The translations under genes were made by a program, and so were the position numbers. The notes under the pieces were generated by a model, which worked only from the letters and a program-made list of their open reading frames with translations, did no database searches and had not been told where the DNA came from. Of a stretch of 64,000 nt of DNA, positions 1-64,000 are shown in pieces; positions within the stretch are counted from its first letter, which is position 1; every line of letters begins with the position of its first letter. The DNA is taken from positions 64,001-128,000 of IMG/VR virus record IMGVR_UViG_3300044675_001501; one strand, 5' to 3'. This DNA comes from a virus (taxonomy: Duplodnaviria > Heunggongvirae > Uroviricota > Caudoviricetes).

Positions 1-3000
1 AAGTCTAGATGGACCAAGGTTGTATAACTGAACATGGTGTCCAACTCTTAATCCTGTTACGTTGTTAACAGTAAGAGTAAACTGTGTTGAACCTTCTGGG
101 TCAGTAATGTTATTGATTGTTTGAATAACAACTGGAGTATGAGTGTCATTACTCAACACATCACCAATCTGGAATGCTGGTTGAGCCTGACCTTCATATG
201 TTCTTGACACATCAGTAGCAACTACTCTGTCTTTAATATCTTCAGTATCAAATCTCATGAATGAAGCGCCAGAGATTCTTGTTACATTAAACGCATCAGC
301 AGGTTGACAATAAGAAGACACAGCTTCGTTATCAAAGAAAGCATAGAACTTTGTAGTTGGCTTTAAGTTCTTAGCGACAAACACAATAGGTCTTGCACGC
401 ATATATTCAGCGAAAGAAATATCAACGACTCTATCGCCATAATCTTGCTGGTTAATTGTGCTGGTTAAGGATGTTCTAATGCCATCTCTAGACTGTATAC
501 CAGTGTCTGTTGTTGTTATATTTTGTAGTTGAGTATTGCCTGACCAGAAAGCTGGACCAGCTTCAGATGAACTTCCAGTCCACTGAGTCTGCCATGCATT
601 CCACTGAGTTCCTGTAACACCAAGAGCTTCAGCCATAAAACGAATAGCATCAAAGTTGTTATCATCTTGAACCAATAGGTCTGGTCTACGATCAGTGTCT
701 TTCCAGTTATCACCTTCTGGTGTTAAAGTAACTTCTCCCTTAAACGCACCAATCTTATATGGGTTTACGTCAATGGTTCTTGTTCCATATGGATTAAATA
801 TTGAAAGCTGTTCAGTATATGGAAGAGTAATAATGTCGCCTTCTTTTCTATATGAAGAGGCGAATCTTTGATCTGAAGAAATAATGTCTTCAACAATATC
901 AACAGCATCAGTAAAGTGCATAGGACGCAGTTCTTGCTTAACTGGATCAACAGCAATTCTGTAATCGATGTTAACAACATCACCAACTCCGTGACCAGTA
1001 AATTGATCAACGATAAAACCATTCTTGAAGCGATCTAGACCAGTTACGTTGTCTTTAATTTGTAGAGATTCAGTTTCAGTCTCTAGTAATGTTAGGGAAA
1101 CATAGTACTCAAGATTTTGAATTCTTCTTTCAAGAGCTGCAATATCCTTCATTGTGTAACGACGGTTATCTCTTTGAAAAACACGAACGTCGTTGGCAGT
1201 CTTAGTGTATGCTGGGATATACAATGATGCAAGAACCATGCCATCAACTGGATCTCTTGGTTCGATTGGATCTCTTGCTGGTGTGCCGCTGATGACGGTA
1301 AAACGACCAATAGAATCTAATACGAGTTTATCCCATCTTGGTAAATAGTAAGCAAGACTTGTGTTGAAACCTTCACCGATTTTCGGTAGCTCTGGATTGA
1401 ATCCATTTGAGCCAGAAATAACTGGACGATAATCGATAACATCATGTAGATAAACAGTTTCAGTAACACCATTAGCGTTTTTTACTGGGAATGATGGGAT
1501 ATCTTCATATCCAAAATCATTATCAGTATTAGCAATAGCAGCTGCATATGAATCAACTGAGAAATAGTTACCAGTACCAGTATGATTGAAGTAATCGTAG
1601 ATAATCTTAATTGCACCAGCTGGTGGTGCTGTGCTTGGTTTAAGAGTAACTGTTCCTTGTTGATAATGAGTTGGTCTTTGACCATCATCAAATACATACT
1701 TGTCTAGAACACTTACTGAGTTAGTTTCAAGATAATTATCATAATTTCCTGGATTAACTCTAATGTCTTTAATTCTTAGAACATCAGCATGCGTTAATGT
1801 AATTGTTAATTCGCTGACATTTTTTCTACCAGTTACGATCTGACTGTAATTTGTTACAAGAGTCTTAGTCTTTTCTCCTGCAGTCGCAGCTGTTTGTAGA
1901 ATACTTGTAACAAGTTTATATTCTCTACCAGAAGTTAAAGCTGGGGACGTGTTACTAATAGTTACAAGTTTCTGAGCTGCGTCTAAAGAGATATTAGATG
2001 ATGTGATAGGAACAATAACATTGGTTGTTGAGTCAATTAATGTATAATTCTCTAAGTCTTGTGTTGACTGGAAGAATTCAGTTGGTGATGCTAAAGTAAA
2101 TGCCCAAACAACTGTTGCGCCTTCTGTTGCAGCAGTAGCAGAAATAATTCTTCTAACAGTATGTTGGCTTGACTTAATAGTGTCATTTCCAGATTCGTCT
2201 TGACCTCTTAGAGTCTTTAGTGTGTCAAAAGCTGATTTAAAAACTAGAGCATTAAATTTTGGTTCTTGAACAACAGAACGAGCTACTCCAACAACGCCAC
2301 TTCTTGCGCCTGATCCGCCAACAGCATTTGCCAAAGTAATAGAAGTGTTATTTCCTACTGCTGATACTACACCAACTTGAACACCATCAATGTAAAGAAT
2401 ATCTCCAACAAAAACTTGTTCTGTGAAAACAGTTCCAACACCAGTTACTGCAGTAGAGCTGTTTGCTATACTAGCTGAACCAACAACTACTAATTGTGTA
2501 GCAACAGCATCAGCAGTAAAGATGTTTGATGTTCCTGTTGCTAGTGATAAAGACTTAACATCTTTCTCAAACTCATAACTAGCAAAAGTTGATGGATTAG
2601 TATCCATCTTAATTTCAAACAATCCTAGTTTATACTGGGTTGAATCCCCAGCAGTGTAATCACCAGAGTGTAGTTGGAACGCTTTAACTCTTGCAGTTCC
2701 TACTTTGTAAGTTGATGATGGTGGTGTGCCATCAGTTAAGTTTGATCCATTTGGTGGTTTTCTTTTAACTGAATAAAGATTAACCAATGGGAATGCTGTT
2801 AAATCTGGATAGCCATGAACATTGTCAATTAAGATGTAATTACCAACTGGTGTTGAAATAGGATAGTCGTCTTCTCTTACGATATGACCACCTTCATCAC
2901 CAGTAATTGTATTTTCTCTTGCCTTTCTAAAGTCAATATATTGAGTTGATGTTGCCTCAATCTCAAATCCTTGAACATATGCCTTACCTGGATCTACACC

Positions 3001-4125
3001 AATAACAAACTTATCTTCATCTCCATAAGTTTGCCCTTGAATAGCATCACCAAATTGAGGAAGCGCTGGATAAACACCAGTGCCATCTTTGTTTAAGTGT
3101 TCTCTAGCTGATAACTTAAACTTCTTAACCTCATAGTTGCCAGATTCGTCGAACGTTCTTCTTGCTAGAGTTTTTTCTAACTCAGCATATGAAGATTTAG
3201 TAATAATGGTTTGAACTCTACCATCCTTAACACGTAGAAGTTCAATAAATTTAATTTCGTCTGTTGAGTCTAGAGGAAGTTTAACAAGAGATAATTCAAC
3301 TCTATAACGATGCGCACCTGGAGCAGCGAAGTTGGTTGTTCCTTGAGCATTATCCGCAAGTAATGGTTCCTCTTCTGGAGTAACAACAGATTCTGTTACT
3401 TTAAAACCAACTCTAAATGAAGGGTTTTGCGTAAAGCGACCAACGTATAAGTGCATCTCTGGGTTTCTAACAAAGAAACCATCAATGTAGTAAACACCTT
3501 CTTTAACTTCAACAGCAAAACCATAACCAACAACGTCAGTCTGAGAATTATTTGTATATGTTGTTGCAACAGTACCACCATCACCAAAAGAGCGGATGTT
3601 AACATAGATATCCGCTTGTTGGTTTGTTGTAAGACGATAGTTGTTTGCGATAGTGTTATCAGCAGCGTAAGCTACAAGAGTTTCACCTGGAACGAAACGC
3701 TTTGTTACTTCGTCCGTTCCAGTTTGCTCAATTTTGTAATAGAGAGTAGGAATGTCACGTTCTGTTGGATCAATACATTCGCAATCAGATGTGTCGATAA
3801 CAAGAGCCTTAACACCAGAAGAAAGACCAGTAACAATCTTGTTTCTAAACTGAAGAATGTAAGAACTAACAGTTTGGTTAATGTAAAGATTATCTAGTTT
3901 AGCGAAATGGATTAAGCTGTCATGATTGACGCTACCTGGAATAACCTGTGATCCATTTTTGAACACATGGTCACCAAATCTGGTGACCTGTCTTTGTAAA
4001 ATGGTTTGAAGCTGAGTTAACTCTCGAGCCTGAACTGCGTATCCAGGTCTGAAGAGTACTCTCAGGTAATTGTCATCATCACTATAATCATCATAATATG
4101 GTGCAACGTTGAAGTTAATAGCCAT
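1..4125 (-). CDS. Large virion structural protein, DUF4815-like (partial, runs off the window)
   Basis: Translated by hand from ATG 4125: MAINFNVAPYYDDYSDDDNYLRVLFRPGYAVQARELTQLQTILQ, the N-terminus typical of DUF4815 proteins next to gp8 in T4-like phages. Absent from the ORF track, consistent with no stop inside the window. Confidence 0.8.
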   Translation of the reverse strand, partial: MAINFNVAPYYDDYSDDDNYLRVLFRPGYAVQARELTQLQTILQRQVTRFGDHVFKNGSQVIPGSVNHDSLIHFAKLDNLYINQTVSSYILQFRNKIVTGLSSGVKALVIDTSDCECIDPTERDIPTLYYKIEQTGTDEVTKRFVPGETLVAYAADNTIANNYRLTTNQQADIYVNIRSFGDGGTVATTYTNNSQTDVVGYGFAVEVKEGVYYIDGFFVRNPEMHLYVGRFTQNPSFRVGFKVTESVVTPEEEPLLADNAQGTTNFAAPGAHRYRVELSLVKLPLDSTDEIKFIELLRVKDGRVQTIITKSSYAELEKTLARRTFDESGNYEVKKFKLSAREHLNKDGTGVYPALPQFGDAIQGQTYGDEDKFVIGVDPGKAYVQGFEIEATSTQYIDFRKARENTITGDEGGHIVREDDYPISTPVGNYILIDNVHGYPDLTAFPLVNLYSVKRKPPNGSNLTDGTPPSSTYKVGTARVKAFQLHSGDYTAGDSTQYKLGLFEIKMDTNPSTFASYEFEKDVKSLSLATGTSNIFTADAVATQLVVVGSASIANSSTAVTGVGTVFTEQVFVGDILYIDGVQVGVVSAVGNNTSITLANAVGGSGARSGVVGVARSVVQEPKFNALVFKSAFDTLKTLRGQDESGNDTIKSSQHTVRRIISATAATEGATVVWAFTLASPTEFFQSTQDLENYTLIDSTTNVIVPITSSNISLDAAQKLVTISNTSPALTSGREYKLVTSILQTAATAGEKTKTLVTNYSQIVTGRKNVSELTITLTHADVLRIKDIRVNPGNYDNYLETNSVSVLDKYVFDDGQRPTHYQQGTVTLKPSTAPPAGAIKIIYDYFNHTGTGNYFSVDSYAAAIANTDNDFGYEDIPSFPVKNANGVTETVYLHDVIDYRPVISGSNGFNPELPKIGEGFNTSLAYYLPRWDKLVLDSIGRFTVISGTPARDPIEPRDPVDGMVLASLYIPAYTKTANDVRVFQRDNRRYTMKDIAALERRIQNLEYYVSLTLLETETESLQIKDNVTGLDRFKNGFIVDQFTGHGVGDVVNIDYRIAVDPVKQELRPMHFTDAVDIVEDIISSDQRFASSYRKEGDIITLPYTEQLSIFNPYGTRTIDVNPYKIGAFKGEVTLTPEGDNWKDTDRRPDLLVQDDNNFDAIRFMAEALGVTGTQWNAWQTQWTGSSSEAGPAFWSGNTQLQNITTTDTGIQSRDGIRTSLTSTINQQDYGDRVVDISFAEYMRARPIVFVAKNLKPTTKFYAFFDNEAVSSYCQPADAFNVTRISGASFMRFDTEDIKDRVVATDVSRTYEGQAQPAFQIGDVLSNDTHTPVVIQTINNITDPEGSTQFTLTVNNVTGLRVGHHVQLYNLGPSRL

Positions 4126-4173
4126 TCTGTCTCTCTTTTAAAAGAAATTATACTCTATATTCTTTTATTTATT

Positions 4174-5604
4174 TTACATTTCAACAATGATTTTAATATC
4201 TTCAATCTGATCACCTGCACGATTAATCGGGCGACGGTTTTCGACGTAGATAATATCACCACTGTCTGAGTTAACATCTGGATCTGCGATAGAAAGAACA
4301 GTGCCTTGAGCAGCAGATGTTGAACCAACAATAGTTTCGCCAGCTTGGAAAAGTCTACCAGTCGTTGGATCTGGTGTTCCAAGAGTAGTTCCATCTTCTT
4401 TAGTTTGAATATAACGAAGAGTCTTAGGTGTTGACCCAGTGTTTAGAGAAACAATTCTTCCTCTTGCTCCACTTGTTTGACCTTTAACTTCTTCATCAAT
4501 TGCAAATGTTCCGCTAACTGCAGAGTAAGAAATTGTTCTGTTTGAAATCAAGGTAGCTTGGGTCGCTACGTTATTTGTACCAAAGTTGGTTGGGTCGCGA
4601 ACTAGGCAAATACGACGATAGTCGTTATCGACTGGGAAGTCACCAGCACCGTCATCATATTCTAGACGCACGTTCATCATAACATAGAAACCACCAAGTT
4701 CTTCAACAGCGTCGAAACCTTGACCACCCTTTGGTGAAATCATTGCAGTTGCTGTAGCAGTGTCAGTTCCTGTTGCTGGAGCGCCGATAGTAACACGTGC
4801 CCAAGTATAACCAGAACCAGAGTTAGTAATAGTAATTTCTCTAATACTATTTGTTGCACCATCAACTACTGCAGTAGCAGCAGCGCCAGAACCATCACCA
4901 ACAATAGTTACTGCTGGGATACCAACATAGTTAGAGCCAAAATTATTTACTTTGATGTGTTCAATTCCACCATCAACAGCAGCCTGTTCAACAAGATACT
5001 GCTTATAGTATGAGTCAGTTGATCCTGGATTTGCGCCGAGTGTTTTAACTGGAACAAAATCAGTTGATACAAACTTTAGAACATCTGATGGCGCAATAGT
5101 ATACATATACTTCCAAACATAACCGTCTGGAGTTGTAATCTTAGTAGTTTCAGTTCCTGTTGGTTTAAACGTAGAAGGAACTACAACACCATTACTTGTG
5201 TTCTTAATGCACTTATAGACATTGTATTCATCAGTAATTACATAGAAATTTGCGTCGTATAACGATGCAGGTAGAGTTGGTGCGCCTGAATCAATATTAA
5301 CACCTGTAGTAGTTCCGTTGTAATCATGACGATAAATGTCATAATACTTACCAGAAGTCCAGTTTCTACGTACAACTGATAATGATACGTCTGTTGCTTG
5401 AATACGCTTTAATGCAAGCATATCGTCCCAATTATAAAACTCATCACCAACAGTATCGTATGGTGTATTTGGTACGTTGTCGTTTGCCCATGCTTGCGGT
5501 CTACCAATGCCTAGATACATGTTCGTAGGCGCAGACTCGTTAAAGCCCTCTTTGAATGATTGCGCATTGTGAATGCGAAACTTGTTTGTAATAATTGCAG
5601 CCAC
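4174..5604 (-). CDS. gp8: Baseplate wedge subunit gp8
   Basis: MAAIITNKFR..YLGIGRPQAW..DGYVWKYMY..GDIIYVENRRPI motifs; synteny. Confidence 0.85.
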   Translation of the reverse strand: MAAIITNKFRIHNAQSFKEGFNESAPTNMYLGIGRPQAWANDNVPNTPYDTVGDEFYNWDDMLALKRIQATDVSLSVVRRNWTSGKYYDIYRHDYNGTTTGVNIDSGAPTLPASLYDANFYVITDEYNVYKCIKNTSNGVVVPSTFKPTGTETTKITTPDGYVWKYMYTIAPSDVLKFVSTDFVPVKTLGANPGSTDSYYKQYLVEQAAVDGGIEHIKVNNFGSNYVGIPAVTIVGDGSGAAATAVVDGATNSIREITITNSGSGYTWARVTIGAPATGTDTATATAMISPKGGQGFDAVEELGGFYVMMNVRLEYDDGAGDFPVDNDYRRICLVRDPTNFGTNNVATQATLISNRTISYSAVSGTFAIDEEVKGQTSGARGRIVSLNTGSTPKTLRYIQTKEDGTTLGTPDPTTGRLFQAGETIVGSTSAAQGTVLSIADPDVNSDSGDIIYVENRRPINRAGDQIEDIKIIVEM

Positions 5605-5632
5605 TTAGATTCTCCTATTGTGTGCGTTAGAT

Positions 5633-8600
5633 TTATGCAGTCTTAAGTACCTCAACATATGCACCGACTGCAAAGTTTGATCTCTTATGCTTTCTATTTA
5701 TAATGTCGTATACGGTGACTCTGGCAAAATCTTTTATCTGCGTGTCACCTGATGACGACATAACTTCTAGTATATACTCATCGCCACTTTCTTGAAGTAG
5801 ACGATCTCCATTCTCCATCTCAAAGTATTCACTATTCCAGTAACTTCTATTTGGCGCTGGATAATGCTCGTACCAACTACCAGTAAATCCACCATCGGCA
5901 GTGTCTGGTAGATATGTTCTATCTGGTTTAGTTGGTCCAATATGTTTCAACTCTGCCGTTCCGTTAACCTGTGTTCCAGAAGTGTGGGTAGGTGCTGATG
6001 CCCCAGTTGTTCCAGCAACAACAACCTCGTACGCATTTCCACCAGAGTTTACAACACCCTTCGTTAATACAGCTGTATTTGCTTCCCAAGCAACACCAAC
6101 ATAAACTGTTCCTGGCACAACTTGCAATGAACCTTTAGCGCCAGAAGTATATGGTGGGAAGTTGAACTTTCTCTGTTCTAGGAAAGACAACGAAGATCCA
6201 ACTTGTCTAAAGGAAGCTCTAGATTGAACTGTTGATTTTCCAAGAGAAACAGTTGTCTGATATGGAACATCAATAGTGTTAAAGTTTGCACGATAAATGT
6301 ATTGCTCGTTATCGTCTTTCTTAAACTTACTTGGTTGAATGCTATACGCTAAACTAATCAGAGGCGTTTCAGTTAAAATGGCTTGAGGTAGTGGATTATT
6401 AAGTTTAATTGTAAATGTAACTGTTGACTGTCTGTAATCAACTGTTTCGAATATACCTTCGCCAAAATTTACTCTCTGCGTAAATGGTAGGGCAAAACCT
6501 TCTCTAACTGCCATTCCGGTGATTGGCTCTGTAGATAGCGAAGTCTTTGGTGCACTTCCAGTCAAGAACATTGCACCTTGTTGAGCAGCATTAATACTTG
6601 CAACATAAGTTGTTCCAGCTGGGTATGCATCTTCAGTCAACATAAAATAACCAGTTTCTAATAGCAGGTTATCGAGTTCGGTATTAGATGGGACGCACTC
6701 AATATAGAGATTTTGCTCAGACTGCTCTTTAGGTATTAATGGGTACTTACTTGATACAGCAATGTTTGATCCATCTTCAGACAATAGTCTACCACTACCA
6801 TCTTCTAGTAAGAAGAACTCGGTGTAGTAATTCATAGAAACTTTTGTCTTAATACCAAAGACAAGTTCTTTTATTACTTGTGGCGACATCTCTAAGAGAT
6901 GAACAACATTCAATGGACTTTCGTCTATGATTACTGGAGGTAGCATCTCAGATTGTAAGATGCGCATACTTGGCGCTGGCTTAGATAGCTGAATCTGATT
7001 CAGGAATCTACCACCGTCTTCAAGTAGAAGGTCATTACCTTCATCTTCAACTATACCGTCTCCGTCTAACCTTGCATTCTCAAGTTTTAGAGTATCAGAA
7101 TCGCTATACGATGGAACGAAGTCCTCGTAATATAGAGTCCACATCTCTTTTCTGACATCTGGATTTCTTGACTTAGAATGAGTGTTATCGTTTTCTAATC
7201 TAAAGAACTGATCATATTCTTGCAATAAGTGTTCAGGGAAGAATACTGACTCATATTCTTCGTTAATAATTCTTTCTCCAGTTTCTAGCAGCATTAATCT
7301 GCCATCTGGATCAGTTCTTTCAGAAATAATAATGTTACCGTCTTCAAATATTAGAGGAAATCCGTCTTCAGTTATAAACGTATCTCTGAAGCCACCTTCT
7401 AACCCAATAGTTGGATATGTGTCGCTGTTATCAACCAGTAGACGATTTGTTGTTTGCTGCCAGTTACCAGCAGCGAGCATCTTGACACTTAGTGGGTCAA
7501 GTTCTATCTTAGCAGTAAAGATAGAAGCATTGTTAACAATTTTAATCGTTGCTGCAATTAAATTAATAAGATTAACTTCACCGAACAGCGCAAGACCAAC
7601 TGGATGTAGTAACTTCTTAACAGCGTCACGATATTTGTTTACTGACTGACCGATTCTAATAACATATGAGTAATCTTGATAGTAGAAGCTGTCTTGAATT
7701 CGCTTAGATCCGTCAGAAACTTTACCATCAGAGTTTAAGAACTCACCAGTAGTTAAACCGATAGCTCCAACATTAGCTCTAATACCACCAACTGCAACAT
7801 CAACAATCTTTGCTAGTGTTCCACTGGATTTACCTCTAACGAAAGATCCATTAGTAAAAATAGCAGACTTCTCATGCGTTATAGGATTTCCGTCTTCAGT
7901 TAAAAGAGCAGAAGATCCATCCTGCAGAGTTATTCCTGTTCTATTTGCTGCTGGGTTTAATTTTAGCAATCCAACATCTGAATCATAAGAAACGACAATA
8001 CCTGACGGCTGGTTCTGACCCTCAACTAAAAACTTTTCTCCACTCTCCAATAAAAGTTCGTCAGTAGTTTTTTCTAGACATAGAGATTGAGGTAATAACT
8101 CAACTTCTTCGTTAGTTGTAAACGCTCCATTTGTTCTGTTAATTTGCAAATAAACAGGAGCAGTCATTCTGGCTGTATTATAGCCATAACCAAAGTTTGG
8201 TAGAACTACGCTTGAGATCGCACCGATCTGATTCGATACTGGTAACAGTCTTGCGTTACTATATGTTCTAATGCTATTTGGATTCGCAGATCTATCTGCG
8301 TACATCACTTGCTTTAAGAATCTGTCAGCAATACTACCAGTAACTTGATATGTTTCGTTCGCTCTAAATGTAAATTTGAACGGATTAATAATACTGTTAA
8401 CCGTCCATGTTCCGTCAACTTCTCTATTGAATGTTCCGCTGATGGTTACTTGCTGACCAAGAATTAACTCATGAAGTAGATTGGTTTCTACTGTAATTAT
8501 GTTTGAGTTTTCTGCTGTCTGAATTGACTTAATTAAGTCTGTTGATACAACAACTTTAGGTAATCTGTTGTAAGAAGATCCAGGATTTAAGATTCTTACT

Positions 8601-9841
8601 TTTTTAATTGAACCAAAGCCATTATTATCAATAGCTGGTAAATTTGCATTATAATTTCCAAACTCGTCGACTCTATAACTTCTTTTTCTTTCTAAAGAAA
8701 TCTCATCACTGTTTTCATCCAGCAATTTACTAGAAGCACGACCAACATGTTTTAGGGATGTTGTTCCACTAGGTTGAGTTCCATAAATGTGAACTGGAGC
8801 TGTGCTACCAGTGGTTCCTGAAACAGTAACTTCGTATTCATGCTGTTTGTAGATAAATCTGTCACCAGCATCATAAAGATAGTTTGGCTTAAATCTTTCA
8901 GCAGATTCTAATAGGAAAGATCCGAAATAAACTTCAGAAACTTCTGCTACTGCGCCTTCAACTTGAGAAGAAAGACCAAACCCTGCATCAGTATTATCAA
9001 ATAGAACAGGCTGACCTTCATAGTGGTTATCGCCACCATCTGCAATTATGATATCATCGACTCCACCAACTTTTACAGTGTTAATTTCTGCGCGAGCATC
9101 AACACCGTCGCCTTCAGCAATGTTAATCAAGTCTCCAGTAATATTATATCTACCACCAAGAGTAATGTCAAGATCGTTAATAAATGGGATTAACTGTACA
9201 ACAATATCAGTATTATCGTTATTGCTTACACCTGTAATTGGCTGATTTGGTTCAAAAACACCAATAATGCTATTCGCATTAAGTGTAATTTCAGTAATTG
9301 ATTGGATACCAACATTATACTTAACAACAGCTTCAACTCTAGCCTCTGCTGGATTATCAAAAACACTTATTGGTGGTTGAGTAATTGTTTGTCCAATAAG
9401 TTCAAAAGAATTACCAGTAACATCAACACCACGAAGAATATAGCTCTGACTCCATTTACCATCAGAAACTCTAAGCATATCTTGCTTAGGATAGTAAATC
9501 TGCTGTGGTTCTTCATTGAACATTAAGCGGAACAATAGATCGTAAGATCTTGGTGTTCCTTTTGCTAGGTATATCTCCTTAGCATGTTTAATAACAAGTC
9601 TTTTGTCGACAACAATTGCTTTAGGGATTGTTGCGATAAACTGATCAGCAAAATATTCTACATACTCGTCTAGGGTGGAGTCAATGTCCCCAATAGTTTC
9701 TAGCTGTCTAGTTTTATAGTTCTGTTCTAACCACTCATAATATGCTTCTAAAAACTTAATAAACTGTGGGTGATCTTCCCTAACAAACTCAGGGACATTT
9801 CTATCTACAACGGCAGATGTCTTTAACTTAACTTTTGCCAT
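5633..9841 (-). CDS. gp7: Baseplate wedge initiator gp7-like, 1402 aa
   Basis: N-terminal FLEAYYEWLE..YLAKGT..LRVSDGKW and FYYQDYSYVI..LHPVG motifs; lies between gp6 and gp8. Confidence 0.7.
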   Translation of the reverse strand: MAKVKLKTSAVVDRNVPEFVREDHPQFIKFLEAYYEWLEQNYKTRQLETIGDIDSTLDEYVEYFADQFIATIPKAIVVDKRLVIKHAKEIYLAKGTPRSYDLLFRLMFNEEPQQIYYPKQDMLRVSDGKWSQSYILRGVDVTGNSFELIGQTITQPPISVFDNPAEARVEAVVKYNVGIQSITEITLNANSIIGVFEPNQPITGVSNNDNTDIVVQLIPFINDLDITLGGRYNITGDLINIAEGDGVDARAEINTVKVGGVDDIIIADGGDNHYEGQPVLFDNTDAGFGLSSQVEGAVAEVSEVYFGSFLLESAERFKPNYLYDAGDRFIYKQHEYEVTVSGTTGSTAPVHIYGTQPSGTTSLKHVGRASSKLLDENSDEISLERKRSYRVDEFGNYNANLPAIDNNGFGSIKKVRILNPGSSYNRLPKVVVSTDLIKSIQTAENSNIITVETNLLHELILGQQVTISGTFNREVDGTWTVNSIINPFKFTFRANETYQVTGSIADRFLKQVMYADRSANPNSIRTYSNARLLPVSNQIGAISSVVLPNFGYGYNTARMTAPVYLQINRTNGAFTTNEEVELLPQSLCLEKTTDELLLESGEKFLVEGQNQPSGIVVSYDSDVGLLKLNPAANRTGITLQDGSSALLTEDGNPITHEKSAIFTNGSFVRGKSSGTLAKIVDVAVGGIRANVGAIGLTTGEFLNSDGKVSDGSKRIQDSFYYQDYSYVIRIGQSVNKYRDAVKKLLHPVGLALFGEVNLINLIAATIKIVNNASIFTAKIELDPLSVKMLAAGNWQQTTNRLLVDNSDTYPTIGLEGGFRDTFITEDGFPLIFEDGNIIISERTDPDGRLMLLETGERIINEEYESVFFPEHLLQEYDQFFRLENDNTHSKSRNPDVRKEMWTLYYEDFVPSYSDSDTLKLENARLDGDGIVEDEGNDLLLEDGGRFLNQIQLSKPAPSMRILQSEMLPPVIIDESPLNVVHLLEMSPQVIKELVFGIKTKVSMNYYTEFFLLEDGSGRLLSEDGSNIAVSSKYPLIPKEQSEQNLYIECVPSNTELDNLLLETGYFMLTEDAYPAGTTYVASINAAQQGAMFLTGSAPKTSLSTEPITGMAVREGFALPFTQRVNFGEGIFETVDYRQSTVTFTIKLNNPLPQAILTETPLISLAYSIQPSKFKKDDNEQYIYRANFNTIDVPYQTTVSLGKSTVQSRASFRQVGSSLSFLEQRKFNFPPYTSGAKGSLQVVPGTVYVGVAWEANTAVLTKGVVNSGGNAYEVVVAGTTGASAPTHTSGTQVNGTAELKHIGPTKPDRTYLPDTADGGFTGSWYEHYPAPNRSYWNSEYFEMENGDRLLQESGDEYILEVMSSSGDTQIKDFARVTVYDIINRKHKRSNFAVGAYVEVLKTA

Positions 9842-9843
9842 GA

Positions 9844-11700
9844 TTATCTGTTAGGTGTAAATATGTAGTTAGAACCACTTACGAATTCTCCAGAAGCGAC
9901 CTTATCGGCGACAGCATTGATCAAAACTTGATCTTCCGAAATACTAATTAATTGATCACGAACTGAGACAACATCATAAGATGATGGTTCTACAGTAAAT
10001 GTTACAACATTATTTGGCGCAGAAGCAATATTAATACTGTTAATTACAATTTTACCTGTTTGATAATCTACAGTTCCTGCAGCGTTATTAGTATAAATCT
10101 TTGTTCCTTCTTGAGACAAATAGAATAATCTAATGTTGCCTTGAGTGTCATCATCTAAGAAGAATTGATTTGCGTTACCACTAAGAGTAAATCCAGAAGA
10201 TGTTATGTTACTACCAGCTGTATTTCCTGGTTCATTATATATTGGATTATACAAATTAACGATGTAAGAAGATTCGAACCCAAAATTTGGTGTTATATCT
10301 CTAGTAATTTTTAGTTTTACTACGCTGCTAACAATAGAGTCGTCAGTTGTGTCGATTAATCTCTGTAACTGGGACATTCTAAATACTGTGTCAAATTTTA
10401 CTAGAGTTTCATTATATTTCGAAATAGCGTCCTTAACAAAGTTCTTTAGTGTCTCTTCAGGGAACCCAGACTTAACTGGATTGTAATAGAACGAAACATC
10501 TAGAATTAAGTTTAAGTATGTTGGATCAACAATTGTTGGTATAATAGAAACAACATTTCTGTTCCTTAGAATTTCTTCAACAATAAAAGTCTTAGCAGCT
10601 GTAGAAAGAACAAGACCAGTCTTAGGTTTAACGCAAATAAAAACTTTACCGAATACTGGTGGATCATTTTCTTCACCACCCCAAACTGACATTGTTTCGA
10701 TATTAGGATAAAGTCTAGGTAGGATAACTTTATAATCTTCAGCAGTTACAGTTCTGTTTTGAGCAGCAAAAAACTTTGGAGCATTAAATCTAATACTATC
10801 GTTCGATTCAGCTTCTGATCCACCACCAGCAACAGATGTTGTTTGAACTGTTGTTACACCACTACCTAAACTTGAACCAGTATAAGTGAAAATTCTCGCG
10901 CCATTGGCGGACTCGCCTTCACTAACAAAATATTCTAAAATAACAATATTACCTGGAACAACTGCAGCAGAAACAACACCATCGCCAAACTTAATCTCAT
11001 ACTGTCCGTTCTCAATTTCTCTCAAATAGTAAACTGCAGAATCTCTGGTGTTATTCACTAAAGATTCATTTTGGTTAAACACAACAGAAGTAGCATCAGA
11101 TGCGCTTTGCTGAACTCTAACGGATAATGTTGAAATATCTGCATTTTCGTTCGGTATAATATATCTTCTATTTCCATCTACGACATATTTAAATACTTGT
11201 GGACGACCTTGTGTTATCTCTACATTTGTAAACACATAGGTGTTATTCGCTCCTCTAAGAGCAACATGCGAAGATCTGTTATAGAAAATAAGATCAGCGC
11301 CAATACCTATATTACCAGAATTATTAGAAGCTGCAACAAAAGACTGAAACGAAGGCAAAGTTAACGAAGATGGATTTCCAACGACATTTGAAACGGTAAT
11401 ATTTACCATAGCTCTGGCTGAAGTTCTACCTTTAGGCACATATCCCAAAACATTAGAAAGGGAAGCGAGACTAGATCTTTTTGCAGCAGAATCTAAGAAC
11501 ATCTCATTAATCGCTAAGTTGGTATACAAAGCATTATAGTGAGTGTTATAAGCAAGAACATCCAAAAGGATATTCATACCACTACCCTCAAAGTCGTAGT
11601 CTGTAAACTCGTCTTGAGCCTTTAGAAAATTTTTTAAGTTATCCTTGATTGTATCGAAGTCTAACTCGCTGACTTTTATTCTTCTGTTTTCAACAGCCAT
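9844..11700 (-). CDS. gp6: Baseplate wedge subunit gp6
   Basis: LDFDTIKDNLKNFL..DYDFEGSGMNILLDVLAYNTHY; AQNRTVTAEDY. Confidence 0.92.
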   Translation of the reverse strand: MAVENRRIKVSELDFDTIKDNLKNFLKAQDEFTDYDFEGSGMNILLDVLAYNTHYNALYTNLAINEMFLDSAAKRSSLASLSNVLGYVPKGRTSARAMVNITVSNVVGNPSSLTLPSFQSFVAASNNSGNIGIGADLIFYNRSSHVALRGANNTYVFTNVEITQGRPQVFKYVVDGNRRYIIPNENADISTLSVRVQQSASDATSVVFNQNESLVNNTRDSAVYYLREIENGQYEIKFGDGVVSAAVVPGNIVILEYFVSEGESANGARIFTYTGSSLGSGVTTVQTTSVAGGGSEAESNDSIRFNAPKFFAAQNRTVTAEDYKVILPRLYPNIETMSVWGGEENDPPVFGKVFICVKPKTGLVLSTAAKTFIVEEILRNRNVVSIIPTIVDPTYLNLILDVSFYYNPVKSGFPEETLKNFVKDAISKYNETLVKFDTVFRMSQLQRLIDTTDDSIVSSVVKLKITRDITPNFGFESSYIVNLYNPIYNEPGNTAGSNITSSGFTLSGNANQFFLDDDTQGNIRLFYLSQEGTKIYTNNAAGTVDYQTGKIVINSINIASAPNNVVTFTVEPSSYDVVSVRDQLISISEDQVLINAVADKVASGEFVSGSNYIFTPNR

Positions 11701-11702
11701 GG

Positions 11703-12092
11703 TTATCTCGTTCTATCTAGTGTTAATTCTAGGATTGTTGTGGTAATAGAGTTCAAAACCTTAAACTCGATAAGGATATCAACATTATTATTGTCTGGGT
11801 CATACTTAACATCTATTGTTATGATCTGAACACGTGGCTCAAAGTTTACAATTGTGTCTTCAATGGCACGTCTAATTATTTCTCTATTTAAAGGTCCAGG
11901 AATCTCAAACAATAACTGCCTTATGGGTGTACCGACCTCACTATGAAACGGTCTCTCATAGTAAGATGTTAGAAGCAGATTCTTTAAAGCTGTCTTCACA
12001 GCATTCTCATTAAATCTCTTTGTAATATCTTTTGAGATTGGATGAGGAGTGAAGTTTAGATCTAAGTCTGCGAATGTACGTGTAGTTGCCAT
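11703..12092 (-). CDS. gp25: Baseplate wedge protein gp25
   Basis: AVKTALKNLLLT..ERPF..FEPRV; synteny. Confidence 0.88.
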   Translation of the reverse strand: MATTRTFADLDLNFTPHPISKDITKRFNENAVKTALKNLLLTSYYERPFHSEVGTPIRQLLFEIPGPLNREIIRRAIEDTIVNFEPRVQIITIDVKYDPDNNNVDILIEFKVLNSITTTILELTLDRTR

Positions 12093-12107
12093 ATCTTTAT
12101 TTAGGTG

Positions 12108-12404
12108 TTATGCAATAAAAGTATTAGAAGAACCCTTAGCAACTGCGTCTCCGCAAGCGATTCTGTCGCCAATTCTTGCTGCTGGAGCGCCTTCTATCCT
12201 GGTTTTACTTGAACCTGAAACAACCTTACCCATACCATGAATCTTTTTACCACAGTTATGGATCGGTCCATATCCAGTTCTACCAGTTAACTGAACAGCC
12301 CTCCCATTAACGAAAGTCTTAGTTGCCCATGGTCCAATATCTGGTCTTGGGGGAAAACAACCATGACCTGTGGATCTACCACCTTGAATAGCAACAGCTG
12401 CCAT
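12108..12404 (-). CDS. PAAR spike-tip protein (gp5.4-like)
   Basis: STGHGCFPP, GAPAARIGDRIACG. Confidence 0.88.
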   Translation of the reverse strand: MAAVAIQGGRSTGHGCFPPRPDIGPWATKTFVNGRAVQLTGRTGYGPIHNCGKKIHGMGKVVSGSSKTRIEGAPAARIGDRIACGDAVAKGSSNTFIA

Positions 12405-12418
12405 ATTATTTCTCCTGG

Positions 12419-13195
12419 TTATGCAGTATTGGGGTTAGTAACAGTTACTGTAGTTATAGGTGTTGCTGGAACAGCGTATGTCGTTCCACCCGCAGTTGTA
12501 TTTGGATTCGGAACTTTAGGATCGTCGTAGACTTCTTCTGGACTGTTTGCGATAACATTATAAACATTTCTTTCTAACTGCTCGCCACGATTTAAATTAT
12601 CTCTAATTTGTATGAGCCTTCTTCTGTTAGCTTCCCAGTTGTTTAAAACTGTGTGCTCTCTATAGAAAGTAAAGATTCCATCTAACCCAAGCAATCCTTG
12701 ATTTATGGACTTGTCAACTTCAACCTTAACAGTAAATCCGTTCTCAAGCCAAACTCTTAAATCTGGTATATAATTGTAAGGAGCGTAATAATTATCACCA
12801 ATTTTTTCAATATCTGCGTCTTCAAGCAAACTCTCATCCTTCATTCTAATATCATATCTTCTCTGATCGAAGACTTTAGTGTAAGTACCCTTAATGGTAA
12901 CTTTACCTTGAGTTTGTGTGTTATCAATAACTATCTGGATATTACCAACATCAGTCAAGTCGGAAACGGCACTAAGAACTTTAGTCTTAATGCTTGGCTG
13001 ATCAACTTCCTCATTAAGCCCAACTGAAGTTGCCATAAACTCTATATTAATCTGCCAGTTCTCATCTAAAATCTCATAAACTGGAGGAAATCTTGCAGAT
13101 GCAGCTGCAGTACCACCAAAGAATAATCCAGCACCAGCATATTCTGGATTATCCTGAGGATAATTCGTATAGGTTATAATCGCTCTAATTCCCAT
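12419..13195 (-). CDS. Hypothetical baseplate-region protein
   Basis: 258 aa ORF tightly packed between gp5 and PAAR. Confidence 0.7.
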   Translation of the reverse strand: MGIRAIITYTNYPQDNPEYAGAGLFFGGTAAASARFPPVYEILDENWQINIEFMATSVGLNEEVDQPSIKTKVLSAVSDLTDVGNIQIVIDNTQTQGKVTIKGTYTKVFDQRRYDIRMKDESLLEDADIEKIGDNYYAPYNYIPDLRVWLENGFTVKVEVDKSINQGLLGLDGIFTFYREHTVLNNWEANRRRLIQIRDNLNRGEQLERNVYNVIANSPEEVYDDPKVPNPNTTAGGTTYAVPATPITTVTVTNPNTA

Positions 13196-13197
13196 AA

Positions 13198-15870
13198 TTA
13201 TGAAGCGAATCCTAATGCTTTACGAGCAGCTAAGTGTTCTGGAGAACCTTTCGCTGGTGGATTTTCTGGAATATAAACGAAAGTCCCAATCGGGGAAATT
13301 CTTCCATGATAGTTCATAGTAAAGTGTTGCTTTCTATTTCCAGTATATTTAAATGAAACATGAATCCAAACAGTAGTCTTACCATCATACTCAAGAAGCA
13401 GCTGATCATAAGGAATAACCTTAGAAATAGCAACGCATGCTTCATACATTTGTTTTCTATTAAATCCATTAATAACAAAGTCTGCGGCTTGTCCAGATGT
13501 ATGCTGTGATTTTTCGTTTTTATAATCAGGAGGCAAATCTCCTGGTCTTCTGAAGCCACTCGTGATATTAATTCCTGGATACAATTTACGAATTGGCTCA
13601 AGACAATTTTCAGCTAAACCTTTAAGATTACAAGCGATTTCTTGAACAGAAAGACCTTGCTGTGGTTGTAATGGTCTTGTTCCATCTTTCGTTAATACAC
13701 CAAGTGTAAAGTTTGGAGATAACTTCATAGTAGCTGGAAAAGAACTCATTCCAAAAATAGCATCGCAATTAGCACCCTTTGGCTGAACTTTATTTGGTTC
13801 AACCTTTTCCTCGGCTAATGATCCAGGGTCTTTTTGCTGTTGCGTTGGATCAATAGCACCCTTTTCAATTTCTTTCTGAATAAACGCTTCTCTTACTGCT
13901 GGATCATCATCCTCAGTCTCATAATAGATAGCAGCTCTACTTTGTCTTGTATTAACTTGTAGAGATGTTAGTTGTGGTGCTTCTTGTGGGTCTCTACCAA
14001 TAGAACTCCCAGCTGATGCGCCAGAAGCAGCAGAAGCGCCTTGTCCGAAGTTACCACGAGAGTAATCCACATTCATTGTTGAACCAGATTTAATATTCAT
14101 TGAACTGCTGGTAGAAATATTCATTCCACCTCCAGCTTTAATATTGAACGCAGAAGTAGCTTCTAAGTTTATGTTGCTTGCTTTTACATCAAAGTTTTCA
14201 GCAACATTAAGTTTTGCATTTCCACCAACTGCAATATTAGCATCATTATATACTCTGATGTTTGCAGCGCCTTTTATGTCAATATTAGCTGCACCATCAA
14301 CTAAAACATTACCATCTCCATTGACGGTTACATTTAAAGAACCACCTAGATAAACATATCCATCACGTTCATATATCTCATAACCGTCGCCAATAATTCT
14401 ATTAACTCTAGTTCCATTGTGGTCTATCTCAGTAAATGTTCCTGATTTATGATAGAGATGTATACGCTCAGCTTTAGGAGTATCATCAAATTCAAAAATA
14501 TGACCAGACTCAGTTTCTAAAACTTTATTGAACGGATAATCTGCATTATAAGGACACTCAGATTGATCCCAGCTTTTACCACCGCCTGTTTTAACATCCT
14601 TTAATCTTTGGGTTTCTTTAGTAAACACAACAGTCTTTTCAATAAATTCATGACGTGCTAATCTATTAGTGTCTGGTTCATTAACATACAGTGGATATTT
14701 TTTGTTTGGATCTCTAAACCCATATTCTGTTGATGCTCCCGCATCAGAAGTTCCTGTCGAAGTTTGTCCGCTACTATTTTTCTCACCAACTGGTGGTGTT
14801 GGTTCAGCTTTAGTGTCTCCACTTTTTATTGCTTCTTCTTTAACTGTTTCTTCGTTTGGCGTAACAGCTTTACCTTTTCCTGGTATTCCATCTCTAAGGA
14901 ATAACTCAGATTCTTCTCTTCTTCTTCGTGTTAATCCTGCGACTTCTTTTAACACACCATCTGGACCTCGAGCTTTATTATAAGATAAAAATGCGTTAGC
15001 AGCAGCAGCATAATCTCCTCTATTAAGGTTCGTAACAATAGAAGATTTCGCAAAAGATGGACCTATGTTATAGCATAAAGATGTACATGCGTCAATCATA
15101 CTTTGTGTAACGATTGCTCTAACAGATCTAGTAACTACTGGTAAATATTCTTTCTTAACTTGATCTAAGAATAACTCCTCTGCTCTTTGATTTGAGATAA
15201 TCGTTCCTGGTTGAACTGGTTTTCCGTCAATGAATGTAGTTCCGTATCCAATAGTCCAAGGAGCACCACCTGATACTGGATCTGGGTATGCTTGAACCTG
15301 ATTATTTCCAATTTTCTTAGCAAACCCCTCACCAGTTTTAATTAGTGTTAAACCTCTTTCAGAGATTGTTGTATACTGATTAGCTGGCTTTGCGTTTCCG
15401 TGAGTATCACCACTAACAACTTGATCTTTCTCTGTTGTTTTTGGTTGCTTAGGTGGGATTTCAGTAACACCTTCCCTAACTGCGTTACCGTCTTTGTCAT
15501 GCTTAATTGTGTTTTGTTGTTCCTCAGTTCCATCACCACCAGGATCTACCAGACTTAACGTCCCCTCGTCTTCTTCAATAGACCCTTCTTTCTGCGGAAT
15601 ACCACCAAGAGTTCCCATAATAATTGGAAACTGGGTATCATCATCTTGAAAAGCAACTACAACCCACGTCCCCTCAACTGGTCCAACTGGAGTATGACCA
15701 ATACCAGAAATTGCAGCAGAATTAAGTGGCTGCATTGGCATAGCCCAAGGCAAATCTGTAGTAGGTAAAACTGCTTTAACTTCTGTATGAATGCCAACAA
15801 CTCGAACCTTACAACGTCCGAGTTTTAAAGGATCCATTCTATCTTCAACAACACCTGTGTATAATCTCAT
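13198..15870 (-). CDS. gp5: Baseplate hub/spike gp5 with GH24 lysozyme and C-terminal peptidase M15A-like domain
   Basis: N-terminal GVVEDRMDPLKLGRCKVRVVG; lysozyme EGF..AYPD..WTIGYGT; beta-helix ETESGHIFEFDDTP; C-terminal ITSGFR..SQHTSGQAAD..WIHVS. Confidence 0.88.
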   Translation of the reverse strand: MRLYTGVVEDRMDPLKLGRCKVRVVGIHTEVKAVLPTTDLPWAMPMQPLNSAAISGIGHTPVGPVEGTWVVVAFQDDDTQFPIIMGTLGGIPQKEGSIEEDEGTLSLVDPGGDGTEEQQNTIKHDKDGNAVREGVTEIPPKQPKTTEKDQVVSGDTHGNAKPANQYTTISERGLTLIKTGEGFAKKIGNNQVQAYPDPVSGGAPWTIGYGTTFIDGKPVQPGTIISNQRAEELFLDQVKKEYLPVVTRSVRAIVTQSMIDACTSLCYNIGPSFAKSSIVTNLNRGDYAAAANAFLSYNKARGPDGVLKEVAGLTRRRREESELFLRDGIPGKGKAVTPNEETVKEEAIKSGDTKAEPTPPVGEKNSSGQTSTGTSDAGASTEYGFRDPNKKYPLYVNEPDTNRLARHEFIEKTVVFTKETQRLKDVKTGGGKSWDQSECPYNADYPFNKVLETESGHIFEFDDTPKAERIHLYHKSGTFTEIDHNGTRVNRIIGDGYEIYERDGYVYLGGSLNVTVNGDGNVLVDGAANIDIKGAANIRVYNDANIAVGGNAKLNVAENFDVKASNINLEATSAFNIKAGGGMNISTSSSMNIKSGSTMNVDYSRGNFGQGASAASGASAGSSIGRDPQEAPQLTSLQVNTRQSRAAIYYETEDDDPAVREAFIQKEIEKGAIDPTQQQKDPGSLAEEKVEPNKVQPKGANCDAIFGMSSFPATMKLSPNFTLGVLTKDGTRPLQPQQGLSVQEIACNLKGLAENCLEPIRKLYPGINITSGFRRPGDLPPDYKNEKSQHTSGQAADFVINGFNRKQMYEACVAISKVIPYDQLLLEYDGKTTVWIHVSFKYTGNRKQHFTMNYHGRISPIGTFVYIPENPPAKGSPEHLAARKALGFAS

Positions 15871-15872
15871 AG

Positions 15873-17147
15873 TTAAGCATCCAAATTAAAAATTAATGAA
15901 TCTTTGATCAACTCCATATGAGTTTCGTGTCTATCTGTTTTAATTACGTGACTAAGAGCAGATATCAAATAATTTCCGCTAAACATTTTATCATAAACAT
16001 CTGGATTGTTTGGATCAGTGTGTGGCTCAAAAGTGGGCATCTTAACATTAACAACCTGCCCTGCAGTATAATCTGTTCTCCCAGCAACAGTAATGTTGAA
16101 TCTAAATGCTTGAGCCATCTTAGTTAAAGATAATCTGCTTAATGCATTTTTAGTATTGGAGATATCTCCGTAACCATTGTGAATGCCATAGTGTTTTGGT
16201 TCTGCCAGAATAAGAGCACCACTATTTCTAGCTACGTTATTAGTAAATACTGGATACTTGTTTAAGTGTGGATGATTTGGGAATTCTTCTACAACACTAT
16301 AAGTTTTGGTTGAATACTTCTTCGTTATGTAGTCATGAGTGATTATCTTAGAAGCGAACATACCACTTTGAGTTCTGTCAATATAATCGAATCCGAACGG
16401 CATTTCAAAATCAATAATTTTAGTGTAATCTAAATCAGGGTTTCTTACAGATCTTCCAGTTTGCGGGTCAATAACTCGTGTTATTGCAATTAATTGGAAA
16501 TTTTGATATGGTGGAGCTTGATATAGGTTATTTATCGTGGTGAAATTAAACCCATATCTGTTTTCAAAAAACAAATAATTAGATCTAGAAGTATTAGAAG
16601 AAGTTTTAGTTACATAATTGATTGTTCTAATTGGGCTCCAATTACAAGCGATAAATTTGTTTTTATTGGTTGTTGGTTCAACTACAGCAAGTTTCTTTTG
16701 TGTAACAAATGCTGTGTTAAAAATTTTCTGGACAACCTCAGAGCCAGTTCCCTCGAATGCTTTACTATATCTCAAATTCATGTCATAGATTGCCTCTGGA
16801 CTAACAAAGTGCAATTCGTACATAACTGCTTTGTCACCAACTTGCTCTCTATTTGACATCTTATAAAGATAGAAGGTCTCATCAATAATCTTATTCTTAT
16901 CATTGAACGCTGGGGTTCTTGCGTTTACTCTGACGAATTCTTGCCCCACGAATGGAAAGAAGTTAATTAAATCAAGGGAATCCTGGAGAATAATTTTACC
17001 TGTTACGAAAGGGGAGAATATATCTTCATATATGTGAACCTCAATTGCTAGATTTTTAATGTCTAGTAATTGACCCTTTGCTCCAATAATTTGTAGATTT
17101 ACTAAATTTACATCACCAGCAAACCTTAATGTATTTTGTTCACTCAT
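15873..17147 (-). CDS. Baseplate hub protein, gp27-like
   Basis: YEDIFSPFVTG..YLFFENRYGFNF..SGNYLISALSHVI; lies between gp53 and gp5. Confidence 0.6.
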   Translation of the reverse strand: MSEQNTLRFAGDVNLVNLQIIGAKGQLLDIKNLAIEVHIYEDIFSPFVTGKIILQDSLDLINFFPFVGQEFVRVNARTPAFNDKNKIIDETFYLYKMSNREQVGDKAVMYELHFVSPEAIYDMNLRYSKAFEGTGSEVVQKIFNTAFVTQKKLAVVEPTTNKNKFIACNWSPIRTINYVTKTSSNTSRSNYLFFENRYGFNFTTINNLYQAPPYQNFQLIAITRVIDPQTGRSVRNPDLDYTKIIDFEMPFGFDYIDRTQSGMFASKIITHDYITKKYSTKTYSVVEEFPNHPHLNKYPVFTNNVARNSGALILAEPKHYGIHNGYGDISNTKNALSRLSLTKMAQAFRFNITVAGRTDYTAGQVVNVKMPTFEPHTDPNNPDVYDKMFSGNYLISALSHVIKTDRHETHMELIKDSLIFNLDA

Positions 17148-17149
17148 CC

Positions 17150-17662
17150 TTAAACTGCTCCTGGATTATTATCAACAAGTTCTTCTAGTTCTCTTATTAA
17201 ATTGCCAATAAATTGCGGGCGTATTACTTTAATTCTTCTTTTCTTGTCGTTTAAAGCATACTCATAATCAGCGTTAGAAACTCCAACCGCATCTAAGACA
17301 ACAGTATTGTCAACAATCAATCCGTCTTTCTCATAATGATGAACTGCGTTTCGTTGATTTCCGTATTTTGAGTTTATGTATCTTTCTAGCTGATGTGCCC
17401 CAATTGGGAAGTCATCAATATAGTCGTAGCGTTCGTTTGCCAGCATAATTACCCAATGTAGTTCTGGGTTTCCATAAAATCTTTGAGCGACTATCTCTGG
17501 AGTTTCGCCTTCTCTCATGTCATAAAAGTCATAAAGAGTGATATCAGAAAGAATTTTAGTTTTAATTCTTACGTTTGTTGTAATATCTTTAACTGCTCTA
17601 ATATGAATCTTATCTTTAATCTTATAATCATAAAAAATATCTTGAAACTTATTAAAATACAT
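17150..17662 (-). CDS. gp53: Baseplate wedge gp53
   Basis: GETPEIVAQRFYGNPELHWVIMLAN. Confidence 0.88.
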   Translation of the reverse strand: MYFNKFQDIFYDYKIKDKIHIRAVKDITTNVRIKTKILSDITLYDFYDMREGETPEIVAQRFYGNPELHWVIMLANERYDYIDDFPIGAHQLERYINSKYGNQRNAVHHYEKDGLIVDNTVVLDAVGVSNADYEYALNDKKRRIKVIRPQFIGNLIRELEELVDNNPGAV

Positions 17663-18714
17663 TATAGACCTCCATCTTCTGGTCTCATACCAATTTTGTC
17701 TTTGGTCGCAAGAGCAAGTTCAACGAATGTCATATCTACATTGATCTGAACTGGCATACCACTTCGTAAAGAATTAAACTGACCCTGTGGTGTGTAGTTA
17801 ACATTCATCTCTTTTAAAACGCAAGACGTATGTCTATGGACATTTTTATTTTCTGAACCACCGCTGTAATACACAATATCAAATTCTGAAGGATAAATGT
17901 ATAAGAAACCATCGCCATCTTTAAACTCTGGGTGCATGTGGTATTTGAATGCGTGGATTATATTTCTAACATTTTTTTCTTCGTCTTCATCTACTGGAAA
18001 AAATTGATAACTTAACTGAAATGTTCTAAAATCAACACCCTTAAACACCTGTTCTTTCTTTGGGTTTGCTGCAAGACCAGATCCGAACGCTATCGCCTTT
18101 GCTGCGTTACCACCAATACCAGAAGAAAGAACGAAGTTTGAAAGAACTGGTTGAAGTTGATCACCAGCTTTACCAAAATTTCCTTGGGCTGCTTGAACAA
18201 GAGCCTGACCACCTTTAACTAACATTTGAGTTGTTGCCATACTGTCTTCTTCATACTGCATAGCATATCTAATATTCAATTGATTTGGCATATAAAGAGC
18301 AATCGCTGTCTCTAATCTCTTAACAGGTCTTGTTAACGTGCCTTTATCTGGAATGACTTCTGCAGCGGCTGCTGTTATAACTCCACCTTTAATAGCATTA
18401 GCAACATCGCCTGTCGCAATTCCTGCTTTTGCAGCGCCCTCAATACCACCAGAGAAAACAGCTTGACCATTTGTTATACCCTGCCCAACAAAATCTCCTC
18501 TATCGCTGGATGTACTTTTATAATCTTTAATGATCTTAGCAGAACCACTTGTTGCGATTTTTGAATCTGACATTACGTTAATGAAGAACATAACGAAATT
18601 ACCACCATATCTAACATTGCTTGTTAGATCTTGTGGATACTGATGTGATGAGATCTCGTATCGAGTATCTCTACCACCGCTCTCTTTTGTTGCCTGTGTA
18701 GCTTTCGTCGCCAT
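17662..18714 (-). CDS. gp48: Baseplate tail-tube cap gp48
   Basis: IALYMP..NPKKEQVFKGVDFRTF..YPSEFDI..CVLKEMNVNYTP. Confidence 0.85.
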   Translation of the reverse strand: MATKATQATKESGGRDTRYEISSHQYPQDLTSNVRYGGNFVMFFINVMSDSKIATSGSAKIIKDYKSTSSDRGDFVGQGITNGQAVFSGGIEGAAKAGIATGDVANAIKGGVITAAAAEVIPDKGTLTRPVKRLETAIALYMPNQLNIRYAMQYEEDSMATTQMLVKGGQALVQAAQGNFGKAGDQLQPVLSNFVLSSGIGGNAAKAIAFGSGLAANPKKEQVFKGVDFRTFQLSYQFFPVDEDEEKNVRNIIHAFKYHMHPEFKDGDGFLYIYPSEFDIVYYSGGSENKNVHRHTSCVLKEMNVNYTPQGQFNSLRSGMPVQINVDMTFVELALATKDKIGMRPEDGGL

Positions 18715-18723
18715 TATTCTTCC

Positions 18724-18765
18724 CTAAATAGAAAGGTGTTTATTTATTATGTTAATTATTTATGT
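18724..18765. promoter_or_regulatory. Divergent T4-like late promoter region
   Basis: CTAAATA on + (18724-18730) and ATAAATA on - (18741-18747) between the divergent gp48 and gp4 genes. Confidence 0.5.
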
Positions 18766-19208
18766 TCCACAAAAGAAGATATGTTCCAGTCCATCCTGAA
18801 AAATACAAAGGAGACCCAACGAACATCATAATGAGGTCTAGTTGGGAAACTAAATTTGCAATCTGGTGCGACCACAACCCAAACGTAATAAAGTGGTCAT
18901 CGGAAGAGACAGTAATTCCCTACAGATGTCCAGTCAGAAGCACCATACATAGATATTTTGTAGACTTTAGAATTAATGTTAAAACTAAAACTGGAGAAAC
19001 CAAAGTATATTTAGTTGAGATTAAACCATTTAAGCAAACACAACCACCAGAGTTTCCAGGTAAACAGACCAAAAGGTACATACAGGAGTCTACAACTTTT
19101 ATGGTGAATCAGGCTAAATGGAAAGCAGCCAATGACTGGGCAAAAGATAGGGGTTGGAACTTCATAGTCTTAACTGAAAATGAGCTTGGAATAGGTAGAA
19201 ATAAATAA
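18762..19208 (+). CDS. gp4: Head completion nuclease gp4
   Basis: KYKGDPTNIIMRSSWE..WSSEE..HRYFVDF..VEIKP..NQAKWKAA. Confidence 0.9.
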   Translation: MFHKRRYVPVHPEKYKGDPTNIIMRSSWETKFAIWCDHNPNVIKWSSEETVIPYRCPVRSTIHRYFVDFRINVKTKTGETKVYLVEIKPFKQTQPPEFPGKQTKRYIQESTTFMVNQAKWKAANDWAKDRGWNFIVLTENELGIGRNK

Positions 19209-19212
19209 TAGT

Positions 19213-19809
19213 ATGGCCAAACAAAACAAATTTAGAGATGTGTTCGAAAAGTATCGTTACGACAAAAGCGCTGTAACGAGATCAAGATCATGGTTTAATC
19301 AACAGGTTAATCTGCTTAGAGCGGAGAACATCAAAAGAAACAGGTTGATGAAACCGATGGAGGCAAACCTAATCTCCGATAAGGTAACTCCTGGGTACAT
19401 GTACATGTTTGCGTACGACCCAAAGCACAAAAAGACCCTACCTTACTATGACGTGTTCCCTCTGGTGTTTCCATTCGAAAGAACTAAGAATGGATTTCTA
19501 GGACTGAACATGCACTACTTACCATATCCACTAAGAATAGCGCTGATGGATAGGCTGTTGGTTTATGCGACAGATAAGAACATGGATGAGATGACTAAGA
19601 TTAGATATTCTTGGGCTACTATTGCAAGAACTTCTAGATTCAGTTTAGCAAAACCATGTATTAAAGAATATCTAACATCTCATGTAGAGTCTCAGTTTAG
19701 AAAAGTCCCTGCTCAAGATTGGTTCACAGCTTTAATGCTTCCAGTCGAAGGGTTTGTTAAAGCATCCACAACTAAAGTGTGGGCAGATAGTAGGAAGTTA
19801 ATCAGATGA
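19213..19809 (+). CDS. gp2: DNA end protector gp2
   Basis: YDPKHKKTLPYYDVFPLV..GLNMHYLP. Confidence 0.9.
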   Translation: MAKQNKFRDVFEKYRYDKSAVTRSRSWFNQQVNLLRAENIKRNRLMKPMEANLISDKVTPGYMYMFAYDPKHKKTLPYYDVFPLVFPFERTKNGFLGLNMHYLPYPLRIALMDRLLVYATDKNMDEMTKIRYSWATIARTSRFSLAKPCIKEYLTSHVESQFRKVPAQDWFTALMLPVEGFVKASTTKVWADSRKLIR

Positions 19810-20672
19810 ACCCATCCTTAGATGAATTTATATCTGAAGTTAAACGATCTGGCATGGCTAATGCCAACAGATACTTTGTAGCGATTAAAGGAGCAGATAA
19901 AGCTGTTGGGTTGTTTTGCGATAATGCGCAACTACCTGGAACAACAATCCTATCGACTCCTGCTAGAACCTTCGGAGAAGTTAGAGAAGTTCCGTACGAA
20001 CTTCAGTTCGACCCAATCAATTTGTCTTTTTATATAGACAATAACTGGATGGTTAAAAAGTTCTTCGATGACTGGAGAATTAAAGTTTTCGATTTCCAAA
20101 CAAGGGTAGCTGGATACTATAAAGATTATGTTAGAGATGTAACAATATACTGCTACAACAAAGACAATCAAGAATCTTATACTGTTAAATTATATGAAGC
20201 ATTTCCAAAAACTATCGGATCAGTTTCTCTTGACTACGGTAGCAAAGAGGTGCCAAAACTAGCAGTAACTTTACAATATCGCTGGTGGGAGCCTCTAGTT
20301 GTTAGTGGTCCAGCATCAAGATCTGGTTCTGGGTTTGTTGAAGATCTTAAAACAGGTATATTCGGTAATGGACATAAACCAGCAAACAGTGGTGGCACAG
20401 TTGGGCAATCTGCATTTACGAGCTCATTCAGTCAAGCAATGGACTTCGCTGGTTTAGATGGTTCAGGAATGATGAATGGAATACCAGGTGGATTCAATAA
20501 TGGTAGCATCGACTTTAATAGTATCCTCGGTGGCTATTTCTCATCAGATCCATTTTCATCGACTGGAGCAAGTCAATACCTCTCTTCATTTAATGGTTTT
20601 CAAGACACCTTCAATTCCTTTAAGTCAAATCCTAAAGGCGCAGTTGGTAACCTTGGAAACTTTTTTGCGTAA
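19806..20672 (+). CDS. Tail tube initiator, gp54-like (tube-protein fold)
   Basis: GMANANRYFV..C..AQLPG..EVPY..F.DW..VKLYEAFPKTI..V...Y.WW. Confidence 0.7.
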   Translation: MNPSLDEFISEVKRSGMANANRYFVAIKGADKAVGLFCDNAQLPGTTILSTPARTFGEVREVPYELQFDPINLSFYIDNNWMVKKFFDDWRIKVFDFQTRVAGYYKDYVRDVTIYCYNKDNQESYTVKLYEAFPKTIGSVSLDYGSKEVPKLAVTLQYRWWEPLVVSGPASRSGSGFVEDLKTGIFGNGHKPANSGGTVGQSAFTSSFSQAMDFAGLDGSGMMNGIPGGFNNGSIDFNSILGGYFSSDPFSSTGASQYLSSFNGFQDTFNSFKSNPKGAVGNLGNFFA

Positions 20673-20681
20673 GGATTTAAC

Positions 20682-21092
20682 GTGAACGATACATTATCTA
20701 AAGTGTTTGATTTGGAACCAGCTAACCCCAACAACGAAATCATAACAAATGATGGAGAGATTCTTCCACTAGATACTGCTGTTGAGGATGACTTCAACAC
20801 TAGCAGGAAAAATCTAAGAGAACTTCTAGAGCAGGGTCAAACTGCTCTTATGCATGCTCTAGACGTAGCTCGTCAATCAGAACATCCACGTGCGTTTGAA
20901 GTCGTTGGAAATTTGATGAAGCAACTAGCGGATGTCAATCAACAACTAATGGATCTACACCAACAGAAGAAAAAGTTGGAAGAGCCAGGAAAAGAATCTA
21001 AAGAAAAACCAAAAACAGTAAACAATAATCTATTTGTTGGTACTACAGCTGACTTGAATAAATTATTAAAAGATATGACTAAAGGAGAATAA
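20682..21092 (+). CDS. gp16: Terminase small subunit
   Basis: EHPRAFEVVGNLMKQLAD..NNNLFVGTTADL. Confidence 0.85.
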   Translation: MNDTLSKVFDLEPANPNNEIITNDGEILPLDTAVEDDFNTSRKNLRELLEQGQTALMHALDVARQSEHPRAFEVVGNLMKQLADVNQQLMDLHQQKKKLEEPGKESKEKPKTVNNNLFVGTTADLNKLLKDMTKGE

Positions 21093-21094
21093 TA

Positions 21095-21808
21095 ATGGCT
21101 TTACCTATGCAGAAAACACCAGTATATAAAATGGTGGTTCCTTCAATCAACAAAGAAGTTACGTATAGACCTTTCCTAGTTAAAGAACAAAAAGCGCTAC
21201 TGCTGGCTCAGCAAAGCGAAGAGCAACAAACAATGATAACAACTCTGACCTCTGTGTTACAGAGTTGTGTTCAAGAACAAATCGATATTGAAAAACTTGC
21301 GATATTCGATTTAGAATACATGTTCTCACAGATCCGTGCAAAGTCTGTTGGGGAAGTAGTAGAACTCGTATTGAGATGTGATACTTGCTCGGACGAGAAG
21401 GCAAAGGTTAAAGTATCAGTAAACTTAGCAGAACTAAAAGTTGAAAAGCCTAAAGATCATAACAGTAACATTAGACTATTTGAAGATGTTGGTGTTATAA
21501 TGAAATACCCAAGGTTAGATATTATGGAGACAATTCAGAAACTTGAGAGTGGTGATATCGACTCAGTATTTAAGATTATGTGTGAGTGTATTGACGTAAT
21601 CTATGCTGGGGAAGAAGTTCATCATACTCACGAATATTCTAAAAAAGAATTGATCGAGTTCCTAGAGAATTTAACAGAAGACCAGTTTAAGAGAATTCAG
21701 AACTTTTTTGAAACTATGCCTAAACTGGAAAAGAAACTAGACTATACCTGCCCAGTCTGCTCGAAAGATCAATCTGTAGTAGTTTCAGGAATAGATAGTT
21801 TTTTTTAA
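21095..21808 (+). CDS. gp26: Baseplate hub assembly protein gp26
   Basis: YRPFLVKEQKALL..FDLEYMFSQIRAKSVGE..CxxC..FFETMP..CPVC. Confidence 0.88.
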   Translation: MALPMQKTPVYKMVVPSINKEVTYRPFLVKEQKALLLAQQSEEQQTMITTLTSVLQSCVQEQIDIEKLAIFDLEYMFSQIRAKSVGEVVELVLRCDTCSDEKAKVKVSVNLAELKVEKPKDHNSNIRLFEDVGVIMKYPRLDIMETIQKLESGDIDSVFKIMCECIDVIYAGEEVHHTHEYSKKELIEFLENLTEDQFKRIQNFFETMPKLEKKLDYTCPVCSKDQSVVVSGIDSFF

Positions 21809-21846
21809 TTAACCTTTGCCACGATAATTTGCACAATTATTACAAG

Positions 21847-21993
21847 ATGAATTTTGCATTAATGCAATACCATAAATATAGTTTATCTGAGTTGGAGGAA
21901 ATGCTACCGTTTGAAAGAGAAATCTATATCGCTATGTTGGTGCAGTACCTAGAAGAAGAAAAAATGAGACAACAACAGGCAAAAAATGGCTAA
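21847..21993 (+). CDS. gp51: Baseplate hub assembly catalyst gp51 (48 aa; not in ORF track)
   Basis: MNFALMQYHKYSLSELEEMLPFEREIYIAMLVQYLEEE; the frame is open back to 21799. Confidence 0.8.
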   Translation: MNFALMQYHKYSLSELEEMLPFEREIYIAMLVQYLEEEKMRQQQAKNG

Positions 21994-23995
21994 AGCTGCT
22001 ATAATTAGATTGTCAGAATACAGAGATAGAGTCCAGGCTGCTGGTGGCGCTGGTGGATCAGGCACTGGTGGGTTAGATGCCGAAAGAGTAGCCAAAGACT
22101 CGATCGAAGTTGAGAAGAAAAGTCTAACCTCTACCGAAATCTTAAACAAGAGTATCTTAGACCTCGCTAAGTTAATTAAAGAACAAAATAAACTTGGTAG
22201 AATTACTGACAAGGCATCAGGAACTAAGTTTTACGGTGGCGCTGGTGGTGCTGTTAAAGAGCGAGTTGAAAACATCAAAGAGTTCTTTACTCTTAGAGGA
22301 TTCCTAGATAAAACAGGAATCGTTCAAAAAGGTAGCACTGGTTTCTTCGGTGGCATAGCAGATAAAGCTCTCGAGAAGAGAGAAGCAAAACAGCAATATG
22401 TCAAAGACATGATGAAGACTGACCCAACAGTTAGACTGATGGGTCCAGAAAAAGCAAAAGAAGTTTTCGAAAAGAGATTTGACAAATCTCAAAAGGCTGG
22501 TCTAGATCTACAAGAAAATGAGAAAGAACTAAACAGGCTAAAATCTTCTGGTCTAACTGAAGATCAGATTAAACGCTCCCCAGAATACAAAAAGAAAGCT
22601 GAGTTAGAAGCAACTCTAGCAAAAGTTGACCCACGCTTTAGAGGTAAGGACACAATTGCTGATGCGAGCGCAAAGACAAGTAAAGGTGGATCAAACGTCA
22701 TCCCATTAAGAGATGCTGTGTCAAGCGAAGCAGCAGATTCGTCGTTCACTAGTGAAGAGGAAGCCGAAAATCTAAGATTAATGGATGAGCAAACTCAACT
22801 ACTAAGAAAGATTGAAGAGAACACTAGAAGTAAGTTTGGACCAAAAGCTGAACCAGAAGAACCAAAAGAGGGTGGTGGTCTTTTTGATTTGTTTGGTGGA
22901 AAGTTTTTAATGAAGTTTGCTAAGAAACTTGGTGGTTCGCTACTGCGTGGTCTAGGAAGTTTAGCGTCAATGATTGGTGAAGGTATTATGGCTGCTGGTA
23001 GATTCCTATTAAATCCAGCATTCTTAGGTAAACTTGTAACTAGAATCTTCCCAATTGCTTTAATAGTTGGTGGTTTAGTTAATGGTCTATGGGATGGTAT
23101 CAAAACTTGGCTTGATGGTGGCTCATTAGGCGACGCCATCATTGCTGGTCTTGGTGGAATTTTAGAGTTCATATCATTTGGCTTATTTGATGCAGAAACC
23201 ATTAAGAATATGGTTGATTCCTTTACTGGTTTCGTTAGCAAGTATATTACAGAACCAATAGGAAACTTCTTTAAGAATATTAAAGATTCTGTTGTTGGTT
23301 TCTTTCAGAATGTTGGTATTCCAGAAATTAGTTTTGATCTTGGCTTTAAGAAAGTAACATTCGGTCCATGGTATCCATTTAAACCAGATGACAAACCTAA
23401 AACTCCAGAAACTCCAACAGCGCCAAATCAAGGAGTCAAAGTTGGCGAAGATGGTAAGACGCAAGTAGCAACTCAACCAGTTGATGGAAATAAAGCAAAG
23501 GTATATGGCGACACTTACGAAGCAGCAAGATCTGAAGGTAAAAGTGTAAAGGATTCAAAAGCAGCTGCTGAAACGGCAAGCAAAAACTTAGTTTCTAGAT
23601 CACAGACTCTAATTGCTAATGAACCTGTAGTTCCAGGGCAACCATTATCTGATAAACAGATGGGTGTTATGGAGATGTCGATGTCGATGGGTAACAAATA
23701 CCCACCTGAAATTATGGAACAATACAATAAACAGAAGAAATCTAAAATTTCTGGTTCAGATGCTAGTAAAGTTGAAGCAGTTAAACCAGCTGTTAAATCT
23801 GCAAAGGCAACTGATGTTTATAGGGATTCTGCTAATGTTCAAGCAGCAAAAGAGCAACCGAAAGCAGTTAACAACACAGTTGTTGCTCCACAGACAAATG
23901 TGAACAACACTTCTCAACCAATTGCCGCATACTATGGTCCAAAGAACACAGATACGACAATGAACGATTATGTTCGAAGACGTGGAGTTGGTTAA
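21986..23995 (+). CDS. Probable tape-measure protein (gp29 position)
   Basis: 669 aa, helical K/E-rich N-terminus with a Gly/hydrophobic middle; follows gp26/gp51. Confidence 0.55.
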   Translation: MAKAAIIRLSEYRDRVQAAGGAGGSGTGGLDAERVAKDSIEVEKKSLTSTEILNKSILDLAKLIKEQNKLGRITDKASGTKFYGGAGGAVKERVENIKEFFTLRGFLDKTGIVQKGSTGFFGGIADKALEKREAKQQYVKDMMKTDPTVRLMGPEKAKEVFEKRFDKSQKAGLDLQENEKELNRLKSSGLTEDQIKRSPEYKKKAELEATLAKVDPRFRGKDTIADASAKTSKGGSNVIPLRDAVSSEAADSSFTSEEEAENLRLMDEQTQLLRKIEENTRSKFGPKAEPEEPKEGGGLFDLFGGKFLMKFAKKLGGSLLRGLGSLASMIGEGIMAAGRFLLNPAFLGKLVTRIFPIALIVGGLVNGLWDGIKTWLDGGSLGDAIIAGLGGILEFISFGLFDAETIKNMVDSFTGFVSKYITEPIGNFFKNIKDSVVGFFQNVGIPEISFDLGFKKVTFGPWYPFKPDDKPKTPETPTAPNQGVKVGEDGKTQVATQPVDGNKAKVYGDTYEAARSEGKSVKDSKAAAETASKNLVSRSQTLIANEPVVPGQPLSDKQMGVMEMSMSMGNKYPPEIMEQYNKQKKSKISGSDASKVEAVKPAVKSAKATDVYRDSANVQAAKEQPKAVNNTVVAPQTNVNNTSQPIAAYYGPKNTDTTMNDYVRRRGVG

Positions 23996-24028
23996 CAAAA
24001 AAGGGGAGCCGAAGCTCCCCTTTTTGTT
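23994..24028. terminator. Bidirectional intrinsic terminator
   Basis: AACAAAAAAGGGGAGC-CGAA-GCTCCCCTTTTTGTT between convergent genes. Confidence 0.9.
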
Positions 24029-24029
24029 A

Positions 24030-24956
24030 TTACTCGTTTGCTATCTTCTTAAAATAGCTCATCATATCCTCATCATCGTCATCATCAGACGATGCTGGAG
24101 TTGGCGCTGGTCTTTCAGGCATTTTCTTAACTTCAGCTGAAGGTTGACGCTTCGGTGGGACATAATTATCGTCCTCAGCGATCTGAGCAGCTGATTTTGC
24201 TGGAACACCAGTGTCATCAAGTACGTCAGCCAACTTTTTAGCGAGTTCTTCGTAAGTTTTGAAGTTTTTACGATCAAGAAACTCTGAAAGTTTATATTGC
24301 TTAGAAACAATCTCTAAAAGTTTATCTTCATCGCCATCAAACAGCGCTGCTGGCTCCATAAACTGAGATTGATCATAATTTGCGTAACCATCTACCTTAC
24401 GCATACGCAATTTGAAGTCTGCGCCTTCCCAAAGATCAAAAACATTGACTGGCTTCTCGTCTTCAAACGTAGGGCGAGCCTTGTCCATAATTTTGTCGAA
24501 GATTTTCTTACCAAACTTGAACAAACGCACTTGACCTTCGTTTTCTGGATGCTTAGGATCAGAAACGATCAAGACATTAGCGATGTAGGTAAGTTTACGC
24601 TTTTGTTTGCGAGCAATCTCTTTGTTTGCTTCAGAACCAGAGTTCCATAGGCGACTATTAAGTTCACCGACTGGATCTTTCTCGTCTAAAGTGGTTAGAG
24701 AGTTCTCAATATACCATTTACCAGTTGGACCCTGAAAGCTGTGGTTGAAAACACGAACCCATGGGAGTTCATCACCTTCAGTTCTTGGTAGGAAGCGAAT
24801 GACTGCGGTAGCATTTCCTGCTTTGTCTGGTTCTAGTTTCCAGACACGGTCATCTTGATAAGATTTACCCTCAGAAGGGTTTGCGATCTTTTCAAATTCA
24901 CCTGCGATCTTTGAAAAGTCATTGTTGCGCATTTTGCGGAGTGTATTAATATCCAT
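24030..24956 (-). CDS. gp32: Single-stranded DNA-binding protein gp32
   Basis: W..DKAGNATAVIRFLP..HSFQGPTGKWYIENS..FKFGKKIFDKI; acidic tail. Confidence 0.95.
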   Translation of the reverse strand: MDINTLRKMRNNDFSKIAGEFEKIANPSEGKSYQDDRVWKLEPDKAGNATAVIRFLPRTEGDELPWVRVFNHSFQGPTGKWYIENSLTTLDEKDPVGELNSRLWNSGSEANKEIARKQKRKLTYIANVLIVSDPKHPENEGQVRLFKFGKKIFDKIMDKARPTFEDEKPVNVFDLWEGADFKLRMRKVDGYANYDQSQFMEPAALFDGDEDKLLEIVSKQYKLSEFLDRKNFKTYEELAKKLADVLDDTGVPAKSAAQIAEDDNYVPPKRQPSAEVKKMPERPAPTPASSDDDDDEDMMSYFKKIANE

Positions 24957-24967
24957 ATGTATTTCCT

Positions 24968-25180
24968 TTATGTCGTATGTTTAACAGTATGATTTTTTGT
25001 CGTATTTGTGTCAGATGTTTCATATTCAAACTCATCAAGGTCATCATAATCTACTTCATCATCTTCCACAATACTATTTAGTACTCTCATACCACGAGTA
25101 TTAACTTTTTTTGAAGTATTTTTAGCGGCACGATTATTGCCATCGTCCCAAGTCTTCTCTTTACGAAATGTGCGTCCCAT
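24968..25180 (-). CDS. Hypothetical protein
   Basis: 70 aa, packed between gp59 and gp32. Confidence 0.6.
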   Translation of the reverse strand: MGRTFRKEKTWDDGNNRAAKNTSKKVNTRGMRVLNSIVEDDEVDYDDLDEFEYETSDTNTTKNHTVKHTT

Positions 25181-25787
25181 TTTGTAACTCTTTAATCTCT
25201 GAAGTAAAGTTTTCTATTAGAGGTAAAATTTTATTACGTTCGTATTTAACGAAACCCTTACATTTTTCTATTCTACGGCATTCTTCCTCCCATAGCAAGT
25301 TTGCATTTTCTTTCCAAGAAGAAAGATAGGGTAAAAAGTCATTGAGTACCACCATAGTCTCGATAGTGACATGGTGTCCGAGATAAAGTTTAAATAATTC
25401 TGGGAAGTTTTCATCACTGAACGTGAAAATAGTTGATGGGTGTTTTCTTTCTTTCTCAAGAAACAGAATAATAGAGAACAGGTCGTTCTCAACTATCCTT
25501 GAGAGTGATTGTTTTCGTTTTTGCCAGACTATGTAGTTAGTATCAGACTCAGAGCCACTATAAGCGACGGCATCATTGCCGTAAGCAAAGTTTGCGACAT
25601 AATACTGTATAAGATCAAAGTCTTTTGGGAATTTTCTAGCAAGTTTTTCAAAAATGTAACGATCGTTACGAGAAACAAAGGCATCTCTGCTCCCTTTCAC
25701 ATTTGGATTAACAAAAACATCAAATTTATCACTTGTAAAGTGTAGCTTAGTCGCTATGTAGTAGCGATACGCTTTAAATCCGTCCAT
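25161..25787 (-). CDS. gp59: Helicase loader gp59
   Basis: AYRYYIATKLHFTSDKFD; synteny gp33-gp59-gp32. Confidence 0.85.
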   Translation of the reverse strand: MDGFKAYRYYIATKLHFTSDKFDVFVNPNVKGSRDAFVSRNDRYIFEKLARKFPKDFDLIQYYVANFAYGNDAVAYSGSESDTNYIVWQKRKQSLSRIVENDLFSIILFLEKERKHPSTIFTFSDENFPELFKLYLGHHVTIETMVVLNDFLPYLSSWKENANLLWEEECRRIEKCKGFVKYERNKILPLIENFTSEIKELQNGTHIS

Positions 25788-25789
25788 AA

Positions 25790-26014
25790 TTAAACATCTA
25801 GAGTTGCTGACTTCGGTAAATATCCGTCATCCTCAAAGTTAATTTGAATTTTCTCTTTCAACGACTTGTTAATCAACTTCTTTATGTCAGCTGGGTCGAT
25901 AAAATTCACTTTGCAGTATTCTAGCACTGCTTCTAGGTGGGTTAAACCCTTTCTCTCCCTGACCATCTTCTCAATGTAGGCAGAGAAAGAGTTTGAGTCT
26001 TCAAACATTTGCAT
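25790..26014 (-). CDS. gp33: Late transcription co-activator gp33
   Basis: FSAYIEKMV..LEAVLEYC..IKKLINKSLKEKI; start trimmed to MQMFEDS. Confidence 0.8.
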   Translation of the reverse strand: MQMFEDSNSFSAYIEKMVRERKGLTHLEAVLEYCKVNFIDPADIKKLINKSLKEKIQINFEDDGYLPKSATLDV

Positions 26015-26276
26015 ATTTTTCTCTGTAGTAGTTGACACGCTTAATACTCGCTTCAAGTTCTTGGTACTCGACAAACTTTTTGTCATACATCTTCCAAACA
26101 GGATCGTTCTTAGATGTTTTGTTCATTTTGTTGTCAAACATGTCTAGATATTTATCAAACCACGCATCTAGTTTGCGTCGTTGAGTTTTAAGATCGCTCA
26201 ACAGGGTTGTAAGACCAGAAACATCAGCAGCCATAGCAAGCTGTAGCATCTTGTTTTCAATTTCAAACTGAGTCAT
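26001..26276 (-). CDS. Hypothetical protein
   Basis: 91 aa, SD AGGAG upstream. Confidence 0.65.
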   Translation of the reverse strand: MTQFEIENKMLQLAMAADVSGLTTLLSDLKTQRRKLDAWFDKYLDMFDNKMNKTSKNDPVWKMYDKKFVEYQELEASIKRVNYYREKYANV

Positions 26277-26299
26277 ACTATTTCTCCTTAAATTAAATT

Positions 26300-26638
26300 T
26301 TACCTGCGCATCTTAGCAATGTCAATAGCTGCATCATCAGAAAAAATTGGGACTGCATTAGACTTATGCATAGTGCCAATACCTTTCATAGCAGTACCAG
26401 TATAAACCTTCTCATGATGGATAGGTTTGGTCGCATTACCAAGCCCACTATTCAGACTTGGATAGTGCGGTGTTTCACGGATAAGAGTTTTTGGTTGTTT
26501 GTACATAGCAGTACCCTTCGGTACAGGTTTGGTCTCATATTTCTTGAGAAGTTTTTCCCAGTCAGCCTGCAACTCACGCTGTTTTGCAGTTGGCTTTTTA
26601 GGTTTGCGCTTTTTGAATGAAGTATGAATTATTGTCAT
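26300..26638 (-). CDS. Conserved T4-like-phage hypothetical protein
   Basis: YTGTAMKGIGTMHKSNAVPIF motif; ATG 7 nt after the -10 box (leaderless). Confidence 0.7.
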   Translation of the reverse strand: MTIIHTSFKKRKPKKPTAKQRELQADWEKLLKKYETKPVPKGTAMYKQPKTLIRETPHYPSLNSGLGNATKPIHHEKVYTGTAMKGIGTMHKSNAVPIFSDDAAIDIAKMRR

Positions 26639-26645
26639 AGTAATA

Positions 26646-26674
26646 ATTATACCTTAATCAATTATTAATGTCAA
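26646..26674 (-). promoter_or_regulatory. sigma70-type promoter
   Basis: TTGACA-17-TATAAT. Confidence 0.9.
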
Positions 26675-27036
26675 GCAACTTGCTTGAAGTAACCATACGG
26701 AAGCCCAAGAGTATAGCAAAGATACTCATCGTCGCCATCCGTACCTTCAGCTTCGTGAACCCAACGCAAAGCCTGTTCGCGTGACTTTGCACCAGACATC
26801 ATGAGACTGAGCATACGCATTTCAAAGTCATGCGATGCACGTTCTTCGGCTTCGAGACGATCACGCTCATTTTGCTCGATCACGTTTGCAAGAAACTCGA
26901 GTTCTTTGTTGAGTTCCTCCTCGGTCATCGCCTCAAGATTCATGTGGCGAGGACGAACACCGTACGCATCCTTGTATGCATCCCAAATAATGCACTCAAG
27001 TTGCTGCTTGTTTGTCATTTCTTCCCATGCTAACAT
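26671..27036 (-). CDS. Hypothetical protein
   Basis: 121 aa, DAYKDAYGVRPR..LGLPYGY. Confidence 0.7.
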   Translation of the reverse strand: MLAWEEMTNKQQLECIIWDAYKDAYGVRPRHMNLEAMTEEELNKELEFLANVIEQNERDRLEAEERASHDFEMRMLSLMMSGAKSREQALRWVHEAEGTDGDDEYLCYTLGLPYGYFKQVA

Positions 27037-27057
27037 AATTTTCTCCGTAAAAAGTTC

Positions 27058-27294
27058 TTAGGCTGCTACTTTATTTTCCATCATTTCAGACAAGATGAAT
27101 TTCGCGATGTTCATGTTCTTGCGACTCTGGTCCAAAGCCTGAGCATGACCAAAAGTCTGCAGTTCCTGCGCATCAGACAGCAAACCCATCACAACCATCT
27201 CAAGACCAGACAGTTTTGCGGTGATAGAACCCATGTATTCCTCACGGATATCGTTTTCGGTCATACCGTAGCAGCGTTTTTCGAACTCAGTCAT
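27058..27294 (-). CDS. Hypothetical protein
   Basis: Start MTEFEKR after SD AGGAG. Confidence 0.65.
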   Translation of the reverse strand: MTEFEKRCYGMTENDIREEYMGSITAKLSGLEMVVMGLLSDAQELQTFGHAQALDQSRKNMNIAKFILSEMMENKVAA

Positions 27295-27324
27295 CGTTTT
27301 CTCCTTTTCTTTAACTATGCAGTA

Positions 27325-27353
27325 ATTATACGCTGACCGAGTTTTAATGTAAA
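27325..27353 (-). promoter_or_regulatory. sigma70-type promoter
   Basis: TTTACA-17-TATAAT. Confidence 0.8.
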
Positions 27354-27392
27354 GCACTTTTTTCGGGTTTTTAGATGAAAAAAACCCTGAAA

Positions 27393-27405
27393 AATCAACG
27401 ACTTA
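27393..27405 (+). promoter_or_regulatory. IHF consensus box
   Basis: AATCAA-CGAC-TTA matches WATCAANNNNTTR; flanked by the inverted repeat CCCTGAAAA/TTTTCAGGG. Confidence 0.6.
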
Positions 27406-27431
27406 GCGACTTTTCAGGGGTTTCGGGGATA

Positions 27432-27450
27432 ACCCTACGTCCTGTAGGGT
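27432..27450. promoter_or_regulatory. Palindromic operator CCCTAC-N5-GTAGGG, copy 1
   Basis: ACCCTAC-GTCCT-GTAGGGT. Confidence 0.75.
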
Positions 27451-27479
27451 CATTTTTTGGGGGTTTTGTTAACTTTTTA

Positions 27480-27743
27480 TTATTTTTTGTTTGAAATAGG
27501 CATCGGTGAGGTCGGCGAGCTGTTGCCAGACGACGCATAAGCGATACAGATGATATCATCACGAGCTGAGTACGAACAACGAACCGCCATAGGGTCAATA
27601 CCCTTCTCTACAGCTGTGTCAATGTTCTTTGACATCAACTCATCCTTCTTTAAGTTGTAATAACAAACGCTGATGACGAGTGTAACAACCATAAGTGTGA
27701 TTGAAACGATCCAAGTCATACCTTCAATGTTAATCTTATCCAT
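27480..27743 (-). CDS. Hypothetical membrane protein
   Basis: 87 aa, N-terminal hydrophobic helix. Confidence 0.65.
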   Translation of the reverse strand: MDKINIEGMTWIVSITLMVVTLVISVCYYNLKKDELMSKNIDTAVEKGIDPMAVRCSYSARDDIICIAYASSGNSSPTSPMPISNKK

Positions 27744-27751
27744 GAAATCTC

Positions 27752-28327
27752 CTATTTTAAGTCTTTAACAATATCGCAAATCTTAAGATCCAGTGCTTCT
27801 TCGGAACTTAACCAAACATCTTGAGGTGGTAGTAGATATTTTCTAATAACATCCTCTTTTAACCCTGTGCATTTCTTGTAGTGAGCCATAAGTCTATGCG
27901 TAATCAAATCAAATTCTTTTACTTGAGCCATAAGTTCATGCTCTTTGCCGAACGAACCCCATGTGTATTGATGGGACAGAATAGAAGTGTTCGGTGTAAG
28001 AATTCGTTGACCTTTTTTACCTGCAATAAAAATCAATAAACCAGCAGAAGCAATCTGACCAAGACCAATTGTTCTAATTGGAATGGCAGATCCACGCATA
28101 ACATCAATCAAAGAAAACGCAGCATTTAAATCACCACCTGGAGAGGTGATAATTAGATTCATTAAATCTGGTTGCTGTTCTGCAAAATTAGTTTCTAGGA
28201 TCCACTCAACTGCTGGCTTAACTGTCGCAATACTAATTTCGTCCATCAGCAAGCAAAAAGAGTGGGTACTCTCCTGATCGCTCCCCGTGGACAGTTCTAA
28301 ATTTAATTTCTTCATCATATGTGCCAT
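27752..28327 (-). CDS. clpP: ClpP-like serine protease
   Basis: ITSPGGD..GLGQIASAGLLI..R...PNTSILSHQ; exact start uncertain. Confidence 0.85.
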   Translation of the reverse strand: MAHMMKKLNLELSTGSDQESTHSFCLLMDEISIATVKPAVEWILETNFAEQQPDLMNLIITSPGGDLNAAFSLIDVMRGSAIPIRTIGLGQIASAGLLIFIAGKKGQRILTPNTSILSHQYTWGSFGKEHELMAQVKEFDLITHRLMAHYKKCTGLKEDVIRKYLLPPQDVWLSSEEALDLKICDIVKDLK

Positions 28328-28904
28328 TTGGTACATCACCTTTCTTGAAGTTTTTGGTAGGCACATAGAAAATATGTCTACCAATTTTAGTTGAAACTGT
28401 TAAGTTTCTCCATTTCGGATTCACGTAATCTGCATGATAAAACAAAGCACCTCTAGAAGGATCATGCATATTCTCGTGATTCAGATAAACCATTATGGCA
28501 ATATCTACTGCCTTATTATAATATGGATCATTGATCAGTGTCAAGTATCCACTTATTGCCTTTGTTCTTTCTCGTTCTTGGCACCACCATGAAAACTGAC
28601 ATGTTGAATTAATCTTCTCTTTGACAACTCCGCAGACGCTGTCTGAATAAACATTGCTGTTTACTCGATTCATGGTAACCATTGCAACTGCAACTTTACC
28701 ATCGTGCGGTTCATGTCCAGACTCAAAATAAATGTTGTCTGCTAAGCACTTAACTTCTTTTTTAGCGTGATCGCTAAGTTGAGAGTATGAAACTCTGATC
28801 TGTGGAATTTCTATTTTGTTTACTGCCATCATCGTTGCTAGTAATATTACACTTATTACTAACACAGCAATAGACAAGATCTTTAGGTTGTTCTTTAACA
28901 CCAA
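28233..28904 (-). CDS. Cell wall hydrolase, SleB/Hydrolase_2 family, with N-terminal membrane anchor
   Basis: CLADNIYFESGHE..GKVAVAMVTMNRV..GALFYHADYVNPKW..IGRHIFY. Confidence 0.88.
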   Translation of the reverse strand: MVLKNNLKILSIAVLVISVILLATMMAVNKIEIPQIRVSYSQLSDHAKKEVKCLADNIYFESGHEPHDGKVAVAMVTMNRVNSNVYSDSVCGVVKEKINSTCQFSWWCQERERTKAISGYLTLINDPYYNKAVDIAIMVYLNHENMHDPSRGALFYHADYVNPKWRNLTVSTKIGRHIFYVPTKNFKKGDVPNGTYDEEIKFRTVHGERSGEYPLFLLADGRN

Positions 28905-28920
28905 TTGAATCTCCTTAATT

Positions 28921-28952
28921 AGTTAAAGAGTAGGGGTGTGAAACCCCTACTC
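28921..28952 (-). terminator. Intrinsic terminator
   Basis: GAGTAGGGG-N7-CCCCTACTC followed by TTT on -. Confidence 0.6.
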
Positions 28953-28962
28953 CAATCCCATA

Positions 28963-29241
28963 TCAGGTGGACTTCTTAGTAGTAGTCTTCGTAGTATCTT
29001 GGGGGATTTGACTCACGAAACCATTTAGTTGTTGCGCTTTGGCAATAATATCGGCTTCGTTTGGATAGGTCGGAAATCCAGGATGTTCTGGAGGAACCGA
29101 ACCTGCGTGACGAGCATTTTCTACTTTGACTTGCCAGTCGTTAGAAACCTGCTCACGCTTACCATAGTAATCTTCGGTAAGCATTTCTTTCGCCATTTTT
29201 AATAGTTCAAGGCGAATCTCGAACGGACTCATGTTTGACAT
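28963..29241 (-). CDS. Hypothetical protein
   Basis: MSNMSPFEIRLELLKMAKEML; SD AGGAG; CTAAATA late-type box at 29310-29316. Confidence 0.7.
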   Translation of the reverse strand: MSNMSPFEIRLELLKMAKEMLTEDYYGKREQVSNDWQVKVENARHAGSVPPEHPGFPTYPNEADIIAKAQQLNGFVSQIPQDTTKTTTKKST

Positions 29242-29312
29242 AGTTTTCTCCTGTGTTTGTGTTTGTGTTATGAGAGTTTTGTTGGGACTCACAACCCACT
29301 GTGTAATATTAT

Positions 29313-29837
29313 TTAGGGTTTTATAAAGTTCATTTTTATATTATTTTGATCTTTTATAAAAGCCCAATTCTTGCGCCATTCAATAATTTGTCTCGCTTTG
29401 CGTTTATCGCTGGCAGTAGAAGGAACATACTGCCATGTAATACTATCTATCACTTCCTCAAAATAAGAATCGCATCCATATATATCGATCTCAGTAGCAC
29501 CAAGCTCAATTAACTGAAGAGCAGCAACATGCCCAGTGCTGTAAAATTCTTTTGGTGTATCTACTATTGCTCCAAGAAGATTCTTACTTATTAGATAGTC
29601 GGTCAATTTAATACCATCTTTTCTAAAACCCTTCAGAACATTCCAACAAATATCAGAAAGAAAAACTTGACAGCTTGGTAGTTCATTTGTCGCATAATAT
29701 CTTGCAACGGAAACATCAATCATAGTTAGCCCATCAACATCACACCATGGTATATTACATCCCATCACATAATTATAACCTTCTTTGCCGTTAAAAGCAA
29801 ATCTACTTGGTCCATTACATAAAAGCGCAGCCTTCAT
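29313..29837 (-). CDS. Hypothetical protein, Rossmann-like (DUF115/sialyltransferase-like motifs)
   Basis: ALLCNGPS..MGCN..IDIYGCD; family assignment weak. Confidence 0.5.
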   Translation of the reverse strand: MKAALLCNGPSRFAFNGKEGYNYVMGCNIPWCDVDGLTMIDVSVARYYATNELPSCQVFLSDICWNVLKGFRKDGIKLTDYLISKNLLGAIVDTPKEFYSTGHVAALQLIELGATEIDIYGCDSYFEEVIDSITWQYVPSTASDKRKARQIIEWRKNWAFIKDQNNIKMNFIKP

Positions 29838-30388
29838 CTTTGCTTTAACATCAATATGTTTTTGTGTTCAATTGTTGCTTTACCATGTCCATTGCCGTAA
29901 ACATACATCAGCGTGAACACATCAGAATATTTACTTGCTTTTTCTGCCCACCAACTTAACGACTTCAGTGTAACATGAGCATTTCTACCGTCTGGTAAAA
30001 TAGAACTAGCAGGAACATTGCATATACCAAGATATACAAACTTGTTAGCCTTTGAATATATCTCAGCGAGAACCGCATCTACATCTTCTTCTTCAATGTG
30101 CTCAAGAACATCAGTACAAATTACTGCGTCGAATTTTCCATCTGGGAGTTTAGAATACTGCTCAACTGCTGGGTCATATAAAGCAGGTAGTATTCCTAGG
30201 AAGTGCGTTTCGTGAATCTTCTCTTTGAAGTATTGAATACCTTTACCGCAACCATAATCAAGTATAGATTTACAATCAAGTTCAACTAAGAACTGTTGGA
30301 TAAAGTCTTTGTGGATTCTAGTTGAAGAGCCAGCATATAGACTTTCATCTTTATGCATTTCTTTATATTGATCAACTAAGTTAGACAT
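29834..30388 (-). CDS. Class I SAM-dependent methyltransferase
   Basis: ILDYGCGKG..FDAVICTDVLEHI; start trimmed to MSNLVDQY because the track extension overlaps the tmRNA. Confidence 0.85.
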   Translation of the reverse strand: MSNLVDQYKEMHKDESLYAGSSTRIHKDFIQQFLVELDCKSILDYGCGKGIQYFKEKIHETHFLGILPALYDPAVEQYSKLPDGKFDAVICTDVLEHIEEEDVDAVLAEIYSKANKFVYLGICNVPASSILPDGRNAHVTLKSLSWWAEKASKYSDVFTLMYVYGNGHGKATIEHKNILMLKQR

Positions 30389-30399
30389 AATGCTCCAAA

Positions 30400-30725
30400 A
30401 TAAAATGCCGACTGATTGGGTGATAAGGACAGTCGGCGAAACCTCATCTTGCTTTAAGCAGCAAGAGCGTAAACTTCTTCGTTTGCGTTTACTTTTATTT
30501 GCTTGATTTACGGTCATCGCCTACCGTGTTGCCGTCTCTACTATCTCACGCTGTCGAAACCTAGTCACCCCCATCAGAAGTGTCCTGCTGTTCACAGGTC
30601 GGGAATTCCAATCCTCAGAGTCTTGTTAAACTCTTACATATCACCCTAAACAACACTTCTGGTGGAGGTGGAGGGAATCGAACCCTCGTCCAACATGCCT
30701 TCGTTTTGAAGGGATTACAACAATT
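30400..30725 (-). ncRNA. ssrA: tmRNA, circularly permuted (two-piece) gene
   Basis: The acceptor piece (GAGGG-TTCGATT-CCCTC-CACCTCC-A-CCA, 3' end 30660) precedes the coding piece (starts GGGGGTGAC..TTCGAC at 30572); G3.U70 and A73 present; tag ANEEVYALAA* at 30486-30454. Confidence 0.9.
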
Positions 30726-30842
30726 CTAAAAATCTGAATTCTTTTTATCTTCTTCGAAATTGCTCCAGTCATATGTTACCAGTTTATACACCCAGTAAGA
30801 ATGCAGAACAATTAACAGTAGAAAAAGAATTAGATTACTCAT
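30726..30842 (-). CDS. Small membrane protein (38 aa)
   Basis: MSNLILFLLLIVLHSYWVYKL..; ATG abuts the ahpD stop. Confidence 0.5.
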   Translation of the reverse strand: MSNLILFLLLIVLHSYWVYKLVTYDWSNFEEDKKNSDF

Positions 30843-31358
30843 TTAACTATTTAGCACCTTGGCGACACTATTCATTACTGCGGCAATGCGACCAATGTCA
30901 CGAAGTTGTTCAACAGTATAACCTTCTTTCTTCAAAGTTTCATAATGCGCCTTGACACAAAAATGACACTTACCAACAATAGAAGCTGCAAGACTATACG
31001 CTTCAAACCTATCTTTAGTTGTACCACCATGTGAAGCGATAGCATTCATACGCAACTGTGCTGGTAGTCCTTTTAGATTTTCATCCTCAGCCATTTCAAT
31101 ATATGGATACCATACATTGTTTTGCGCCATAATCGCAGCAGCAGTAAGAGCTGACGTAAACTCTGCGCCAGTATTATGCATATCAGTTTGGATGAAAGAA
31201 ACAAGTTTACCGTTTCCAGTCATCATAGCAGCTGCTAGAGCACAACCCATAGCAACATCACCAGAAAGTGAACTTCTAGTAATGACTGCATCGAGATTAA
31301 GTTTTGTATCTTTTGCATAGTCTGGCAATGCCTCCTTAATTTGTTCTACCCAACTCAT
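30843..31358 (-). CDS. ahpD: Alkyl hydroperoxide reductase D
   Basis: LPDYAKDTKLNL..LAASIVGKCHFCVKAH (CxxC). Confidence 0.9.
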   Translation of the reverse strand: MSWVEQIKEALPDYAKDTKLNLDAVITRSSLSGDVAMGCALAAAMMTGNGKLVSFIQTDMHNTGAEFTSALTAAAIMAQNNVWYPYIEMAEDENLKGLPAQLRMNAIASHGGTTKDRFEAYSLAASIVGKCHFCVKAHYETLKKEGYTVEQLRDIGRIAAVMNSVAKVLNS

Positions 31359-31891
31359 AGCGTATCACCACCAACGGTACGGTTACATGCGCAAAGTTCG
31401 CCTGTCTGTAACGCATCTAGAACACGGAGTGTTTCCTCTGGTGAACGACCAACATTTAAGTTGTTAACAGTAACGTGCTGAATGACATTATCTGGATCAA
31501 CGATGAATGTAGCACGTAATGCTGCACCTGCTGGCGCATAGAAAACGCCAAGTTGATCGATCAACGACTTGTCCCACTCACGACTGGTGTCTGCGAATTG
31601 AATATGCTTGATCTTTGATAGATCTTCATGATGTTTCTGCCAAGCAAGTTTACAGAATTCGTTATCAGTGCTACCAGTTAGCAGAACTGCATCGCGATCA
31701 GCAAAGTCTTGGAAGAGTTTGTCATATGCTACGATTTCAGTAGGACATACGAATGTGAAGTCTTTAGGATAGTAAACAATTACTTTCCACTTACCTTCAA
31801 AAGATTTCTCAGTAATGTCGAAGAACTTATCGCTTCCTGGGTTAATCCCAGTTACGACGAACGACTCAATTTTATCACCTACGGTTTTCAT
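31355..31891 (-). CDS. ahpC: Peroxiredoxin AhpC
   Basis: YYPKDFTFVCPTEI..ALRATFIVDP..GELC. Confidence 0.95.
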   Translation of the reverse strand: MKTVGDKIESFVVTGINPGSDKFFDITEKSFEGKWKVIVYYPKDFTFVCPTEIVAYDKLFQDFADRDAVLLTGSTDNEFCKLAWQKHHEDLSKIKHIQFADTSREWDKSLIDQLGVFYAPAGAALRATFIVDPDNVIQHVTVNNLNVGRSPEETLRVLDALQTGELCACNRTVGGDTL

Positions 31892-32017
31892 GGTTTCTCC
31901 TTAGTCAAAAACAAATGGTGGTCAACTTCGACCACCGCATAAAATACTTATACATTAATACTATAAATGATAGGAGAAATTCCTATATTATTTTTTAATG
32001 AGGGTTATTAGTATAAC

Positions 32018-32323
32018 TTAATCGTACTTGAAAATCAACTTTGCATCTTCACCAATAGCAAGAACACAAGAAAGGTTTTGATTTATTGATGTTTGAATAA
32101 CTGTAACAGTTCTTGCGTCTTTGTTATGCCAAACAGAGATAACCATATTAGAATTATCAGGCATGACTGATTTTATAACTGGTGTTTCTCCATATTTGTT
32201 TTCAAGTTGCTCAAATGTGTATTTTGTGTCAGCGCAAGCATGTTGCAACCAAACACCAGTTGGAGTTTCTTGAGCAAATACTGTTATTGGTAGGAACAGT
32301 AATACCTTTAGTAGTTTTTCCAT
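32018..32323 (-). CDS. Hypothetical exported protein
   Basis: Signal peptide ending VFA-Q. Confidence 0.6.
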   Translation of the reverse strand: MEKLLKVLLFLPITVFAQETPTGVWLQHACADTKYTFEQLENKYGETPVIKSVMPDNSNMVISVWHNKDARTVTVIQTSINQNLSCVLAIGEDAKLIFKYD

Positions 32324-32961
32324 TTTCTGAAATCCTCTCTAAGAGATTTAAAGCCATCGATCCAGGCATCTCTTTTTTCTTTGAAGACGAGAGGATCGTT
32401 ATCATCTACTGCCATGATAACTACTAATCTTGGAACTGGTATACCAGTCAGTTCCTCAAACGCAACTGCGTACGCAGAGCATTGCATAAAGTATCCGTGA
32501 ATATCATCTCTAGTCTTAACTCTAGAAGATGTTTTAAAATCTATTACTGACAACTTACCTTCATACTCTGCTATGCAATCTACAGTTCCAGCAACCTGTA
32601 GATGGTCAGAATATAATGGTGTTTCTAGTGCGTGTATATTGTCTATGCGACCCAACAGTGGTTTGATCTTTTTCCAGTTGTCGAGATCAAACATATCTGG
32701 TACGACCTCCTCATTGAGCAGAAACTTCTCGCATAAACTATGCACTCTAGTTCCTCTGTTTGCTGCTCTTTTTGAGATTCGGTTTGCTTCTTGGTCGCCG
32801 ACTCTTTTTCTCCAAGCCACGATCGCATCGATGCTAAGCAATCCTGTAATCGTTGTGACGCTTGGATAGGAGAGACCCGACGGTGTTGAGTAAACTCTTG
32901 ATCCATCGGGTCCAGTCTTACGTTCAAGTTTTGGAATATCATGGCGAATATGTGTAAACAA
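32308..32961 (-). CDS. PD-(D/E)xK exonuclease (Cas4/RecB-like)
   Basis: YPSVTTI..RGTRVH..AGTVDCI..IDFKTS..QCSAYA. Confidence 0.85.
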   Translation of the reverse strand: MFTHIRHDIPKLERKTGPDGSRVYSTPSGLSYPSVTTITGLLSIDAIVAWRKRVGDQEANRISKRAANRGTRVHSLCEKFLLNEEVVPDMFDLDNWKKIKPLLGRIDNIHALETPLYSDHLQVAGTVDCIAEYEGKLSVIDFKTSSRVKTRDDIHGYFMQCSAYAVAFEELTGIPVPRLVVIMAVDDNDPLVFKEKRDAWIDGFKSLREDFRKWKNY

Positions 32962-32962
32962 T

Positions 32963-33082
32963 TTATTCCTTTGGTCTCACAATAGACAATACTTTATCTC
33001 TAATAATTTTAGCCCATGCTGGCTCTGGAAAGTGCCAGCCAATAATTGCTCCAACTAATAATAAGAAAATAGTTTCTAACAT
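32963..33082 (-). CDS. Small membrane protein (39 aa)
   Basis: MLETIFLLLVGAIIGWHFPEPAW; SD AGGAG. Confidence 0.5.
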   Translation of the reverse strand: MLETIFLLLVGAIIGWHFPEPAWAKIIRDKVLSIVRPKE

Positions 33083-33091
33083 TTTTATCTC

Positions 33092-33865
33092 CTACGTTGT
33101 TGTTAGATCTTCATATTTTAGTTTAGCCAAAATGTATTCCTTAACCAATGAACTTCTTACGATGTCATCTGGCGTAAATTCAATTCTGGTAAATGAACTC
33201 ATGTGCATGGCGATGTCGAAGAACTTTAAGATACCAGTCATATCGTTCTTCTTTTTATTTAGGTCTGTCTGACGATAGTCTCCACACCAGATAATTTTAG
33301 AGCGATAACCTACACGTGTCATAACTGTATCAATCTCTTCATAGGTAAGGTTCTGCATTTCATCAACAATAATGATAGCATCATCAAATGACATACCACG
33401 AATGAATGATGTGCTGATAAACTCAATATGGTGTTGCTCTTCTAGTCTGTCCCATGCGTCTCTTCTGCCAAATAAAGTTTCGCAGATTTGACGATATGGT
33501 TGCTGATAGATTTCCATCTTCTCGTCAACATCTCCAGGTAGATGACCAATCTCTCTTCCTTGTACTGCTGAGCGAACAACAATAATTTTATTAAAGGGAT
33601 TGGATTTATCGAGGACTTCTTCTATCGCTTTATAGAGAGCGCAGAAAGTTTTACCTGTTCCCGCTACTCCGTGTAATGCAATAAAGTAATCACCTCTTCT
33701 GTATGCATCAAAAAACTTTTTCTGATTATCCGTTAGTGGATCAAAAGTTCTTAGTTGATCAATATGAATTCGTAAGGAATTAGTTTGATGGAGACCATTT
33801 CGTTTTCCTTTTTCAATGGGGATAATATCGTCTGAGTGCTGTTGAGCTGGTGCTCTCTTCGCCAT
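33092..33865 (-). CDS. phoH: PhoH-like ATPase
   Basis: HGVAGTGKT..RSAV..GHLPG..FIRGMSF..DEMQN..GDYRQTD. Confidence 0.93.
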   Translation of the reverse strand: MAKRAPAQQHSDDIIPIEKGKRNGLHQTNSLRIHIDQLRTFDPLTDNQKKFFDAYRRGDYFIALHGVAGTGKTFCALYKAIEEVLDKSNPFNKIIVVRSAVQGREIGHLPGDVDEKMEIYQQPYRQICETLFGRRDAWDRLEEQHHIEFISTSFIRGMSFDDAIIIVDEMQNLTYEEIDTVMTRVGYRSKIIWCGDYRQTDLNKKKNDMTGILKFFDIAMHMSSFTRIEFTPDDIVRSSLVKEYILAKLKYEDLTTT

Positions 33866-33884
33866 TGATTGCTCCTTTTTGTTG

Positions 33885-34118
33885 TTATAGATCTAATTTA
33901 CTCCCTGGAGTTCTACTGTGAATTTTCTGCAATACCTCCTTGAATCCATTATCAACTTTACGCACTCCTGCTCGGACTGGGTCCATCATCATGGGTGCGC
34001 CAGAGATAATCGTTTCTAGATTTGGATTTTCCTTCAGGAATTGTTCACGGGATGCAATAGTCATGAACTGGTCGAAGGTTTCACCAGTTTCTTTATTTCG
34101 AAAAGTGTAAGTTGGCAT
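33885..34118 (-). CDS. FmdB-like small regulatory protein
   Basis: MPTYTFRNKETGETFDQFM. Confidence 0.6.
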   Translation of the reverse strand: MPTYTFRNKETGETFDQFMTIASREQFLKENPNLETIISGAPMMMDPVRAGVRKVDNGFKEVLQKIHSRTPGSKLDL

Positions 34119-34756
34119 TAAGGATTCATCAGCATAGTTGACATAGACACAATACGGTTACGCTTTGAGTCATTCAAAATGTAACACGCTTCATTAAAAC
34201 TATTTAGAGCATTTGAGAACCAATCTGGCATCGGACGATTAGTCCATTTCGCGAATGGTCTTTTCTTCTCAATATAGTATTTATGGTAAGACGCTATTGA
34301 GTCGCCATTAATTTTACAGTCATCAGGCATAGCTGGTGTTGGTTCAGTAAATGGACCAATAGGCAAATTCCTAGGAAAGTTATTCTTAAGAGTTTGCATT
34401 AAGCCAGATTGCTCAACGCTGTGAACCTTACCATATCTATGAGTGTACTCAGCACAAGTCCACTCTAGAAGTTCAGCAAGCCACATATAGTTCTGAACAT
34501 TTGCTCGACACCAAATAGCAGAAGGATGCTTGATGTGCGATGCCTTGAATAATAGGGTCTCGAGATTTTGATCAGCTAATAGATATCTAGTGATTTTTCT
34601 ACCAGCGGCAGTCTTGTCTTCATAAATCTTTCCATCAAGAACTCGATGCGCAGTAGACAACAGCTGAGCATATTCCAAGATCATCTTAACAACATGCTTG
34701 TCAAGATGCATCTGGGCGCAAGTTTGAGGGTCACTGTCAAGATAAAAAATATTCAT
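34118..34756 (-). CDS. denV: Pyrimidine-dimer DNA glycosylase (DenV-like)
   Basis: MNIFYLD..HLDKHVVKMILEYAQLLSTAH..HPSAIW. Confidence 0.8.
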   Translation of the reverse strand: MNIFYLDSDPQTCAQMHLDKHVVKMILEYAQLLSTAHRVLDGKIYEDKTAAGRKITRYLLADQNLETLLFKASHIKHPSAIWCRANVQNYMWLAELLEWTCAEYTHRYGKVHSVEQSGLMQTLKNNFPRNLPIGPFTEPTPAMPDDCKINGDSIASYHKYYIEKKRPFAKWTNRPMPDWFSNALNSFNEACYILNDSKRNRIVSMSTMLMNP

Positions 34757-35253
34757 AATGATTTCATCGCATGTATTTGAAGAACAAGAGAGTTTAGTTG
34801 GTCAATAGTTCTGTTAATATATTTGTCTTCGTGAAGAATACCATGACCACCTGCCCTAGTGAAAGGTTCAGCGCAGTCAGGGCGATCATCAATTAGAATG
34901 CTCTCAGGTGTTGCGTAATTTGGCTTCTCAGAAAACATTCTAACGAAATTTGGTTTATAAGTTATACCATGCTTGTTCAACCAAAGTGTTTTCTGCCTAG
35001 CTGCCTCAGCACCCTGCATTGGATCATGAGTTCCGACTGAGGTCAAGATCTCAACATTAACAGGAAGCATTCGAACAGCTGCTAGAAGTTTAAGCGCATT
35101 TGGCATATAGTTCAAGTCTTCGAAGATTTTATATTCCATAACTGCTTTACGGAAAATCTTCTTATCATACTTGAGACCAGGATCTTTCAATGGCAAAAAC
35201 TTCTCTTCAAAATTGCAAAGAACACCGTCCATATCAAGATATAATGTAATCAT
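34753..35253 (-). CDS. HAD 5'(3')-deoxyribonucleotidase-like
   Basis: LYLDMDGVL..ILIDDR. Confidence 0.8.
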   Translation of the reverse strand: MITLYLDMDGVLCNFEEKFLPLKDPGLKYDKKIFRKAVMEYKIFEDLNYMPNALKLLAAVRMLPVNVEILTSVGTHDPMQGAEAARQKTLWLNKHGITYKPNFVRMFSEKPNYATPESILIDDRPDCAEPFTRAGGHGILHEDKYINRTIDQLNSLVLQIHAMKSL

Positions 35254-35669
35254 TTACGTTTCGCTTTCTCAGCAAGTTCTTTGTATCCAGCAAAAGTGGG
35301 GTGAACGCCATCAGGTGAAATCTTATCAACTGGTCGTTCTAAAACAATATCACCCCAAATCTTTGCTACGTCTTTTATGTCTTTAAATTTCTCAGGTTTA
35401 AGTTTCTCAGAAGGTAGTATCCAATATACTCTACCCTTAATATTCTCACGAATCAAGTTTGCGTATTTAACCGTGTCGATAGTTTTCGTATCGTTTGGAC
35501 CAATACTAATAATAGTGATTCCTGTTTGCTTTGGCTCACTTAACATCTTCTTATGCTTATTATAGAAGTCCCTGCTATTGATACCAGACTTAGCATAAGC
35601 TACGCATTCTTTCTTAACTTGTGATACACCAACAGCAATAGAATCACCCATAATAAGACAGTCAATCAT
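35250..35669 (-). CDS. SGNH/GDSL hydrolase-like
   Basis: MGDSIAVG..GPND..DGVHPTFAGY. Confidence 0.7.
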   Translation of the reverse strand: MIDCLIMGDSIAVGVSQVKKECVAYAKSGINSRDFYNKHKKMLSEPKQTGITIISIGPNDTKTIDTVKYANLIRENIKGRVYWILPSEKLKPEKFKDIKDVAKIWGDIVLERPVDKISPDGVHPTFAGYKELAEKAKRK

Positions 35670-35670
35670 A

Positions 35671-36048
35671 TTACCTCACAAATTTTGCGAAGTCTGGTGG
35701 TTGCCATCCTTCTGGTTTAAGAATTTTTCCATCTTCCCTACGAATAACTTTACCTGTCTCTTTATCAACTTTAGAAAGGTTAGACTTAGCACCTTCATCC
35801 CAAGCATGAGTTGGACTCCAGCCACGTGCGTACATATAACCAATGATTACCCAAATCATATCAAAGCAAGCATCTAGTTGCTCAGCGTCATCGCTGGCTG
35901 CTTCAGCTTCCCAGAACTCTGTTACTTCTTCTTTAATAAGTTTCTTATACAACTCAGCAAGATCAGAAACATTAGGATCTGGCTTGTTTGGATAGTCTTG
36001 TCCGCATGCTTTTAAAAAGACAGCAACATCTAAAAATGGATTACTCAT
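35671..36048 (-). CDS. MazG/PRA-PH-like NTP pyrophosphatase
   Basis: LIKEEVTEF..LDACFDMIWV..SNLSK..DGKILKPEGWQPP. Confidence 0.8.
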   Translation of the reverse strand: MSNPFLDVAVFLKACGQDYPNKPDPNVSDLAELYKKLIKEEVTEFWEAEAASDDAEQLDACFDMIWVIIGYMYARGWSPTHAWDEGAKSNLSKVDKETGKVIRREDGKILKPEGWQPPDFAKFVR

Positions 36049-36380
36049 TTGTTCCTCGAATAGTCATAGTAGTAAGTTGAGTGTTCTTCAGGCATGGTAA
36101 TGCTTGTTGTCGATCCCATATTGTCTGTATTGATAAAGAATGTGTCAGCAGTTGATCCCATACCATCATGACCATCGCCTGTAAATTCTTCTTCAGTAAC
36201 AAAATCTAGATGACCATCAAAGTGAAATCCTGCGCCTCTTAGAAATTCTTCGAATCGTTCTAGGACTTGAGTCAGGCTGAGTTCACCATTTATTTCCATC
36301 GTAATGGTTGATGGGGGAATTGATGTGTTCAACCCACTAAACCCTGTGTATTCTTGTTTGAATGTGTACTTAGTATTCAC
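36045..36380 (-). CDS. Hypothetical protein
   Basis: Probable GTG start MNTKYTF; F..FLRGAGF motif. Confidence 0.6.
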   Translation of the reverse strand: MNTKYTFKQEYTGFSGLNTSIPPSTITMEINGELSLTQVLERFEEFLRGAGFHFDGHLDFVTEEEFTGDGHDGMGSTADTFFINTDNMGSTTSITMPEEHSTYYYDYSRNK

Positions 36381-36807
36381 GCTTCTCTCCTTCTTTAGTA
36401 AAGAAAGTCTTAACCTTTTGCTCTTCGCTCCAAGATTTTGTGTAATCATTATCCTCATCGCAAATCTTAAGAGCTTCATCATATCCAACAACACGATGAC
36501 TCACGATAGTCTCGCCCAAGTGTTGCTGAGAAAACTCTTTGGCTTCCTCACACACAACAGTGTCCAGCGCCCACTCAGCTTTACCCTTTGGAACCTGAAC
36601 CATATAACGCTGACGGAATGCGCTAATACATTCAACAAGAACCCATTCTTTATTTGACTGAGTTAAAGTAAAACTACCATCACCGTTGTCTGACCATTCA
36701 AGATCATCACCAACTTTCCAGCCAGTCTCTTCTATCACCTCATCAGGCAACTCAATATATGCCTCACCATCATCGCGAACCTTAACATCTAATGTATACG
36801 ATTTCAT
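36370..36807 (-). CDS. AbrB/MazE-like domain protein
   Basis: LDVKVRDDGEAYIELPDEV..GWKVGDDLEW. Confidence 0.6.
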   Translation of the reverse strand: MKSYTLDVKVRDDGEAYIELPDEVIEETGWKVGDDLEWSDNGDGSFTLTQSNKEWVLVECISAFRQRYMVQVPKGKAEWALDTVVCEEAKEFSQQHLGETIVSHRVVGYDEALKICDEDNDYTKSWSEEQKVKTFFTKEGEKREY

Positions 36808-36998
36808 TTCACCCACTCCTCAGCAAATTGTTTAGCACTCTCAAGGGAATCGAACTCAGAATAAAAATGCGTACCAAAATCATTCTTCATGCTGACGAGA
36901 TATCTTTTCGTGTCAAGATTTAGAATGACAAGTGCGTCTTTCTTTTTATTTTCACTTTCAAAAATAGAAAGTGTTTTATATCCCTGTGTCATCACCAT
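36804..36998 (-). CDS. Hypothetical protein
   Basis: 64 aa, coupled to its neighbours. Confidence 0.55.
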   Translation of the reverse strand: MVMTQGYKTLSIFESENKKKDALVILNLDTKRYLVSMKNDFGTHFYSEFDSLESAKQFAEEWVK

Positions 36999-37225
36999 GC
37001 TCCATCATCAATAACTATTCTAAACCAAATCGGTCCAAAAGTCAAAAAGACAAAATGCATGTTAGGATCCATTTCAGTTGGACCAGAACACTGCAATCTA
37101 AATTCCCAGTGGTAAGGATTGAGAACCAACCCAATCCAAACCCCTGAGTATTTAAGGTAGCTCAACAACTTTTGCAAGGTATGGTTCCTCTTTGTCAGAT
37201 CCACGTTCGTAGTAAACATATCCAC
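36992..37225 (-). CDS. Hypothetical protein (start uncertain)
   Basis: Fills the gap after the phosphoesterase. Confidence 0.45.
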   Translation of the reverse strand: MDMFTTNVDLTKRNHTLQKLLSYLKYSGVWIGLVLNPYHWEFRLQCSGPTEMDPNMHFVFLTFGPIWFRIVIDDGAW

Positions 37226-38090
37226 GTGGATTGCAAACTACACGAGTGCTACCAATCATATAATCAAACAACTCATGCGTATGCCCATGAGTCCACAACT
37301 TGATCTGAGAATTATCAAGGATGAACTCATCAAGGTTTGATGAATAGCCACCATTCATCATATACTCTTCCTTATATCTTGGATGAGTAGATGCTTTGCT
37401 CGGCGCATGATGACCAACAACAACATACTTGTGAGTTGGATTATTGTCAATAACAGTCTTGATGTAGCCAACCATCTTCTTATGTTCTTCAACAGCATCA
37501 GCTGGAGAAAACTTAGCGACCTCTTCAACATGCTTCATACCGATCTCAACCATTGAGCGAATACCGTTACGTTCTTCCATAACGTAGTTACCCTCATCGT
37601 CTTTCTTATAGACTGGCACCTTGCGAGAAACTCTACGATTAGAATTCTGAACAATGCGGAAGTCATTCATCATTCCTGTCATAGAATGAAGTGTCAATGG
37701 ATCTTCCTTGTTCATGTCAGTCCACAGTGTTCCACCGATAAAGGTATAGTCTTCAATGGTAACACAATCTCTATCAAGAAAGTGAATACCATGATCCTTA
37801 CATTCTTTGCGAAGGATCTGGTGAGATACGGCAAAGTCTCCGTGATAATGCTCATGGTTGCCCATAACATAAACAACGTGCTTATAGTTTTGTTTGCAGT
37901 TTATAAAGAACTGACGGAAGAGATTACCCTTGGTATTATCCAAGAATCCATTAGGATCTTCTTGCAGTTTTTGTAAATCTTTGGCGACTAGAATGTCACC
38001 ACTAAGAATGAGAACATCTGCGTTCTCTGGATTTGACGGATACCAATCTCCGAACTCGAGATGGATATCACTTGTGATCGCGACTTTCAT
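37152..38090 (-). CDS. Calcineurin-like metallophosphoesterase
   Basis: SDIHLE..GD..GNHE..GHH..HGHTH..NPRGY. Confidence 0.88.
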   Translation of the reverse strand: MKVAITSDIHLEFGDWYPSNPENADVLILSGDILVAKDLQKLQEDPNGFLDNTKGNLFRQFFINCKQNYKHVVYVMGNHEHYHGDFAVSHQILRKECKDHGIHFLDRDCVTIEDYTFIGGTLWTDMNKEDPLTLHSMTGMMNDFRIVQNSNRRVSRKVPVYKKDDEGNYVMEERNGIRSMVEIGMKHVEEVAKFSPADAVEEHKKMVGYIKTVIDNNPTHKYVVVGHHAPSKASTHPRYKEEYMMNGGYSSNLDEFILDNSQIKLWTHGHTHELFDYMIGSTRVVCNPRGYVYYERGSDKEEPYLAKVVELP

Positions 38091-38110
38091 AACAACCCTT
38101 CATGCTAAAG

Positions 38111-38184
38111 TGGAGCGGAATATCAGAATCGAACTGATAACAACAGATTGGAAATCTGTAGTTTTACCATTAAACTAATCCCGC
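38111..38184 (-). tRNA. tRNA-Gly(TCC), solitary
   Basis: GCGGGAT/ATTCCGC acceptor stem, ACAGA-TTTCCAA-TCTGT, TTCGATT T-loop, encoded CCA. Confidence 0.9.
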
Positions 38185-38192
38185 ATATCTAT

Positions 38193-38221
38193 ATTATATA
38201 ACTTACCTATTCAAAAGGCAA
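38193..38221 (-). promoter_or_regulatory. sigma70-type promoter for tRNA-Gly
   Basis: TTGCCT-17-TATAAT. Confidence 0.75.
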
Positions 38222-38228
38222 GTTGCAA

Positions 38229-38450
38229 TTATTCTGGAGTTTCTTCTGCTGGGACTTCTTCGGCTGGAGTCTCAGAAACTTCTGGCGCATCAACTTCTGT
38301 TAGAAGACTTCTTGCAATCCATAGTTTCTTTTCAATCCCATTCTGCTCAGCAAGAACAAAGATTCTATTCGCATCACCTGCGAAAGTTTCCTTGATGATC
38401 CACTGACCCTGTAGGTCTTCATTACCTGGCTCTGCTGTAAATGCTAACAT
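38229..38450 (-). CDS. Hypothetical protein
   Basis: MLAFTAEPG..; acidic tail; SD AAGGA. Confidence 0.6.
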   Translation of the reverse strand: MLAFTAEPGNEDLQGQWIIKETFAGDANRIFVLAEQNGIEKKLWIARSLLTEVDAPEVSETPAEEVPAEETPE

Positions 38451-38603
38451 GGAGGATTCCTTATGTGAAATAAAAATAGTATTCTTATTTAGCGAAAAAG
38501 TCCACAATCTTTTCAAGCATCCTAGCAAACAGCAGAGATGTGACTAGTAGGATTCCTATGACTATTCCCATAGAAATCCAGTATCCAAGTATTTGAAGTG
38601 CGA

Positions 38604-38894
38604 TTATGCCCATAGCATTCTAAACAGTCCCAGCGTATCAATAGCAGTTAACAGTATATAGTTAGCAAGCATGCCAAATGATTTCCGAGTATAAGCAGCC
38701 CAAGCATACATAGCACAGCCAGCAATCCACACAGGATAAAGAGCGAGTAGCGGAGGGTTGGGTACAGTGACTGCCATTGTAATGGAACAGCCGATACTAA
38801 CCGCCCAAGCAAGAAGCTCAACAACAAACCGCAAAGGATTACTATTCCAGTCATCACGAATCCAATCAAAAGTAGGTTTTAACAAGTCATTCAT
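38604..38894 (-). CDS. Hypothetical membrane protein
   Basis: Three hydrophobic segments. Confidence 0.65.
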   Translation of the reverse strand: MNDLLKPTFDWIRDDWNSNPLRFVVELLAWAVSIGCSITMAVTVPNPPLLALYPVWIAGCAMYAWAAYTRKSFGMLANYILLTAIDTLGLFRMLWA

Positions 38895-39130
38895 TTCATT
38901 TCTTTCAGGTAGGGATTATCACCATTTCGGACGGTGATTTTAGTTTTGGGTTCGGTCGTTTTTATCTCCACCGAATCCCGATATACATTTACAGTAGCAG
39001 GAGTCCCGACCACCACATTCGTAGTCGAGCATCCCACCAGCAATAATACTAGGAATCCTAACGATAATACCATAGCGATATAAAAGGGGACCCCCATAAA
39101 TTTTAAAAATTTTACCAAAGTTTTCTCCAA
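38891..39130 (-). CDS. Hypothetical lipoprotein-like protein (start uncertain)
   Basis: LLVGCS lipobox-like motif. Confidence 0.45.
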   Translation of the reverse strand: MEKTLVKFLKFMGVPFYIAMVLSLGFLVLLLVGCSTTNVVVGTPATVNVYRDSVEIKTTEPKTKITVRNGDNPYLKEMK

Positions 39131-39266
39131 AATTCTTTAAGACTCGCCAGAGTCTCGTTAAGACTTTCCGTCTTGTCATCAATCCAATAGTGCAGGTCGC
39201 AATAACGAAAGGCAAGCGTCAAGCCAATATTAATTGCATAGAACACTAGGAATCCTAGAATCCAAA

Positions 39267-39647
39267 TCATGAAAACTCCCTAGAGGTAAAGGCATAACCA
39301 TCAGCATCATCCCAATCATATTCAGGATTAAACCAAGGACGCTTGTCAATCTTACCCTGAGTATTATGCTGTAGGTTTTTATGCCCATCTGGATACTCAA
39401 AGTCAGGTGCCTTGACTCCCTCAATCATTTCAACGAAATCTTCATAAGGAATCCTATCCCCATATTCATCCATGATAGTACAGCTCTTAAGGAATTCCTT
39501 CCATGCCTGCCAAGAGGTCAGACGCTCAGCTGGATATCCCTGAAAGGTAAAAGCCCAACCCCATGAAGATTTACCAATATGGTATTCCTCATCATATCTC
39601 TCACATGATTCACAGTGATTCTTAGCTACATAATAGTTAGTGCCCAT
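39267..39647 (-). CDS. Hypothetical protein
   Basis: CESC..HIGKSSWGWAFTFQ. Confidence 0.7.
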   Translation of the reverse strand: MGTNYYVAKNHCESCERYDEEYHIGKSSWGWAFTFQGYPAERLTSWQAWKEFLKSCTIMDEYGDRIPYEDFVEMIEGVKAPDFEYPDGHKNLQHNTQGKIDKRPWFNPEYDWDDADGYAFTSREFS

Positions 39648-39648
39648 A

Positions 39649-39825
39649 TTACATCCCCAAAAGTGCTACCATATAATACAAAGAAATTACCACTAGGAGT
39701 CCCTCTAAAAGATAGTTAGTAAGCGGTGTAGGCTTACGCTCAATCTTGTTTATATCTCTCATAACAGACAGCTTACCTGCATAATAGGCAGAGAAGAATC
39801 CTAATGCAATGGCGAAAATACTCAT
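39649..39825 (-). CDS. Small membrane protein (58 aa; not in track)
   Basis: Hand translation MSIFAIALGFFSAYYAG..LLVVISLYYMVALLGM*. Confidence 0.5.
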   Translation of the reverse strand: MSIFAIALGFFSAYYAGKLSVMRDINKIERKPTPLTNYLLEGLLVVISLYYMVALLGM

Positions 39826-39835
39826 AGGAGTCCCC

Positions 39836-40027
39836 TTACGCTATTTTTGTATAACTAGCACGATAGTAGCAATCAGGATCAGTATAATCGCTCCACTGTT
39901 CGCAAAATGCTTTAGCGTCTTGTTCGTTATCAAAGTATTTCTCACCCATAGGACGCTGACCCCATCCACGCTCATACTCAGTCATCGTCACTTTATATAC
40001 AGGGGTTTTCAGTTTAATCTCAGGCAT
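39836..40027 (-). CDS. Hypothetical protein
   Basis: YERGWGQRP motif. Confidence 0.65.
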   Translation of the reverse strand: MPEIKLKTPVYKVTMTEYERGWGQRPMGEKYFDNEQDAKAFCEQWSDYTDPDCYYRASYTKIA

Positions 40028-40160
40028 AGGAGTCCCTTTAAGGTTTGTGTTTCTTTGGATCTCGGACAGAAAAAATGAGAGCTCGGTGTAACTAGGTGCC
40101 CCGATTTTAAGGCTAGGAGTCCCTGGAACTGTTTTTTATGGGACTCCAGCCGTATCGGAA

Positions 40161-40328
40161 TTATCGCCATTTATCGAAGATCTTTTCAACCTCTCGAGTG
40201 GATATCTGCAGTTCACTCGCGATAAAGTCTACGGTGTCAGTTTCAAAGCCAAACGGATCACCGAGATCCAACGCATAAGTCTGTACTGCAATCATCGGCA
40301 TAGGTATTGTGTCAATTTCAGCAATCAT
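40161..40328 (-). CDS. Hypothetical protein (55 aa)
   Basis: MIAEIDTIPM..; SD GGAG. Confidence 0.5.
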   Translation of the reverse strand: MIAEIDTIPMPMIAVQTYALDLGDPFGFETDTVDFIASELQISTREVEKIFDKWR

Positions 40329-40340
40329 CGTATTCTCCAA

Positions 40341-41267
40341 TTAAGCAGTCAACATGTAGGTAGCCAGATCTTTCCAGTCTTTGTTGCTGGCACGAACCTT
40401 GGCAACAGAGATCAGCGTACGCAGGGAAATTTCCTTAACTTCTTCCTTGATCTCACGGATCAGAGCCAGAGCATCTGCCTTCACAGCAGCATCATACTCA
40501 GGCAGGAACTCAGGAGCAGCAGCGATAGTCTCCATACGCTCGATCTTCTGATCAGTGGTCATGCTCAGGTCGATCATCATGCTACGTGAACGAATCGCCT
40601 GATCAATCTTACCCTCATCCATATTGGAGATGAAGATAACACGACCTTCGAAGTTGAACGAACGTGGCAGGTCATCATCACGCATGTCAGCGTTCCAGCT
40701 GATAATACGCTTACCGTAGCTGTCCAGAGCAGACTTCAGAATGTTCAGTGCAACTGGATCTTTCAGAACCGAGTCACAGTCATCGAACACAATGATCGAC
40801 TTGTTGTTCTCGAACAGAGTACGATACAAACCTTTCGGAGTGCTATAACCTTTGATGAAGGTAAAGCATTTACGAATGTTCATGACCGAACCCACCTGGA
40901 AGTCAGCCAGATCAGAGATATCTTTGTAACCTTTGGACTCAAGAGTCTTGGTCACAGTATAGGTCTTACCCAAGCCACCTTCACCAGTGATAATCGCACT
41001 TGGCTGAACACCATCAGCAACCATCGAGACCAGTTTCTCAACGAAACCGAAGCGAGCATTAATACCGAACTTATCTTCTTTTGGAGTGTATCCAGCAACG
41101 ATCTTGTTATAAGGCAATTTGGTTCCAGTCAGTTTGTTGAAGTGATATTCTACGACCTTCTCCAGATCGACACCAGTCTTGCTGGTGGTAAAGGTACGAT
41201 CACCGATGGCAATCACGGTCTTACCAGTCTTCTTATCGGTCGAGAGGGAGGCTTTCACTGTAGTCAT
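40341..41267 (-). CDS. AAA+ ATPase
   Basis: GEGGLGKT (Walker A), IIVFDDCD (Walker B), AIRSRS. Confidence 0.85.
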   Translation of the reverse strand: MTTVKASLSTDKKTGKTVIAIGDRTFTTSKTGVDLEKVVEYHFNKLTGTKLPYNKIVAGYTPKEDKFGINARFGFVEKLVSMVADGVQPSAIITGEGGLGKTYTVTKTLESKGYKDISDLADFQVGSVMNIRKCFTFIKGYSTPKGLYRTLFENNKSIIVFDDCDSVLKDPVALNILKSALDSYGKRIISWNADMRDDDLPRSFNFEGRVIFISNMDEGKIDQAIRSRSMMIDLSMTTDQKIERMETIAAAPEFLPEYDAAVKADALALIREIKEEVKEISLRTLISVAKVRASNKDWKDLATYMLTA

Positions 41268-41304
41268 TTGGGTTTTCCTTAGTAGTTTCAATCAATTACC
41301 AGTA

Positions 41305-41332
41305 AGTATACCCGAATTTGCATTAATGTAAA
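41305..41332 (-). promoter_or_regulatory. sigma70-type promoter
   Basis: TTTACA-16-TATACT. Confidence 0.7.
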
Positions 41333-41349
41333 GGACTATTTTCACATAA

Positions 41350-41366
41350 CCCTACGTCCTGTAGGG
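41350..41366. promoter_or_regulatory. Palindromic operator, copy 2
   Basis: CCCTAC-GTCCT-GTAGGG, identical core to copy 1. Confidence 0.75.
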
Positions 41367-41373
41367 GTATCTG

Positions 41374-41386
41374 TAAGTCATTGATT
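41374..41386 (-). promoter_or_regulatory. IHF consensus box
   Basis: AATCAA-TGAC-TTA. Confidence 0.6.
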
Positions 41387-41428
41387 TGTAAGGGTTTTCT
41401 GATCCTTAACATCAACCCCTACACCGAG

Positions 41429-41457
41429 ATTTTACTCCCCTGTCAAGGGTTTGTCAA
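41429..41457 (-). promoter_or_regulatory. sigma70-type promoter
   Basis: TTGACA-17-TAAAAT. Confidence 0.6.
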
Positions 41458-41476
41458 GATTGCAAGATAAAAAAGA

Positions 41477-41782
41477 TCAGTCATCCTGGGTCCAAAGATC
41501 GCGACCAGAGACAAACTGATTGTTACCGATCGGGTCAGGCACCTGCGGTAATGGTAAACCTTCTTCGCGTTCATCCTGAGATGCTTGAAGTGACCATATA
41601 ATCTTCTCCGCAGTCTCATTCCCTGATGTCATGAACTTACTCATCGACTCCGACTGTTTCTGCTTAGTCTCCTGGGTGACGATGCGTGCTTTATTAGAAC
41701 ATACCTTTGAACAGTATGGTCCACGCTTGCGATGCTCAGAGTAGCACTCGGGGCACACCTTCTTTTTATACACTGAAGGCAT
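41477..41782 (-). CDS. Zinc-finger hypothetical protein
   Basis: CPEC..YCSKVC. Confidence 0.65.
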   Translation of the reverse strand: MPSVYKKKVCPECYSEHRKRGPYCSKVCSNKARIVTQETKQKQSESMSKFMTSGNETAEKIIWSLQASQDEREEGLPLPQVPDPIGNNQFVSGRDLWTQDD

Positions 41783-41835
41783 TATTTATCTCCTTTGCGA
41801 GAGCGGAACAGGAAGAACGCCAAGATCAAATTTGC

Positions 41836-41997
41836 CTATTTCCGTTCACTACCCTTCCCCTTTCGAACTTTCTTCTCTAGATTAGCGAGAACAGCATCTT
41901 GGTACTTATCCTCATTGGTTCGAATGTCCTTTTCCTTATAGGTATGACCGAACAGCTTATGCCCTGACCATGTCTTCTCAGTCTTTGTTTTTCTCAT
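41836..41997 (-). CDS. Hypothetical basic protein (53 aa)
   Basis: MRKTKTEKTWSGHKLFG.. Confidence 0.45.
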   Translation of the reverse strand: MRKTKTEKTWSGHKLFGHTYKEKDIRTNEDKYQDAVLANLEKKVRKGKGSERK

Positions 41998-42013
41998 AGT
42001 GATTCAACCAATA

Positions 42014-42244
42014 TTATTCATATTGGTCTTCCTTTATTACTCTCTCAACCGATCTCAGCCCACACCAGTGACACCAATAGTGTACCTTCCCTGGCTCTAT
42101 ATACGGATTTCGTTCCATCTTATGCCAGTCATGCCTATGGGCAAATACCATCAATCTTCTATAGAGGAACTTATAATAGAGAGACTTAATCATTCTTCTC
42201 TCCGAATTCACACATACAGAACTGCCACTCAGAGCAGGTTTCAT
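42014..42244 (-). CDS. Hypothetical protein
   Basis: HRHDW..WCHWCG; start uncertain. Confidence 0.5.
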   Translation of the reverse strand: MKPALSGSSVCVNSERRMIKSLYYKFLYRRLMVFAHRHDWHKMERNPYIEPGKVHYWCHWCGLRSVERVIKEDQYE

Positions 42245-42337
42245 CTATGGGTAGATAATCAAACTCAGGACAGTAATGTTTAAAAACACCCTTCAGTGGC
42301 TTACCATAGTGATGAATGCAGTCTTGTTCAAATTCGG

Positions 42338-42742
42338 TCATATGCCCTGCTCCATTACGGTACGGAAGTCGGATGCTATTGGTTGCTTCATCTCAATCTC
42401 TAATGATACATAGGGTGAGCCCAGTTCTTTCCATGCTTCTACTGCCCAGTCATGAGAACGATAAACATCAGCCACATAGCCAATGATGCTCTGATACTTG
42501 ACGCAGTCCATATAATCTCTGGTGACTTCCTTGGCTTTCTCTAGATCCCAGGTCCAATGATTAGCGTCAACTTCCTTGGTCTTATCGCATACGATCAACG
42601 TATCATCTCGAACTTCCAGAACAACAAAGTATGGACAAAACATCTCATTCCAATAGTCTCCTGGTAATGGATTTGCCCATGCGATATTGTTCTTCTGATC
42701 GCTTGGCTTCACTTCAGTAAACGGATTATAGTCATCACTCAT
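42338..42742 (-). CDS. Hypothetical protein
   Basis: 134 aa, coupled to the upstream gene. Confidence 0.6.
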   Translation of the reverse strand: MSDDYNPFTEVKPSDQKNNIAWANPLPGDYWNEMFCPYFVVLEVRDDTLIVCDKTKEVDANHWTWDLEKAKEVTRDYMDCVKYQSIIGYVADVYRSHDWAVEAWKELGSPYVSLEIEMKQPIASDFRTVMEQGI

Positions 42743-42933
42743 GGTAATTCGGGTAACGGCATCCAGTGTGTTACCTCTCCTCCTCCGAAAAATCCACTCT
42801 TGCTTATAAATGAACCATCATCGTAGTAGCCGATCCACATCTGCGGTCCAGTTTCAAATATGCCTGGAGCATGATATAGAATCCACTGATCTGATGGTGG
42901 TAGCCTATCCTTTGTTGATATCCAATTAGACAT
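42739..42933 (-). CDS. DUF551-like protein
   Basis: WISTKDRLP..VTHWMPLPELP. Confidence 0.75.
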   Translation of the reverse strand: MSNWISTKDRLPPSDQWILYHAPGIFETGPQMWIGYYDDGSFISKSGFFGGGEVTHWMPLPELP

Positions 42934-43168
42934 AGTACACCATGTTGCTTTTTCTATAGATTTCTATTGTGTTTAGCATTCCCTCAGCTCTGGCTATTGC
43001 TCGTTCCTTGGCTTCAAACTGATTACAGTAGTGGACTGGGTTTCTTGGATTCTCATCCCACTTATAGCAACTGTCATACTTCCAGAATAGAAAGGTTTTA
43101 TATTCAACTTGATACTCTTTCCTGTGTGCATCGAGCACGACACGAACGCTTTTATACAAGGGTTTCAC
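42926..43168 (-). CDS. Hypothetical protein
   Basis: GTG start MKPLYKS. Confidence 0.55.
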   Translation of the reverse strand: MKPLYKSVRVVLDAHRKEYQVEYKTFLFWKYDSCYKWDENPRNPVHYCNQFEAKERAIARAEGMLNTIEIYRKSNMVYYV

Positions 43169-43308
43169 TGTTTTACCTCCACTGATACAGGTTTGTTGTA
43201 CCACTTAATAAATTCCATCACACCACCATAGGCTAGACCAGCCATGGTTATAGCCAGCACTGGAGCAATAAAGACAATATAGAACAGAATGAATAACTTA
43301 CTGAACAT
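43165..43308 (-). CDS. Small membrane protein
   Basis: MFSKLFILFYIVF.. Confidence 0.5.
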   Translation of the reverse strand: MFSKLFILFYIVFIAPVLAITMAGLAYGGVMEFIKWYNKPVSVEVKQ

Positions 43309-43525
43309 CGGTGCTTTCCCATGCCCAGTTAACAACCACCCAGTCATCGATACAATCCTGAAAGGTATGAACCTCTGGATCTTTTCCTGCTTCATACATA
43401 CGCTTACACCAGTAATCCCAGTAGCGATCTAGAATTTCTTTTTCTGATAGCGTAACGACATAACCACCAGTCTCATCGGCTAGTGGTGAGTCAGGATCAT
43501 ATTCATTGTAAGACCAGTATTTCAT
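43298..43525 (-). CDS. Hypothetical protein
   Basis: ILDRYWDYW..CIDDWVVVNWAW. Confidence 0.6.
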   Translation of the reverse strand: MKYWSYNEYDPDSPLADETGGYVVTLSEKEILDRYWDYWCKRMYEAGKDPEVHTFQDCIDDWVVVNWAWESTDVQ

Positions 43526-43725
43526 TCCATCCAATTTGTATTGTTGTCAGCCCAAACCATTGCCTCATGCTCATTGTTGAAAAATGGAGACACGATCTTT
43601 TGACTAGAGTTTTCGTTGGGCTTCGGTTTATCTGTTTCTCTTACCCAGAACCAAGTATAGGTCGGCAGTCCTGGATCTCTTAATGAAAGAAGAACATAAT
43701 GCCCTATACGCTTTTCCTCTTTCAT
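43522..43725 (-). CDS. Hypothetical protein
   Basis: 67 aa, coupled. Confidence 0.5.
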   Translation of the reverse strand: MKEEKRIGHYVLLSLRDPGLPTYTWFWVRETDKPKPNENSSQKIVSPFFNNEHEAMVWADNNTNWME

Positions 43726-43780
43726 TTGCGCTTTCCCAACTCATAACCGATAAGAAACTCTTTGAGTAATCCCCTTGCTA

Positions 43781-44050
43781 TCATTGTAGTTTCCTTTCTA
43801 GATTTGGAACACCCATCTCCTCTAGTTCTTCCTTTGAGCAGAGAGCATGGGCTAACAGCTGCAGCTCATCCTCACTGAGTTCATCTAGATCAAGAGGACG
43901 ACTCTCAAGTTTCATTTGCTCTGGTGTCATGTTTTGAAACTTCTCAGTGATATCCTTCATTAACTGATCCAGCTCTTCCTGTGTTCCTTCGAAGTCATCA
44001 AAGCAACCAGGAGCAAATTTAATTTGAATTGGCTTTTCTTGTTCGCTCAT
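43781..44050 (-). CDS. Hypothetical protein
   Basis: FAPGCFDDFEGTQEELD. Confidence 0.6.
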   Translation of the reverse strand: MSEQEKPIQIKFAPGCFDDFEGTQEELDQLMKDITEKFQNMTPEQMKLESRPLDLDELSEDELQLLAHALCSKEELEEMGVPNLERKLQ

Positions 44051-44171
44051 CTTCAACCTTCTTTTCTACCTTTGTTTCATTTTTTGGAAAGTATGGTTCT
44101 ATTACAAAATAATTGGCACTCCACCAGCCAACTGCACTAAAGAATCCCCATACAAGTATTTCAGCTATCAT
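44019..44171 (-). CDS. Small membrane protein
   Basis: ILVWGFFSAVGWW. Confidence 0.5.
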   Translation of the reverse strand: MIAEILVWGFFSAVGWWSANYFVIEPYFPKNETKVEKKVEDERTRKANSN

Positions 44172-44451
44172 GTTCCTCCCATCTTCGTTCGATTGGATTC
44201 CAATGACGGTCATCATAGAAATTTATATCACCATACCAACCTAGCAATCCGAAACTGATACTTAGACCAGCATGGTCTTGCCTATGTGTCAGAGAAATTC
44301 CAATATCAAATAACATTCCTCGATGTCGATAGAAACCAACATCGAGGTGCTTGTGCTCGCCTTCCTTCAGTAACCAGTGACGCTGCCAAATTTCTTTATA
44401 TTCAGTTTGACGTGTCCATGGGTTGAACAGGCTTATGGTAAAATGTAGCAT
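44161..44451 (-). CDS. Hypothetical protein
   Basis: 96 aa. Confidence 0.55.
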   Translation of the reverse strand: MLHFTISLFNPWTRQTEYKEIWQRHWLLKEGEHKHLDVGFYRHRGMLFDIGISLTHRQDHAGLSISFGLLGWYGDINFYDDRHWNPIERRWEEHDS

Positions 44452-44452
44452 A

Positions 44453-44572
44453 TCAGTACCAGAACAGTGCAGGTATCAAAGTCGCCAAAGCTGCAACAAC
44501 CAGCACAATGTCTTTAAGAAAGAATGCCAAAACAGCAGAAATAACAGTAAGGATTAGAAGAGAAATCTTCAT
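44453..44572 (-). CDS. Small membrane protein (39 aa)
   Basis: MKISLLILTVISAVLAFFLK.. Confidence 0.5.
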   Translation of the reverse strand: MKISLLILTVISAVLAFFLKDIVLVVAALATLIPALFWY

Positions 44573-45624
44573 TAGAACGCATCCCAATGCCAAGTCTTCT
44601 GCTGTTTACGTGTTAGAACAACTTTGTTCTCGTCATCACCAAAGATAAACTTACCTTCTTTGGGGTGCATTTCTAACAAGTGCTCCTGCGTCAGATAGAG
44701 TGACTGCCAATCCACTTCGTCGTTGCCTGGATCCAAGTCGAAGTCCAGGCGAATGCCCTTTGGGGATAGTGGGCTGCCCTCCCAAACAGAAGGAGCGATT
44801 GTTTCAACAAGTTTAGATTTATGGGTAAGCACAACATCAAAACTAGAACCACCATCAAACTCAACCTTCACATTCAGCATACGCAATGCTTGCTGAGGTG
44901 TTTCATTGTATCGATTCATTTCCTCAACGACTGCTTTTAACATGTCGAAGTTGAACTGATCAAACAATGCTGCGATTTGAGTCAGCTTTTCGATGTGCTT
45001 TTTGTCTTTCAGATTATCATTGCAGTATTCAACAATGAAGTCAGCATCAAGACCCTTATAATCCAGAGCATAATAAATCCTACCTGGACGATTACGCATA
45101 TGACGATCAACACGCCATTTATCATTGCAGGTTAGAATGAACAGCTTCTGTGTTGGATAAACTCCATCAAGTAAAGTCAACATTACTTGTTGTTCGTCCT
45201 CATCGTATACCTTTTCGAACTCATCGAAAAGAACAATGCAGGGTTGATCAATATCTTGAATTAGTTTATTGAATCGGTCACCATGCCATGGTTGGTTGAT
45301 GACGATTGTTGGGATACCACCTAATGCTCCGTGAATAGAAAGCATTTTAGCAAGCAGAGTTTTACCTGAACCCTTCTCGCCTGACAGTAGTACACCTGTT
45401 GATGCATTGCGATCAAGGAAGGTACGAATGATACGCTCTACGTTCTGTAATGTATCACCATAAATTTTCTTTGGTGGTTCAAATGCGTCAATTCCCTCAA
45501 GAAACAAATTTCCGTACTCATCTGATTTAACAGTATAAGTGCCGATGGGCAACTTTCGATGAATGTCTAATGATGCCTCATCGGCGACACGAAAAGTATT
45601 TCCATTACGAATAAAGTGTGACAT
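44572..45624 (-). CDS. AAA+ ATPase
   Basis: GEKGSGKT, VLFDEFEK, NRPGRI. Confidence 0.88.
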   Translation of the reverse strand: MSHFIRNGNTFRVADEASLDIHRKLPIGTYTVKSDEYGNLFLEGIDAFEPPKKIYGDTLQNVERIIRTFLDRNASTGVLLSGEKGSGKTLLAKMLSIHGALGGIPTIVINQPWHGDRFNKLIQDIDQPCIVLFDEFEKVYDEDEQQVMLTLLDGVYPTQKLFILTCNDKWRVDRHMRNRPGRIYYALDYKGLDADFIVEYCNDNLKDKKHIEKLTQIAALFDQFNFDMLKAVVEEMNRYNETPQQALRMLNVKVEFDGGSSFDVVLTHKSKLVETIAPSVWEGSPLSPKGIRLDFDLDPGNDEVDWQSLYLTQEHLLEMHPKEGKFIFGDDENKVVLTRKQQKTWHWDAF

Positions 45625-45650
45625 AAAAACTCCATTAAAAACTTGAGGTA

Positions 45651-45680
45651 ATTATACCTCGACAAATGCCATTTGGTCAA
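45651..45680 (-). promoter_or_regulatory. sigma70-type promoter
   Basis: TTGACC-18-TATAAT. Confidence 0.6.
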
Positions 45681-45915
45681 ATTTCTTTTCTTGAATAGTT
45701 TTTTCTTTGAAAAACTTTCTTGGGTTGCCACACATTGCACACTTCGAATCACCGCAGTTCAATATGTGTTTCTTATGATTGCGATGCGGTTGTTCAAGAT
45801 ACTTCCACTTCTCACTCATATGGTAGCCTTTTGCAATTCTAACCTGTCGAGCAATTGCACGCTCATCAGCTTGAATACGTTTTGCCTTTTTTGCTTTGCT
45901 ATAATCATCACTCAT
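45652..45915 (-). CDS. Hypothetical basic protein
   Basis: CGDSKCAMCGNPRK. Confidence 0.65.
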   Translation of the reverse strand: MSDDYSKAKKAKRIQADERAIARQVRIAKGYHMSEKWKYLEQPHRNHKKHILNCGDSKCAMCGNPRKFFKEKTIQEKKFDQMAFVEV

Positions 45916-45925
45916 AGTTATCCCC

Positions 45926-46165
45926 TTAATGAATGAATTTTTGTGTTGACGGAGTTGCTACATCTCCATCAGCTACCTTTCTCAAAAGATTTTTAAAATC
46001 GTCTTCAGAGCCAGTTTCTTTTGTGAGCCACATTAATCGAGCAAGCACAATCGAAGCAACAGACAACGGAGGCAACTCTGTTATCTCTGTCATCGAGAAC
46101 AAAACATTATCAACATTCTGCGCGATTCCTACCATTTCTTCTTCTGTTAATTGGTCAACTCTCAT
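45926..46165 (-). CDS. Hypothetical protein
   Basis: 79 aa, SD AAGGAG. Confidence 0.6.
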   Translation of the reverse strand: MRVDQLTEEEMVGIAQNVDNVLFSMTEITELPPLSVASIVLARLMWLTKETGSEDDFKNLLRKVADGDVATPSTQKFIH

Positions 46166-46295
46166 GACCTCTCCTTATAGTATTTGTACAGTTTGAGATA
46201 GTACGCAAATCGTTTAGGTTCTTGCTCAGGATTTGGTAGTGGACCAAGCATTCGCTCCATATCCTCTACCAATTTCTTTATTTGTTCTTCAGTAA

Positions 46296-46430
46296 TCATC
46301 TACCCTGTCCACGATACCTTTTGAAAGTACGCTTCTGGGTCTTATTCATTGCTGATGTTTTTGGGTTTCTACCACCCTGTGATGTGTGCTTATGCACACG
46401 TTTGTGACCACTACCAGATTTGGTTGCCAT
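46296..46430 (-). CDS. Small basic protein (44 aa)
   Basis: MATKSGSGHKR..KRYRGQGR*; SD AGGAG. Confidence 0.6.
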   Translation of the reverse strand: MATKSGSGHKRVHKHTSQGGRNPKTSAMNKTQKRTFKRYRGQGR

Positions 46431-46480
46431 AATATCTCCTTAGAGTTGTTGAACAGAGGGAGTTACCCCTCTGTTTTTAT

Positions 46481-47890
46481 TTAGACATCGTAACGTGGGA
46501 TCATCACTGCCTTACGCATTACGCCTTCAGGAGTGAAGTTCTCCGCATTACCAGCAAGAACTGCTTTCATGATTGCTGGGCTGAAACCAGAAACCAATGC
46601 CGCACCTTTCTTGTCATACTTCACTGGCACGTTGTCGTGCGAGTTCAGATTCCAGAAAACAATTTGAGGAACAGTGTAACCTGCTGCTTCAAACTTACGT
46701 TCGATCATACGCATTGCGCTGTCATCGAAACTTGCACATTGGTCGAACTGCATATCAGACAGAATCAACAGCATGCTTGGCATTTCTTCTTGAGGAACAT
46801 TACCTTCTACGGCAGTCTTCAGGATTTTATCCATCGCCTTAACCAAGTTGGTATTCATTTCCCAGTTAGAAGATACCATTTGCTTTACCTTCTGAAGAAT
46901 AGTACCCTTCAGATTCAGCAGTTGTGGGTTGCCAGAGAAAGTCAAGAAAGTATCCTTGAACTTACCTTGGTTCTTGTCTGCTAGATATAAACCCAGCGAC
47001 ACTGCTACAGTCAAGCAAGTTACGTTTGCGTTCTTACCTGCTGGGCAAGACATAGAACCAGACACGTCAACCAGTGGCAACACATTAGCATCACCAACAA
47101 AGTTTTCCAATGCATCCCATTGCTTTTCAACAAGATCAAGCTGAGTCTTGTTGTAGCTAGTTTGGTAATGACCGATAACACCCTTCAGTACATCATATGG
47201 ATATACTGCGCCAGCATTTACCTTGACCTTTGGGTCATCGCCCTTAACAAGAGCAGAAACATATTCCGCATACTTTTCAGTGTTACGGTAGAATGCCTTC
47301 TTGTATCGAGCAGCAGCAACAGAAGGAACATGGCTGAAATTGATTTCATCCCAACGCTTTGCGCACATGTCTTGTTCAACTACCTTAGTCATTTCGACTA
47401 GGGACTTACGATAGAACTTTGGAGACATGCCGAAAAACTTACGGATCTCAGCAGCCAACTTACCTTGACGTGGAGTCCACTTTGCTGCTAGACCATTGCG
47501 TTCACGCAAGGCATCACCAAGCATAGTGAATGCAGTAGCCTTATTGGTTTCAACAACAAAGATGTCATCCCAGCGACCGATCTCTGGCACCTTGCGAAGC
47601 AAGATAGCAGCGTCTTCAGGGTTGTGCTTGTCTAGATACTTTAAGATTTGACGGAACAACTCACGTTCGCCAGCACCACCACGTGCATCACGTGCCCACT
47701 GAGCAATACGCAATGCCACTTCTCTGTCTTCAACGTATGCTGCGACAAAGTCTTTGGTGATGTCCTTACCACGAGAGGCACCGATTTTGAAGAACAAGTC
47801 TACACATGCAGATGCAGTAGACTTACGAGCACGCATGCCGTTAGTAGTGCGTGCAGATTGATTTTGTACGGCAGATACAAAAGTATTCAC
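46481..47890 (-). CDS. DUF2828-type helical + vWA protein (Ro60/TROVE-like)
   Basis: WARDARGGAGERELF..GRWDD..LAAKWTPR; MIDAS VDVSGSM..ILSDMQFD..IVFWNL; GTG start after SD AAAGGA. Confidence 0.75.
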   Translation of the reverse strand: MNTFVSAVQNQSARTTNGMRARKSTASACVDLFFKIGASRGKDITKDFVAAYVEDREVALRIAQWARDARGGAGERELFRQILKYLDKHNPEDAAILLRKVPEIGRWDDIFVVETNKATAFTMLGDALRERNGLAAKWTPRQGKLAAEIRKFFGMSPKFYRKSLVEMTKVVEQDMCAKRWDEINFSHVPSVAAARYKKAFYRNTEKYAEYVSALVKGDDPKVKVNAGAVYPYDVLKGVIGHYQTSYNKTQLDLVEKQWDALENFVGDANVLPLVDVSGSMSCPAGKNANVTCLTVAVSLGLYLADKNQGKFKDTFLTFSGNPQLLNLKGTILQKVKQMVSSNWEMNTNLVKAMDKILKTAVEGNVPQEEMPSMLLILSDMQFDQCASFDDSAMRMIERKFEAAGYTVPQIVFWNLNSHDNVPVKYDKKGAALVSGFSPAIMKAVLAGNAENFTPEGVMRKAVMIPRYDV

Positions 47891-47902
47891 TTCATTTCCT
47901 TT

Positions 47903-48007
47903 CAACAGAATAGTTTCCTACTTTTTGATTAGACTGAGAAATTCGAAACTCAGTATCTTTGGAGATGGCATTGCAGCCATCAAGTAAGTTGTTGCTGTAC
48001 CTATTCT
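47903..48007 (-). ncRNA. Scaffold RNA E (Y-RNA-like), Cys(GCA) anticodon-like loop plus T-arm-like hairpin
   Basis: AGAATAG-GT-ACAGCAA...CTATTCT-GTTG. Confidence 0.7.
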
Positions 48008-48019
48008 AAGCTACATAAA

Positions 48020-48240
48020 CTACGGGATGATCGGGTTGATATTGAATTGGTTCTTTAACCACAGTGTCCCTTTCGGCAGCCCCACTGAAAGCAGATAGTC
48101 TACTATCATCTTGCTGTCTTTCCAGCGCCAGATCTTGATTCGGGTTGATCACCCCTAGTCAGTTAAAAATTGCACCTTTCGGTGGTCCTCCTGTTTACTG
48201 ACACTCTCTTTAGCGTTATCTAAAGTGCTGTACTCATCCC
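48020..48240 (-). ncRNA. Scaffold RNA F, long multi-hairpin member
   Basis: GGGATGA-GT-ACAGCAC...TCATCCC-GTAG; begins just downstream of promoter 48255-48283. Confidence 0.65.
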
Positions 48241-48254
48241 ATTTCCATACTGTA

Positions 48255-48283
48255 AGTATATTACTTATATAGATTTATGTCAA
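48255..48283 (-). promoter_or_regulatory. sigma70-type promoter
   Basis: TTGACA-17-TATACT. Confidence 0.85.
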
Positions 48284-48681
48284 ACTTGCATAACTTTAAC
48301 CTCACATTTTTCTAAAAATTTCACACCATCATCATTGCGATATTGTTGTCGATAGTACACATTCTTAATACCTGCGCCATAAATCATTTTAGCACACTGT
48401 ACGCAAGGAGCATGAGTACAAAATAAACTGGCACCATCGCCTCCGTCATTAGACTTGGCAAGTTTAAGTATAGCATTCGCTTCAGCATGAATCACCTCAT
48501 CTTTGGTTTTAAAATTTTCATCTTCACATACATTAGTCCATCCTGCTGGCATGCCATTGTATCCGATAGAAATAATTCTATGTTCTTTAACAACGACAGC
48601 ACCAACCTTCAACCGAACAGCACTAGAGAGTTGAGCAAACCTCTCAGCTGTGTCCATATATGCAGCAATCCATTTATTCAT
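48280..48681 (-). CDS. cd: dCMP deaminase
   Basis: VGAVVVK..SIGYNG..HAEANAI..THAPCVQCAKMI. Confidence 0.92.
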   Translation of the reverse strand: MNKWIAAYMDTAERFAQLSSAVRLKVGAVVVKEHRIISIGYNGMPAGWTNVCEDENFKTKDEVIHAEANAILKLAKSNDGGDGASLFCTHAPCVQCAKMIYGAGIKNVYYRQQYRNDDGVKFLEKCEVKVMQV

Positions 48682-49691
48682 CGTATATAAATCTGTACGT
48701 TGTTGATACGCTTCATCAGTTCATTGTTTACATCAAACTTCACTTGCATCTTTTGCGACTCTTTCTCATACACCATAAATGCTGGCTGATTCATAGTCGT
48801 CTTATGCTGCGGGAAGAACTTATTATACCTCACGTCACCAGCTGAAGCAAACGTGTAAAGTTGCATGTCAACATATTGTTCATAAAGTTGTATTTGCTGC
48901 CCATCAACAGTCGCAATCATGACAAGTTTAGGATTTCTTGGGATATATGCAAAGTCAACATCGATGTTATAACAATCAACAGTTGAGTTGCGATATGCGC
49001 CAAAGCAAACCATTTGGTTATCACGCCATTCTGGCGCAGGTGCAGGTTTCGCAGCCTCCCACGCTAACCAGCCAAGCAAACCATTACCAGTAGCACTCTT
49101 CACCGCATTAGAAACACCAGCTGCTATCTCACCATGAGTATTAGTGCTAGTAGAACCTTTCTCGTTGATCGTTGTGCTGAATGCACGCATATCAGAAACC
49201 CACTTCTGTTGCCATGATATAACTACGTCAGCATAAACAGTAGTGTTAGTGCGACCAATCTTGTAGTTTGGATTCTGTACATCAGCATACAATGCATGAC
49301 CCACGTTGTCTAAACGACTAACAATCTTTTCTCTACGCTCATACTCAGTGAAGTCAGGAGAGAAAGATGATTGCTTTCCCTTCTTGATTGTGTTATCTTT
49401 AGGAACAACATCAGCAATGATAGTTACCTCATAGCCAAGTGTGTTCTGTTGCTTAGATACGACTTTATACGATTTGATCACACCACTGGTGTACTCATCA
49501 ATACTTTCGGTGACATGATTAGATCTAGCATTACGCTCGCTCATAACGAAAGTGCTTGCGCCTTGCTCTAGTGCTGCTACCTTTGCGTTCTCCAGAGCAG
49601 CATCATAATTAGATCCATATCCAGTAACCTTCACCTCTGCCGCATTGGCAAAGGTAGCAGCAAACAACAGAGCAAGTGCAGTCTTTTTCAT
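48678..49691 (-). CDS. Exported hypothetical protein
   Basis: Signal peptide MKKTALALLFAATFANA. Confidence 0.7.
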   Translation of the reverse strand: MKKTALALLFAATFANAAEVKVTGYGSNYDAALENAKVAALEQGASTFVMSERNARSNHVTESIDEYTSGVIKSYKVVSKQQNTLGYEVTIIADVVPKDNTIKKGKQSSFSPDFTEYERREKIVSRLDNVGHALYADVQNPNYKIGRTNTTVYADVVISWQQKWVSDMRAFSTTINEKGSTSTNTHGEIAAGVSNAVKSATGNGLLGWLAWEAAKPAPAPEWRDNQMVCFGAYRNSTVDCYNIDVDFAYIPRNPKLVMIATVDGQQIQLYEQYVDMQLYTFASAGDVRYNKFFPQHKTTMNQPAFMVYEKESQKMQVKFDVNNELMKRINNVQIYIR

Positions 49692-50360
49692 TTAGAATCC
49701 ATTCATCATTGTACGAACTTGAGCAGCAGTATTCATGCTTTTCTTAGAAACCATAATGGTCACAGCTACCATGTTACTGTCACGATCAACATCACGTCGT
49801 GCGACATAAGCACCCTTCAGAATAAACTGAGAGTTGTCGCTGATTGTTTCGGTAACTGATTGAGCAATCTTACTAGCACGCTTGCGTTCTTCTTCGCTAT
49901 ACATACCACCTGCGACATCACCATCACTACCGAACAGTGAATCATTTTCTTTCTTAGAATCACGACGACGATCTTCAGTGTTCTTGTTGCTAACGATATC
50001 ACGCATCGCAGTCTTAGTTACGTTCTCTGCTACTTTACCAGACTTAACATCGTTGGTCAGAAACTCAACGAGATTACGTTTGGCACGCATAGTTGCCAGC
50101 ATGAACGCATCCTCACGACCCTGCGGATGGTTGAAGTTGATTGGTGCAGTACCAGTTGTTTTGATAGCAACCCAATCGCCATCTTCAGAGAACTGAAGTT
50201 GTAGAGTGCCCGAAACTTCCAGGAATTCTGCTTCCGCTTTCTTGATGTCAGGCTTTTGCTCTAGTTTATTCTCAACCTTTGTTACAGGCTCAGGTTTATT
50301 AGACGCACAACCAGTTGCTAGAGCAGCAACAATTGCGATCGTCAACAGTTTAAGTTTCAT
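49692..50360 (-). CDS. Lipoprotein (LPP20-like)
   Basis: Lipobox LATG-C; A..LATMRAKRNLVEF. Confidence 0.65.
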   Translation of the reverse strand: MKLKLLTIAIVAALATGCASNKPEPVTKVENKLEQKPDIKKAEAEFLEVSGTLQLQFSEDGDWVAIKTTGTAPINFNHPQGREDAFMLATMRAKRNLVEFLTNDVKSGKVAENVTKTAMRDIVSNKNTEDRRRDSKKENDSLFGSDGDVAGGMYSEEERKRASKIAQSVTETISDNSQFILKGAYVARRDVDRDSNMVAVTIMVSKKSMNTAAQVRTMMNGF

Positions 50361-50479
50361 CGTTCTTTAATCCATTTCCCTGCTTTTTGCAGATCTTCAC
50401 CAGCACCACTAACCAAACCACCTGCTGTTCCGCATGCGGTCAGCATAGTAGCAACCATTACAGCTATAACAAACTTCAT
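50357..50479 (-). CDS. Entericidin EcnA/B-like lipopeptide (40 aa; not in track)
   Basis: MKFVIAVMVATMLTA-CGTAGGLVSGAGEDLQKAGKWIKER. Confidence 0.65.
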   Translation of the reverse strand: MKFVIAVMVATMLTACGTAGGLVSGAGEDLQKAGKWIKER

Positions 50480-50724
50480 TGAACACCTCCCAACGTAAAC
50501 TTGCTCAGATATTCTTGCGCTTCAGTCAGTTCAAACTTACCTTCCTCAAGCATAATCTGTTCTTTTTCTTCTAGGATTCTGATAACTTCACGCATGCTTG
50601 CTGCTTCAAGCAACTCGATAGCATAGTCATGGTCATCTTCATCAACATTCTCATACCAGTCAGCAAGAACTTCAGGCGAAGAGAGAAGGAGAAACCTTAG
50701 ATTCTGAAAGTCATGTTCATTCAT
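50476..50724 (-). CDS. Hypothetical protein
   Basis: 82 aa, coupled. Confidence 0.6.
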   Translation of the reverse strand: MNEHDFQNLRFLLLSSPEVLADWYENVDEDDHDYAIELLEAASMREVIRILEEKEQIMLEEGKFELTEAQEYLSKFTLGGVQ

Positions 50725-50909
50725 TATTCAACTCCAAAATGTTCTTCTAACTGTTCTGCAGCAAAATGATCATCTAGATCATCTCTCAAAAAACCAGCAC
50801 ATTCATGTACAATCAATTCAGCAAATCTTTGGTAGGTAGCTTGAACATCCATAAGTCTGCCAGTCTCTGTCATTGCCTGGATCATTAGTTCTTTAATTCG
50901 TTCGTTCAC
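50724..50909 (-). CDS. Hypothetical protein
   Basis: MNERIKEL..FAELIVHEC..HFGVE. Confidence 0.65.
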   Translation of the reverse strand: MNERIKELMIQAMTETGRLMDVQATYQRFAELIVHECAGFLRDDLDDHFAAEQLEEHFGVE

Positions 50910-51034
50910 TTCGATGTTTCCTTCATAACTTGTTGCATCTTAACAACACCATGGTCAGCAATCTTTGCTATGCCAGCGAAGCCAACAGTACACACAGCGA
51001 CACCAAGAATAAACCCAACAATCAAATTACCCAT
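50906..51034 (-). CDS. Small membrane protein
   Basis: MGNLIVGFILGVAVCTVGF. Confidence 0.55.
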   Translation of the reverse strand: MGNLIVGFILGVAVCTVGFAGIAKIADHGVVKMQQVMKETSK

Positions 51035-51428
51035 TGTCAGCCTCACAAAAGTTTTCAAAGTCTTCAACATTACCAGCGAACAAAACATTACCACTGTAAT
51101 CTTTTACCTTCACTTCGATACCTTTGTCAACGCAAGCACGAACGTAGTATTCATAATCTTGCCAAGCATCAGTGGTAGTAATTGGATATACATAGATACC
51201 ACCGACACCATCTTTAAGTTTGGCAATCAGTTGAGCAGCCAAGCAACCAGCACCATTTGCTATTTTAGCTGGTCCATTGCTAGGAATACCATTGACGATA
51301 GTCATGTTCTTTAGGAAAAAAGCAAGTTCAGAACCATGACCAGATGGGTAACCATCAAACTGTCGATAGATACAAACAAGTTTCTCACCGACACCATTCT
51401 CAACATAAGTCAAACAACGTGTACCCAT
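51027..51428 (-). CDS. Hypothetical protein
   Basis: MGTR..YRQFDGYPSGHG..NGAGCLAAQL. Confidence 0.7.
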   Translation of the reverse strand: MGTRCLTYVENGVGEKLVCIYRQFDGYPSGHGSELAFFLKNMTIVNGIPSNGPAKIANGAGCLAAQLIAKLKDGVGGIYVYPITTTDAWQDYEYYVRACVDKGIEVKVKDYSGNVLFAGNVEDFENFCEADNG

Positions 51429-51430
51429 AA

Positions 51431-51664
51431 TCAACCCCAATCTTTCTTATCACCAAACTTTTCGTTGTACTCATATCCAGCCATGTACTCAACAATCTGT
51501 TCTGGGGTCATATCTTTACCCTCTACACGTTCAGACTGAGAAGTTGCGCCGACGTAGTAGTGAATATCGATACCACGACCATAGTAAGAATCAGCCGAAC
51601 CACGATCGAATGGACCACCGTGGCGAGTGTCGTATAGTTTGCCATTATAAAATCCGTACATCAT
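51431..51664 (-). CDS. Hypothetical protein
   Basis: HGGPFDRGSADSYYGR. Confidence 0.7.
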   Translation of the reverse strand: MMYGFYNGKLYDTRHGGPFDRGSADSYYGRGIDIHYYVGATSQSERVEGKDMTPEQIVEYMAGYEYNEKFGDKKDWG

Positions 51665-51906
51665 TCGTCTCCGTAGTAGCCGTAATCTTCATCAGTACCG
51701 AACCCTGCCGATGCCATTGCTGAATCAAAGTCACCGTCCATGCTGTCATCGTAATCAGAATCAAAGTCATCAACGATGCCGTAGTCAGCAGCGATTTGAT
51801 CAATCGTCTCAACCTGCTCGCCGAAGTAGTTCGCTACTTCGGTAGTAGTATAACCTTCGCACAGCATAGTAACGATGTCAGTAACCTTTTGTTTCATCAC
51901 ACCCAT
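51661..51906 (-). CDS. Hypothetical acidic protein
   Basis: DGDFDSAMASAGFGTDEDYG. Confidence 0.65.
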   Translation of the reverse strand: MGVMKQKVTDIVTMLCEGYTTTEVANYFGEQVETIDQIAADYGIVDDFDSDYDDSMDGDFDSAMASAGFGTDEDYGYYGDE

Positions 51907-51907
51907 A

Positions 51908-52195
51908 TTAATCTCCCGAATCAATTTGATAACGATCACCACAATGTTTGCAGGTATATTCAGTCAAACAACGACCAACATTTTTGCTAGAATACTCATG
52001 AGTGCAGGGAGTACCATCAGGTCTAGCATTCACTTCACCAGTAGGGCGACCAAACATATATTGACCACCGCAATTAGTACACTCAAAGGTATCAGTTACT
52101 TTATCGTAACCAGCGATAACGCTTTTATACTTGTTATCACCAGCAGGTACACGACCAGAACCATTACAAACAGGACAAACACATTTCAACATCAA
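51908..52195 (-). CDS. Zinc-ribbon hypothetical protein
   Basis: CPVC, CTNC and CKHC motifs. Confidence 0.65.
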   Translation of the reverse strand: MMLKCVCPVCNGSGRVPAGDNKYKSVIAGYDKVTDTFECTNCGGQYMFGRPTGEVNARPDGTPCTHEYSSKNVGRCLTEYTCKHCGDRYQIDSGD

Positions 52196-52353
52196 ACTTT
52201 CTCCATGGCACGAACGCCAGAAAACATAATCAATAAACCTACCGAAGCCAACGCAGCTTGAACCAGAAGATCAGCATTCGGATCAAAGTCAAGAGTGCCA
52301 ACTGCACCGAATGCGATCAGGAAACCAACAGCCAAACGAATAGAACCCTTCAT
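52192..52353 (-). CDS. Small membrane protein (53 aa)
   Basis: MKGSIRLAVGFLIAFGAVG.. Confidence 0.55.
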   Translation of the reverse strand: MKGSIRLAVGFLIAFGAVGTLDFDPNADLLVQAALASVGLLIMFSGVRAMEKV

Positions 52354-52598
52354 TATACAAACTCCTCATCGCGAGACATCATCTCAAACTGCTTTTCGCG
52401 TTCCTCATAGTTCAAGCGAGTCTCAAACTCATCGATAGATTGCTTCAACATCTTAGCAGCAAATTCCTTGTTGGTATAACCATCAAGCAGGTTAGACGTC
52501 AGAGACTGCAGATAACCAGAGGAATGAGCATAGTTACCGTAAACCTTATACGACAGGTCAACAAACTGCTTCACAAGATCAGAGTAGTTAGTCTTCAT
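52353..52598 (-). CDS. Hypothetical protein
   Basis: Start MKTNYSD after promoter 52629-52657. Confidence 0.6.
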   Translation of the reverse strand: MKTNYSDLVKQFVDLSYKVYGNYAHSSGYLQSLTSNLLDGYTNKEFAAKMLKQSIDEFETRLNYEEREKQFEMMSRDEEFV

Positions 52599-52628
52599 TT
52601 TCTTTTCCTTTTCAACTTTCATGCAATA

Positions 52629-52657
52629 ATTATACCGCAACCCTGAATTAATGTAAA
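52629..52657 (-). promoter_or_regulatory. sigma70-type promoter
   Basis: TTTACA-17-TATAAT. Confidence 0.8.
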
Positions 52658-52662
52658 GCACT

Positions 52663-52857
52663 TTATTGCGCATCTCCGAAAACAGCCGAGCGAGTCGGGA
52701 AACCAGCAGCGATGCCAGTTGACAGTTGGAAAGTTTTTGTTTGCTTCGCACGTGCCTTTGACTTTGGCGCTTTGCGTGGTTTGTAGACCGTAACCTGAAC
52801 ACCCAGTTCTGGGTCGGTATAGGTATAGAGGACGTTTCTTTGTTTACGCTCAGACAT
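52663..52857 (-). CDS. Hypothetical basic protein
   Basis: MSERKQRN; SD AAGGAG. Confidence 0.6.
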   Translation of the reverse strand: MSERKQRNVLYTYTDPELGVQVTVYKPRKAPKSKARAKQTKTFQLSTGIAAGFPTRSAVFGDAQ

Positions 52858-52890
52858 TTTTGCATCTCCTTTATCAACTTTCATACCTAT

Positions 52891-52919
52891 ATTATACAGG
52901 AAAGCCGAATTAAAGGCAA
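52891..52919 (-). promoter_or_regulatory. sigma70-type promoter
   Basis: TTGCCT-17-TATAAT. Confidence 0.8.
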
Positions 52920-52931
52920 GCAAAATGTAGC

Positions 52932-52956
52932 ATACCCCTACGGTTTGTAGGGGTAT
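52932..52956. promoter_or_regulatory. Palindromic operator, copy 3
   Basis: ATACCCCTAC-GGTTT-GTAGGGGTAT. Confidence 0.75.
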
Positions 52957-52969
52957 AAAAGTCCTTTAA

Positions 52970-52982
52970 AATCAAGGACTTG
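52970..52982 (+). promoter_or_regulatory. IHF consensus box
   Basis: AATCAA-GGAC-TTG. Confidence 0.6.
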
Positions 52983-52994
52983 TGTGGGGGTAAG

Positions 52995-53034
52995 AAAAAA
53001 ACCCCTGCAGGAAGGTAATCCAACAGGGGTTTTT
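52995..53034 (-). terminator. Terminator of the tRNA cluster
   Basis: AAAAACCCCTG...CAGGGGTTTTT followed by a U-tract on -. Confidence 0.8.
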
Positions 53035-53074
53035 ATAGCCAAAAGGGACGGTGATCCGCCATTGGCTCGGTTTT

Positions 53075-53157
53075 TGGTGCCCCAAGCGAGACTCGAACTC
53101 GCACGCTTGCGCACTGGCTTCTAAGACCAGCGTGTCTACCAATTCCACCATCGGGGC
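53075..53157 (-). tRNA. tRNA-Leu(TAG)
   Basis: Cloverleaf with long variable arm, CCA. Confidence 0.92.
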
Positions 53158-53163
53158 ATTTCC

Positions 53164-53239
53164 TGGTGCTGGTTGTCGGATTCGAACTGACGACCTACTG
53201 CTTACAAGGCAGTTGCTCTACCAACTGAGCTAAACCAGC
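53164..53239 (-). tRNA. tRNA-Thr(TGT)
   Basis: Cloverleaf, loop CTTGTAA, CCA. Confidence 0.95.
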
Positions 53240-53240
53240 A

Positions 53241-53417
53241 TTAATCTTTTAAATCTTCATCATCATATTTTGTTTCATCAATTGGTCTTCCCATTAATTT
53301 CTCGCCATCTTCATTTCGCTTATCTTTTTTCTTGAAGATATTGTTCCAATTGTTGTCGAACTCTTCTTTTGATACGCTAAATGGGCGAGGTGAACTTCCC
53401 TTTCCACCGTCACTCAT
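53241..53417 (-). CDS. Hypothetical protein (58 aa)
   Basis: MSDGGKGSSPRPFSV..; SD AGGAG. Confidence 0.6.
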   Translation of the reverse strand: MSDGGKGSSPRPFSVSKEEFDNNWNNIFKKKDKRNEDGEKLMGRPIDETKYDDEDLKD

Positions 53418-53434
53418 TTTTTACTCCTAAAGCA

Positions 53435-53509
53435 TGGAGCGGATAGTCGGGTTCGAACCGACGACATTCTGCTTGGCAAGCAGACATTCTACCACTGAAT
53501 TATATCCGC
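53435..53509 (-). tRNA. tRNA-Gly(GCC)
   Basis: Cloverleaf, U73, CCA. Confidence 0.95.
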
Positions 53510-53516
53510 ACTAAAT

Positions 53517-53594
53517 TGGTCGGAGTGGCAGGATTCGAACCTGCGACCCCCTGCTCCCAAAGCAGGTGCACTAGCCAGACTGTGCTACACTCCG
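53517..53594 (-). tRNA. tRNA-Pro(TGG)
   Basis: Cloverleaf, CCA. Confidence 0.95.
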
Positions 53595-53603
53595 AATGAA
53601 CTT

Positions 53604-54167
53604 TTATTTATATCTTACTTCAGCATTAAATGCTAAAGAAATTCTATCATCTTTATTTTCGTTTGGCACTACATAGTGCATCAACCACGAAGGAAAGATA
53701 ATCAAACTGCCTGTCTTTGGTTGAACCGAAACGACAGACTGCGTAAAACTATTTTGTTCTTTGATCATACTACTATACAAAACATGGTGATGCGCATTGT
53801 TTGGTGTCATGAATTCTATCAACGAACAACCATCTTCTGCCTTTGGATAATACACACCAGAGAAAACGGTATTCGGTCTCTCACCATGGTTGTGTGGTAT
53901 ACCGATATACTGATTACTGTTTATGTTAGCCCAAGCCATATAGACTGCCTGGTATGCCTTATCAGTCAAACCAAAATGCTTATGAAGACCATTTAATCTA
54001 ACTGTTATTTCTTGAAACAACTTGTTGAGCTCAGGCTCAGCACCAGTAAAGTAGATACTTGTTTCTGATGTTTTCTGTTTCTCGTAGCACAACTTAATGA
54101 TTGAATCGTTATCTATATTCAAATCATCAGAGGCAATAAAGTTAGTAAATATATGTTCAATCTGCAT
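53604..54167 (-). CDS. 2OG-Fe(II) oxygenase (TIGR02466-like)
   Basis: PHNH..FSGVYY..IIFPSWLMHYV..RISLAFN. Confidence 0.85.
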   Translation of the reverse strand: MQIEHIFTNFIASDDLNIDNDSIIKLCYEKQKTSETSIYFTGAEPELNKLFQEITVRLNGLHKHFGLTDKAYQAVYMAWANINSNQYIGIPHNHGERPNTVFSGVYYPKAEDGCSLIEFMTPNNAHHHVLYSSMIKEQNSFTQSVVSVQPKTGSLIIFPSWLMHYVVPNENKDDRISLAFNAEVRYK

Positions 54168-54178
54168 AAGAATTTTGT

Positions 54179-54254
54179 TGGTAGGGGTACAGGGACTCGA
54201 ACCCTGAACTTATCGGTTAAAAGCCGATTACTCTAGCCATTGAGTTATACCCCC
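54179..54254 (-). tRNA. tRNA-Lys(TTT)
   Basis: Cloverleaf, CCA. Confidence 0.93.
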
Positions 54255-54257
54255 ATA

Positions 54258-54333
54258 TGGTCCCTGCGGTGAGAATCGAACTCACTCCTCATTGATTAAG
54301 AGTCAAGTGCGCAAACCTTTACGCTACACAGGG
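54258..54333 (-). tRNA. tRNA-Lys(CTT)
   Basis: Loop CTCTTAA, CCA. Confidence 0.85.
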
Positions 54334-54358
54334 TTGGATCGTACTGTTTTGATTTTAC

Positions 54359-54427
54359 GTGCCAACCCTAGACCATACGGGAATCTAGAGTGACACTAGA
54401 GTTTACCTCGTTTCATGTCATTCTCCT
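54359..54427 (-). other. Minigene MKRGKL-amber followed by a stem-loop
   Basis: SD AGGAG, ATG 54416, TAG 54398-54396, hairpin GTGTC-CTCTAGA..TCTAGGG-GGCAC. Confidence 0.5.
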
Positions 54428-54446
54428 AAAAATTAAACTACTAAAA

Positions 54447-54512
54447 CAACAGGATGTCTTTTTGCGTTTTACAATTACAAGTTGTATGCATTTTGATTGC
54501 TGCAAACATCCT
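54447..54512 (-). ncRNA. Scaffold RNA A, displays a Thr(TGT) anticodon stem-loop
   Basis: AGGATGT-TT-GCAGCAA..TACAA-CTTGTAA-TTGTA..ACATCCT-GTTG. Confidence 0.75.
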
Positions 54513-54517
54513 AAAAC

Positions 54518-54594
54518 TGGTAGCGGGAGCAGGAATCGAACCTACCTCATTCAAGCGTATGAAACTTGCTAGTTACCCAGAACTATATCCCGCA
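54518..54594 (-). tRNA. tRNA-Met/Ile2(CAT), 1:72 mismatch
   Basis: Loop TTCATAC, CCA. Confidence 0.85.
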
Positions 54595-54708
54595 ACAAAA
54601 TCGTGCTATGTTCAACCTTGCAAGTAGAACTCTCGTCGCAGTCTGAGAAGCATCCATCCTAGGAAGGAGAGGCTATCCTGCCATACCGTAAAGCGACGGT
54701 ATGCATCT

Positions 54709-54783
54709 TGGCGGTCCCAAGGGGTAACGATCCCCTTCTTTATGCGTGACAGGCATACGTGCGTCCATGAACACTTTGGAACC
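54709..54783 (-). tRNA. tRNA-Asp(GTC)
   Basis: Cloverleaf, G73, CCA. Confidence 0.9.
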
Positions 54784-54909
54784 AGATTCATTTTGTTGAG
54801 TACTCTGCACTATATGCCTCGCTCAACAGCTTTACTCGAGTTTACTGTTTATTGCTTCGGTTACATAACGCTTGATCATGCCTCTGTGCTTACAAAGCAC
54901 TCAACAAAA

Positions 54910-54985
54910 TGGTGGAGGATAACGGGATCGAACCGATGACCTTTAGCTTGCAAAGCTACTGCTCTCCCAGCTGAGCTAATCCCCC
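54910..54985 (-). tRNA. tRNA-Ala(TGC)
   Basis: G3.U70, CCA. Confidence 0.95.

Positions 54986-64000: not shown

Follow-up and report, generated by a model that had tools for sequence, protein, structure and literature searches.

The window (a 64,000-nucleotide stretch comprising bases 64001–128000 of a virus record that is 169,497 bp long and has a completeness rating of 100%) carries on its minus strand, at 30722–30397, a circularly permuted tmRNA gene that is, with high probability, an intact, phage-encoded two-piece tmRNA of the betaproteobacterial type, through which a lytic T4-like myovirus of lakes, relying on host SmpB, would rescue ribosomes during infection. Gene identity, the intact identity elements and tag, covariation among relatives, conserved synteny and the lack of a phage SmpB support this reading directly. 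All parts of the gene described below lie on the minus strand.

The preliminary description had placed an acceptor piece, with its CCA end at 30660, 5′ of a coding piece starting at 30572, and this reversed order can be read directly from the minus strand. It had also proposed examining the gene with ARAGORN and against alignments of two-piece tmRNAs. ARAGORN calls a tmRNA*, its notation for a permuted gene, at 30363–30752. The Rfam beta_tmRNA model (RF01850) matches over its full length (model positions 1–331) with 156.9 bits against a cut-off of 84 (E = 2e-48) and beats the alpha and cyano models in clan competition, and tmRNA_permuted (RF04321), with a cut-off of 47, gives 150.5 bits (E = 8e-30); these matches are far above chance. 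The standard model (RF00023) returns only two sub-threshold halves (33.1 and 31 bits) in swapped order, as expected for a permuted gene, which provides an independent sign of the permutation.

The acceptor piece extends from about 30722, where the RF04321 match begins, to 30660, and its make-up is also supported by the sequence, by cofolding and by relatives. Described earlier as only about 65 nt long, it measures about 63 nt, which is normal for the beta-type model rather than unusually short. It contains the 5′ strands of the P2 helices and a local hairpin (CCUUC/GAAGG), followed by a T arm visible in both sequence and cofold (GAGGG, 30687–30683; loop UUCGAUU; CCCUC, 30675–30671), the 3′ acceptor strand CACCUCC (30670–30664), the discriminator A73 (30663) and an encoded CCA (30662–30660). 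The coding piece (30572–30397), which is supported by the Rfam matches, sequence, cofold and relatives, starts with the 5′ acceptor strand GGGGGUG (30572–30566, G1 being 30572). The resulting 7-bp acceptor stem, evident in the sequence, the Rfam alignments and the cofold, contains G3.U70, which together with A73 provides the alanine identity noted previously.

Between CCA and G1 lies a spacer of exactly 87 nt (30659–30573), presumably removed on maturation. As described, its ends are complementary: GAAGUGU (30659–30653) pairs with ACACUUC (30583–30577), and the stem can be written as GAAGUGU(U)/(G)ACACUUC. A precursor fold likewise shows the spacer shut by this stem. Between the spacer closing stem and the acceptor stem, which the paired ends had been said to extend, sit ACCA and UGAU, which pair only partly; UGAU forms a 4-nt leader between the closing stem and G1.

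Downstream of its acceptor strand, the coding piece contains a D-loop analogue, the P2a partner CAGCGUG (30553–30547) and a stem before the tag (ACGGU, 30527–30523; ACCGU, 30514–30510). The tag frame (GCA AAC GAA GAA GUU UAC GCU CUU GCU GCU UAA, 30486–30454) encodes ANEEVYALAA*, the peptide given in the preliminary description and also by ARAGORN. It opens with the alanine resume codon GCA, has no start codon and ends in ALAA plus a stop that is contained in a hairpin. A further hairpin reported to follow the tag is present at 30437–30407; it is a beta-type 3′ hairpin with an 8-bp stem (GCCGACUG, 30437–30430; CAGUCGGC, 30414–30407) and a 15-nt loop (UCCUUAUCACCCAAU), directly followed by the U-tract AUUUUAUUUU (30406–30397). 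It corresponds to the first 3′ hairpin of RF01850, and the loop motif CCUU..AC..AA is conserved. When both presumed mature pieces were cofolded, the minimum-energy structure recovered the acceptor stem, T arm and P2. As read from the gene, the tRNA-Ala-like domain with its alanine identity elements and the proteolysis-type tag are both intact.

To examine selection, the helices of the window gene were mapped onto a MAFFT alignment of 27 distinct phage tmRNA genes. Among these relatives, the acceptor stem (P1), which is invariant as regards compensatory double changes, is 98% paired. The T arm is 100% paired with compensatory double changes at 1 pair, P2a is 99% paired with such changes at 3 pairs, and the stem before the tag is 87% paired, also with changes at 3 pairs. 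The spacer closing stem is 96% paired, with double changes at 7/9 pairs, and the 3′ hairpin 95%, with changes at 7/8 pairs. As a control, sliding the partner columns by 1–2 positions gave pairing of 14–64% (56–81% for the T arm). Hairpins in the spacer interior are not conserved (41% paired in the 27 relatives), whereas pairing over the first ten positions of 33 unique spacers reaches 9.45 of 10, compared with 6.4 when the arms were swapped between sequences. The spacer has a strongly covarying closing stem, the rest being free to vary.

Comparison with the nearest relative (L171), in which the tmRNA is about 96% identical and neighboring proteins are 96–100% identical, gives a similar picture. 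The two genes differ at 6 of 229 mature positions and, within the 87-nt spacer, at 5; differences in the 5′ flank are far more numerous. In the acceptor stem, G5:C68 is replaced by A5:U68, a compensatory change that spans both pieces. The L171 tag, ANDEVYALAA, differs from that of the window by one replacement and one synonymous change, and other relatives have similar tags, such as ANDAQFALAA. The pairings of the tmRNA are under selection within phages, since compensatory changes of this kind indicate purifying selection there.

Could the gene be passenger host DNA without a function for the phage, either the remnant of an integration event at ssrA or the product of a chimeric assembly? tmRNA genes are often prophage integration sites and fragments of them occur in temperate phages (PMC9004378; PMC11915505). 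However, the gene in the window is complete rather than a 3′ fragment, has undergone compensatory change and purifying selection within phages, lies between phage genes at a site shared by cultured phages and numerous independent assemblies, and belongs to a T4-like phage in whose complete record no tyrosine integrase was found. We therefore regard passenger DNA as scarcely credible.

Several features define the carrier. Its baseplate and tail proteins match T4-type PHROGs, and its closest cultured phages are the Pelagibacter phages Mosig and HTVC008M and the Methylophilales phage Melnitz (Kyanoviridae), with about 40% identity in the baseplate wedge protein. Metagenomes of lake water and other freshwater, from 22 studies, contain the phage DNA. 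No GenBank phage was matched by Megablast with 12 kb surrounding the tmRNA, and the matches of a distant search with the tmRNA gene, to Pseudomonas and Xanthomonas phages, were confined to the T-arm region. Neither SmpB nor a second or standard tmRNA was found in the complete phage record; since the phage lacks SmpB, host SmpB would be needed for the tmRNA to act. The window also contains 26 tRNA genes, which with the tmRNA show the extent of the translation apparatus brought by the phage.

Along the minus strand, PhoH and a PD-(D/E)XK nuclease come first, followed by a small ORF and then by the genes for an AhpC/TSA peroxiredoxin and a CMD (AhpD-like) protein; next are a 38-codon peptide gene, the tmRNA and, last, a SAM-methyltransferase-like gene. 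The succession PhoH, PD-(D/E)XK nuclease, tmRNA is seen again in dozens of viral contigs, as well as in the GenBank records of Melnitz and HTVC008M. The AhpC/TSA and CMD genes, located between the PD-(D/E)XK nuclease and the tmRNA (30843–31891, minus strand), form a pair limited to one subclade (L171–L175, L177 and L178) and the other related loci lack them; in HTVC008M a peroxiredoxin lies slightly further along the corresponding region.

The preliminary description had judged a phage-borne permuted tmRNA to be unusual, while allowing that interest would fall if such genes proved common in related phages. They are common, as Melnitz, Mosig, HTVC008M and the loci of our census attest. A survey of 18,146 phage genomes yielded 133 unique tmRNAs, 53 of them two-piece by ARAGORN, and marine or aquatic phages account for 50 of these 53 (Buchholz et al., 2022; PMC9004378). 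The same authors found permuted tmRNAs in 17 of 47 Melnitz-like contigs and called them “common, but not defining.” RF04321 is described in a paper on a tmRNA database, where the phage tmRNAs listed number 79 (PMC11915505). In our searches, RF04321 matched Melnitz, Mosig, HTVC008M and two uncultured relatives with complete genomes of 162 kb, and an IMG/VR scan with the acceptor string gave at least 120 loci, of which at least 67 have an ARAGORN-permuted tmRNA.

We also carried out a census anchored on the PD-(D/E)XK protein, an anchor free of bias from the tmRNA itself, in which a tmRNA was sought within 4 kb at the 60 loci with enough downstream sequence. A permuted tmRNA is present at 21 of these loci (20 plus 1 further locus detected by Rfam), in agreement with the published 17 of 47, and a standard tmRNA at 0/60. 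As about two thirds of related loci have no tmRNA within 4 kb, the gene is dispensable in this phage group. The gene in the window is a further member of a documented kind, and neither rarity nor an independent origin is supported. With it, the published two-piece tmRNAs of aquatic T4-like phages gain a freshwater, beta-type example. In the GenBank record of Melnitz the tmRNA is annotated as SsrA; in HTVC008M the permuted tmRNA is unannotated, with no feature under the RF04321 match (NC_020484.1, 145161–145370). Annotation pipelines should look for two-piece tmRNAs in phages.

How might the gene be transcribed? We found no promoter-like site directly before the tmRNA, where the upstream region is the end of the 38-codon peptide gene. 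Sigma-70-like sites are no more frequent than in shuffled sequence, and there is no T4 late-promoter motif near the tmRNA. Several relatives carry a TTGACA-17-TATAAT promoter, and the beta-type consensus also has a sigma-70 promoter, whereas the window gene has none. Since no promoter precedes the tmRNA and the peptide gene ends 3 nt away, a longer transcript probably ends with the tmRNA. The 3′ hairpin and U-tract probably act as a transcription terminator as well; a simple terminator scan misses this hairpin, since its loop exceeds 8 nt. A separate strong, terminator-like hairpin (GGTGGTC..GACCACC plus a T-run) lies just upstream of the ahpC-like gene (31917–31936, minus strand), with a promoter-like site just before it.

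None of the listed datasets containing the 1.4-kb stretch is recorded as RNA, and the RNA runs retrieved with the tmRNA gene alone contain small shares only. Assembled contigs from four metatranscriptome runs cover the conserved T-arm/acceptor part and the 5′ coding part, although they may derive from other organisms. In one metatranscriptome run, contigs span the spacer with 0–1 mismatches; they could represent either precursor or contaminating DNA, and contigs give no RNA ends. Illumina adapter letters adjoin positions 30658–30662 in metatranscriptome contigs.

The gene immediately upstream bears on the nature of the transcript. This 38-codon gene (30726–30842, minus strand), which is not part of the tmRNA, encodes a single-helix membrane peptide with the motif LVTYDWS (P0001). 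Its start codon adjoins the stop codon of CMD (TAAATG), and only 3 nt separate its end from the acceptor piece; it is very probably on the same transcript as the tmRNA. Between the window and L177, the peptide gene has 6 synonymous and 2 non-synonymous codon differences. An overlapping 43-codon frame that runs across the acceptor piece (30772–30641) was considered and rejected as a gene, its start being unconserved (ACG in L171).

Homologs of the peptide occupy two different positions. They lie upstream of the tmRNA in L171 (2292–2408), L177 (5812–5928) and L178, and, as 41-amino-acid proteins with the LVTYDWS motif, inside the tmRNA spacer in L105, L085, L109 and the group L120/L073/L029/L022. 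About 10 of 33 unique spacers from relatives contain a small frame for a hydrophobic peptide. Such frames start after the 5′ arm of the closing stem and stop at the UGA of the UGAU leader that precedes G1. Spacers of other relatives hold unrelated small hydrophobic frames. The spacer in the window has no frame beyond AUG-UAA, and this AUG-UAA is not kept in L171. By its reading frames, then, the spacer slot in the window is empty, and the gene that fills the slot in sister phages adjoins the tmRNA instead.

It is possible, although we put this forward only tentatively, that the tmRNA gene and the LVTYDWS peptide gene form a linked unit on one transcript. If so, the tmRNA precursor would double as, or end, a messenger RNA, and the spacer would be an exchangeable slot, with genes able to move between it and the 5′ flank. 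We also considered pairing between the spacer and the 3′ hairpin, as the spacer segment GGGUGAUA (30653–30646) is a perfect 8-nt complement of UAUCACCC in the hairpin loop (30425–30418, both minus strand). L171 retains this complementarity, but L002 and L105 lack it despite sharing the loop type; it was rejected as a real pairing and is probably due to chance.

Taking the established behavior of two-piece tmRNAs as precedent, we infer transcription, processing, charging, tagging and a benefit to the phage as follows. One precursor would be transcribed, and it probably also includes the ahpC-like, CMD and small-peptide genes lying upstream, since no promoter separates them from the tmRNA. Permuted tmRNA genes are processed by tRNA enzymes (PMC11915505); the spacer closing stem would offer the precursor to the tRNA-processing enzymes of the host. 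Cleavage by RNase P at G 30572, with trimming of the 3′ end as far as the CCA at 30660, would free the 87-nt spacer, which would be discarded. An acceptor piece of about 63 nt and a coding piece of about 170 nt would then be held together by the acceptor stem and P2 helices. Host AlaRS would charge this RNA through G3.U70 and A73, and host SmpB and EF-Tu would bring it to stalled ribosomes. Translation would restart at GCA, append ANEEVYALAA and stop, releasing the ribosome and marking the tagged product for ClpXP-type proteolysis. The likely benefit is that ribosomes would stay available while the phage shuts down its host and degrades host nucleic acids.

Might the tmRNA mainly manipulate the host instead, by competing for SmpB or by tagging host proteins so that their amino acids are recycled into phage proteins? 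Recycling was raised as an idea for Melnitz by Buchholz et al. (PMC9004378), and mycobacteriophage DS6A has a tmRNA-like RNA, devoid of a tag, that inhibits the host tmRNA in E. coli (PMC11915505). With no SmpB of its own, the phage would have to draw on that of the host. We nonetheless consider manipulation unlikely to be the main role: unlike the DS6A form, the window gene has an intact, canonical and conserved tag frame, and no feature of the RNA distinguishes host from phage nascent chains. A fully functional tmRNA that rescues ribosomes covers all of the conserved features with fewer assumptions.

Known two-piece tmRNAs provide the context for these proposals. In the accounts cited here, that of Caulobacter (Keiler, Shapiro and Williams, 2000, cited in PMC9004378 and PMC11915505) is the sole kind for which processing into two RNAs and tagging are described as shown experimentally. 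The window gene would follow the same logic, in that a single precursor would have its CCA-to-G1 segment excised to give two base-paired RNAs. The Caulobacter RNA differs in being alpha type, encoded on a bacterial chromosome and built with a different periphery.

The cultured relatives Melnitz, Mosig and HTVC008M share more with the window phage. All are T4-like aquatic myoviruses with a permuted tmRNA just downstream of PhoH and the PD-(D/E)XK nuclease, the tmRNA occurs in only part of the group (17/47 published contigs; 21/60 loci here), and there is no phage SmpB. They differ in that they are marine, whereas the window phage comes from freshwater lakes, and they are distant from it, as the baseplate wedge protein identity of about 40% indicates. 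Melnitz also has a glutamine riboswitch right after its tmRNA (L124, 52.8 bits); no such riboswitch was found in the window at the gathering threshold or at E values up to 1. As for type, the tmRNAs of these three phages score as alpha (RF01849), whereas the window gene and its nearest uncultured relatives, at 100–175 bits, all score as beta.

The window gene agrees with the beta-type model (RF01850) in part order, P2 scheme, pre-tag stem and 3′ hairpin loop, and in having a tag of the ANDE type with ALAA at its end. There are also differences. The gene is viral, its spacer is 87 nt rather than the approximately 30 nt of the model consensus, the built-in sigma-70 promoter of the model is unmatched, and the acceptor piece has the CCUUC/GAAGG hairpin, which is specific to the subtype. 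In addition, the last (terminator) hairpin of the model aligns poorly and overlaps the start of the next gene, the U-tract following the first hairpin instead.

Does the permuted layout belong to a known two-piece lineage, or did it arise independently in the phage lineage from a standard tmRNA, as the preliminary description had suggested it might? That the gene is in a phage, and that the exact 40-nt P2/T-arm/acceptor string of its subtype occurs in 0 of 185,579 bacterial species genomes, could be taken to favor independent permutation. However, the gene fits the betaproteobacterial model end to end with a high score, down to the 3′ hairpin and loop motif of that lineage, which places it within a known permuted lineage, described by Sharkady and Williams (2004; as cited in PMC9004378). 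Its break point is identical to that of known two-piece genes, and there are bacterial genomes with genes of the same type and similar tags. An independent permutation is accordingly very unlikely, and we retain membership of the betaproteobacterial two-piece lineage.

The suggestion that the gene might point to the host fared little better. Alpha-type tmRNAs, namely those of Melnitz, Mosig, HTVC008M and one census locus (L207), and beta-type tmRNAs are found at the same PhoH/PD-(D/E)XK locus, so that the tmRNA type alone is a weak host marker. The Melnitz tmRNA is itself alpha type while that of its host is beta type (PMC9004378), and no sampled bacterium is close to the window gene. The presence of both types suggests that one type of tmRNA has been replaced by the other at a fixed position in these phages; a further possibility is that such replacement matched the machinery of the host.

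Among 401 sampled genomes from the order of Oxalobacteraceae, the best bacterial matches have 75–81% identity over about 105–130 nt, the top match being 81% over 106 nt. The best-matching genes are of the same (beta) type, with the tags ANDENFALAA and ANDESYALAA. The genomes that carry them, of about 2 Mb, lack hexulose-phosphate synthase and methanol dehydrogenase, and since these methylotrophy markers are absent, the genomes are not Methylophilaceae-like. A search with a general permuted pattern found only six Oxalobacteraceae genomes, with atypical tags. We also observed beta-type permuted tmRNAs (89–112 bits) in Duganella and Herbaspirillum (L129–L138), whose tags end in VGT or YGT rather than LAA, for example ANESQFLAVGT. 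Each of these genomes has a weak second tmRNA-like match elsewhere, and the tmRNA with the odd tag may be an accessory or mobile-element tmRNA.
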